NCBI GenBank assembly: GCA_000004985.1 | Contig: GG739205.1 | Length of the DNA stretch: 3,829 nucleotides | Strand: one strand, 5' to 3' | Source of the DNA: Naegleria gruberi | Lineage: Eukaryota | Shown: piece by piece, positions 1 through 3,829 of the stretch | Numbering within the stretch: the first letter of the stretch is position 1 | Layout: the number at the start of each line of letters is the position of its first letter | The notes under the pieces: generated by a model | Databases searched by the model: none | What the model saw: only the letters and a program-made list of their open reading frames with translations | Told to the model about the DNA's origin: nothing | Position numbers and translations under genes: made by a program

Positions 1-1
1 G

Positions 2-334
2 CCAATTTCAATACTAAAATCATACATGGATTTGGTTAGGAATTTCAAAGATGCTGAGTCCCCATTATTTTCCTTCGAAAACGACAAATTCTTTGATTCA
101 GATGGTATTTCAAAGATACTAAAGAATGCAGTGGGTATAGTAGATCAAGGCGTAACAGTCTCAGGTCACAGCCTTAGAATAGGTGCTATCACAGAAGGAC
201 TCAGAAAGGGTATGTCTACAACTGATCTAATGGTCGGTGCAAGACATAAAAAGGAAAAAAGTTTATTTCCTTACCTTAGATCTGAAGGCCTAGCTGGCAA
301 GAATTTCACTAACACTCTATTTTCTCTGGACTAA
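2..334 (+). CDS. 3' (C-terminal) part of a tyrosine site-specific recombinase (phage-integrase family catalytic domain). It is 5'-incomplete: the frame is open back to the window edge at position 2, and the first in-frame ATG is at 26. The stop is TAA at 332-334.
   Basis: The translation contains SGHSLRIGAIT, with the box II His-x-x-Arg at H48/R51 of the 102-aa ORF. H74 sits 23 residues after R51, which is the usual His/Trp III position. The candidate catalytic Y83 lies in PYLRS, 9 residues after H74 and 32 after R51. This R-to-H-to-Y spacing matches XerD-like tyrosine recombinases. The frame upstream of the ATG (PISILKSY) is open to position 2 and stays homologous to the region upstream of ORF2. 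GC is about 40% here against about 20% in the flanks. Confidence 0.7.
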   Translation, partial: PISILKSYMDLVRNFKDAESPLFSFENDKFFDSDGISKILKNAVGIVDQGVTVSGHSLRIGAITEGLRKGMSTTDLMVGARHKKEKSLFPYLRSEGLAGKNFTNTLFSLD

Positions 335-382
335 CCCATTGGTTTATCAACGAAATTCTTTATTGTTTTATTTGGAGAAATA
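334..382 (+). repeat. Direct repeat A1, 49 bp: ACCCATTGGTTTATCAACGAAATTCTTTATTGTTTTATTTGGAGAAATA. It is a perfect copy of 1009-1057.
   Basis: I compared the two copies by eye and they match 49/49. The first base is the last base of ORF1's TAA stop. Flanking sequence diverges immediately on both sides (…CTA|A vs …TCT|A on the left, TGG vs AAC on the right). Confidence 0.9.
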
Positions 383-461
383 TGGCTAGTTGCGAGGAAC
401 GATGCAACGTTAGTATTTCGACAAATTGTAAACAATAAAATTGAGTTGATAAATAATTTTT

Positions 462-532
462 ATGCTCAAAAAAATTAAGAAACATGGTAAACACACCAAG
501 CAAAATCATTGCTGACCCACCCACCCATTCCC
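462..532 (+). repeat. C-element copy 1. It has a 5' ATGCTCAAAAAAA box, a variable middle, and a 3' C-rich end CCCACCCACCCATTCCC. The opposite strand of that end reads GGGAATGGGTGGGTGGG, a four-tract G-quadruplex motif.
   Basis: It shares both of its ends with 1581-1643 and with 3581-3625 (minus strand). It lies 80 bp to the right of A1. It is followed by TTAATTTCATC and then an 8-3-8 palindrome AAGAATTC-CTT-GAATTCTT (544-562). Confidence 0.75.
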
Positions 533-836
533 TTAATTTCATCAAGAATTCCTTGAATTCTTTCAAATAGTCCTTCACTCCTTGAGTGTTTTTTCCTATT
601 TGTCTTTTAGTTTGATCTTGGTAAGTGATCCTTCTAAGGATGCAGGATTTGTATTACCTTGTGATACAATAATTTTTATTTCTAACTAACATCATTTGAA
701 TAATTCGAAATATGCTCGTAAAGTAAGCCAGATTTATTTTTTCAAAAAATATTTCTGATGGAAATTACCAGGCATTTTTTTACAAGCAATTCACTAGTTA
801 AAATAGAGAACTTTAATGGATTGGAGTTTTTACCGA

Positions 837-861
837 TTTTTTCCTGCAATGCAGGTTTTTT
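837..861. other. Short GC hairpin CCTGC-aat-GCAGG (843-855) flanked by T6 on both sides. It looks like a weak bidirectional terminator.
   Basis: The sequence is TTTTTT-CCTGCAATGCAGG-TTTTTT. The stem is only 5 bp with a 3-nt loop. Confidence 0.3.
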
Positions 862-1008
862 ATAGGGGAGTTGTTCTACTTCAATCTCGATTTTGTAAAC
901 AACTTTATTAACTCGGGACAATGCTGAATAAAGTCAATGACCTAAAAGGCAACATTTCCGAGCAACATACCTCATCCTTTGGATGAAGAATATGTTGAGT
1001 GAGCTTCT

Positions 1009-1057
1009 ACCCATTGGTTTATCAACGAAATTCTTTATTGTTTTATTTGGAGAAATA
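1009..1057 (+). repeat. Direct repeat A2, 49 bp, a perfect copy of 334-382. Its last two bases are part of the in-frame TAA (1056-1058) that truncates the ORF2 homology.
   Basis: It is identical over 49 bp to 334-382. It lies 64 bp upstream of the ORF2 ATG. Recombinase-homologous coding sequence begins 1 bp after it, at 1059. Confidence 0.9.
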
Positions 1058-1121
1058 AACTCCTATTGAACCATATCGAGGAAATAAGAAATACTGTCCA
1101 GTTTATAACCTTAGAAGATAC

Positions 1122-1430
1122 ATGGACTATGTTAAACATATTAAGGAAGACGATTCTCCATTATTTTCGTTGATGTTTGATGAATATTTCACTCCTACTC
1201 AAATTTCTAATATTATTTCAAGCTCCATGAGCTCTATTGGTGTTCAAAACACTTCAGGCCATAGCCTTCGTATAAGTGCAGCTACTGAGCTGGCTTCTAA
1301 GGGTGTGTCTCAATCTGTGATTGAGACTGCTGGTAATTGGGTGCCTAATTCAAAAGCTAGATTGAGATATCAACGTAGAATTGGCCTAGCTACTCATGGT
1401 TTAACTACTTCTATTATGAGAACTGATTAA
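1122..1430 (+). CDS. Second, diverged paralogous copy of the tyrosine-recombinase C-terminal catalytic segment (102 codons, TAA stop at 1428-1430). It appears 5'-truncated: protein-level homology to ORF1 continues upstream to about 1059 and is ended by an in-frame TAA at 1056-1058. It may be a gene fragment or pseudogene, or a terminal exon.
   Basis: The translation contains SGHSLRISAATELASKGVSQSVIETAGNWVPNSKARLRYQRR. This gives H47-x-x-R50, then W73 at the His/Trp position 23 residues after the Arg (Trp occupies this position in Cre, Flp and many eukaryotic YRs). Y83 follows 10 residues later in the motif RLRYQR. The ORF is collinear with ORF1 over all 102 residues at roughly 36% identity and ends on the same C-terminal ...D. 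The upstream in-frame translation CPVYNLRRYMDYV aligns with ORF1's PISILKSYMDLV. The box I Arg and Lys regions that should lie further N-terminal are not present before the stop. Confidence 0.55.
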   Translation: MDYVKHIKEDDSPLFSLMFDEYFTPTQISNIISSSMSSIGVQNTSGHSLRISAATELASKGVSQSVIETAGNWVPNSKARLRYQRRIGLATHGLTTSIMRTD

Positions 1431-1458
1431 CTATATATATTTATTATTTACTAAGGAC

Positions 1459-1510
1459 TAATCCATTTGTCTTAATTTATTATTTTATTATTTTGTGATT
1501 TTAAAAACAT
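1459..1510 (+). repeat. Direct repeat B1, 52 bp: TAATCCATTTGTCTTAATTTATTATTTTATTATTTTGTGATTTTAAAAACAT. It is a perfect copy of 2052-2103.
   Basis: It matches 2052-2103 at 52/52. It begins 28 bp after the ORF2 stop. It resembles the A repeat at roughly 60-65% identity (CCATTGGTTTATCAA vs CCATTTGTCTTAATT, and TTTATTGTTTTATTTGG vs TTTATTATTTTGTGATT), which suggests a diverged homologue. Confidence 0.9.
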
Positions 1511-1580
1511 GGGAGTTCTGAACATGGTGAAGAACTAGTGTGTTTTTATACAAAATTATTAAAATATTATTTTAAAAATT

Positions 1581-1643
1581 ATGCTCAAAAAATAGTCTCA
1601 ACATCATGTCATCATTAAGGCAAAGTCCCACCCATACCCACCC
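1581..1643 (+). repeat. C-element copy 2. It starts ATGCTCAAAAAA and ends TCCCACCCATACCCACCC. The complement of that end is GGGTGGGTATGGGTGGG, a G4 motif with loops of 1, 3 and 1 nt.
   Basis: The 5' box and 3' C-rich end are the same as in copy 1, and TTAATT follows in both. It lies 70 bp to the right of B1. This mirrors the A1-to-C1 arrangement. Confidence 0.75.
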
Positions 1644-1971
1644 TTAATTAGTATTTACAATTTTTCAGCCTTTATTTCGCTCATTAGCACCCAGTAAGTG
1701 GGCTAATTTCAGAGTGCGGCTGTGTACATTCAAGATGTGCAATTTTTACATTTATTCACTAACTTATTTTTTGGATGACAGTTTCTAATAGATTCGAATC
1801 ATTTTATTTTTCATTCCATTTGTTTCAGAAAATTCATATAGATTTTTATATATTAATGGTGATTTTAGGAACAGGTTTTACAATTTATTCACATACTCTA
1901 TGTTTTTTCTTATCTTTAGCTTCAAAACTATCGATAAGTTTTTCATAATTTTGAGACTTTAATTTCTAGGG

Positions 1972-2008
1972 ACCTGCTAAATAAAGATTTATATCCTTTA
2001 AAGCAGGT
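1972..2008. other. Stem-loop with a 7-bp stem ACCTGCT/AGCAGGT and a 23-nt AT-rich loop. The 5' arm is part of the motif GGACCTGCTAAATAAAG, which recurs inverted at 3000-3017 as GGACCTGCTGAATAAAGC on the minus strand.
   Basis: The inverted repeat is read directly. The second motif copy matches at 17/18. Both contain AATAAA. Confidence 0.3.
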
Positions 2009-2051
2009 TCCAAGGTTGATTCACCATATGGTGTCTCAATCCTTGAGCTTT

Positions 2052-2103
2052 TAATCCATTTGTCTTAATTTATTATTTTATTATTTTGTGATTTTAAAAA
2101 CAT
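2052..2103 (+). repeat. Direct repeat B2, 52 bp, a perfect copy of 1459-1510.
   Basis: It is identical over 52 bp. Its left flank (CTTGAGCTTT|TA) resembles the left flank of A2 (TTGAGTGAGCTTCT|A). This indicates that the A1..A2 and B1..B2 units are homologous as whole units. Confidence 0.9.
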
Positions 2104-2900
2104 ATAATTTGAAAAATTTATCAAGTGTTGTAGTTAAAATTTAATTTGAGTGTAATAAATCTTTATATGAAAAGCTATAAAAAGTACTTTCTTTATTAGA
2201 GATCAAGTTATCGGCGTTAATTGTCTTAAAAATCAATGTTGTTAAACAACTTCAATCATATTTATTAGAATCTTGATGATACAATTTTTTAGACATACCA
2301 TGTTTACCATTTAATATCGAGTAGTAAAAATATGTAAATTAAAAAAAGGAAAAAATGTTGAGTTTTGGTATTTTTTTAAAAAATGTTTTTTTGAAAAAAA
2401 TTTCGATAAAAACTAGAAATTTATTAGTATTTCAATGAAAAATACGAATTTTCATACATGCGTTGGTGGGATATGTTTGTCATATTAGATATTTAATAAA
2501 AATAAAATAAAAATTTTCGCATGTAAATATATATATATATATATACATCCGAAAAAATTTTTGTTGAAAGTTGGTTTATAAGATGGTGGTTAAATTGGTT
2601 TATCTGAAAAATCATTTAAAAGTGATTTAAATATAAAGATAATGAAATTAATTGAAAATTAAGAAGCTAAAATAAATTTTCAAAAATTTATCGATTTGAA
2701 ATTTAGAAAAGCTTAACAAAGTAATATATAAAATATAAAAAACCATTAATTTTTAAAAATCTTCTAAAGTTGGTATTATCATTATGAAGATTATTGATTG
2801 GAAGTAATAATCTTTATGGTAAATCCAAAGAAAATGAATTCAAAGAAAGAACAAACTTTCTAAAAATATTACAAAAACACTGTTATGTTTCTTAAAAGAA
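2104..2900. repeat. Low-complexity A/T homopolymer-rich tract. It contains many A5-8 and T5-8 runs and a reiterated AAAAAATGTT-like motif at 2345-2400. No ORFs are present.
   Basis: Composition is roughly 85% A+T. Stop codons are dense in all six frames. It follows repeat B2 immediately. Confidence 0.6.
2527..2545. repeat. (AT)n dinucleotide microsatellite of about 9.5 units.
   Basis: The sequence is atatatatatatatatata. A shorter (TA)4 run lies at 1433-1440. Confidence 0.9.
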
Positions 2901-3111
2901 AACCAACAATAAATAAACTAATAGATATAAAGCTCACACTACAACTTCTACCTATTCTTAGGTAGTTTGTAGCCTGGTTACTGCTGTTTTTAGGCATTAA
3001 GCTTTATTCAGCAGGTCCAGAAATTAAATAAACTAATCAATACAATCATACTATGATTTCTTAACAAAAAGCAAAAACTAAACTAAATTAAAGCAATCTG
3101 ACAATAAACCA

Positions 3112-3134
3112 AGTTGTTTTTTGGAGAAACAACT
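3112..3134. other. Hairpin with an 8-bp stem (AGTTGTTT / AAACAACT) and a 7-nt loop TTTGGAG. The loop and 3' side resemble the right end of the A repeat plus A2's flank (TTGTTTTATTTGGAGAAATAAACTCC vs TTGTTTTTTGGAGAAACAACTCCC).
   Basis: The inverted repeat is read directly from the sequence. The similarity to A2 and its flank is about 21/26 after allowing one 2-bp indel. Confidence 0.35.
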
Positions 3135-3141
3135 CCCATAT

Positions 3142-3170
3142 AAAAAAACCTACTCTTGTAGGAAAAAAAA
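3142..3170. other. Short hairpin CCTAC-tctt-GTAGG (3149-3162) flanked by A7 and A8. Its architecture and stem sequence resemble the 843-855 hairpin (CCTRC...GYAGG).
   Basis: The sequence is AAAAAAA-CCTACTCTTGTAGG-AAAAAAAA. The 13-mer AAAAAACCTACTC recurs at 3198-3210. Confidence 0.3.
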
Positions 3171-3273
3171 TCGGTAAAAACCAAAAAGTTAAGAATTAAA
3201 AAACCTACTCAACCGTCTTGACACTTACGAATCAAAACGAGAATGAGAAAAGAGGTATGTTCAGTACATATTG

Positions 3274-3309
3274 CCTTACTAATAGTAAGGGAAAGGTATC
3301 AGATACCTT
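3274..3309. promoter_or_regulatory. Two adjacent perfect 17-bp palindromes: CCTTACTA-A-TAGTAAGG (3274-3290) and AAGGTATC-A-GATACCTT (3293-3309). Each has 8-bp arms and a 1-bp centre. Candidate dimeric protein-binding sites.
   Basis: Both are perfect inverted repeats when read by eye. They are separated by 2 bp. Both arms carry CCTT/AAGG ends. They lie within about 30 bp of the phased direct repeats at 3335-3371. Confidence 0.5.
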
Positions 3310-3334
3310 CTAATCAACATAAAATTGATCTGTC

Positions 3335-3371
3335 GGTTTTAGATCACCAACAATTGGTTTTAGATCACCAA
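3335..3371. repeat. Two perfect 16-bp direct repeats, GGTTTTAGATCACCAA, at 3335-3350 and 3356-3371. The 21-bp phasing equals two helical turns, which is iteron-like.
   Basis: The two copies match exactly. Each contains GATC. They lie directly downstream of the twin palindromes. Confidence 0.8.
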
Positions 3372-3580
3372 TCATGATAAAAAACATCAATAAATGATGT
3401 CAAATATCAAATAATAATACAAAGATAAAAAGATGATAACAATCATCTTTCAATAATACAAATAGAGTGAAATCTTTCAATCAATTGAGAAAATATTTGA
3501 GGATTGATTAAAAAATCACATTCTAAAGTATTAAGGACAAAGGTTAGAACCTTTGATTTGAATAAACTAATAATAATAGA

Positions 3581-3625
3581 GGGTGGGCAAGGGTGGGACC
3601 ATAGTATGACAATTTTTTTGAGCAT
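3581..3625 (-). repeat. C-element copy 3, in inverted orientation. The minus strand reads ATGCTCAAAAAAATTGTCATACTATGGTCCCACCCTTGCCCACCC. The plus strand carries GGGTGGGCAAGGGTGGG, a G4 motif.
   Basis: It has the same 12-bp 5' box and the same CCCACCC-N3-CCCACCC end, with a shorter middle. It is followed on the minus strand by an 8-2-8 palindrome (plus strand 3538-3555, CAAAGGTT-AG-AACCTTTG). Confidence 0.7.
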
Positions 3626-3681
3626 ACTTTCTATTATTAGTTTATTCAATTGTTGTTTTCAAGAAACACTACTTTATCTCA

Positions 3682-3829
3682 GTAAACTTCGATAAGAACA
3701 GAAATATCAAAGAATGTGGAAGAGATAAGGTAGTTTAAACCCTTCTCAGCGTAAGAACTTGTAATACTACTCAATCCGCTTCTATGGAATAGGTTGAAAA
3801 ATAGCAAAAGATAAACGCCACCAATATTT
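3682..3829 (-). CDS. Possible 3' end of a minus-strand gene that runs off the right edge of the window. There are 49 open codons ending in TGA (plus-strand 3679-3681). The product is unknown.
   Basis: An open 49-codon stretch is unusual in this stop-rich AT background. Local G+C is about 38%, higher than the surrounding non-coding DNA. The translation is ...NIGGVYLLLFFNLFHRSGLSSITSSYAEKGLNYLISSTFFDISVLIEVY*. I recognise no motif in it. Confidence 0.2.

What the first reader, a model, noticed from the sequence alone, without database searches (positions are those of the whole stretch)
2..1430. Two tandem, same-strand, deeply diverged copies of a tyrosine-recombinase catalytic C-terminus
ORF1 and ORF2 align over all 102 residues with no net length change. 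Both end in ...D and both keep H-x-x-R, then a His or Trp 23 residues later, then a Tyr 9-10 residues after that. They are only about 36% identical, so this is an old duplication, not a recent one. Both copies have remained open over the catalytic segment. The spacing R to H/W (23) and to Y (32-33) is what XerC/D, Cre and Crypton/DIRS-type YRs show. That is established family knowledge. The assignment here rests on motif reading alone.
Basis: partly seen in the sequence, partly recalled or inferred. Interest (0 to 1): 0.6.

Follow-up and report, generated by a model that had tools for sequence, protein, structure and literature searches.

The report
Two broken tyrosine-recombinase retrotransposon tails
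The two look-alike recombinase fragments are real, but they are not a duplicated gene: they are the tail ends of two different families of a known kind of jumping gene (DIRS-order, PAT-like retrotransposons) in the amoeba Naegleria gruberi, with one copy ending exactly where the other is cut off, which is ordinary repeat DNA.

Summary
ORF1 (2-334) and ORF2 (1059/1122-1430) are homologous: 36.5% identity, BLASTP E 3e-15. Both keep H-x-x-R, then H/W 23 residues later, then Y 9-10 residues after that.

The window is a 3,829-bp Naegleria gruberi contig. ORF2 is the annotated 'predicted protein' XP_002668215.1.

A profile of ten full-length (~300 aa) relatives scores ORF2 at 141 bits and ORF1 at 123 bits, both matching only the last ~110-125 positions. 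In the closest relatives of each ORF, the recombinase gene overlaps by 4 nt the end of an RT/RNase H/Dam-like methyltransferase ORF, which follows a gag-like ORF. That is the layout of a DIRS-order retrotransposon.

In the window each fragment is followed by a perfect short direct repeat pair: 49 nt at 334-382 and 1009-1057, and 52 nt at 1459-1510 and 2052-2103. The pairs enclose about 540-630 nt. Relatives carry the same 'B-A-B' split-direct-repeat tail, and one full-length relative also repeats A at its 5' end.

Element 1 ends at 1057, and ORF2's homology begins at 1059. So ORF2 is a 5'-truncated pseudogene lacking the box I Arg and the Lys.

This is not an old tandem gene duplication. It is a new member of a known kind, and interest is low.

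The parts
2..334 (+). Element 1: C-terminal fragment of a tyrosine-recombinase gene (ORF1; equivalent to profile positions 195-302 of 306), cut by the contig edge; stop TAA at 332-334
   Evidence: 122.6 bits vs family profile; 52% identity to P0005 residues 193-300; 61% to the L005 recombinase; H48-R51, H74, Y83
334..382 (+). Element 1: proximal copy (B1) of a 49-nt split direct repeat, starting at the last base of the stop codon
   Evidence: D2, 100% identical to 1009-1057; E 2e-15
383..1008 (+). Element 1: 626-nt inter-repeat segment (A2 plus following sequence). Holds the inverted B-like arm at 414-453 and the conserved motif TTATGCTCAAAAAA...CCCACCCACCC at 460-538
   Evidence: (I1, D6, D18)
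1009..1057 (+). Element 1: distal copy (B2) of the 49-nt repeat, taken as the 3' terminus of element 1
   Evidence: Homology of the next element's recombinase gene to L001 starts at 1059
1059..1430 (+). Element 2: 5'-truncated tyrosine-recombinase pseudogene (ORF2 = XP_002668215.1; equivalent to residues ~182-302 of a 302-aa enzyme). Lacks the box I Arg and the Lys; stop at 1428-1430
   Evidence: PF00589, 27.3 bits; 58% identity to P0152 residues 182-301; 141.3 bits
1459..1510 (+). Element 2: proximal copy (B1) of a 52-nt split direct repeat
   Evidence: D1, 100% identical to 2052-2103
1511..2051 (+). Element 2: 541-nt inter-repeat segment with the hairpin arm and the motif TTATGCTCAAAAAA...CCCACCCATACCCACCC at 1579-1649
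   Evidence: (318-473 is colinear with 1445-1592)
2052..2103 (+). Element 2: distal copy (B2), taken as the 3' terminus of element 2
   Evidence: L002 shares the first 39 nt
2869..3685 (-). Third, degenerate tail of the same kind on the opposite strand: inverted B-like arm at 3627-3685, motif at 3569-3625, A-like body, B2-like end at 2869-2932. No recombinase coding sequence is detectable beyond it
   Evidence: 1533-1655 vs 3674-3569 at 67%; 826-875 vs 3181-3128 at 85%; 1958-2087 vs 3028-2894 at 64%; 2869-2932 vs 3685-3627 at 74%; (no recombinase match on the minus strand)

Best explanation
The window is a small repeat-rich contig of Naegleria gruberi. It holds the 3' ends of two diverged families of DIRS-order tyrosine-recombinase retrotransposons, most like PAT-type elements. 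Those elements have gag, then a pol ORF with RT, RNase H and a Dam-like methyltransferase, then the recombinase, then a tail with split direct repeats. A third, degenerate tail lies on the other strand.

Shown: ORF1 and ORF2 are the last ~110-125 codons of the two elements' recombinase genes. Each is followed by short repeat B1, about 540-630 nt, and an identical repeat B2. Element 1's B2 ends at 1057, and element 2's recombinase homology begins at 1059, at codon ~182 of ~302.

Inferred: element 1 integrated into the recombinase gene of a resident element 2, or else abuts a 5'-truncated copy. In life such elements are transcribed and reverse-transcribed, and the cDNA is integrated by the recombinase through R-K-H-R-W/H-Y chemistry. 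The repeated B/A junction reconstitutes the joined ends. Element 2's copy is dead. Whether element 1 is intact cannot be seen.
For: Source and annotation. ORF2 is XP_002668215.1 (NAEGRDRAFT_76874), and its contig is 3,829 bp, the same length as the window.

Recombinase identity: PF00589, 27.3 bits; 141 and 123 bits against a profile of ten full-length relatives, matching only positions 176-302 and 195-302; R142, K172, H249, R252 invariant and W275, Y285 nearly invariant in that family; best solved-structure match is Cre over H-x-x-R...W...Y.

Retrotransposon context of the closest relatives: in L003 the recombinase gene 2813-3721 overlaps by 4 nt a 668-aa RVT_1 ORF; in L005 a 642-aa ORF with RVT_1 and Dam lies just upstream; RVT_1 83.7 bits in both; Dam E 6e-4 and 2e-5; gag-like ORF 44-958 in L003; L087 has gag, pol and recombinase in that order.

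Tail architecture: perfect 49-nt and 52-nt repeat pairs; L009: a 72-nt pair 611 nt apart, starting 22 nt after the recombinase match; L011 and L012: a 99-nt pair 637 or 666 nt apart, plus a direct A repeat 5,419 nt upstream; L011 carries gag, RT+Dam at 31.2 bits, and the recombinase; published Ngaro order is A-pol-B-A-B; PAT elements have an MT domain and split direct repeats.

Truncation: homology to L001 starts at 1059; L001 carries ARPGDLADLSW and GHKTD directly upstream of TPIEPY; another N. gruberi copy, XP_002669236.1, has the upstream part.

Literature. Piednoel et al. 2011 (PMC3266345) reported 7 degenerate DIRS1-like copies in 6 families in N. gruberi.
Against: No RT, gag or 5' terminal repeat lies in the window itself. 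The retrotransposon assignment rests on relatives 52-67% identical in the recombinase, all on short metagenome or SRA contigs.

The 5' A repeat was seen only in a distant relative (about 25% recombinase identity, L011/L012). There it covers only 187 nt of the 538 nt between B1 and B2.

The Dam-like matches of the two nearest relatives fall below Pfam's cut-off.

The published assignment for N. gruberi is DIRS1-like, not PAT-like.

Nested insertion cannot be told apart from simple juxtaposition, because the sequence upstream of element 1 is missing.

Perfect identity over 49-52 nt says little about age.
Confidence: 0.85

Rival explanations
1. The elements are DIRS1-like in the strict sense (inverted terminal repeats plus an internal complementary region) rather than PAT-like with split direct repeats. 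B1 and the nearby inverted B-like arm would then be the internal complementary region, and the following segment the right inverted repeat.
For: Piednoel et al. assigned the N. gruberi copies to DIRS1-like by TBLASTX. Each B1 is followed about 30 nt later by an inverted B-like arm (343-382 vs 414-453; 1472-1575 is self-complementary). An inverted A-like copy lies at 2869-3685. Pol carries a Dam-like domain, as in DIRS1.
Against: B1 and B2 are perfect direct repeats, whereas the inverted arm is only about 70-78% complementary. The inverted copy at 2869-3685 is only about 64-85% similar to elements 1 and 2 and has its own B-like ends, so it is a separate element. In L087 the conserved motif of the A segment lies in direct orientation just upstream of gag. 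The full-length relatives L011 and L012 have a direct A repeat and no inverted repeats.
Confidence: 0.1
2. It is an old tandem duplication of a cellular or Crypton-type tyrosine-recombinase gene.
For: The two homologous fragments are on the same strand, 36% identical, with the catalytic motifs retained in both.
Against: Each fragment is closer to a different RT-linked family than to the other fragment. Each has its own repeat tail. ORF2 is truncated exactly at the end of the other element's terminal repeat. Full-length relatives encode about 300 aa and overlap a pol ORF.
Confidence: 0.03
3. It is an assembly artefact. The short exact repeats caused reads from different loci to be mis-joined, so the adjacency of the two fragments is not real.
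For: The contig is a tiny unplaced scaffold (3,829 bp) made almost wholly of repeats.
Against: The element 1 / element 2 junction (1057 to 1059) is not inside a shared repeat. The 49-nt repeat is not otherwise part of element 2's family (L001 and L003 read through with coding sequence). The same tail geometry is seen on independent contigs.
Confidence: 0.05

Closest known systems
PAT-like elements (PAT, TOC, kangaroo; DIRS order)
   Same: A recombinase gene sits at the 3' end. Pol carries RT, RNase H and a Dam-like methyltransferase in relatives. The tail has split direct repeats in the order ...B-A-B, with A repeated directly at the 5' end in the full-length relative.
   Different: No phylogeny against reference PAT sequences was made. 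The 5' A copy was not seen for the two window families. In L011 the A repeat fills only part of the segment between the B copies. A long hairpin across the B/A junction is conserved here; I did not find it described in the papers I read.
DIRS1-like elements (Dictyostelium DIRS-1 and relatives)
   Same: Same gene set (gag, RT/RH/MT, recombinase). The published assignment of the N. gruberi copies is DIRS1-like. [quoted passage not shown] The window holds three element tails within 3.8 kb.
   Different: No inverted terminal repeats or perfect internal complementary region were found. The repeats here are direct.
Ngaro elements
   Same: A-pol-B-A-B repeat order and a recombinase at the 3' end.
   Different: Ngaro and VIPER lack the methyltransferase domain. 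Relatives of the window's elements have a Dam-like region.
Cre recombinase (phage P1) and XerC/D
   Same: Same catalytic segment, G-H-S-x-R...G-x-W...Y. Cre is the best solved-structure match of the family profile (E 4e-6). The spacings of 23 and 32-33 equal those of Cre (R292, W315, Y324) and XerD (R247, H270, Y279); those residue numbers are from general knowledge.
   Different: The match covers only about 44 residues. The window fragments lack the N-terminal two thirds of the enzyme.
Crypton DNA transposons
   Same: A eukaryotic tyrosine recombinase of the same superfamily.
   Different: Cryptons carry no RT. The nearest relatives of both ORFs are fused to a pol ORF by a 4-nt overlap.

Membership tests
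Tyrosine recombinase (PF00589, Cre/XerD type) | Box II H-x-x-R, then H/W, then the Tyr nucleophile, at canonical spacing | tested here: met
   ORF1 has H48, R51, H74, Y83. ORF2 has H47, R50, W73, Y83. These align with the H249, R252, W275 and Y285 columns of the family (invariant or nearly so) and with the Cre segment.
Tyrosine recombinase (PF00589, Cre/XerD type) | Significant match to the family profile | tested here: met
   ORF2 scores 27.3 bits on PF00589 against a cut-off of 27.1. ORF1 has no Pfam hit on its own, but scores 122.6 bits against the profile of full-length relatives, which themselves hit PF00589 at up to 47 bits.
Tyrosine recombinase (PF00589, Cre/XerD type) | Box I Arg and beta-hairpin Lys present, i.e. 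a complete catalytic domain | tested here: not met
   ORF2's frame is closed at 1056-1058 and the upstream sequence is the other element's repeat. Relatives carry RPGD and GHKTD there. For ORF1 the region lies beyond the contig edge and cannot be tested.
DIRS-order tyrosine-recombinase retrotransposon | Recombinase gene linked to gag and an RT/RNase H pol ORF | tested here: met
   The window has no upstream sequence, so this was tested on the closest relatives only: L003, L005, L006, L087 and L011. RVT_1 scores 83.7 bits, and the pol and recombinase ORFs overlap by 4 nt.
PAT-like (split direct repeats plus MT) | Split direct repeats: A...B-A-B | tested here: inconclusive
   The 3' half is met twice in the window (B1/B2 100% identical) and in L009, L011 and L012. 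The 5' A copy is outside the window. It was seen only in the distant relatives L011/L012, and is hinted at by the direct-orientation motif at the 5' end of L087.
PAT-like (split direct repeats plus MT) | Methyltransferase-like domain after RNase H in pol | tested here: inconclusive
   PF05869 Dam scores 24.8 bits (L005) and 19.9 bits (L003), both below the 28.1 cut-off, and 31.2 bits (L011), above it.
PAT-like (split direct repeats plus MT) | Phylogenetic grouping of RT or recombinase with reference PAT elements | not tested
DIRS1-like | Inverted terminal repeats and a perfectly complementary internal region | tested here: not met
   The repeats are direct. The inverted B-like arm is only about 70-78% complementary. 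L011 and L012 have no inverted repeats. Limitation: the 5' ends of the window's own elements were not seen.
Ngaro / VIPER | No methyltransferase domain in pol | tested here: inconclusive
   Dam-like matches in relatives argue against this, but two of the three are below the cut-off.
Crypton | Recombinase-only DNA transposon with no RT | tested here: not met
   The nearest relatives of both ORFs are directly linked to RT ORFs.

The most novel reading that the evidence does not exclude
The conserved long imperfect hairpin that straddles the B/A junction is seen in element 1, element 2 and L009, with the junction at the base of the apical stem. The 8-nt junction spacer seen in L011 may belong with it. 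On this reading the hairpin is the site where the recombinase acts, or where the cDNA is circularised, in split-direct-repeat elements. Element 1's end inside element 2's recombinase gene would then reflect a preference for inserting into resident copies, building DIRS-type clusters in Naegleria as at Dictyostelium centromeres.
Probability: 0.15. Interest if true: 0.4.

Novelty: new member of a known kind. Interest (0 to 1): 0.2.

Why it matters
It matters mainly for annotation. XP_002668215.1 (NAEGRDRAFT_76874) is a dead transposon fragment, not a host gene, and the 'duplication' is repeat clutter. There is a minor point for transposon specialists. The N. gruberi tyrosine-recombinase retroelements were previously called DIRS1-like from degenerate copies. 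Here they show a split-direct-repeat (PAT/Ngaro-type) tail, a conserved junction hairpin and a conserved leader motif. These features could help define their ends and classification in Heterolobosea.

Tried and rejected
Rfam at E<=1 found only chance miRNA-like hits in the (TA)n palindrome at 2508-2563. No tRNAs were found.

A word-based protein search with ORF1 found nothing; only the exhaustive profile search reached its relatives.

I looked by eye at a ciliate-code read-through of the TAA stops. I dropped it because the 49-nt repeat falls in different frames after ORF1 and before ORF2.

A possible third recombinase C-terminus on the minus strand at 3700-3829 looked plausible by eye. The family profile gives no match there, so it was rejected.

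I looked for gag coding remnants in the inter-repeat segments. tblastn with four gag proteins gave only noise (E > 1).

The end of B2 read in ORF2's frame (FYLEK) resembles the FYLLEK found upstream in P0005. I judged this a chance five-residue match.

Look-ups of the N. gruberi proteins P0154 and P0158 found no record on file, so no DNA context was returned. The full genomic copy on the 189,881-bp scaffold could therefore not be read.

The contigs L003, L004, L005 and L087 are too short to show terminal repeats.

Full report
What is in the sequence.

The window is AT-rich: 19-38% G+C. It has two same-strand 102-codon ORFs, at 26-334 and 1122-1430. ORF1's frame is open from base 2, so it runs off the contig edge. 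ORF2's frame is open only from 1059, directly after a TAA at 1056-1058.

The two translations are homologous. BLASTP gives 34% identity over 112 columns, E 3e-15. A global alignment gives 38/104 identical, and 0 of 2000 shuffles reach the score.

The motif reading of the first stage is exact:
- ORF1 has H48-x-x-R51, H74 and Y83.
- ORF2 has H47-x-x-R50, W73 and Y83.
- So R to H/W is 23 residues, and H/W to Y is 9 or 10.

Where it comes from.

ORF2 is identical to a 'predicted protein' of Naegleria gruberi (XP_002668215.1, NAEGRDRAFT_76874). Its contig is 3,829 bp, the same length as the window. ORF1 is not in the protein collection.

Is it a tyrosine recombinase?

ORF2 just reaches Pfam's PF00589 threshold: 27.3 bits against 27.1, E 3.7e-6. 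ORF1 alone does not.

An exhaustive profile search with ORF1, ORF2 and one relative found 315 proteins. Among them were ~300-aa proteins whose last ~110 residues match. I aligned ten of these. In that family R142 (RPGD), K172 (GHKTD), H249 and R252 are invariant, and W275 and Y285 are nearly so. That is the full R-K-H-R-W-Y set.

A profile of that alignment scores ORF2 at 141.3 bits over positions 176-302 of 306. It scores ORF1 at 122.6 bits over positions 195-302. The same profile's best match among solved structures is Cre recombinase, across G-H-S-x-R...G-x-W...Y (E 4e-6).

So both are genuine tyrosine-recombinase C-termini, but only C-termini.

What kind of recombinase gene?

The two ORFs belong to different sub-families:
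- ORF2 is 58% identical to residues 182-301 of P0152 and 67% identical to P0002.
- ORF1 is 52% identical to residues 193-300 of P0005, and 61% identical to the recombinase of L005.
- Both values are well above the 36% between the two ORFs.

The contigs that encode these relatives show the context:
- In L003 the recombinase gene (2813-3721) overlaps by 4 nt a 668-aa ORF. That ORF has RVT_1 at 83.7 bits, a weak RNase H-like RVT_3 match and a Dam-like region. A 304-aa gag-like ORF precedes it.
- L005 and L006 have the same layout, with RVT_1 at 83.7 bits and Dam at E 2e-5.
- L087 has gag, pol and recombinase in that order.
- L011, a more distant full-length relative, has gag, RT+Dam (31.2 bits, above the cut-off) and the recombinase.

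This is the gene set of DIRS-order retrotransposons (definitions in PMC3266345). That paper already lists N. gruberi with 7 degenerate copies in 6 families.

The tails.

Each recombinase fragment in the window is followed by a perfect short direct repeat pair:
- After ORF1: 49 nt at 334-382 and 1009-1057.
- After ORF2: 52 nt at 1459-1510 and 2052-2103.

The pairs enclose 626 and 541 nt. The two tails are colinear and weakly similar to each other: 318-473 against 1445-1592.

The same geometry occurs in relatives:
- L009 has a 72-nt pair 611 nt apart, starting 22 nt after the recombinase match. It begins ACCCATTAGT..., compared with ACCCATTGGT... in element 1.
- L011 and L012 have a 99-nt pair 637 or 666 nt apart.

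In L011 and L012 the first 187 nt (140+ nt in L012) after the proximal repeat recur as a direct repeat 5,419 nt upstream, in front of gag. No inverted repeats are found.

This is the 'A-pol-B-A-B' split-direct-repeat arrangement described for Ngaro (PMC3783388) and for PAT elements, which also carry the methyltransferase domain. I therefore file the elements as PAT-like, with moderate confidence. Three points limit it: the 5' A copy of the window's own families was not seen, the Dam matches of the nearest relatives are sub-threshold, and no phylogeny with reference elements was possible.

Why ORF2 is only a fragment.

Element 1's distal repeat ends at 1057. DNA homology of element 2 to its relative L001 starts at 1059.

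In L001 the codons directly upstream of TPIEPY read on into ...ARPGDLADLSW...GHKTD..., which are the box I Arg and the Lys. Another N. gruberi copy of the same family, XP_002669236.1 (328 aa), also has them.

So element 2's recombinase gene is cut at about codon 182 exactly at the terminus of element 1. The simplest reading is that element 1 inserted into a resident element 2. A 5'-truncated element 2 lying next to element 1 cannot be excluded, because the sequence upstream of element 1 is missing.

Either way this is not a tandem gene duplication, and ORF2 cannot encode an active enzyme.

The rest of the window.

A third tail of the same kind lies on the minus strand at 2869-3685. It has recognisable counterparts of the inverted arm, the conserved motif, internal blocks and the distal repeat, at 64-85% identity to elements 1 and 2. 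No recombinase coding sequence is detectable beyond it.

Between it and element 2 lies 2104-2868. This stretch is about 19-25% G+C and has no ORFs. It holds a (TA)n palindrome at 2504-2565.

The contig thus holds three transposon tails and an AT-rich spacer.

Things noticed.

(i) In element 1, element 2 and L009 a long imperfect hairpin spans the B/A junction. The z-scores are -4.95, -3.62 and -4.22. With three sequences, 10 of 30 consensus pairs show double changes. That is suggestive but thin, given the AT-rich sequence.

(ii) The motif ATGCTCAAAAAA lies 69-86 nt after the junction in all three window tails and in L009. In L087 it lies 8 nt upstream of the gag ATG, in direct orientation. In the window an ATG and Pro/Thr codons (the CCCACCC runs) follow it, resembling the L087 gag start. 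The motif is probably a leader or start-region element. Its direct orientation also argues for direct rather than inverted 5' repeats.

Verdict.

The recombinase assignment is correct. The 'old tandem duplication' reading is wrong. The sequence consists of dead fragments of already known types of mobile elements in a genome where such elements were already reported. It is a new member of a known kind, of low general interest and of some use for annotation and for defining the ends of Naegleria elements.

Noticed in passing
window 343-453 and 1490-1556; L009 567-660: A long imperfect hairpin straddles the junction between the short repeat (B) and the following segment (A) in three diverged elements. 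The junction sits at the base of a small apical stem-loop. DNA-fold z-scores are -4.95, -3.62 and -4.22, and 10 of 30 consensus pairs show double changes among only three sequences. It may be the recombination or circularisation site.
   Followed up: partly
window 460-538 (+), 1579-1649 (+), 3569-3625 (-); L009 688-698; L087 22-34; L001 66-76 (-): The conserved motif (T)ATGCTCAAAAAA lies 69-86 nt into the A segment. In the window an ATG and CCCACCC..CCCACCC (Pro/Thr codons) follow it. In L087 the motif lies 8 nt upstream of the gag start codon in direct orientation. It is probably a leader or gag-start element of these retrotransposons.
   Followed up: partly
window 2869-3685 (-): A third, degenerate tail of the same element type lies on the opposite strand, tail-to-tail with element 2. 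No recombinase coding sequence is detectable next to it.
   Followed up: partly
window 1122-1430: ORF2 is annotated in GenBank/RefSeq as a host 'predicted protein' (EFC35471.1 / XP_002668215.1, NAEGRDRAFT_76874), although it is a truncated transposon fragment. The related model XP_002669236.1 reads part of the gene in the wrong frame (LNHKEEIRNTVQFITLED is the +1 frame of PIEPY...CPVYNLRRY).
   Followed up: partly
window 2104-2868: A very AT-rich spacer (about 19-25% G+C) without ORFs. It holds a (TA)n run and a 33-nt palindrome at 2504-2565, which gave chance miRNA-like Rfam hits.
   Followed up: no
L002 1-663: In a metagenome contig, a degenerate copy of element 2's family (89% nt identity) abuts an ORF ending in a C-x2-C...H-x4-C pattern. 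From memory this pattern is typical of the C-terminus of non-LTR retrotransposon ORF2 proteins. It may be another case of transposons inserting into each other. No profile search was run on it.
   Followed up: no
L011 8067-8074: In the full-length relative, 8 nt (CGGAGTAT) lie between the proximal B repeat and the A repeat. They are absent from both element termini. Their size fits a tyrosine-recombinase crossover (overlap) region.
   Followed up: no
L011 7361-7912; L012 4661-5212: An array of 54-nt tandem repeats (5-7 copies) plus an 84-nt pair lies between the recombinase stop and the proximal B repeat of the distant relative. The window's elements have no such array.
   Followed up: no

What the first reader, a model, noticed from the sequence alone, without database searches (positions are those of the whole stretch)
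334..2103. Each recombinase copy is followed by its own perfect direct-repeat pair, and the two repeat families have diverged from each other
The A pair (49/49 identical, 675 bp apart) follows ORF1. The B pair (52/52 identical, 593 bp apart) follows ORF2. A and B look like diverged homologues at about 60-65% identity. The left flanks of A2 and B2 are also related (TTGAG..GCTTCTA vs TTGAGCTTTTA), and each unit carries a C element 70-80 bp inside its left repeat. The two modules are therefore old duplicates, yet within each module the repeat pair is perfectly identical. Three explanations could give perfect intra-pair identity against diverged inter-module identity. First, the repeats are functional recombination sites (attL/attR-like or excision sites) co-evolving with their adjacent recombinase paralog. 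Second, they are split direct repeats of a YR-type element (Ngaro/PAT/DIRS-like), which regenerates repeats at every replication. Third, there is ongoing gene conversion. In all three cases the repeats would be the cognate substrate of the adjacent enzyme, which is the most interesting structure in the window.
Basis: partly seen in the sequence, partly recalled or inferred. Interest (0 to 1): 0.75.

Follow-up and report, generated by a model that had tools for sequence, protein, structure and literature searches.

The report
Retrotransposon tail repeats in Naegleria
The two perfect repeat pairs are the normal "split direct repeats" at the tail end of two different tyrosine-recombinase retrotransposons of the amoeba Naegleria gruberi, one lying directly against the broken recombinase gene of the other. 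It is a real but already well-known kind of mobile-element structure.

Summary
In detail: 334-382 = 1009-1057 (49/49) and 1459-1510 = 2052-2103 (52/52). The window is a whole 3,829-bp Naegleria gruberi contig. Both "recombinase copies" are only C-terminal pieces of tyrosine recombinases (34% identical). ORF2 is cut off exactly where the second A repeat ends.

In relatives, this recombinase is the last gene of a gag / RT-RNaseH-methyltransferase-like / recombinase retrotransposon. In distant full-length relatives the recombinase is followed by short-long-short repeats, and the long segment occurs again at the 5' end. This is the published A1-[ORFs]-B1A2B2 split-direct-repeat layout.

A third, inverted copy (2885-3697) is a "solo AB" remnant.

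The "old duplicate modules" idea is not: these are two element families lying end to end. Perfect identity over about 50 bp only means the insertions are young.

One extra feature co-varies across seven junctions tested: the short|long junction lies in a nested palindrome. I did not find it described in the papers I searched.

Verdict: new member of a known kind (PAT-like, DIRS order), modest interest.

The parts
2..334 (+). Element 1: C-terminal 110 codons of its tyrosine recombinase (ORF cut by the contig start). It contains GHSLRIG and the catalytic-Tyr region LFPYLR.
   Evidence: Translation. Profile match 1.2e-45 to the recombinase alignment. Alignment.
334..382 (+). It begins on the last base of the stop codon.
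   Evidence: 49/49 identical to 1009-1057. The same ACCCATT start overlapping or following the stop codon is seen in L079, L007, L003, L004, L008 and L009.
383..1008 (+). Element 1 long repeat segment (A2), 626 bp. It is expected to be a copy of the element's 5' terminal repeat A1, which lies outside this contig.
   Evidence: Homologous along its length to 1511-2051, to the inverted 2930-3697 and to L009 603-1141, with islands at fixed offsets. The A1=A2 relation is shown only in distant relatives L010, L011, L018 and L075.
1009..1057 (+). This is the 3' end of element 1.
   Evidence: Identity. Sequence from 1059 onward is the recombinase coding sequence of a different element.
343..453 (+). 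Nested palindrome across the B1|A2 junction of element 1. Outer arms are 343-382 and 414-453; the inner small hairpin lies within 383-413.
   Evidence: Inverted repeat I1. DNA fold -20.7 kcal/mol, z = -5.0. 33/42 match, 0 of 500 shuffles as good.
462..538 (+). Element 1 'C element': invariant ATGCTCAAAAAA (462-473) plus a CCCACCCACCC tract (516-526).
   Evidence: The 12-mer lies at +71 to +86 from the long-segment start in five lineages.
915..933 (+). Conserved island GGGACAATGCTGAATAAAG containing AATAAA, 82 nt before the end of the long segment. It is a candidate polyadenylation signal (inferred).
   Evidence: the same island lies 72-82 nt from the end in el1, el2, the solo copy and L009.
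1059..1430 (+). Element 2: 5'-truncated tyrosine recombinase (last 123 codons, from ...TPIEPY). The frame is closed by a stop inside the preceding repeat.
   Evidence: PF00589; 100% identical to a N. gruberi predicted protein; relatives continue about 180 residues further upstream.
1459..1510 (+).
   Evidence: 52/52 identical to 2052-2103.
1511..2051 (+). Element 2 long repeat segment (A2), 541 bp. It carries ATGCTCAAAAAA at 1581-1592, CCCACCC at 1627-1643 and the AATAAA island at 1968-1986.
2052..2103 (+). Element 2 short repeat, terminal copy (B2). This is the 3' end of element 2. Beyond it G+C falls to about 19-20%.
1471..1575 (+). Nested palindrome across the B1|A2 junction of element 2. 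The left arm ends at about 1509, the inner hairpin is AGTTCT-N11-AGAACT, and the right arm is 1541-1575.
   Evidence: Fold z = -2.5. 30/39 match, 3 of 500 shuffles as good.
2885..3697 (-). Solo 'AB' remnant of a third element in inverted orientation: long segment about 3697 down to 2930, then one short repeat 2929 down to 2885. No short repeat and no recombinase lie upstream of it.
   Evidence: Module homology. No internal short repeat: score 13 versus shuffle mean 15.7. Its inverted copy matches only the terminal short repeat, 35/43. No recombinase remnant at 3745-3829. Islands. Solo AB repeats are described in PMC8547959.

Best explanation
The window holds the 3' ends of two tyrosine-recombinase (YR) retrotransposons of the DIRS order, both with PAT-type 'split direct repeats', plus a solo remnant of a third.

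In such elements the layout is A1-[gag, RT-RNaseH-MT, YR]-B1-A2-B2. The 626 bp between them is A2, the second copy of that element's 5' terminal repeat. The 'B pair' and its 541-bp spacer are the same parts of element 2. Element 2 belongs to a different family and is 5'-truncated exactly where element 1 ends.

How it works (published model for this architecture, not shown here):
- The element is transcribed into a sub-genomic RNA and reverse-transcribed.
- The internal B1|A2 junction lets the complete ends be rebuilt and joined into a circle whose B2|A1 junction has the same sequence as B1|A2.
- The element's own recombinase integrates that circle.
- Because both copies of each repeat are rebuilt from one template at every cycle, a young insertion has identical pairs, while different families differ.

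Inferred from this analysis: the conserved islands in the long segment (ATGCTCAAAAAA near its start, AATAAA near its end) are probably promoter/leader and polyadenylation signals. The junction lies in a conserved nested palindrome that probably serves circle closure or recombinase binding.
For: 1. Origin. The window is a complete N. gruberi contig.

2. The ORFs. ORF1 and ORF2 are C-terminal YR fragments. ORF2 starts right after the second A repeat, whereas relatives (L001, P0004) continue about 180 residues upstream.

3. Element type. In relatives whose YRs are 42-80% identical to the full-length relative P0004 (P0004 is itself 65% identical to ORF2), the YR ORF overlaps by 4 bp a 640-670-aa ORF. 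That ORF has RVT_1 (E about 1e-23), weak RNase H and a Dam-like MT region, and is preceded by a gag-like ORF. The pol ORF aligns over 599 aa, including the MT region, with that of L075 (E 2e-78).

4. Same tail in another lineage. L009 has the YR stop, 18 bp, a 72-nt repeat starting ACCCATTAGT, about 540 bp with the same islands, then the same 72-nt repeat.

5. Full layout in distant relatives. L010, L011, L018 and L075 have B1 (53-99 nt), A2 and B2 after the YR with 562-666 bp spacing. The start of A2 is repeated 5.2-5.4 kb upstream as A1. In the three tested, the pol has RT plus MT above Pfam's threshold, and L075 has a CCHC gag.

6. Long segment used as a terminus. The solo copy at 2885-3697 and the minus strand of L001 both start with the long segment and have no short repeat in front.

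7. Literature. The SDR layout A1-[ORFs]-B1A2B2, repeats at 100% identity in some copies, solo AB repeats, and DIRS-1's preference for inserting into other copies of itself are all described.
Against: - No element in the window reaches its 5' end. No contig of the close Naegleria-type family does either, so A1 = A2 is shown only in relatives whose YR is 23-30% identical.
- The RT/MT linkage comes from metagenome and sequencing-run (Logan) contigs, not from this contig. N. gruberi's own genome could not be searched with these tools.
- The MT-like domain is below Pfam's threshold in the close relatives (19.9-25.1 bits against a cut-off of 28.1).
- Whether element 1 inserted into element 2, or the two were joined some other way, cannot be decided without the sequence upstream of the contig.
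- The replication mechanism is a published model and was not tested here.
Confidence: 0.85

Rival explanations
1. The short repeats are chromosomal excision or inversion sites (attL/attR-like) for the adjacent recombinase. They would co-evolve with it in place, and the 0.6-kb segment would be a cassette that the enzyme cuts out and re-inserts.
For: Each pair sits directly after a recombinase gene and is in direct orientation. L001 has a single short repeat after its recombinase followed by unrelated sequence. That could be the product of deletion between B1 and B2.
Against: - Both recombinase genes in the window are fragments, and ORF2 lacks its N-terminal about 180 residues including the box I arginine, so at least that copy cannot be made here.
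- The 0.6-kb segment is the element's 5' terminal repeat in full-length relatives, not a cassette.
- The recombinase is the last gene of an RT-encoding element.
- The solo copy has no pair.
Confidence: 0.05
2. Ongoing gene conversion or selection at this locus keeps each pair identical while the two modules diverge.
For: There is perfect identity within pairs against about 60% identity between pairs.
Against: - Identity over about 50 bp is expected for any insertion younger than 1-2% divergence, so nothing needs explaining.
- The modules belong to different element families rather than to a diverging duplication.
- The older solo copy shows no maintained pair.
- The decayed copy L002 has lost part of its short repeat.
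Confidence: 0.04
3. The elements are Ngaro-type (no methyltransferase) or DIRS1-type (inverted terminal repeats plus an internal complementary region) rather than PAT-type.
For: - The MT-like region is below Pfam's threshold in the close relatives, and Ngaro elements also place B1A2B2 after the recombinase.
- Piednoel et al. assigned degenerate N. gruberi elements to DIRS1-like by tblastx.
- The end of the short repeat is also present as an inverted copy in the long segment. This gives the element subterminal inverted repeats that recall DIRS1.
Against: - A Dam-like hit occurs at the same place in 5 of 5 pol ORFs. That region aligns with the MT region of L075, which passes the threshold.
- The repeats after the recombinase are direct, not inverted, and A1/A2 are direct in the full-length relatives.
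Confidence: 0.15
4. The repeats are low-complexity or satellite sequence, or an assembly artefact of a small repeat-rich scaffold.
For: The contig is short, A+T-rich and made almost wholly of repeats.
Against: - Identity is confined to the 49- and 52-bp blocks, not spread across the unit.
- The same stop codon / short / long / short grammar, with different sequences, occurs in independent assemblies (L009, L079, L008, L003, L010, L018, L075).
Confidence: 0.01

Closest known systems
PAT-like elements (Pat1, Toc3, Kangaroo) of the DIRS order
   Same: - A tyrosine recombinase linked to RT-RNaseH and a Dam-like methyltransferase domain.
- Split direct repeats A1-[ORFs]-B1A2B2.
- Internal repeats downstream of a co-oriented recombinase.
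- The gag-like ORF of the close relatives has no zinc knuckle, as in Toc3. Distant relative L075 has one, as in Pat1.
   Different: - The host is a heterolobosean, and N. gruberi elements were previously filed as DIRS1-like.
- The MT domain is weak in the close relatives.
- A1 has not been seen for this family.
- A conserved nested palindrome spans the B|A junction, and I did not find this described.
Ngaro and VIPER retrotransposons
   Same: The same A1-[ORFs]-B1A2B2 repeat layout with the recombinase as last gene. Solo AB remnants and insertion into other mobile elements are reported for Cafeteria Ngaros (PMC8547959).
   Different: Ngaro and VIPER lack the methyltransferase-like domain. Here it is present, weakly, in all pol ORFs examined.
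DIRS-1 of Dictyostelium (DIRS1-like elements)
   Same: The same gene set (gag, RT-RNaseH-MT, YR). An internal copy of the terminal junction is used to rebuild full ends. It tends to insert into other copies of itself.
   Different: DIRS-1 has inverted terminal repeats and an internal complementary region. Here the repeats are direct.
LTR retrotransposons and solo LTRs
   Same: Repeats are regenerated at each replication cycle, so they are identical at insertion and their divergence dates the copy. Recombination between the long repeats leaves a solo remnant (2885-3697).
   Different: The integrase is a tyrosine recombinase, there is no target-site duplication, and one 'LTR' is split by the extra short repeat.

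Membership tests
DIRS order (tyrosine-recombinase retrotransposons) | Encodes a tyrosine recombinase with the catalytic R...HxxR...Y residues | tested here: met
   PF00589 hit for ORF2. GHSLRI and the Tyr region are present in both ORFs. The box I Arg is present in full-length relatives. Both window copies are fragments.
DIRS order (tyrosine-recombinase retrotransposons) | Recombinase linked to a reverse transcriptase / RNase H gene in one element | tested here: met
   Not in the window itself. In relatives L004, L005, L006 and L003, the pol ORF with RVT_1 (E down to 4e-27) overlaps the YR ORF by 4 bp.
PAT-like elements | Methyltransferase-like (Dam-like) domain after RT-RNaseH | tested here: inconclusive
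   PF05869 at E 2e-5 to 6e-4 (19.9-25.1 bits, cut-off 28.1) in 5 of 5 pol ORFs of close relatives. The region aligns with L075's, which passes the cut-off.
PAT-like elements | Split direct repeats: B1 = B2 flanking A2 at the 3' end | tested here: met
   49/49 and 52/52 pairs directly after the recombinase stops. The same layout is seen in L009 (72/72) and in L010, L011, L018 and L075.
PAT-like elements | Split direct repeats: A1 at the 5' end identical to A2 | not testable with these tools
   No 5' end of this family is in the window or in any contig retrieved. It is met in distant relatives L010, L011, L018 and L075. Indirect support: the long segment starts without a short repeat in the solo copy and in L001.
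Pat1-like subgroup | Zinc knuckle in Gag | tested here: not met
   No Pfam hit for the gag-like ORF of L004, and no CCHC pattern in the gag-like ORFs of L004 or L005. A zinc knuckle is present in distant relative L075. The close family is therefore Toc3-like in this respect.
Ngaro | No methyltransferase-like domain | tested here: inconclusive
   A weak but consistent Dam-like region argues against Ngaro.
DIRS1-like | Inverted terminal repeats plus an internal complementary region | tested here: not met
   The repeats after the recombinase are direct, and A1/A2 are direct in full-length relatives. Only a 35-40-nt inverted copy of the short-repeat end lies inside the long segment.
Crypton (recombinase-only DNA transposon) | No reverse transcriptase; recombinase alone | tested here: not met
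   Relatives carry gag-like and RT ORFs immediately upstream.

The most novel reading that the evidence does not exclude
The short|long junction, which has the same sequence as the circle junction B2|A1, lies in a conserved nested palindrome.

Structure: the last 35-40 nt of the short repeat are repeated in inverted form 30-50 nt inside the long segment, and the stretch in between folds into a small hairpin. The arms differ in sequence between lineages, but each matches its own partner.

Proposed function: in a linear single-stranded cDNA, the 3' end (B2) could pair with the subterminal part of the 5' end (A1). This would place the two termini side by side for ligation. It would be a built-in splint doing for split-repeat elements what the internal complementary region does for DIRS-1. 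Alternatively, the palindrome could be the dyad-symmetric binding site of the recombinase, with cleavage at the arm boundary.

I did not find either idea described in the papers I could search.
Probability: 0.3. Interest if true: 0.55.

Novelty: new member of a known kind. Interest (0 to 1): 0.3.

Why it matters
The result explains an eye-catching structure as ordinary retrotransposon anatomy and prevents it being mistaken for a new recombination system.

It also gives usable annotation for a repeat-only N. gruberi scaffold: exact element ends, a junction between two elements, and a solo AB remnant.

It suggests that at least some N. gruberi recombinase retrotransposons are PAT-type with split direct repeats, rather than DIRS1-type as previously filed.

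The conserved junction palindrome and the fixed-position islands are concrete, testable candidates for the cis-acting signals of these poorly understood elements (transcription start, polyadenylation, end joining, recombinase binding).

Tried and rejected
- **'C element' as a small gene on the opposite strand.** Peptides like GW..VG...NFFEH recur. Rejected because the spacing between the two conserved motifs is 42, 34, 16 and 87 nt, so the frame is not kept, and there are no Pfam hits.
- **Third recombinase tail at 3745-3829 (minus strand).** It looked similar by eye, but a profile search with all filters off found nothing there.
- **Internal short repeat for the third module.** None was found, so I called it a solo AB.
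- **Known RNA families.** Only sub-threshold microRNA-like hits on an (AT)n palindrome.
- **ORF1 as protein query.** No homologues were found by the word-indexed search.
- **Look-ups of the two N. gruberi proteins (P0001, P0127).** No record was found, so the N. gruberi genome itself could not be explored.
- **Scans of viral contigs and of bacterial/archaeal genomes.** These gave nothing, or only distant bacterial integrases.
- **5' terminal repeats in contigs that reach gag (L004, L005).** They start inside or just before gag and carry no long-segment islands.
- **RNAalifold on a MAFFT alignment of five junctions.** It recovered only the inner 16 pairs, 6 of them with compensatory changes, because indels misalign the outer arms. 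The own-versus-cross-lineage matrix is the better test.
- **Target-site rule.** I looked for a shared trinucleotide at element ends and flanks. With only three or four junctions, no rule could be drawn.
Full report
**What is in the sequence**

The window is A+T-rich (19-38% G+C). It is an entire 3,829-bp contig of Naegleria gruberi: ORF2's product is 100% identical to a N. gruberi predicted protein whose longest contig is 3,829 bp.

The reported repeats are exact. 334-382 equals 1009-1057 (49/49, spacing 675). 1459-1510 equals 2052-2103 (52/52, spacing 593).

The two "recombinase copies" are only C-terminal parts of tyrosine recombinases. ORF1 runs off the left end of the contig. ORF2's frame opens at 1059, one base after the second A repeat, with a stop inside the repeat. 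They are 34% identical. ORF2 matches Pfam PF00589 at about the threshold. Both match a profile of the family at E 1e-45 to 1e-52.

**What kind of element**

An exhaustive HMMER search found full-length relatives of about 300 aa, including P0004, which is 65% identical to ORF2. These show that ORF2 lacks about 180 N-terminal residues, including the box I arginine.

On contigs carrying P0004 and its relatives (42-80% identical to P0004), the recombinase ORF overlaps by 4 bp a 640-670-aa ORF. That ORF has a clear reverse transcriptase domain (RVT_1, E about 1e-23), weak RNase H, and a Dam-like methyltransferase region. The Dam-like region is below Pfam's cut-off but present at the same place in all five pol ORFs. 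A gag-like ORF lies upstream. The pol ORF aligns over 599 residues, methyltransferase region included, with that of a distant relative whose Dam hit passes the cut-off.

So this recombinase is the last gene of a gag / RT-RNaseH-MT / YR retrotransposon of the DIRS order. Short-read contigs of these relatives stop 21-95 bp after the recombinase stop codon. Two of them (L003 and L009) stop exactly at the end of a short repeat. That is the behaviour expected at a repeat boundary.

**The repeats are split direct repeats**

The literature defines the termini of PAT-like, Ngaro and VIPER elements as A1 at the 5' end and B1, A2, B2 at the 3' end, with A1 = A2 and B1 = B2. It notes that some copies have 100% identical repeats.

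A metagenome scan with the recombinase alignment returned two kinds of support:

- L009 (40% identical recombinase) has the same tail as the window. After the stop come 18 bp, a 72-nt repeat beginning ACCCATTAGT and ending GAAACATG, about 540 bp, then the same 72 nt again.
- Four longer contigs of distant relatives (L010, L011, L018, L075) show the whole layout. There is a 53-99-nt pair with 562-666 bp spacing after the recombinase, and the sequence that follows B1 is repeated 5.2-5.4 kb upstream. The three examined carry RT plus a Dam-like domain above threshold, and L075 has a CCHC gag.

The 626-bp and 541-bp "spacers" are A2.

The long segments of element 1, element 2 and L009 share islands at fixed distances from their ends, although their middles vary in length and sequence:

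- ATGCTCAAAAAA at +71 to +86 from the start
- CCCA(C/T)CC motifs after that
- a GGGACCTGCTNAATAAAG island 72-82 nt before the end
- TGAGCTT 7-11 nt before the end

**Why the two modules sit side by side**

Element 1 ends at 1057, and the next bases are the middle of another element's recombinase gene. The two recombinases and the two repeat sets are too different to be a local duplication. They are two families lying end to end, most simply because one inserted into the other. The half of element 2 that would prove this lies outside the contig. DIRS-1 is known to insert preferentially into other DIRS-1 copies.

In L001, the start of a long segment in inverted orientation likewise abuts a truncated recombinase gene, with no short repeat between them.

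**A third copy**

An inverted module lies at 2885-3697. It has the long segment with all islands and one short repeat at its far end. It has no short repeat in front (score below the shuffle mean) and no recombinase remnant beyond it. This is the "solo AB" expected from recombination between A1 and A2, as described for Cafeteria Ngaros.

**Perfect identity**

Over 49-52 bp, identity is expected for any insertion with less than about 1-2% divergence: the probability is 0.61 at 1% and 0.38 at 2%. No co-evolution or gene conversion is needed.

**An extra feature: a palindrome at the junction**

In every lineage, the last 35-40 nt of the short repeat recur as an inverted copy beginning 30-32 nt into the long segment (35-51 nt in the distant relatives). 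The stretch between forms a small hairpin.

- Folding as DNA gives z = -5.0 (element 1), -2.5 (element 2), -2.7 (L009), about -5 (L075, L018) and -4.3 (L010).
- L079 folds the same way. So does the solo copy's short-repeat end artificially joined to its long-segment start, at -20.8 kcal/mol.
- Each lineage's arm matches its own partner better than any other lineage's, apart from the near-identical pair L010/L011 (matrix). The pairing therefore co-varies.
- A text search of papers on these elements found no mention of a hairpin or palindrome. That is a limited search, not proof of novelty.

Two inferred roles are possible. The palindrome may bring the two ends of a linear single-stranded cDNA together for joining. 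Or it may be a dyad-symmetric recombinase site with cleavage at the arm boundary, which is where the element ends.

**Classification and limits**

By the structural criteria in PMC4157794, the family is PAT-like: methyltransferase-like domain, split direct repeats, co-oriented recombinase with the internal repeats after it. The close relatives lack a gag zinc knuckle, which is Toc3-like.

The weak points are:

- The methyltransferase hit is sub-threshold in the close relatives.
- No 5' end of the Naegleria-type family could be retrieved, so A1 = A2 is shown only in distant relatives.
- N. gruberi's genome could not be searched.
- Piednoel et al. reported degenerate DIRS1-like elements in N. 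gruberi. Whether they are the same family is unknown.

**Verdict**

This is a new member of a known kind, of modest interest. The junction palindrome is the one point worth a follow-up.

Noticed in passing
window 343-453 and 1471-1575; L009 558-677; L079 about 1667-1774; L075 5433-5575; L018 5306-5450: The short|long repeat junction lies in a conserved nested palindrome. An inverted copy of the short-repeat end sits about 30-50 nt into the long segment, with a small inner hairpin between. The arms co-vary between lineages. I did not find this described in the papers searched.
   Followed up: yes
It is a long segment plus one short repeat, with no upstream short repeat and no recombinase, so it is a solo AB remnant. 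It is longer (768 bp) than the other long segments.
   Followed up: yes
window 462-473, 1581-1592, 3614-3625 (minus); L009 688; L079 1774; L001 76 (minus): The 12-mer ATGCTCAAAAAA is invariant at +71 to +86 from the long-segment start in six lineages whose surroundings are only about 55-60% identical. CCCA(C/T)CC motifs follow it at variable distance. The function is unknown (promoter or leader element?).
   Followed up: partly
window 915-933, 1968-1986, 3002-3020 (minus); L009 1048-1066: A conserved island GGGAC(C)TGCTNAATAAAG lies 72-82 nt before the end of every long segment. It is a candidate polyadenylation signal. If so, transcripts would end before the terminal short repeat.
   Followed up: partly
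L001 1-160 (minus strand), 390-392 and 717-819: On the minus strand, a long-segment start abuts a 5'-truncated recombinase gene with no short repeat between. That recombinase has an in-frame TAA. Its single short repeat (717-770) is followed by sequence unlike any long-segment start, which may reflect a B1xB2 deletion.
   Followed up: partly
L002 1-770: A decayed copy of the element-2 type (89% identical) is interrupted within its recombinase gene by the 3' end of an unrelated ORF carrying a Cys/His-rich motif (CDSCQTAEDWTHVFSSC). This looked to me like the tail of a non-LTR (LINE-like) retrotransposon. Its short repeat is cut off after 39 nt.
   Followed up: no
window 3558-3575 / 3632-3649: A perfect 18-nt inverted repeat flanks the ATGCTCAAAAAA/CCCACCC region in the solo copy only. 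One arm is part of the inverted copy of the short repeat, and the other is an extra partial short-repeat-like sequence.
   Followed up: no
window 3335-3350 / 3356-3371: A perfect 16-nt tandem duplication (GGTTTTAGATCACCAA, 21-nt period) lies inside the solo copy's long segment, in a stretch absent from the other long segments.
   Followed up: no
window 2104-2884, especially 2504-2565: A very A+T-rich spacer (about 19% G+C) separates element 2 from the solo copy. It contains an (AT)n tract inside a 33-nt palindrome, which gives only sub-threshold microRNA-like Rfam hits.
   Followed up: no
window 3698-3702 and 2880-2884: The bases flanking the solo copy are reverse complements of each other (minus strand: ...CTGTT | element | AACAG...). 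Joined, they would form the palindrome CTGTTAACAG. This may be the original target site or may be chance.
   Followed up: no
L075 1945-4659, L018 1768-4491, L010 4590-7241: In the G+C-richer distant relatives, the recombinase reading frame stays open for about 600 codons upstream, overlapping the pol ORF in another frame. This explains database 'proteins' of about 900 aa (P0021, P0037) that have a recombinase only at the C-terminus.
   Followed up: no
L003 end (2779), L009 end (1213): These two short-read metagenome contigs end exactly at the last base of a short repeat (…AACATG). That is the branch point expected where B1 continues into A2 and B2 continues into flanking DNA.
   Followed up: partly

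Follow-up and report, generated by a model that had tools for sequence, protein, structure and literature searches.

Clusters of G-quadruplexes (G4) or Sp1 boxes occur in the LTRs of retroviruses and of plant elements (HIV-1 U3; maize and other LTR retrotransposons). For retroelements of the DIRS order, which encode a tyrosine recombinase (YR), split direct repeats have been defined and the logic of the internal complementary region (ICR) has been described (PMC4157794, PMC6681497, PMC7192593), and DIRS-like sequences were recorded earlier in Naegleria gruberi, without characterisation (PMC3266345). The DNA analysed here, called the window, is an entire N. gruberi scaffold of 3829 bp. It carries two C-terminal YR gene fragments, each followed on its 3' side by an exact direct-repeat pair (B1...B2; 49/49 nt identical in element 1 and 52/52 nt in element 2) with a segment "A" of about 0.55-0.63 kb between the repeats; a third A-B unit is inverted and has no YR. 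We read this content as the 3' end of element 1, the abutting 3' end of a 5'-truncated element 2, and the inverted A-B unit. Each unit contains a short sequence (C element). These sequences are probably a leader segment of the DIRS-order YR retrotransposons of N. gruberi, located where the A part of the terminal repeat begins on its 5' side. A sequence-only reading of the window had regarded the C elements as a three-member element family; they are instead one segment of the YR retrotransposon terminal repeat (B1-A-B2), the most strongly conserved patch at its start and colinear with its other conserved islands. The positions of all features are listed in the table.

Table. Features of the window, with positions counted from its first nucleotide.
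Feature	Position	Strand	Remark
YR1, C-terminal part of the element 1 tyrosine recombinase gene, running off the window start	2..334	+	family HMM
B1 repeat, element 1, 49 nt	334..382	+	100% identical to 1009-1057
Imperfect palindrome over the B1/A junction, element 1	343..453	.	40-nt arms, 70% complementary
Conserved 13-mer TATGCTCAAAAAA, start of C element copy 1	461..473	+	identical in all three units
C element copy 1, 71 nt; C tracts 516-532 (CCCACCCACCCATTCCC)	462..532	+	G4 motif on minus strand
Conserved TGCTGAATAAAG block, AATAAA at 926-931	922..933	+	all three units and L038
B2 repeat and 3' end of element 1	1009..1057	+	identical to 334-382
YR2, 5'-truncated tyrosine recombinase gene of element 2, 123 codons	1059..1430	+	HMM score 168.6
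B1 repeat, element 2, 52 nt	1459..1510	+	100% identical to 2052-2103
Imperfect palindrome at the B1/A junction, element 2	1472..1575	.	self-inverted match, 69% over 107 nt
C element copy 2, 63 nt; 13-mer 1580-1592; C tracts 1627-1643 (CCCACCCATACCCACCC)	1581..1643	+	pattern match
Conserved CTGCTAAATAAAG block of element 2, AATAAA at 1980-1985	1974..1986	+	unit comparison
B2 repeat and 3' end of element 2	2052..2103	+	exact B1/B2 pair
B-type repeat closing the third, inverted unit	2869..2932	-	inverted match with 3627-3685, 74% over 65 nt
Conserved CTGCTGAATAAAG block of the inverted unit	3002..3014	-	unit comparison
Perfect 18-nt inverted repeat, 3558-3575 / 3632-3649	3558..3649	.	C element copy 3 in 56-nt loop
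C element copy 3, 45 nt; 13-mer 3626-3614 minus	3581..3625	-	pattern match
Inverted-B arm directly upstream of C element copy 3	3627..3685	-	fold not significant, z +0.6

The YR1 fragment matches the family HMM at 2-325 (score 144.7), carries the GHSLRIG...Y motifs and is 59% identical to P0156, the YR of the metagenome copy L036. An annotated N. gruberi 'predicted protein' (P0001, 100% identity) spans 1122-1430 of YR2, which matches Pfam PF00589 with an E value of 2.2e-5, under the gathering score. The amino acid identity is 35% between YR1 and YR2 and 39% between YR2 and the YR of L036. In the relatives found in metagenomes and read archives, the YR comes directly after an RT/RNase H/Dam-like ORF (RVT_1, E about 1e-23). 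The two ORFs share 4 nt in L033 and L034, and in L039 the RT ORF stops 83 nt short of the YR ORF; the Dam (MT domain) matches of these three copies have E values of 7e-6 to 6e-4, all below the Pfam gathering score. This order of RT and YR indicates that the family belongs to the DIRS order and has split direct repeats in the manner of PAT or Ngaro, and the repeat layout of the elements is accordingly ...YR-B1-A2-B2. A Pfam search of the six ORFs of at least 57 aa (11 were listed at 40 aa or more) found no replication-protein gene, which speaks against an origin or plasmid context; the matches among those six were the YR and a weak RecX_HTH2 (E 0.18), both in ORF2.

The B1 repeat of element 1 starts at the YR stop codon, inside a conserved GGACTAACCCATT motif. 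At least seven independent copies have the motif GGAMC..TAMCCCATTNGT after the YR stop, and L001 has the element 2 B1 sequence after its own YR remnant. Homology to YR2 begins 1-2 nt past the end of the element 1 B2 repeat (1057; homology from 1059), indicating an element boundary at this point. The three units are colinear homologues in which only a few islands are conserved and the rest is almost randomised; the islands include the AATAAA block, which lies about 75 nt ahead of B2 in element 1 and may be a poly(A) signal, and a block formed by GAGCTT and B2. In the inverted unit, 2894-3028 matches 2087-1958, the end of the second unit. Upstream of its inverted-B arm at 3627-3685 we found no B1 repeat, hairpin partner or YR remnant, and we therefore consider it a solo or 5'-truncated A-B unit. 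What had been called an iteron cluster is a single 21-bp tandem duplication inside this unit.

A pattern search confirmed that all three C elements end in a G4 motif, with loops of 3, 1 and 1 nt in copy 1, and that their lengths are 71, 63 and 45 nt. Each C-tract comprises two CCCACCC heptamers with four C3 runs. The sequence CCCACCCNNNCCCACCC is exact at 1627-1643 (+) and 3581-3597 (-), where the G tracts of copy 3 lie on the plus strand (GGGTGGGCAAGGGTGGG), and has three mismatches at 516-532 in copy 1; shuffled sequences contained a mean of 0.01 matches. The pattern ATGCTCAAAAAA-N(16-42)-four C3 tracts occurs three times in the window and is absent from shuffles. Likewise, ATGCTCAAAAAA-N{14,44}-CCCACCC-N{1,3}-CCC gave exactly three matches (462-526 +, 1581-1639 +, 3585-3625 -) and none in 200 dinucleotide shuffles. 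Since the three copies belong to larger repeat units that are homologous to each other, they reflect one conserved origin and not three independent occurrences. The C elements do stand out as G3 clusters, as had been stated: they hold the only canonical G4 motifs of the window (0.0 in 2000 shuffles), 12 of its 29 G3/C3 runs and its only regions with a G4Hunter score of at least 1.0 (1.44-1.48; the next best region reaches 0.88), and with the quadruplex model of ViennaRNA, three-layer G4s are predicted to be about 20 kcal/mol more stable than any Watson-Crick fold. The background of about 80% AT holds in the 2104-2868 spacer only; the units are about 70% AT (GC 0.29-0.32).

The equivalent placement of the first two copies was also borne out, since they lie 128 and 122 nt downstream of the start of their own B1, and copy 3 is inverted. 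Taking the window and L036 together, the motif lies 111-128 nt downstream of the B1 start, and B1 starts at the YR stop or as much as about 30 nt behind it; the expected association with recombinase genes thus holds in both. The shared start, described as a 12-mer, is real but is actually the 13-mer TATGCTCAAAAAA, the longest substring common to all three units (shuffles reached at most 11, in 2/500), which is identical in all of them despite the 35% identity of YR1 and YR2. The exact 13-mer is also present in the independent copy L036, offset as in the window; it is invariant over lineages whose recombinases are 35-59% identical in amino acids. L038 matches it at 9/12 positions, and L039 has a degenerate version. 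Conservation in further copies, obtained from public assemblies, is limited to this 5' end: neither L036, whose YR is the closest to that of element 1, nor L038 or L039 has the C-tract/G4 motif at the corresponding place. The C-tract, seen so far only in the three window copies on one scaffold, is therefore not essential to the family. The description of conserved ends with a free middle holds in that both ends are conservation islands, but the middle part of copy 2 has TCTCAA...GCAAAGTCCC in common with L036.

The element 1 palindrome consists of a B arm, a 31-nt loop with its own small stem and an inverted B-like arm (414-453), and folds as ssDNA with -20.7 kcal/mol (z -4.6); the fold of the element 2 palindrome has -15.5 kcal/mol (z -3.95), and that of the inverted repeat around copy 3 has z -4.6. 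The C element lies 0-8 nt past the junction palindrome in the first two units and in L036, in which B1 is followed by a palindrome (z -5.2) and then by the exact 13-mer. Relatives have an A-rich leader and the ORF1 start codon at this post-palindrome site: a six-A run stands immediately ahead of the ORF1 ATG in L039 and L034, and the L039 ATG is located just past the palindrome, at the place of the 13-mer in the window. The L039 contig closes on itself, with YR stop, B, palindrome and ATCGCTAAAAAATG, the ORF1 start, continuing at the contig head. This order indicates that the DNA after B1 is the 5' end of the element.

Taken together, the C element is best read as a leader or promoter-proximal cis-module of a retroelement terminal repeat. 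The 13-mer would act as the transcription-start or 5'-leader signal of the genomic RNA and, because B repeats and YRs diverge between families and the 13-mer does not, would be read by a host factor and not by the element's own recombinase. An RNA starting there would lack the first 70-80 nt of A, and the missing piece could be restored from the internal B1-A2 copy, like the ICR in DIRS-1. The C-tract may be a promoter-proximal add-on, in the form of a tandem site for a CACCC-type factor or of a switch that forms a G4 or i-motif; as the sense transcript is C-rich, G4 formation would be confined to the template DNA strand or to single-stranded first-strand cDNA. Where transcription starts, where the transcript is polyadenylated and which strand is used are inferred; with a start at the 13-mer, the AATAAA block that follows in A1 after about 450 nt would have to be bypassed.

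A protein landing site at the C element is a live candidate. [quoted passage not shown] The distance of 0-8 nt to the palindrome agrees with it, as do the two heptamers at 10-bp phasing on the same helical face, since other tyrosine recombinases have arm-type or accessory sites that look similar to direct heptamers spaced by one helical turn. On the other hand, co-divergence of site and enzyme would be expected for an element protein that diverges fast, and the 13-mer is identical although the two YRs are so different and the B repeats differ; L036 lacks the C-tract with its YR intact, and the motif has no inverted-repeat core architecture. The specificity of DIRS YRs has had no experimental study so far (PMC7192593). 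That the G4 or i-motif itself is the selected feature, a structural switch acting on terminal-repeat transcription or on first-strand cDNA, where it would cause reverse-transcriptase pausing, strand transfer or end protection, is likewise an improbable explanation. Four G3 tracts within 17 nt are fixed in all three copies, their loops vary (ATA, CAA and a re-phased A/ATT in copy 1), and the predicted stability is very high by G4Hunter; moreover, G4s in HIV-1 and plant retrotransposon LTRs are known regulators. DIRS-1 replication also passes through single-stranded cDNA (PMC7192593). Against this stand the absence of the motif from the homologous site in the three relatives, the small number of copies, the C-rich strand in the sense RNA, and the two intact heptamers in every copy, so that a protein site accounts for the data equally well.

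The position of ORF1 in the relatives bears on a further explanation, namely that the C element is the decayed start of a gag-like ORF1, with the ATG of the 12-mer as start codon (MLKK...), C tracts as Pro/Thr/His codons, and conservation due to past coding plus start-codon context. The ORF1 ATG follows the A-run directly in L039 and L034; by the A-run offset the L036 ATG is in frame with that start-codon position and its frame is open to the contig end (27 codons). The copy 3 ATG opens a 61-codon frame, and copies 2 and 3 encode SHP(Y/C)PP in the ATG frame. However, a stop codon closes the frame after 4 codons in copy 2 and 17 in copy 1, where the C tract is in another frame, the spacers (42, 34, 16 and 35 nt) differ by lengths that are not all multiples of three, no plus-strand ORF of at least 40 aa reaches the end of any A unit, and tblastn with the gag-like ORF1s of relatives returned noise only, which makes this explanation very unlikely. 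A minus-strand small RNA gene or short GT...AG intron, read as G/GTGGG...TTTTTTGAG/CAT, would fit the minus strands of all three window copies, which start with GTGGG and end with T6-7GAG over 45-71 nt. This reading is already largely refuted and almost certainly wrong: Rfam gave no match, the folds are no better than shuffles (z -0.6, +1.2 and +0.1), the flanks show no conservation and do not code for protein on the minus strand, and L036 keeps the T-run/GAGCAT end with no GTGGG at the opposite end. An independent mobile element was not supported either.

Compared with the G4/Sp1-box clusters of LTRs, the Naegleria C element similarly has a short-loop G4 motif of repeated GGGNGGG boxes in a retroelement terminal repeat, opposite the sense-transcript strand and near the presumed promoter. 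However, these elements belong to the YR and not the integrase class, their boxes are GGGTGGG (CACCC type) and not GGGCGGG, and the motif, here a sequence prediction, is not conserved over the family. The likeness to PAT-like, Ngaro and VIPER elements comprises a YR ORF at the 3' end of the coding region, internal repeats just 3' of the YR, exact direct B1/B2 repeats around the A segment (A1 ... B1-A2-B2), gag-like, RT/RNase H (plus Dam-like) and YR ORFs on one strand in the relatives, and elements nested in one another. In contrast to those elements, A1 is not seen for the window copies, whose 5' ends fall outside the window, the MT domain comes from sub-threshold matches, and a long imperfect palindrome over the B/A junction is followed by the invariant 13-mer and the G4-capable tract; our literature search found no description of a 13-mer or G4-capable tract after a palindrome in PAT-like, Ngaro or VIPER elements. 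DIRS-1 of Dictyostelium (inverted LTRs and ICR) differs in that its exact repeats are inverted, whereas those of Naegleria are direct, and in that its ICR is exactly complementary, whereas the Naegleria inverted B arm is about 70% complementary. Both share the retroelement order, a promoter in the terminal repeat (presumed in Naegleria), a tendency of elements to insert into each other, and an internal circle-junction copy presumed to restore the ends lost from a sub-genomic transcript.

The composite pattern, a start of the TATGCTCAAAAAA type followed by N(14-44)CCCACCC N(1-3)CCC, occurs three times in the window and in none of 200 shuffles, which bears out the threefold recurrence described in the sequence-only reading. 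That reading gave the members a common 12-mer start; the start is indeed common to all three units (units A and B, the B1-A-B2 repeats behind the tyrosine recombinase fragments YR1 and YR2, and the inverted unit C), but its length is 13 nt, TATGCTCAAAAAA being the longest string that the units have in common (at most 11 nt in shuffles). The canonical G4 motif at the other end (four tracts of at least three G, loops of 1-7 nt) was also recovered as described, with three matches by regular expression, the only ones in the window, against 0.0 in 2000 shuffles. These C elements account for 12 of the window's 29 G3/C3 runs and for its only G4Hunter peaks (1.44-1.48), and with the gquad option of ViennaRNA the predicted three-layer G4s exceed every duplex fold in stability by about 20 kcal/mol. 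The surroundings are less extreme than the approximately 80% AT that had been assumed: the window is about 70% AT (GC 0.29, with about 0.30-0.32 inside the repeat units), and 80% AT is found in the spacer between element 2 and unit C (GC 0.20). Copies 2 and 3 carry the string CCCACCCNNNCCCACCC unchanged, and copy 1 has it re-phased to CCCACCCACCCATTCCC; four C3 runs and two CCCACCC heptamers are kept in all three copies, and the loops differ. Such a pattern would fit selection for a G4 or i-motif, and would equally fit selection for a tandem CACCC-type factor site. The C element is a real, non-random feature that is ordinary in kind, a cis-segment conserved within the terminal repeat of retrotransposons of an already known order.

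The window begins within YR1, and no reverse transcriptase or RNase H is present in it. The two YR fragments, 35% identical to each other, conserve GHSLRIG and the downstream Y/R; ORF2 matches PF00589 with an E-value of 2.2e-5 and 24.7 bits, the cut-off being 27.1, and a 102-aa ORF is 100% identical to an N. gruberi "predicted protein". Elements 1 and 2, the DIRS-type retrotransposons that contribute these fragments, each carry an exact direct repeat. The B2 of element 1 ends 1-2 nt before the YR2 homology, so position 1057 is read as the end of an element abutting a 5'-truncated second one. The homology to YR2 starts at about codon 180 (TPIEPY...), right after this B2. Positions 1057-1059 mark a DIRS-like element nested in, or abutting, the recombinase gene of another, and nested insertions of this sort have been described for DIRS-1 clusters. 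The metagenome contig L001 holds, at 1-700, a decayed YR2 copy and B repeat directly behind an unrelated 220-aa ORF with CxxC...H...C, and looks like another nested insertion; the adjoining ORF has no Pfam match, and our first guess of a LINE fragment in L001 was dropped.

Unit C, in which an HMM search found no YR remnant and which also lacks B1, is a truncated A-B unit or else a solo one; a similarity to HRSGLSSIT...KG upstream of it, spotted by eye, was lost in an HMM search. Outside a few islands, listed in the table, the three units have diverged nearly to randomness. The candidate poly(A)-signal block TGCTGAATAAA resembles the core of the 12-mer, TGCTCAAAAAA, at 9 of 11 positions and was detected as a 2-mismatch match in the 12-mer scan; this likeness could be chance in A-rich DNA, or a short terminal homology for strand transfer.

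Positions of features in the window and of regions with long recombinase frames in related contigs
Feature	Position	Strand or orientation	Remarks
YR1 C-terminal fragment	2-334		ORF; family HMM 144.7
YR2 C-terminal fragment	1059-1430		ORF; family HMM 168.6
102-aa ORF	1122-1430
Direct repeat of element 1	334-382 = 1009-1057	direct	49/49 nt; encloses 626 bp
Direct repeat of element 2	1459-1510 = 2052-2103	direct	52/52 nt; encloses 541 bp
GGACTAACCCATT/B repeat			B-repeat sequence
GGAMC(N0-3)TAMCCCATTNGT	328-345, 1453-1470		window copies
Third homologous unit (unit C)	~3715 down to 2869	inverted	landmark order as in other units
Composite pattern	462-526, 1581-1639, 3585-3625	+, +, -
C-tract ends			G-strand sequences GGGAATGGGTGGGTGGG, GGGTGGGTATGGGTGGG, GGGTGGGCAAGGGTGGG
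Island: 13-mer
Island: C tracts (+TTAAT)
Island: GTTTTTACCGATTTTTT...TATAGGGGAGTTGT			units A and C
Island: CTGCTGAATAAAG	~60-75 nt before B2		all three units and L038; candidate poly(A) signal
Island: GAGCTT and B2 start
TGCTGAATAAA block	921-933, 1974-1986, 3002-3014
12-mer core TGCTCAAAAAA	462-473
21-bp tandem duplication	3335-3371		A part of inverted unit
18-nt inverted repeat TTGAATAAACTAATAATA	3558-3575 / 3632-3649	inverted
Spacer	2104-2868
(AT)9-centred palindrome	2504-2565
B-like stretch	2594-2618		76% to B of unit A
Spacer vs unit B 3' half	2860-2480 vs 1777-2149	inverted	58%
SNORD87-like match	714-787		E 7.6
Region with long open YR frame, L033	810-3721
Region with long open YR frame, L034	917-3645
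Region with long open YR frame, L039	879-3850
Region with long open YR frame, L032	325-2706

In units A and B, as in the metagenome contig L036, B1 is followed by an imperfect inverted version of itself (about 70% complementary to B). The resulting palindrome spans about 65-110 nt, has its centre slightly beyond the border of B1 and the enclosed A segment, and gives fold z-scores of -4.6, -3.95 and -5.2, respectively. The 13-mer follows this palindrome at 8 nt in unit A, about 5 in unit B and 5 in L036, and in unit C it lies one base past the inverted-B arm. The third C element is bracketed by a perfect 18-nt inverted repeat that leaves a 56-nt loop, unlike copies 1 and 2, where the palindrome lies wholly upstream; a perfect repeat within so diverged a unit suggests a recent local rearrangement. 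In every copy seen, in the window and in L001, L002, L032, L033, L036 and L039, the motif GGAMC(N0-3)TAMCCCATTNGT lies across the YR stop or behind it and shows where B starts (behind the YR stop it was counted in seven copies), and it is a second invariant cis-signal of the element family.

Element 2 and the inverted unit face each other tail to tail across the spacer, which holds an (AT)9-centred palindrome, a stretch resembling B and a weak inverted similarity to the 3' half of unit B, and may be a further decayed unit. Compared as DNA with plasmid and phage collections, the whole window had no match, and a tRNA scan of it returned none. Rfam, at E<=10, gave chance matches alone in the window, miRNA-like ones on the (AT)n palindrome and one to a SNORD87-like snoRNA.

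A profile search for relatives returned 527 sequences, of which 16 reached E<=1e-10; YR proteins of about 300 aa ranked best, and word-indexed searches added further proteins of N. gruberi and N. fowleri. The YR-based locus search found nothing in IMG/VR and, in GTDB genomes, bacterial integrases only. In the readable relative contigs an ORF of 640-668 aa precedes the YR ORF and matches RVT_1 (E about 1e-23) and, weakly, the RNase H-like family RVT_3 (L033, L034 and L039); the overlap between the two is 4 nt in L033 and L034, and in L039 a gap of 83 nt separates them. PF05869 (Dam-like) matches at the same position in three of three relatives (E 6.4e-4, 1.9e-5 and 7.4e-6), each time under the gathering score of 28.1 bits, and a gag-like ORF upstream of the RT ORF has no Pfam match. 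The placement of YR behind the RT ORF fits the DIRS order of YR retrotransposons. In all four relatives listed in the table no stop interrupts the YR frame over about 1.5-1.8 kb ahead of the YR domain, and most of the RT/RH/Dam-like ORF, read in a different frame, falls within this stretch (in L039, YR frame 1067-3850, 927 aa, versus RT 879-2909). Pfam gave no match for the N-terminal 600 aa in the overlap, and so long an open frame is far beyond chance at 37-41% GC.

The position of the C element within such an element is indicated by these relatives. In L039 the YR stop is followed by B, the palindrome and ATCGCTAAAAAATG, whose ATG opens the gag-like ORF1 that continues at the contig head; since this contig closes on itself, the DNA after B1 is the start of ORF1. 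For elements 1 and 2, whose 5' ends lie beyond the window, this lends indirect support to a putative A2 that repeats a 5' terminal A1. L039 (a Logan contig, ERR2815209) has a 30-nt self-overlap, 1-30 / 4098-4127, giving a unit of about 4.1 kb that runs from gag-like ORF through RT, YR, B and palindrome back to ORF1, and the closure could be a collapse of A1 and A2 (the 5' terminal segment and its internal copy), a tandem array or a circular intermediate. In L034, TTTTAAAAAATG opens an ORF 20 nt past the YR stop. Both L034 and L039 have six consecutive A immediately ahead of the ORF1 start codon, in the latter just past the junction palindrome, where the window has its 13-mer, and because of this placement we take the A-run in the 13-mer to correspond to them and the C element to be the leader region of the element.

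Conservation of both ends in further copies, as the sequence-only reading would have it, holds for one end. L036, with an intact YR that shares 59% identity with YR1 and 39% with YR2, has an exact TATGCTCAAAAAA at the window's offset (chance in 190 nt about 1e-5), and in L038, which is related to unit A but decayed, ATGCTCAAA and the AATAAA block persist, whereas the C tracts are absent from L036, which reads GCAAAGTCCCCAGTCAAGACTCC at their position, from L038 and from L039, the last also without an exact 12-mer. On this comparison the 13-mer is a family-level feature, and the G4 motif is restricted, as far as visible, to the three N. gruberi copies. The motif scan gave 10 matches in IMG/VR, which we assume to be chance, and 19 in JGI metagenomes, on contigs of GC 0.37-0.59, none with TTAATT or palindrome context and none a family member. 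Four of the JGI contigs (L013, L023, L026 and L028; GC 0.55-0.58) have in common a conserved stretch of about 90 nt with the same ATGCTCAAAAAA at its start and ...ATTTCACCCACCCGCCCTGAGTCTGCCAAGACAGCCTCTT at its end; this element, probably bacterial, has no relation to the Naegleria repeat. The G4-capable tract of the C element is lineage-restricted.

We favour the C element as a promoter-proximal or leader module. The 13-mer is invariant though YRs and B repeats differ between families, which points to a host factor of transcription initiation or of the leader rather than to the element's own recombinase. The same invariance across diverged YRs speaks against a recombinase accessory site, a possible function given that the C element adjoins the junction palindrome. 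L036 and the open frame of copy 3 suggested instead a coding remnant of ORF1 (MLKK..., then Pro/Thr/His codons); this is contradicted by stops after 4 and 17 codons, by inconsistent frames and spacer lengths, and by comparison of the A units with the gag-like ORF1s of relatives, which gave noise only.

An independent small mobile element of MITE or SINE type finds no support, as the copies are colinear parts of larger homologous units and the copy in L036 is likewise placed after a YR gene. The small structured-RNA gene that had been suggested fails on both counts examined, with no Rfam match (E<=10) in the elements and fold z-scores of -0.57, +1.21 and +0.11. The suggested origin with iterons fares no better: the window has one 21-bp tandem duplication only, and the six ORFs scanned gave no replication-related Pfam match (of 11 ORFs of at least 40 aa these six were searched, and only ORF2 matched, to YR and weakly to RecX_HTH2, E 0.18). 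This single duplication, GGTTTTAGATCACCAA twice, has no counterpart in units A or B. A minus-strand GT...AG intron was discarded for want of exons and of conservation in L036, and a PBS/tRNA-primer site because TGG precedes the C tract in copy 3 alone.

In DIRS replication, an internal circle-junction copy restores the ends that are absent from the sub-genomic transcript (PMC7192593). By this logic the junction of B1 and A2 would be the analogue of the circle-junction copy, with A starting in the palindrome loop. For a promoter-proximal or leader module, the RNA would begin at or near the 13-mer, B1-A2 would supply the absent 70-80 nt of A, and the 3' end would form past the AATAAA block. As the sense RNA is C-rich, a G4 could form only on the template strand or on single-stranded cDNA. 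We regard it as very unlikely that the G-rich complement is used on first-strand cDNA, where a very stable parallel G4, lying near the 3' end and immediately ahead of the 13-mer's complement, would act in replication; it might, for example, pause the RT and so promote strand transfer onto the internal B1-A2 copy, or else protect or mark the end for circle closure. If true, a G4 gained in lineages resident in N. gruberi would take part in the mechanism of tyrosine-recombinase retrotransposition. The tract offers a quadruplex case that is cheap to test, in a YR retroelement whose replication passes through single-stranded cDNA.

What looked like an odd G4-capped element family becomes interpretable as a terminal-repeat segment of a retrotransposon, and the exact B1/B2 pair, junction palindrome, invariant 13-mer and AATAAA block give the poorly characterised Naegleria DIRS-like elements a first structural outline of their terminal repeats. 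The main value lies in the annotation of these elements and in a candidate promoter or leader motif. The invariant 13-mer is a concrete candidate for a core-promoter or leader signal of Naegleria, of which the literature searched held no description, and it might aid the building of expression tools.

Naegleria belongs to a discoban lineage in which the presence of DIRS-like elements was previously scored as merely uncertain, with seven N. gruberi sequences counted in six families (PMC3266345). Split direct repeats of the order A1...B1-A2-B2 define PAT-like, Ngaro and VIPER elements (PMC4157794, PMC6681497), and the exact direct B repeats downstream of YR in the window correspond to these. The window differs from DIRS1-like elements in that its exact repeats are direct, and inverted repeats exactly complementary to an internal region (ICR) were not encountered.

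What the first reader, a model, noticed from the sequence alone, without database searches (positions are those of the whole stretch)
1009..1124. Repeat A2 sits exactly at the truncation point of recombinase copy 2
In ORF2's frame, amino-acid homology to ORF1 runs back to codon 1059-1061. The next codon upstream is TAA (1056-1058), whose first two bases are the last two bases of repeat A2. Further upstream the frame reads the repeat as non-recombinase sequence and hits TGA at 996. Repeat A1 likewise begins on the last base of ORF1's stop codon. Both junctions between coding and repeat sequence are therefore base-precise. This suggests the A-bounded segment was inserted or recombined into a pre-existing tandem recombinase pair and removed the 5' part of copy 2. 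The alternative is that copy 2 is a terminal exon whose acceptor lies between 1058 and 1120; candidate AG sites are at 1079-1080, 1099-1100 and 1113-1114.
Basis: seen in the sequence. Interest (0 to 1): 0.55.

Follow-up and report, generated by a model that had tools for sequence, protein, structure and literature searches.

The report
Retrotransposon end abutting a truncated recombinase
The 49-base repeat at the break in the second recombinase gene is the natural 3' end of a neighbouring tyrosine-recombinase (DIRS-type) retrotransposon of the amoeba Naegleria gruberi, so this is an ordinary junction between two mobile-element copies, not a split gene or a recoded stop.

Summary
Repeat A is a perfect 49-mer at 334-382 and 1009-1057. 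TAA lies at 1056-1058, and recombinase homology starts at codon 1059.

The window is a whole 3829-bp Naegleria gruberi scaffold made of the 3' parts of DIRS-order tyrosine-recombinase (YR) retrotransposons. ORF1 is the last 110 residues of a 302-aa YR (109/110 identical to N. gruberi P0005). ORF2 matches residues 182-302 of another family.

In relatives the YR gene follows gag and an RT/RNase H/Dam-like pol. A complete Willaertia magna element shows split direct repeats: A1-gag-pol-YR-B1-A2-(unique Y)-B2.

The end of "A2" (1057) is therefore the 3' terminus of element 1. It abuts a 5'-truncated element 2, most likely through nested insertion.

The intron and stop-reassignment alternatives are rejected. 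The family is known from Naegleria only through automated screens, and its termini appear undescribed: SDR plus an inverted copy of B, a unique Y segment and an antisense G-quadruplex motif. The finding itself is ordinary, so interest is low.

The parts
2..334 (+). 3' part of the tyrosine-recombinase gene of element 1 (residues 193-302 plus TAA). It carries HxxR, His and the catalytic Tyr. Arg-I and Lys lie off the window.
   Evidence: 109/110 identical to N. gruberi P0005 residues 193-302; invariant columns of the family alignment.
334..382 (+).
   Evidence: family D2 (100% identical to 1009-1057). Homologous B follows the YR stop in unit 2, L001, N. fowleri L008 and Willaertia L005.
383..515 (+). 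A2 of element 1: a copy of the element's 5' end. It comprises a 31-nt spacer (383-413), B' (414-453, an inverted copy of B) and the conserved ATGCTCAAAAAA at 462-473 (probable gag start). The A/Y border lies somewhere in 474-515 and is not pinned down.
   Evidence: I1. B against rc(B') scores 22, shuffles 8.8+-1.6. DNA hairpin -20.7 kcal/mol, z = -4.5; alignment with unit 2, unit 3, L001 and N. fowleri. By analogy with Willaertia A1=A2.
516..1008 (+). Y of element 1: a unique segment between A2 and B2. It opens with the C-rich motif CCCACCCACCCATTCCC (an antisense G-quadruplex-type motif, 516-532).
   Evidence: homology with unit 3. G4 scan; the Willaertia Y begins CCCACTCTCCACTCCC.
1009..1057 (+).
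   Evidence: D2. Identity with B1 stops at 1057. In Willaertia the element ends at the end of B2, and the joint B2|A1 equals B1|A2.
1058..1058 (.). Junction base between the element 1 terminus and the truncated element 2 (breakpoint 1057/1058, +-1 nt).
1059..1430 (+). 5'-truncated tyrosine-recombinase gene of element 2 (equivalent to residues 182-302 plus TAA). It has HxxR (1260-1271), Trp (1338-1340) and Tyr (1368-1370) but lacks Arg-I and the GHKTD Lys. It is annotated at NCBI as a 102-aa 'predicted protein' starting at ATG 1122.
   Evidence: PF00589, 27.3 bits. P0001; 61% identity to P0004 175-301..
1459..1510 (+). B1 of element 2 (52 nt).
   Evidence: D1; its first 39 nt are also contiguous with the YR end in the independent copy L002.
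1511..2051 (+). A2 plus Y of element 2. B' lies at about 1540-1576, ATGCTCAAAAAA at 1581-1592 and the antisense G4 motif at 1627-1643.
   Evidence: (z = -2.7).
2052..2103 (+). B2 of element 2: the 3' terminus of element 2.
   Evidence: D1. It is followed by DNA of 19-25% GC with no element homology.
2104..2884 (.). AT-rich flank between two element tails. No coding or repeat homology was found.
2885..3700 (-). Third unit, inverted: A (B' at 3631-3672, ATGCTCAAAAAA at 3625-3614), G4 motif at 3581-3597, Y, and a B-like end at 2930-2885. No B1 and no YR lie upstream, so it looks like a solo A-Y-B remnant.
   Evidence: inverted blastn matches to units 1 and 2.; score 26 against shuffles 9.7+-1.7; no hairpin at the B1 position, z = +0.26; no YR homology in 3701-3829.

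Best explanation
The scaffold is a small cluster of DIRS-order retrotransposon remains in Naegleria gruberi. These are tyrosine-recombinase retrotransposons with gag, then RT/RNase H/Dam-like MT, then YR.

Elements of this heterolobosean lineage carry split direct repeats: A1-gag-pol-YR-B1-A2-Y-B2.
- B is about 50 nt and starts at or near the YR stop codon.
- A is the 5' end of the element. It has a 26-31-nt spacer, an inverted copy of B (B') and the gag start.
- Y is a unique stretch of 350-500 nt.

Both copies of A, and both copies of B, are laid down from one template at reverse transcription. That is why the pairs are perfect although the two elements are very different from each other.

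Its last base (1057) is the element's 3' terminus. That terminus abuts codon 182 of the YR gene of a second, different element.

The most likely history is that element 1 integrated into the YR gene of element 2. The presumed route is YR-mediated recombination of a circular or ends-joined cDNA cut at the B|A joint, which leaves no target duplication. The 5' part of element 2 should then lie upstream of element 1's A1, outside this scaffold.

Shown:
- the anatomy;
- the homologies;
- the A1=A2 and B1=B2 structure in a complete relative;
- the truncation.

Inferred:
- the integration mechanism;
- that the event was a nested insertion rather than a deletion or ectopic exchange;
- the role of B/B' as recombinase-binding or end-pairing sequence.
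For: Origin and proteins:
- the window is an N. gruberi scaffold, and full-length 302-aa YRs exist in N. gruberi, N. fowleri and Willaertia.
- ORF1 is 109/110 identical to the P0005 C-terminus.
- in L004 a gag-like ORF and a pol (RVT_1 1.9e-23, RVT_3 0.007, Dam 6.4e-4) precede the YR and overlap it by ATGA.
- Dam-like hits recur in the same place in L003 (7.5e-5) and L006 (1e-5).

Complete relative:
- describe a complete Willaertia element.
- A1 (6569-6736) matches A2 (11040-11207) over a 169-nt, 100% repeat that includes one shared boundary base.
- B1 (10988-11039) equals B2 (11567-11618), 52 nt at 100%.
- gag, pol and YR lie between them, and Y lies between A2 and B2.

Same architecture in the window:
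- the same B-A-Y-B order occurs three times in the window with family-specific sequence.
- the B/B' inverted pair is kept in every family, although the sequences differ.
- in L001 the first base of A abuts an inverted, truncated YR. This is a second case of an element terminus against a broken YR gene.

Literature:
- PMC3266345 reports DIRS1-like sequences in N. gruberi.
- PMC6125883 lists 89 DIRS copies in N. lovaniensis.
- PMC4157794 and PMC6681497 define the A1..B1-A2-B2 split direct repeats.
Against: - No 5' end (A1) of an N. gruberi element could be fetched. Look-ups of N. gruberi proteins failed. A1=A2 is therefore shown only in Willaertia and inferred for the window.
- The canonical SDR has A2 directly followed by B2. 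Here a unique Y lies between them.
- The other half of the supposed nested insertion is off the scaffold, so insertion cannot be told apart from deletion or ectopic recombination.
- The MT-like hits are all below Pfam's gathering score.
- Misassembly of a 3.8-kb all-repeat scaffold cannot be excluded without the reads.
Confidence: 0.85

Rival explanations
1. The 626-bp segment 383-1008 is an independent small mobile element (MITE or SINE-like). It inserted downstream of ORF1 and duplicated 49 bp of target (A). The segment 1511-2051 did the same with B.
For: Perfect direct repeats flank each segment. The segments share motifs.
Against: - A and B are homologous to each other and to the sequence after the YR stop in L001, N. 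fowleri and Willaertia. A target duplication would be arbitrary sequence.
- Each 'target' is complementary to B' inside its own 'insert', in a family-specific way.
- In Willaertia the start of the segment is the element's own 5' end, including the gag ATG.
- Deleting the segment plus one repeat copy would still leave copy 2 truncated.
Confidence: 0.04
2. Copy 2 is intact. It is either a terminal exon spliced to an upstream exon, or it is read through TAA or TGA as sense codons.
For: AG dinucleotides lie at 1079-1080, 1100-1101 and 1113-1114. N. gruberi does have introns (general knowledge).
Against: - The related YR genes are single 302-aa ORFs without introns.
- The conserved coding sequence TPIEPY..CPV spans the proposed acceptors.
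- No YR N-terminal homology exists in any frame of the window.
- Positions 1009-1057 are identical to the non-coding tail of element 1.
- TAA ends both ORFs of the window and TAA, TAG or TGA ends their homologues, always at the conserved C-terminus.
Confidence: 0.01
3. The B2|YR2 joint arose from a deletion or an ectopic (non-allelic) recombination within a cluster of elements, and not from integration of element 1 into element 2. Alternatively, it is an assembly chimera.
For: - The scaffold is short and entirely repetitive.
- These elements occur in rearranged clusters elsewhere (L001, L002, L008).
- The last codons of B read LFYLEK, weakly like the YR sequence FFLIEKP at that position. This could be microhomology.
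Against: - The break on the element 1 side falls exactly at the natural terminus (the end of B2), as expected for integration. A random deletion would rarely do so.
- L001 shows another break exactly at the natural 5' terminus.
- No sequence is shared by the two sides of the joint that could mislead an assembler.
Confidence: 0.1

Closest known systems
PAT-like elements of the DIRS order (Pat1, Toc, kangaroo)
   Same: Both have gag, RT/RNase H, an MT-like domain and a tyrosine recombinase. [quoted passage not shown]
   Different: Here a unique Y segment of 350-500 nt separates A2 from B2. A carries an inverted copy of B, so the ends also form an imperfect inverted repeat. Phylogenetic placement of the RT was not done.
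DIRS1-like elements (Dictyostelium DIRS-1)
   Same: The gene content is the same, including the Dam-like MT domain. N. gruberi sequences were assigned to DIRS1-like by TBLASTX in PMC3266345. Both have internal sequences that match both termini. As far as I recall, both also tend to sit in clusters or insert into each other.
   Different: DIRS1 has long inverted terminal repeats, and its internal regions are the inverse complement of the termini. Here the internal B1 and A2 are direct copies of the termini.
Ngaro and VIPER YR retrotransposons
   Same: Both show the A1 ... B1-A2-B2 split direct repeats downstream of the YR, sometimes at 100% identity (PMC6681497). VIPER hosts (kinetoplastids) belong to Discoba, like Naegleria.
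   Different: Ngaro and VIPER lack the MT domain. Here Dam-like hits recur between RNase H and the YR.
Nested LTR-retrotransposon insertions and solo LTRs
   Same: One element's terminus interrupts the coding region of another. Unit 3 (A-Y-B without internal genes) looks like the product of repeat-by-repeat recombination.
   Different: Integration here is presumably by a tyrosine recombinase and leaves no target-site duplication. The repeats are split, not whole LTRs.

Membership tests
Tyrosine recombinase (Phage_integrase, PF00589) | Catalytic residues Arg-I, Lys, His-x-x-Arg, His/Trp and Tyr in a C-terminal catalytic domain. | tested here: met
   the ORF2 fragment hits PF00589 at 27.3 bits (cut-off 27.1). 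R142, K170, H248, R251 and Y283 are invariant in nine family members. Both window copies keep HxxR, His/Trp and Tyr. Copy 2 lacks Arg-I and Lys because of the truncation, and copy 1's lie off the window; the profile matches XerA and Cre structures (1e-5 to 1e-4).
DIRS-order YR retrotransposon | The YR gene lies in the same element as gag and RT/RNase H. | tested here: met
   This is met in relatives, not inside the window. L004 has gag-like 44-958, pol 810-2816 (RVT_1 1.9e-23) and YR 2813-3721. The same order is seen in L003, Willaertia L005 and N. fowleri L008.
DIRS group (DIRS1-like plus PAT-like), as opposed to Ngaro/VIPER | A methyltransferase-like (Dam-like) domain after RNase H. | tested here: inconclusive
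   PF05869 hits occur at the same place in three copies: 19.9, 22.9 and 25.8 bits (E = 6.4e-4, 7.5e-5, 1e-5). All are below the 28.1-bit cut-off.
PAT-like / split-direct-repeat termini | A1 at the 5' end is identical to A2, B1 is identical to B2, and the order is A1...B1-A2-B2. | tested here: met
   B1=B2 holds twice in the window. A1=A2 and B1=B2 hold in the complete Willaertia element. A1 of the N. gruberi elements was not obtainable. An extra Y segment lies between A2 and B2.
DIRS1-like termini | Inverted terminal repeats, plus internal complementary regions that are the inverse complement of the termini. | tested here: not met
   The internal copies are direct, not inverted. Only a 40-nt imperfect inverted pair B/B' exists.
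Crypton (YR-only DNA transposon) | A YR with no reverse transcriptase in the element. | tested here: not met
   An RT ORF overlaps the YR start in L003 and L004 and precedes the YR in L005 and L008.
Spliced terminal exon | An acceptor site upstream of the conserved coding sequence, plus an upstream exon encoding the missing N-terminal part. | tested here: not met
   No N-terminal YR homology occurs anywhere in the window. The homologues have no introns. The only AG just upstream of 1059 (1051-1052) would leave TAA in frame.
Target-site duplication of an inserted element | Flanking direct repeats that are arbitrary target sequence, unrelated to the insert and between insertions. | tested here: not met
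   The B repeats are homologous across families and genera, and each is complementary to B' inside its 'insert'.

The most novel reading that the evidence does not exclude
The heterolobosean (Naegleria/Willaertia) DIRS-group elements may have a terminal architecture that has not been described. It combines split direct repeats (A1/A2, B1/B2) with an inverted copy of B inside A. Each internal repeat is then a direct copy of one terminus and, at the same time, the inverse complement of the other. There is also a unique Y segment opened by an antisense G-quadruplex motif. Such an element would be the kind of intermediate between PAT-type split direct repeats and DIRS1-type ITR/ICR termini that PMC4157794 says has not been observed. 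The B/B' pairing could be what brings the two ends of the single-stranded cDNA together.
Probability: 0.3. Interest if true: 0.4.

Novelty: new member of a known kind. Interest (0 to 1): 0.2.

Why it matters
There is little to gain for genome biology at large. The finding explains a 'predicted protein' of N. gruberi (window 1122-1430) as a transposon fragment. It also shows that this scaffold is a nest of tyrosine-recombinase retrotransposons.

For mobile-element specialists the termini are of modest interest. They give base-precise ends for a Naegleria/Willaertia DIRS-group lineage that was known only from automated screens. They also combine direct and inverted terminal logic, which bears on how split direct repeats and DIRS1-type inverted repeats evolved from one another.

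Tried and rejected
- tRNA and Rfam scans of the window found nothing relevant.
- A single-sequence homologue search with ORF1 found nothing. Only the profile search worked.
- Look-ups of four N. gruberi proteins (P0005, P0008, P0012, P0007) and of the 72-aa antisense ORF 360-578 were 'not on record'. No full-length N. gruberi copy could therefore be read.
- The metagenome scan gave only two short contigs with no 3' flank.
- My first idea was that L001 carries a left inverted terminal repeat (DIRS1 type). I dropped it because the Willaertia element has direct A1/A2. The L001 motif is better read as the 5' end of another, inverted element abutting a broken YR. As a consequence, the first eight residues (SSLRSELA) of my profile sequence 1 are not YR sequence. 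This is harmless for the search.
- My guess that the ORF upstream of the YR in L002 is a LINE ORF2 tail was not supported.
- A weak YR C-terminus I thought I saw on the minus strand at 3701-3829 was not supported by tblastn.
- The in-frame resemblance of the end of repeat A (LFYLEK) to YR residues FFLIEKP was considered as evidence that A derives from YR coding sequence. I rejected it as probably chance in AT-rich DNA. Only the last 5-6 codons match, and the DNA of the copy-2 family at that place (ATGATTGATGATCCA) does not match.

Full report
**1. Observation**

The window was read in full.
- Repeat A is a perfect 49-mer at 334-382 and 1009-1057. A second perfect pair (B, 52 nt) lies at 1459-1510 and 2052-2103.
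- ORF1 runs in frame from position 2 to the TAA at 332-334. Repeat A1 therefore starts on the last base of the stop codon.
- In ORF2's frame the translation reads ...FG*RIC*VSFYPLVYQRNSLLFYLEK*TPIEPYRGNKKYCPVYNLRRYMD....
- The two ORFs are 34% identical. The ORF2 fragment hits Pfam Phage_integrase.

Two small corrections apply.
- Within the window, homology to ORF1 can only be traced to 1098, because ORF1 is cut by the window edge.
- The AG at '1099-1100' is at 1100-1101.

**2. Where the window comes from and what the ORFs are**

ORF 1122-1430 is an NCBI 'predicted protein' of Naegleria gruberi on a contig of exactly 3829 bp. The window is therefore a whole small scaffold.

A profile search found full-length recombinases of 302-331 aa in N. 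gruberi (302-326 aa) and Willaertia magna (331 aa), shorter fragments in N. fowleri (152 and 192 aa), and further 302-306-aa copies in metagenome and SRA contigs.
- ORF1 is 109/110 identical to the last 110 residues of N. gruberi P0005.
- ORF2's frame from 1059 matches residues 182-301 of P0004 and P0006 at 56-61% (the alignment itself starts at residue 175, window 1038).
- In those proteins, and in the 67%-identical contig L001, the protein continues upstream of TPIEPY (..HKTDFFMIDDP|TPIEPY).
- Upstream of 1059 the window has only repeat A2.

Copy 2 is thus truly truncated at 1058/1059. It lacks the Arg-I (ARPGE/D) and Lys (GHKTD) catalytic residues that are invariant in the family. No N-terminal YR, gag or pol homology exists elsewhere in the window.

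**3. What kind of element**

In contig L004 the YR ORF (2813-3721) overlaps by ATGA a 668-aa pol ORF. That pol has RVT_1 (1.9e-23), an RNase H-like hit and a Dam-methyltransferase-like hit, and it is preceded by a gag-like ORF.
- The same order is seen in L003, Willaertia L005 and N. fowleri L008.
- Dam-like hits recur in the same place in L003 and L006, all just below Pfam's cut-off.

This is the gene content of DIRS-group tyrosine-recombinase retrotransposons.
- PMC3266345 reported degenerate DIRS1-like sequences in N. gruberi.
- PMC6125883 lists 89 'DIRS' copies in N. lovaniensis.

**4. The termini**

The Willaertia locus holds a clean element.
- A 169-nt 100% repeat links 6568-6736 to 11039-11207. 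Its first base is the shared B/A boundary T, so A1 is 6569-6736 and A2 is 11040-11207.
- A1 contains the gag ATG at 6714.
- B1 (10988-11039, overlapping the end of the YR ORF) equals B2 (11567-11618).
- A1 starts exactly where, at the internal joint, A2 follows B1.

This is the split-direct-repeat layout A1...B1-A2-B2 that defines PAT-like, Ngaro and VIPER elements (PMC4157794, PMC6681497). The difference is a 359-nt unique segment (Y) between A2 and B2.

The window shows the same tail three times.
- Unit 1: B1 334-382, A2+Y 383-1008, B2 1009-1057.
- Unit 2: B1 1459-1510, A2+Y 1511-2051, B2 2052-2103.
- Unit 3 is inverted (2885-3700) and has A, Y and a B-like end. It has no B1 and no YR upstream, so it looks like a solo remnant.

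The B repeats are homologous across families and genera. They begin A(A/C/T)CCA(T/A)T and mostly end in ACAT. B starts between 9 nt before the end of the YR ORF (stop codon included) and 28 nt after it, depending on the copy. The base-precise contact of A1 with the ORF1 stop is therefore just compact organisation.

In every family, B is followed after 26-31 nt by an inverted copy of itself (B').
- Alignment scores are 17-26 against 9-11+-2 for shuffles.
- DNA hairpin z-scores are -4.5 for unit 1, -2.7 for unit 2 and -8.2 for Willaertia.
- The sequences differ between families but stay complementary, which argues for function.

A conserved ATGCTCAAAAAA follows B' in six Naegleria sequences. By analogy with Willaertia it is probably the gag start. 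Just downstream lies a C-rich motif whose complement is a G-quadruplex-type motif. These are the only three such motifs in the window.

**5. Explanation of the finding**

Beyond it lies a different element whose YR gene is cut at codon 182. The perfect identity of the B pairs, despite 34% identity between the two recombinases, fits repeats copied from one template in each replication cycle.

The simplest history is integration of element 1 into the YR gene of element 2.
- L001 gives an independent parallel. There the first base of A (TGGCTAATTC...) of an inverted element abuts a YR gene broken at about codon 120.
- In L008 a LINE interrupts the pol of another copy.
- In L002 unrelated sequence replaces the YR upstream of YNLRRY.

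These elements are evidently often found broken by, or next to, other repeats. The integration mechanism is inferred from what is proposed for DIRS-order elements, not shown here. That mechanism is a tyrosine recombinase acting on an end-joined cDNA at the B|A joint, with no target duplication.

**6. Rivals**

- A segment-plus-target-duplication model fails, because the 'duplication' is conserved element sequence complementary to B' and because A equals the element's own 5' end in Willaertia.
- The exon and sense-stop models fail on the intron-less homologues, on the conserved coding sequence across the proposed acceptors, and on the absence of any upstream YR exon.
- Deletion, ectopic exchange or misassembly cannot be excluded without the neighbouring DNA or the reads. 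However, a break exactly at the natural terminus favours integration.

**7. Novelty and score**

Nested or adjacent transposon copies are routine, and DIRS-type elements are already recorded in Naegleria. The finding is explained and ordinary.

What may be new is the description of the termini of this heterolobosean lineage: split direct repeats, an inverted B', a unique Y and an antisense G4 motif. I could find no paper describing them, but Repbase could not be consulted. Interest is 0.2.

Noticed in passing
window 516-532 (-), 1627-1643 (-), 3581-3597 (+); L005 11208-11223: The only three G-quadruplex-type motifs (four G3 runs) in the window sit at the same place in all three units, antisense to the element, shortly after the conserved ATGCTCAAAAAA. 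In Willaertia a similar C-rich run, CCCACTCTCCACTCCC, begins exactly where A2 stops matching A1.
   Followed up: partly
window 2885-3700 (minus strand): The third unit has A, Y and a B-like end, but no B1 hairpin partner and no recombinase homology upstream. It looks like a 'solo' A-Y-B left by A1xA2 recombination, or like a non-autonomous derivative.
   Followed up: partly
window 1038-1058: In ORF2's frame the last six codons of repeat A read LFYLEK*. This resembles FFLIEKP (P0005 173-179) and FYLLEKP (P0009) at the homologous recombinase position. It is probably chance in AT-rich DNA (a rough estimate of a few per cent), but it could reflect short homology used in integration.
   Followed up: partly
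window 334-458, 1459-1578; L005 10988-11115: B, a 26-31-nt spacer and an inverted copy B' form a long imperfect hairpin or inverted-repeat site at the B|A joint. It is conserved in structure but not in sequence between families. It may be a recombinase site or an end-pairing device.
   Followed up: partly
L002 1-720 and 1060-1123: An 84%-identical copy of recombinase 2 is cut at a different point (YNLRRY) by an unrelated 220-aa ORF with a C-x2-C...H-x4-C motif. That ORF has no Pfam hit and no similarity to the N. fowleri LINE. The copy also diverges from the window after the first 39 nt of B.
   Followed up: partly
L008 4686-8450 and 11480-11952: In N. fowleri a LINE (endonuclease, RT and RNase H) interrupts the pol of a frameshifted DIRS-type copy. 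Two tandem inverted copies of the A region lie about 1 kb downstream of its recombinase.
   Followed up: partly
window 1122-1430: The NCBI/UniProt 'predicted protein' of N. gruberi (P0001, 102 aa) is the tail of a truncated transposon recombinase that lacks two catalytic residues. It is not a host gene.
   Followed up: yes
window 2504-2565: There is an AT-rich palindrome with a (TA)n core inside the 19% GC flank. It gave only sub-threshold miRNA-family hits in Rfam.
   Followed up: no

What the first reader, a model, noticed from the sequence alone, without database searches (positions are those of the whole stretch)
3240..3380. Dense cluster of protein-binding-site-like symmetry: twin 17-bp palindromes plus two helically phased 16-bp direct repeats
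Two perfect palindromes with 8-bp arms and single-base centres sit 2 bp apart (3274-3290 and 3293-3309). Two perfect copies of GGTTTTAGATCACCAA follow at a 21-bp period (3335-3371), each containing GATC. Perfect symmetry of this length is unlikely by chance in 3.8 kb. The combination of dyad sites and phased iterons resembles replication-origin, partition or operator architecture, or the sub-terminal binding sites of a mobile element. The inverted third C element and its 8-2-8 palindrome lie 170-250 bp further right, and the possible gene at the right edge lies beyond that.
Basis: seen in the sequence. Interest (0 to 1): 0.5.

Follow-up and report, generated by a model that had tools for sequence, protein, structure and literature searches.

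The report
Stem-loop array in a Naegleria retrotransposon tail
The twin palindromes and the repeated 16-mer are real and non-random, but they are part of a run of short hairpin-forming sequences in the non-coding tail of a decayed tyrosine-recombinase retrotransposon of the amoeba Naegleria gruberi, not a replication origin or operator.

Summary
There are perfect 8-1-8 palindromes at 3274-3290 and 3293-3309, and two exact copies of GGTTTTAGATCACCAA 21 bp apart. Both features are far beyond chance.

The window is a whole 3829-bp Naegleria gruberi scaffold. It consists of the 3' parts of three copies of a DIRS-order tyrosine-recombinase (YR) retrotransposon. Relatives encode gag, then RT/RNase H, then YR. 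Two copies show exact "split direct repeats" (B1-A2-B2) after the YR stop codon. The third copy is inverted, and the finding lies in its non-coding A-type segment.

On that copy's sense (minus) strand, 3628->3256 folds into about 12 consecutive hairpins. Six of them abut at 20-22-nt spacing. These six include both palindromes and both 16-mers; each 16-mer is a TTGGT-loop-ACCAA stem-loop. All three A segments fold better than shuffles (z -3.0, -4.7, -7.4). Two hairpins outside the target are kept between copies by compensatory changes, and others recur at matching positions with different stems.

The palindromes share no half-site consensus. There are only two 16-mer copies, and there is no Rep or Par context. 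The best reading is single-strand (RNA or cDNA) structure in a retroelement terminal repeat, exaggerated in this copy. A neutral by-product is a serious rival. No other copy of the target itself could be retrieved. Interest is low to moderate.

The parts
3274..3290 (-). Palindrome P1, CCTTACTA-A-TAGTAAGG (8-1-8); 7-bp stem with a 3-nt loop when single-stranded
3293..3309 (-). Palindrome P2, AAGGTATC-A-GATACCTT (8-1-8); the hairpin spans 3310->3292 with one extra G-U pair on the minus strand
3256..3270 (-). Weaker hairpin TATGT-ACTGA-ACATA (5-5-5) abutting P1
3312..3330 (-). Hairpin GATCAAT-TTTAT-GTTGATT (7 pairs, 2 of them G-U, so it forms only on the minus strand); contains the third GATC
3332..3351 (-). 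Direct-repeat unit 1 (16-mer at 3335-3350), a stem-loop on the minus strand: GTTGGT-GATCTAAA-ACCGAC. One pair is G-U on the minus strand and a C.A mismatch on the plus strand.
3352..3373 (-). Direct-repeat unit 2 (16-mer at 3356-3371), a stem-loop on the minus strand: GATTGGT-GATCTAAA-ACCAATT. The outer stem pairs come from the flanks and differ from unit 1 but still pair (G-C in unit 1, A-T in unit 2).
3383..3401 (-). Hairpin GACATCA-TTTAT-TGATGTT
3428..3451 (-). Perfect 9-4-9 palindrome AAAGATGAT-AACA-ATCATCTTT (3429-3450), extended to a 10-pair hairpin
3463..3525 (-). 63-nt hairpin with 21 pairs
3538..3555 (-). Perfect 8-2-8 palindrome just downstream (in sense orientation) of the C element. 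It is the positional counterpart of the copy-1 palindrome at 544-562 and differs from it by three compensatory pair changes.
3581..3625 (-). Conserved A-segment motifs of copy 3: ATGCTCAAAAAAA (3625->3613) and C element GTCCCACCCTTGCCCACCC (3599->3581). An 18-bp perfect inverted repeat (3558-3575 / 3632-3649) encloses them.
2884..3660 (-). Copy 3 (El3): the A-type non-coding segment plus a B-like terminal repeat (about 2935->2884). It is homologous to copy 1 (383-1057): 471 identical of 642 aligned columns, with many indels. The target lies inside it.
3149..3181 (-). Conserved 17-mer GTTTTTACCGATTTTTT (3181->3165; identical to 826-842) followed by a T-flanked hairpin CCTAC-AAGA-GTAGG (3162->3149). 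Copy 1 has CCTGC-AAT-GCAGG at 844-856, one compensatory pair change.
2..1057 (+). Copy 1 (El1): YR C-terminus 2-334 (99% identical to N. gruberi P0005), B1 334-382, A2 383-1008, B2 1009-1057 (B1 = B2, 49 nt, 100%)
1058..2103 (+). Copy 2 (El2): 5'-truncated YR 1058-1430 (P0001; 95% identical to P0080), B1' 1459-1510, A2' 1511-2051, B2' 2052-2103 (B1' = B2', 52 nt, 100%)

Best explanation
The feature is the densest part of a run of about 12 short stem-loop-forming sequences (window 3628->3256, read on the minus strand). It lies in the non-coding 'A-type' terminal-repeat segment of a third, inverted and incomplete copy of a Naegleria gruberi DIRS-order tyrosine-recombinase retrotransposon. That element has a PAT-like layout: ...pol-YR-B1-A2-B2.

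Shown:
- the organism and the element context;
- the exact palindromes and repeats;
- each 16-mer unit is itself a hairpin, and six hairpins abut at 20-22-nt spacing;
- all three A segments are more structured than shuffles;
- two other hairpins of the A segment are kept between copies by compensatory substitutions, and hairpins recur at two further matching positions with different stems.

Inferred: the palindromes act, or acted in the master copy, as secondary structure of the element's single-stranded RNA or cDNA. A plausible role is as cis signals in the terminal redundancy used during reverse transcription, template switching or packaging. They would not be double-stranded binding sites for a dimeric protein. 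The two 16-mers are a duplicated stem-loop, and P1 and P2 are lineage-specific additions in this copy.
For: Identity and context:
- ORF 1122-1430 is N. gruberi protein P0001 (100%) on a 3829-bp contig.
- Window 2-331 is 99% identical to N. gruberi YR P0005.
- In four relatives' contigs the YR directly follows a pol ORF (L003, L004, L005, L047). The L004 pol hits RVT_1 at 1.9e-23, with weak RNase H and Dam-like hits, and L004 has a gag-size ORF upstream.
- Exact direct repeats of 49 and 52 nt bracket about 600-nt segments right after two YR stop codons. This matches the published A1..B1-A2-B2 layout, with internal repeats downstream of YR (PMC4157794, PMC6681497).
- The reverse complement of copy 3 aligns to copy 1 across the A segment.

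Structure:
- The minus strand of 3230-3460 has MFE -60.9 kcal/mol, z = -5.8, and folds as a row of hairpins. The plus strand gives -47.6, z = -4.8.
- 12 hairpins lie in 3628->3256, with successive starts at 3373, 3351, 3330, 3310, 3290 and 3270.
- Several stems need G-U pairs that exist only on the minus strand, the sense strand of this copy.
- Whole A segments on the sense strand give z = -3.0, -4.7 and -7.35. The AT-rich spacer 2101-2500 gives z about +1.4 to -0.9.
- Compensatory changes between copies: three pairs in the post-C-element hairpin and one in the T-flanked hairpin.
- Hairpins with unrelated stems occur at the same positions around AATAAA and just before B2 in all three copies.

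Against a protein-site reading:
- The half-sites of P1, P2, 3429-3450 and 3538-3555 are unrelated.
- Only two 16-mer copies exist.
Against: - The target itself has no conserved counterpart. In the closest copy (El1), P1 and P2 fall in an alignment gap, and El1 501-800 does not fold significantly. Conservation is therefore shown for neighbouring hairpins, not for these.
- No other copy of this sub-region could be retrieved, so covariation cannot be tested on the target.
- Perfect palindromes with 1-nt centres fit dsDNA dyads at least as well as RNA stems.
- The strand preference is small (z -5.8 vs -4.8, and -7.35 vs -7.7 for the whole segment).
- The 5' end (A1) of no element was seen, so the split-direct-repeat assignment is incomplete.
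- One relative (L001) has the A-type motif inverted upstream of a YR fragment. That could also fit an inverted-repeat (Dirs1-like) layout.
- No experiment links hairpins to DIRS/PAT replication, and a literature search found nothing relevant.
Confidence: 0.5

Rival explanations
1. Neutral by-product. The palindromes and the duplicated unit are mutational debris in a dead transposon copy. They would arise from local duplication, slippage, or snap-back/template-switch errors of the reverse transcriptase or the replisome, which create or perfect inverted repeats. They have no function.
For: - P1 and P2 lie in a segment absent from the closest copy, El1.
- The El1 counterpart region is not significantly structured.
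- The elements here are fragmentary and nested.
- Published work describes the N. gruberi DIRS-like copies as few and too full of frameshifts and indels to analyse (PMC3266345).
- A perfect 8-0-8 palindrome also turns up in a relative's tail (L015), which fits a recurrent mutational process.
Against: - Other hairpins of the same segment are maintained between copies by compensatory changes.
- All three A segments are more structured than shuffles, whereas the neighbouring spacer is not.
- The 16-mer cores are 16/16 identical while their 5-nt linkers differ at 3 of 5 positions. The flanking stem pairs differ yet still pair. Neither is expected from a simple recent slippage event.
Confidence: 0.3
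2. Double-stranded protein-binding sites inside the element. These could be promoter or enhancer-type sites of an LTR-like terminal repeat, or sub-terminal sites bound by the element's own recombinase or another factor. The 21-bp spacing would place the two 16-mers on one face of the helix.
For: - Perfect dyads with 1-nt centres and two exact 16-mers 21 bp apart.
- The segment is a terminal repeat, which in full-length copies would also sit at the 5' end, where a promoter is expected (inference from the A1 = A2 layout described in PMC4157794).
Against: - The half-sites of the different palindromes are unrelated, so several different proteins would be needed.
- None has the 11-13-bp arms around a 6-8-bp spacer that is typical of tyrosine-recombinase core sites (established knowledge of lox, FRT and dif).
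- There are only two 16-mers, and each is itself a stem-loop.
- The site lies 300-450 nt from either A/B junction, where recombination would be expected.
Confidence: 0.12
3. Replication origin, partition site or operator of a plasmid, organelle or viral replicon (dyads plus iterons).
For: Only the formal resemblance: dyad symmetry next to two direct repeats in AT-rich DNA.
Against: - The scaffold is N. gruberi DNA composed of retrotransposon tails.
- There is no Rep, Par or repressor ORF.
- There is no similarity to plasmid or phage records.
- Only two repeat copies exist.
- There is no cumulative GC-skew turning point at 3240-3380.
- There is no Rfam match at 3240-3380; the only window hits are three sub-threshold miRNA matches at 2508-2563.
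Confidence: 0.02

Closest known systems
PAT-like elements of the DIRS order (tyrosine-recombinase retrotransposons with split direct repeats A1...B1-A2-B2)
   Same: - A YR gene directly follows a pol ORF in relatives.
- Exact internal and terminal direct repeats lie immediately downstream of YR.
- There is a weak Dam-like methyltransferase signal in pol.
- The target lies in the A2-type repeat.
   Different: - A1 at the 5' end was not seen.
- The methyltransferase hit is below Pfam's cut-off.
- The extra inverted copy of B, the conserved ATGCTCAAAAAA and CCCACCC motifs, and a dense hairpin array in A are not features I could find described for PAT, Ngaro or DIRS elements (my own knowledge).
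Dirs1-like elements (inverted terminal repeats plus an internal complementary region)
   Same: - Same gene set.
- An inverted copy of the terminal B sequence lies soon after YR (343-382 vs 414-453 in El1; 3660-3632 vs 2923-2898 in El3), which recalls an internal complementary region.
- DIRS-1 replicates through single-stranded cDNA (PMC7192593), which makes single-strand structure relevant.
   Different: The defining repeats here are direct and exact (B1 = B2), not two pairs of inverted repeats. No left terminal repeat is available to compare.
Structured R/U5-type leader regions of LTR retroelements and retroviruses (my own knowledge)
   Same: A terminal redundancy carries several stem-loops. 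A poly(A)-signal-like AATAAA sits in a hairpin loop in all three copies.
   Different: A different element class. No primer-binding site or long terminal repeats were identified, and no experimental support exists.
Folded single-strand recombination sites of tyrosine recombinases (integron attC, CTX phage attP(+); my own knowledge)
   Same: A tyrosine recombinase together with a single-stranded DNA intermediate and hairpin-forming imperfect or perfect palindromes.
   Different: Those are bacterial systems, and their stems (about 20-30 bp with extrahelical bases) accommodate two recombinase monomers. Here the stems are 6-9 bp. There is no evidence that the Naegleria YR acts on them.
Plasmid iterons and operator dyads
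   Same: Direct repeats spaced about two helical turns apart next to dyad symmetry.
   Different: Only two repeats, heterogeneous dyads, a eukaryotic retrotransposon context, and no initiator or repressor gene.

Membership tests
DIRS-order (tyrosine-recombinase) retrotransposon | Encodes a tyrosine recombinase instead of an integrase | tested here: met
   Two YR C-termini lie in the window. PF00589 hits at E = 2.2e-5 (24.7 bits, just under the 27.1-bit cut-off). They are 99% and 95% identical to N. gruberi proteins P0005 and P0080, which belong to a family of 302-328-aa YRs.
DIRS-order (tyrosine-recombinase) retrotransposon | Reverse transcriptase/RNase H ORF in the same element | tested here: inconclusive
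   Not present in the window, which holds only 3' parts. In relatives L003, L004, L005 and L047 the YR overlaps the end of a pol ORF by 4 nt. The L004 pol hits RVT_1 at 1.9e-23. N. gruberi P0008 (82% identical to YR1) starts with the pol C-terminal motif.
PAT-like (split direct repeats) | B1 and B2 are identical direct repeats downstream of YR, bracketing A2 | tested here: met
   334-382 = 1009-1057 (49 nt, 100%) and 1459-1510 = 2052-2103 (52 nt, 100%), each starting at or just after a YR stop codon.
PAT-like (split direct repeats) | A1 at the 5' end is identical to A2 | not testable with these tools
   No 5' end is in the window, and N. gruberi scaffolds could not be fetched. L001 shows an A-type start abutting foreign sequence, which is compatible with an element 5' end.
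DIRS group (as opposed to Ngaro/VIPER) | Methyltransferase-like domain in pol | tested here: inconclusive
   PF05869 Dam hit in L004 pol residues 533-594: E = 6.4e-4, 19.9 bits, below the 28.1-bit cut-off.
Dirs1-like | Inverted terminal repeats plus an internal complementary region | tested here: inconclusive
   An imperfect inverted copy of B exists after YR, but the exact repeats are direct and no left end is available.
Iteron-type replication origin | Three or more direct repeats with a consensus, an adjacent initiator gene and an unwinding element | tested here: not met
   Two copies only, even at <=3 mismatches. There is no Rep-like ORF and no plasmid or phage similarity.
Operator array for one dimeric DNA-binding protein | Dyads share a half-site consensus | tested here: not met
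   The half-sites CCTTACTA, AAGGTATC, AAAGATGAT and CAAAGGTT are unrelated.
Tyrosine-recombinase core site (lox/FRT/dif type) | Inverted arms of about 11-13 bp around a 6-8-bp spacer | tested here: not met
   The arms are 8 bp with a 1-bp centre. The definition comes from established knowledge.
Any curated RNA family (Rfam 15) | Covariance-model match | tested here: not met
   The only hits are three sub-threshold miRNA matches at 2508-2563. Nothing matches at 3240-3380.

The most novel reading that the evidence does not exclude
The six abutting stem-loops of about 20 nt (3373->3256), including the twin palindromes and the duplicated 16-mer hairpin, could be a functional module of PAT/DIRS-type elements that works in the single-stranded cDNA. 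It might act as folded-DNA sites recognised by the element's tyrosine recombinase (analogous to integron attC or CTX attP(+)), or as self-priming or second-strand-priming hairpins. That would give a first sequence-level handle on how these retrotransposons complete replication and integration.
Probability: 0.07. Interest if true: 0.65.

Novelty: new member of a known kind. Interest (0 to 1): 0.22.

Why it matters
For the scan, this removes a false lead: there is no origin, partition site or operator here. The window is a small Naegleria gruberi scaffold built from nested tails of tyrosine-recombinase retrotransposons.

For transposon biology the value is modest. N. gruberi DIRS-like elements were previously listed as too degenerate to analyse and of uncertain presence (PMC3266345). 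This window plus a few related contigs shows several features:
- a gag-pol-YR order;
- exact split direct repeats;
- conserved tail motifs;
- a structured terminal repeat, with hairpins kept by compensatory change.

Such structure is relevant because DIRS-1 replicates through single-stranded cDNA (PMC7192593). If confirmed on many copies, it would point to testable cis elements for a poorly understood retrotransposition mechanism.

Tried and rejected
- Plasmid and phage similarity (blastn 'distant', whole window): no match.
- tRNA/tmRNA and Rfam searches: nothing relevant.
- Fetching N. gruberi scaffolds that encode the full-length YRs P0005, P0008, P0012 and P0007: not on record. Genomic copy number and the 5' ends therefore could not be examined.
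- Other relatives' contigs (L003, L004, L005, L047) end within 80 nt after the YR stop, so they give no A segment. L015, L001 and L002 give at most about 140 nt of tail. L016 carries a rearranged YR with unrelated downstream sequence.
- Exact look-up of nine spurious ORFs across the region: none is in the 15-billion-protein collection.
- Metagenome scan for the tandem 16-mer: 0 hits. A scan for the family motif ATGCTCAAAAAA...CCCACCCNNNCCC gave 9 hits, all unrelated sequences of 40-55% GC.
- The single 16-mer in viral contigs gave 30 scattered single hits, which is chance background.
- The right-edge minus-strand ORF as a third recombinase: no similarity.
- A GATC/Dam connection (Dam-like domain in pol, GATC in each repeat): rejected. 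GATC is at expectation, and the DIRS methyltransferase domain is considered inactive (PMC4738411).
- A three-way RNAalifold of the pre-B2 hairpins failed because the stems are not alignable, so that conservation rests on per-sequence folds.
- Similarity of the 16-mer to the 3' end of the B repeat (GTGATTTTAAAAACA): judged too weak, needing more than 3 mismatches or gaps.
- The third homologous-protein search, the representative-library search and structure prediction were not used, because none bears on a non-coding feature.

Full report
**1. Observation**

- CCTTACTA-A-TAGTAAGG lies at 3274-3290.
- AAGGTATC-A-GATACCTT lies at 3293-3309, 2 bp further on.
- Two exact copies of GGTTTTAGATCACCAA lie at 3335-3350 and 3356-3371, 21 bp start-to-start, each with GATC.

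This is not chance.
- Perfect palindromes with arms >=8 bp, loops <=4 nt and at least two G/C per arm number 6 in the window against 0.32 expected. None of 1000 dinucleotide shuffles reaches 6.
- In 2880-3700 there are 4 against 0.065 expected, and no shuffle gave two such palindromes within 10 bp.
- The 16-mer has two matches at <=3 mismatches against 0.12 expected, and there is no third copy.

Some qualifications apply.
- Only two repeat units exist. Their 5-nt linkers differ at 3 of 5 positions, and Tandem Repeats Finder calls no array there.
- GATC is at expectation in the window: 9 observed against about 10 expected.

**2. What the window is**

ORF 1122-1430 is 100% identical to a 'predicted protein' of Naegleria gruberi whose only contig is 3829 bp long. 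The window is therefore a complete small scaffold of that amoeboflagellate. It has no match in the plasmid or phage collections, no tRNA and no meaningful Rfam hit.

It carries two C-terminal halves of tyrosine recombinases.
- Window 2-334 is 99% identical to N. gruberi P0005.
- Window 1058-1430 gives a Phage_integrase hit at E = 2.2e-5, just under Pfam's cut-off, and is 95% identical to N. gruberi P0080.

A profile of these fragments finds a small family of 302-328-aa recombinases in N. gruberi, N. fowleri and a few metagenome or read-archive contigs.

In the four related contigs that extend upstream (L003, L004, L005, L047), the recombinase gene overlaps by 4 nt the end of a homologous pol ORF.
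- In L004 this pol ORF hits RVT_1 at 1.9e-23, with weak RNase H-like and Dam-like methyltransferase hits.
- L004 also has a gag-size ORF of at least 304 aa upstream.
- N. gruberi P0008, 82% identical to the window's first recombinase, even begins with the pol C-terminal motif.

The family is therefore a tyrosine-recombinase retrotransposon of the DIRS order. A 2011 survey counted 7 DIRS-like copies in N. gruberi. [quoted passage not shown]

**3. Architecture**

Directly after each recombinase stop codon comes an exact direct repeat pair.
- 334-382 = 1009-1057 (49 nt).
- 1459-1510 = 2052-2103 (52 nt).

Each pair brackets a non-coding segment of 540-630 nt. This is the B1-A2-B2 arrangement of 'split direct repeats' that defines PAT-like, Ngaro and VIPER elements, in which the internal repeats lie downstream of YR (PMC4157794; PMC6681497).

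The bracketed A-type segments share two motifs: ATGCTCAAAAAA(A) and a C-rich motif CCCACCCNNNCCC.

The start of B (GGACTAAYCCATTKGT) is conserved after the stop codon in both window copies and, in the relatives L001, L002 and L015, exactly or with one or two changes.

Copy 1 ends at 1057, exactly where homology of copy 2 to the intact N. gruberi protein P0080 begins. Copy 1 thus abuts or is nested in the recombinase gene of copy 2.

Positions 2104-2883 form a 19%-GC spacer.

The rest of the window, read on the minus strand, is a third copy of the A-type segment plus a B-like end. It aligns to copy 1 with 471 identities in 642 aligned columns and many indels. It includes an identical 17-mer (826-842 / 3181-3165) and the ATGCTC and C-element motifs (3625->3581).

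The finding lies inside this third A-type segment, 200-350 nt downstream (in sense orientation) of the C element.

The 'possible gene' at the right edge has no similarity to the recombinases.

**4. Anatomy of the feature**

Folded as a single strand, the sense (minus) strand of 3230-3460 forms a row of hairpins. Its MFE is -60.9 kcal/mol against -37.7 for shuffles (z = -5.8). The plus strand gives -47.6 (z = -4.8).

Over 3230-3670 there are 12 hairpins.
- Six of them abut one another with starts at 3373, 3351, 3330, 3310, 3290 and 3270, a spacing of 20-22 nt.
- These six are: the two 16-mer units, a GATCAAT/GTTGATT hairpin, P2, P1 and a weaker 5-bp stem.
- Each 16-mer unit is a TTGGT-GATCTAAA-ACCAA stem-loop lengthened by its flanks. 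The flanking pairs differ between the two units but still pair (outermost G-C versus A-T). One pair of unit 1 is G-U on the minus strand but C.A on the plus strand.

So the 'iterons' are a duplicated stem-loop and the 'twin dyads' are two more stem-loops of the same array.

The half-sites of the perfect palindromes (CCTTACTA, AAGGTATC, AAAGATGAT, CAAAGGTT) are unrelated. This argues against repeated binding sites for one dimeric protein.

**5. Is structure a property of the element?**

All three A-type segments fold better than dinucleotide shuffles on the sense strand (z = -3.0, -4.7, -7.35). The AT-rich spacer at 2101-2500 does not (z +1.4 to -0.9).

Several hairpins recur at matching positions in different copies with different stem sequences.
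- Hairpin just after the C element: copy 1 has AAGAATTC-CTT-GAATTCTT at 544-562 and copy 3 has CAAAGGTT-CT-AACCTTTG at 3555->3538. There are three compensatory pair changes.
- T-flanked hairpin after the shared 17-mer: CCTGC/GCAGG against CCTAC/GTAGG, one compensatory change.
- Hairpin holding a conserved AATAAA in its loop, in all three copies.
- Two-tier hairpin immediately before 'TGAGCTT' and B2, in all three copies, with unrelated stems. MAFFT/RNAalifold could not align this one.

This supports selection for single-strand secondary structure in the terminal repeat.

The same cannot be shown for the target itself.
- In the alignment to copy 1, P1 and P2 fall in a gap and the 16-mer units align only weakly.
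- Copy 1 positions 501-800 do not fold significantly.
- The target hairpins are therefore specific to the lineage of copy 3.

**6. Explanation and rivals**

Best supported (about 0.5): the feature is part of a structured, non-coding terminal-repeat segment of a retrotransposon.
- The palindromes matter as stems of the element's RNA or single-stranded cDNA.
- This copy carries lineage-specific extra stem-loops, including one duplicated unit.
- Single-strand structure is plausible for this class because DIRS-1 amplifies through linear single-stranded cDNA and needs internal complementarity (PMC7192593).
- The specific role (template switching, packaging, priming) is inference.

Main rival (about 0.3): neutral debris from duplication or template-switch errors in a dead copy. 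This is consistent with the absence of the target from copy 1.

Minor rivals:
- Double-stranded protein sites, either promoter/enhancer elements of an LTR-like repeat or recombinase sub-terminal sites (about 0.12).
No Rep, Par or repressor gene and no plasmid or phage similarity were found, and there are only two repeats.

The palindromes also do not have the geometry of lox/FRT/dif-type recombinase core sites.

**7. Limits**

- No other copy of the target region could be obtained. N. gruberi scaffolds were not retrievable.
- Relatives' contigs stop right after the recombinase gene.
- Both metagenome scans found no homologue.
- Single 16-mer hits in viral contigs are chance.
- The 5' repeat A1 was not seen, and one relative (L001) shows the A-type motif inverted upstream of a recombinase fragment. 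The assignment to the PAT-like rather than the Dirs1-like layout is therefore probable, not proven.

**8. Verdict**

It is a new member of a known kind, the non-coding repeat region of a DIRS-order retrotransposon. The hairpin density is unusual but not demonstrably functional. Interest is 0.22.

Noticed in passing
window 334-382 = 1009-1057; 1459-1510 = 2052-2103: Two pairs of exact direct repeats (49 and 52 nt), each beginning at or just after a recombinase stop codon and bracketing about 600 nt. This is the split-direct-repeat (B1-A2-B2) signature of PAT/Ngaro-type retrotransposons, which I could not find described for Naegleria.
   Followed up: partly
window 1057/1058; L001 about 60-130; L002 about 640-720: Elements interrupt each other's recombinase genes. 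The copy-1 3' end abuts the 5'-truncated copy-2 YR. In L001 an inverted A-type start abuts another truncated YR. In L002 an ORF I read from its CxxC...H...C motif as LINE-like (no Pfam hit) abuts a near-identical copy of YR2. This may indicate nested insertion or self-targeting.
   Followed up: partly
window 462-474 / 516-532; 1581-1592 / 1625-1643; 3625-3613 / 3599-3581 (minus): ATGCTCAAAAAA(A) followed 16-46 nt later by CCCACCCNNNCCC is conserved in all three A-type segments although the surrounding sequence has diverged. L001 has the ATGCTC motif followed by a weaker C-rich stretch. The function is unknown; it could be a transcription or translation start, or a primer or recognition site.
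   Followed up: partly
window 326-350, 1451-1475; L001 721-740; L002 1059-1078; L015 568-586: GGACTAAYCCATTKGT (the start of the B repeat) is conserved right after the YR stop codon in copies whose recombinases are only 40-70% identical: exact in the window copies and L015, with one or two changes in L001 and L002. It is a candidate cis site at the YR/B junction.
   Followed up: partly
window 905-965, 1965-2025, 3030-2965 (minus): A conserved TGCTGAATAAAG (TGCTAAATAAAG in copy 2; AATAAA invariant) sits in the loop of a hairpin in all three copies, with different right-arm sequences. It may be a structured polyadenylation region.
   Followed up: partly
window 955-1015, 2000-2058, 2985-2925 (minus): A two-tier hairpin with unrelated stem sequences lies immediately upstream of 'TGAGCTT' and the B2 repeat in all three copies. 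Position and shape are kept while the sequence is not.
   Followed up: partly
window 3558-3575 / 3632-3649: An 18-bp perfect inverted repeat encloses the copy-3 ATGCTC motif and C element (56-nt loop). In copy 1 a 40-nt, 70% inverted copy of B (343-382 / 414-453) sits upstream of the motifs instead.
   Followed up: no
window 2104-2883, especially 2504-2565: A 19%-GC spacer lies between the tails of copy 2 and copy 3. It contains an (AT)9 microsatellite flanked by a 33-nt imperfect inverted repeat, which is the source of the only (sub-threshold miRNA) Rfam hits.
   Followed up: no
window 1307-1327; L001 about 591-612: A perfect 9-3-9 palindrome lies inside the YR2 coding sequence (codons for SQ..IE). 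The homologous codons in L001 are also palindromic (7-bp arms). This is probably a coding coincidence preserved by protein conservation.
   Followed up: partly
L015 633-648: A perfect 8-0-8 palindrome ATTATTGTACAATAAT lies in the tail of a related element from a metagenome. Perfect palindromes thus recur in this family's post-YR regions.
   Followed up: no
L004 pol ORF residues 533-594 (L004 about 2406-2591): A sub-threshold Dam-like N6-adenine methyltransferase hit (E = 6.4e-4) lies between the RNase H-like region and the pol C-terminus. It is consistent with the (reportedly inactive) methyltransferase domain of DIRS/PAT elements.
   Followed up: partly
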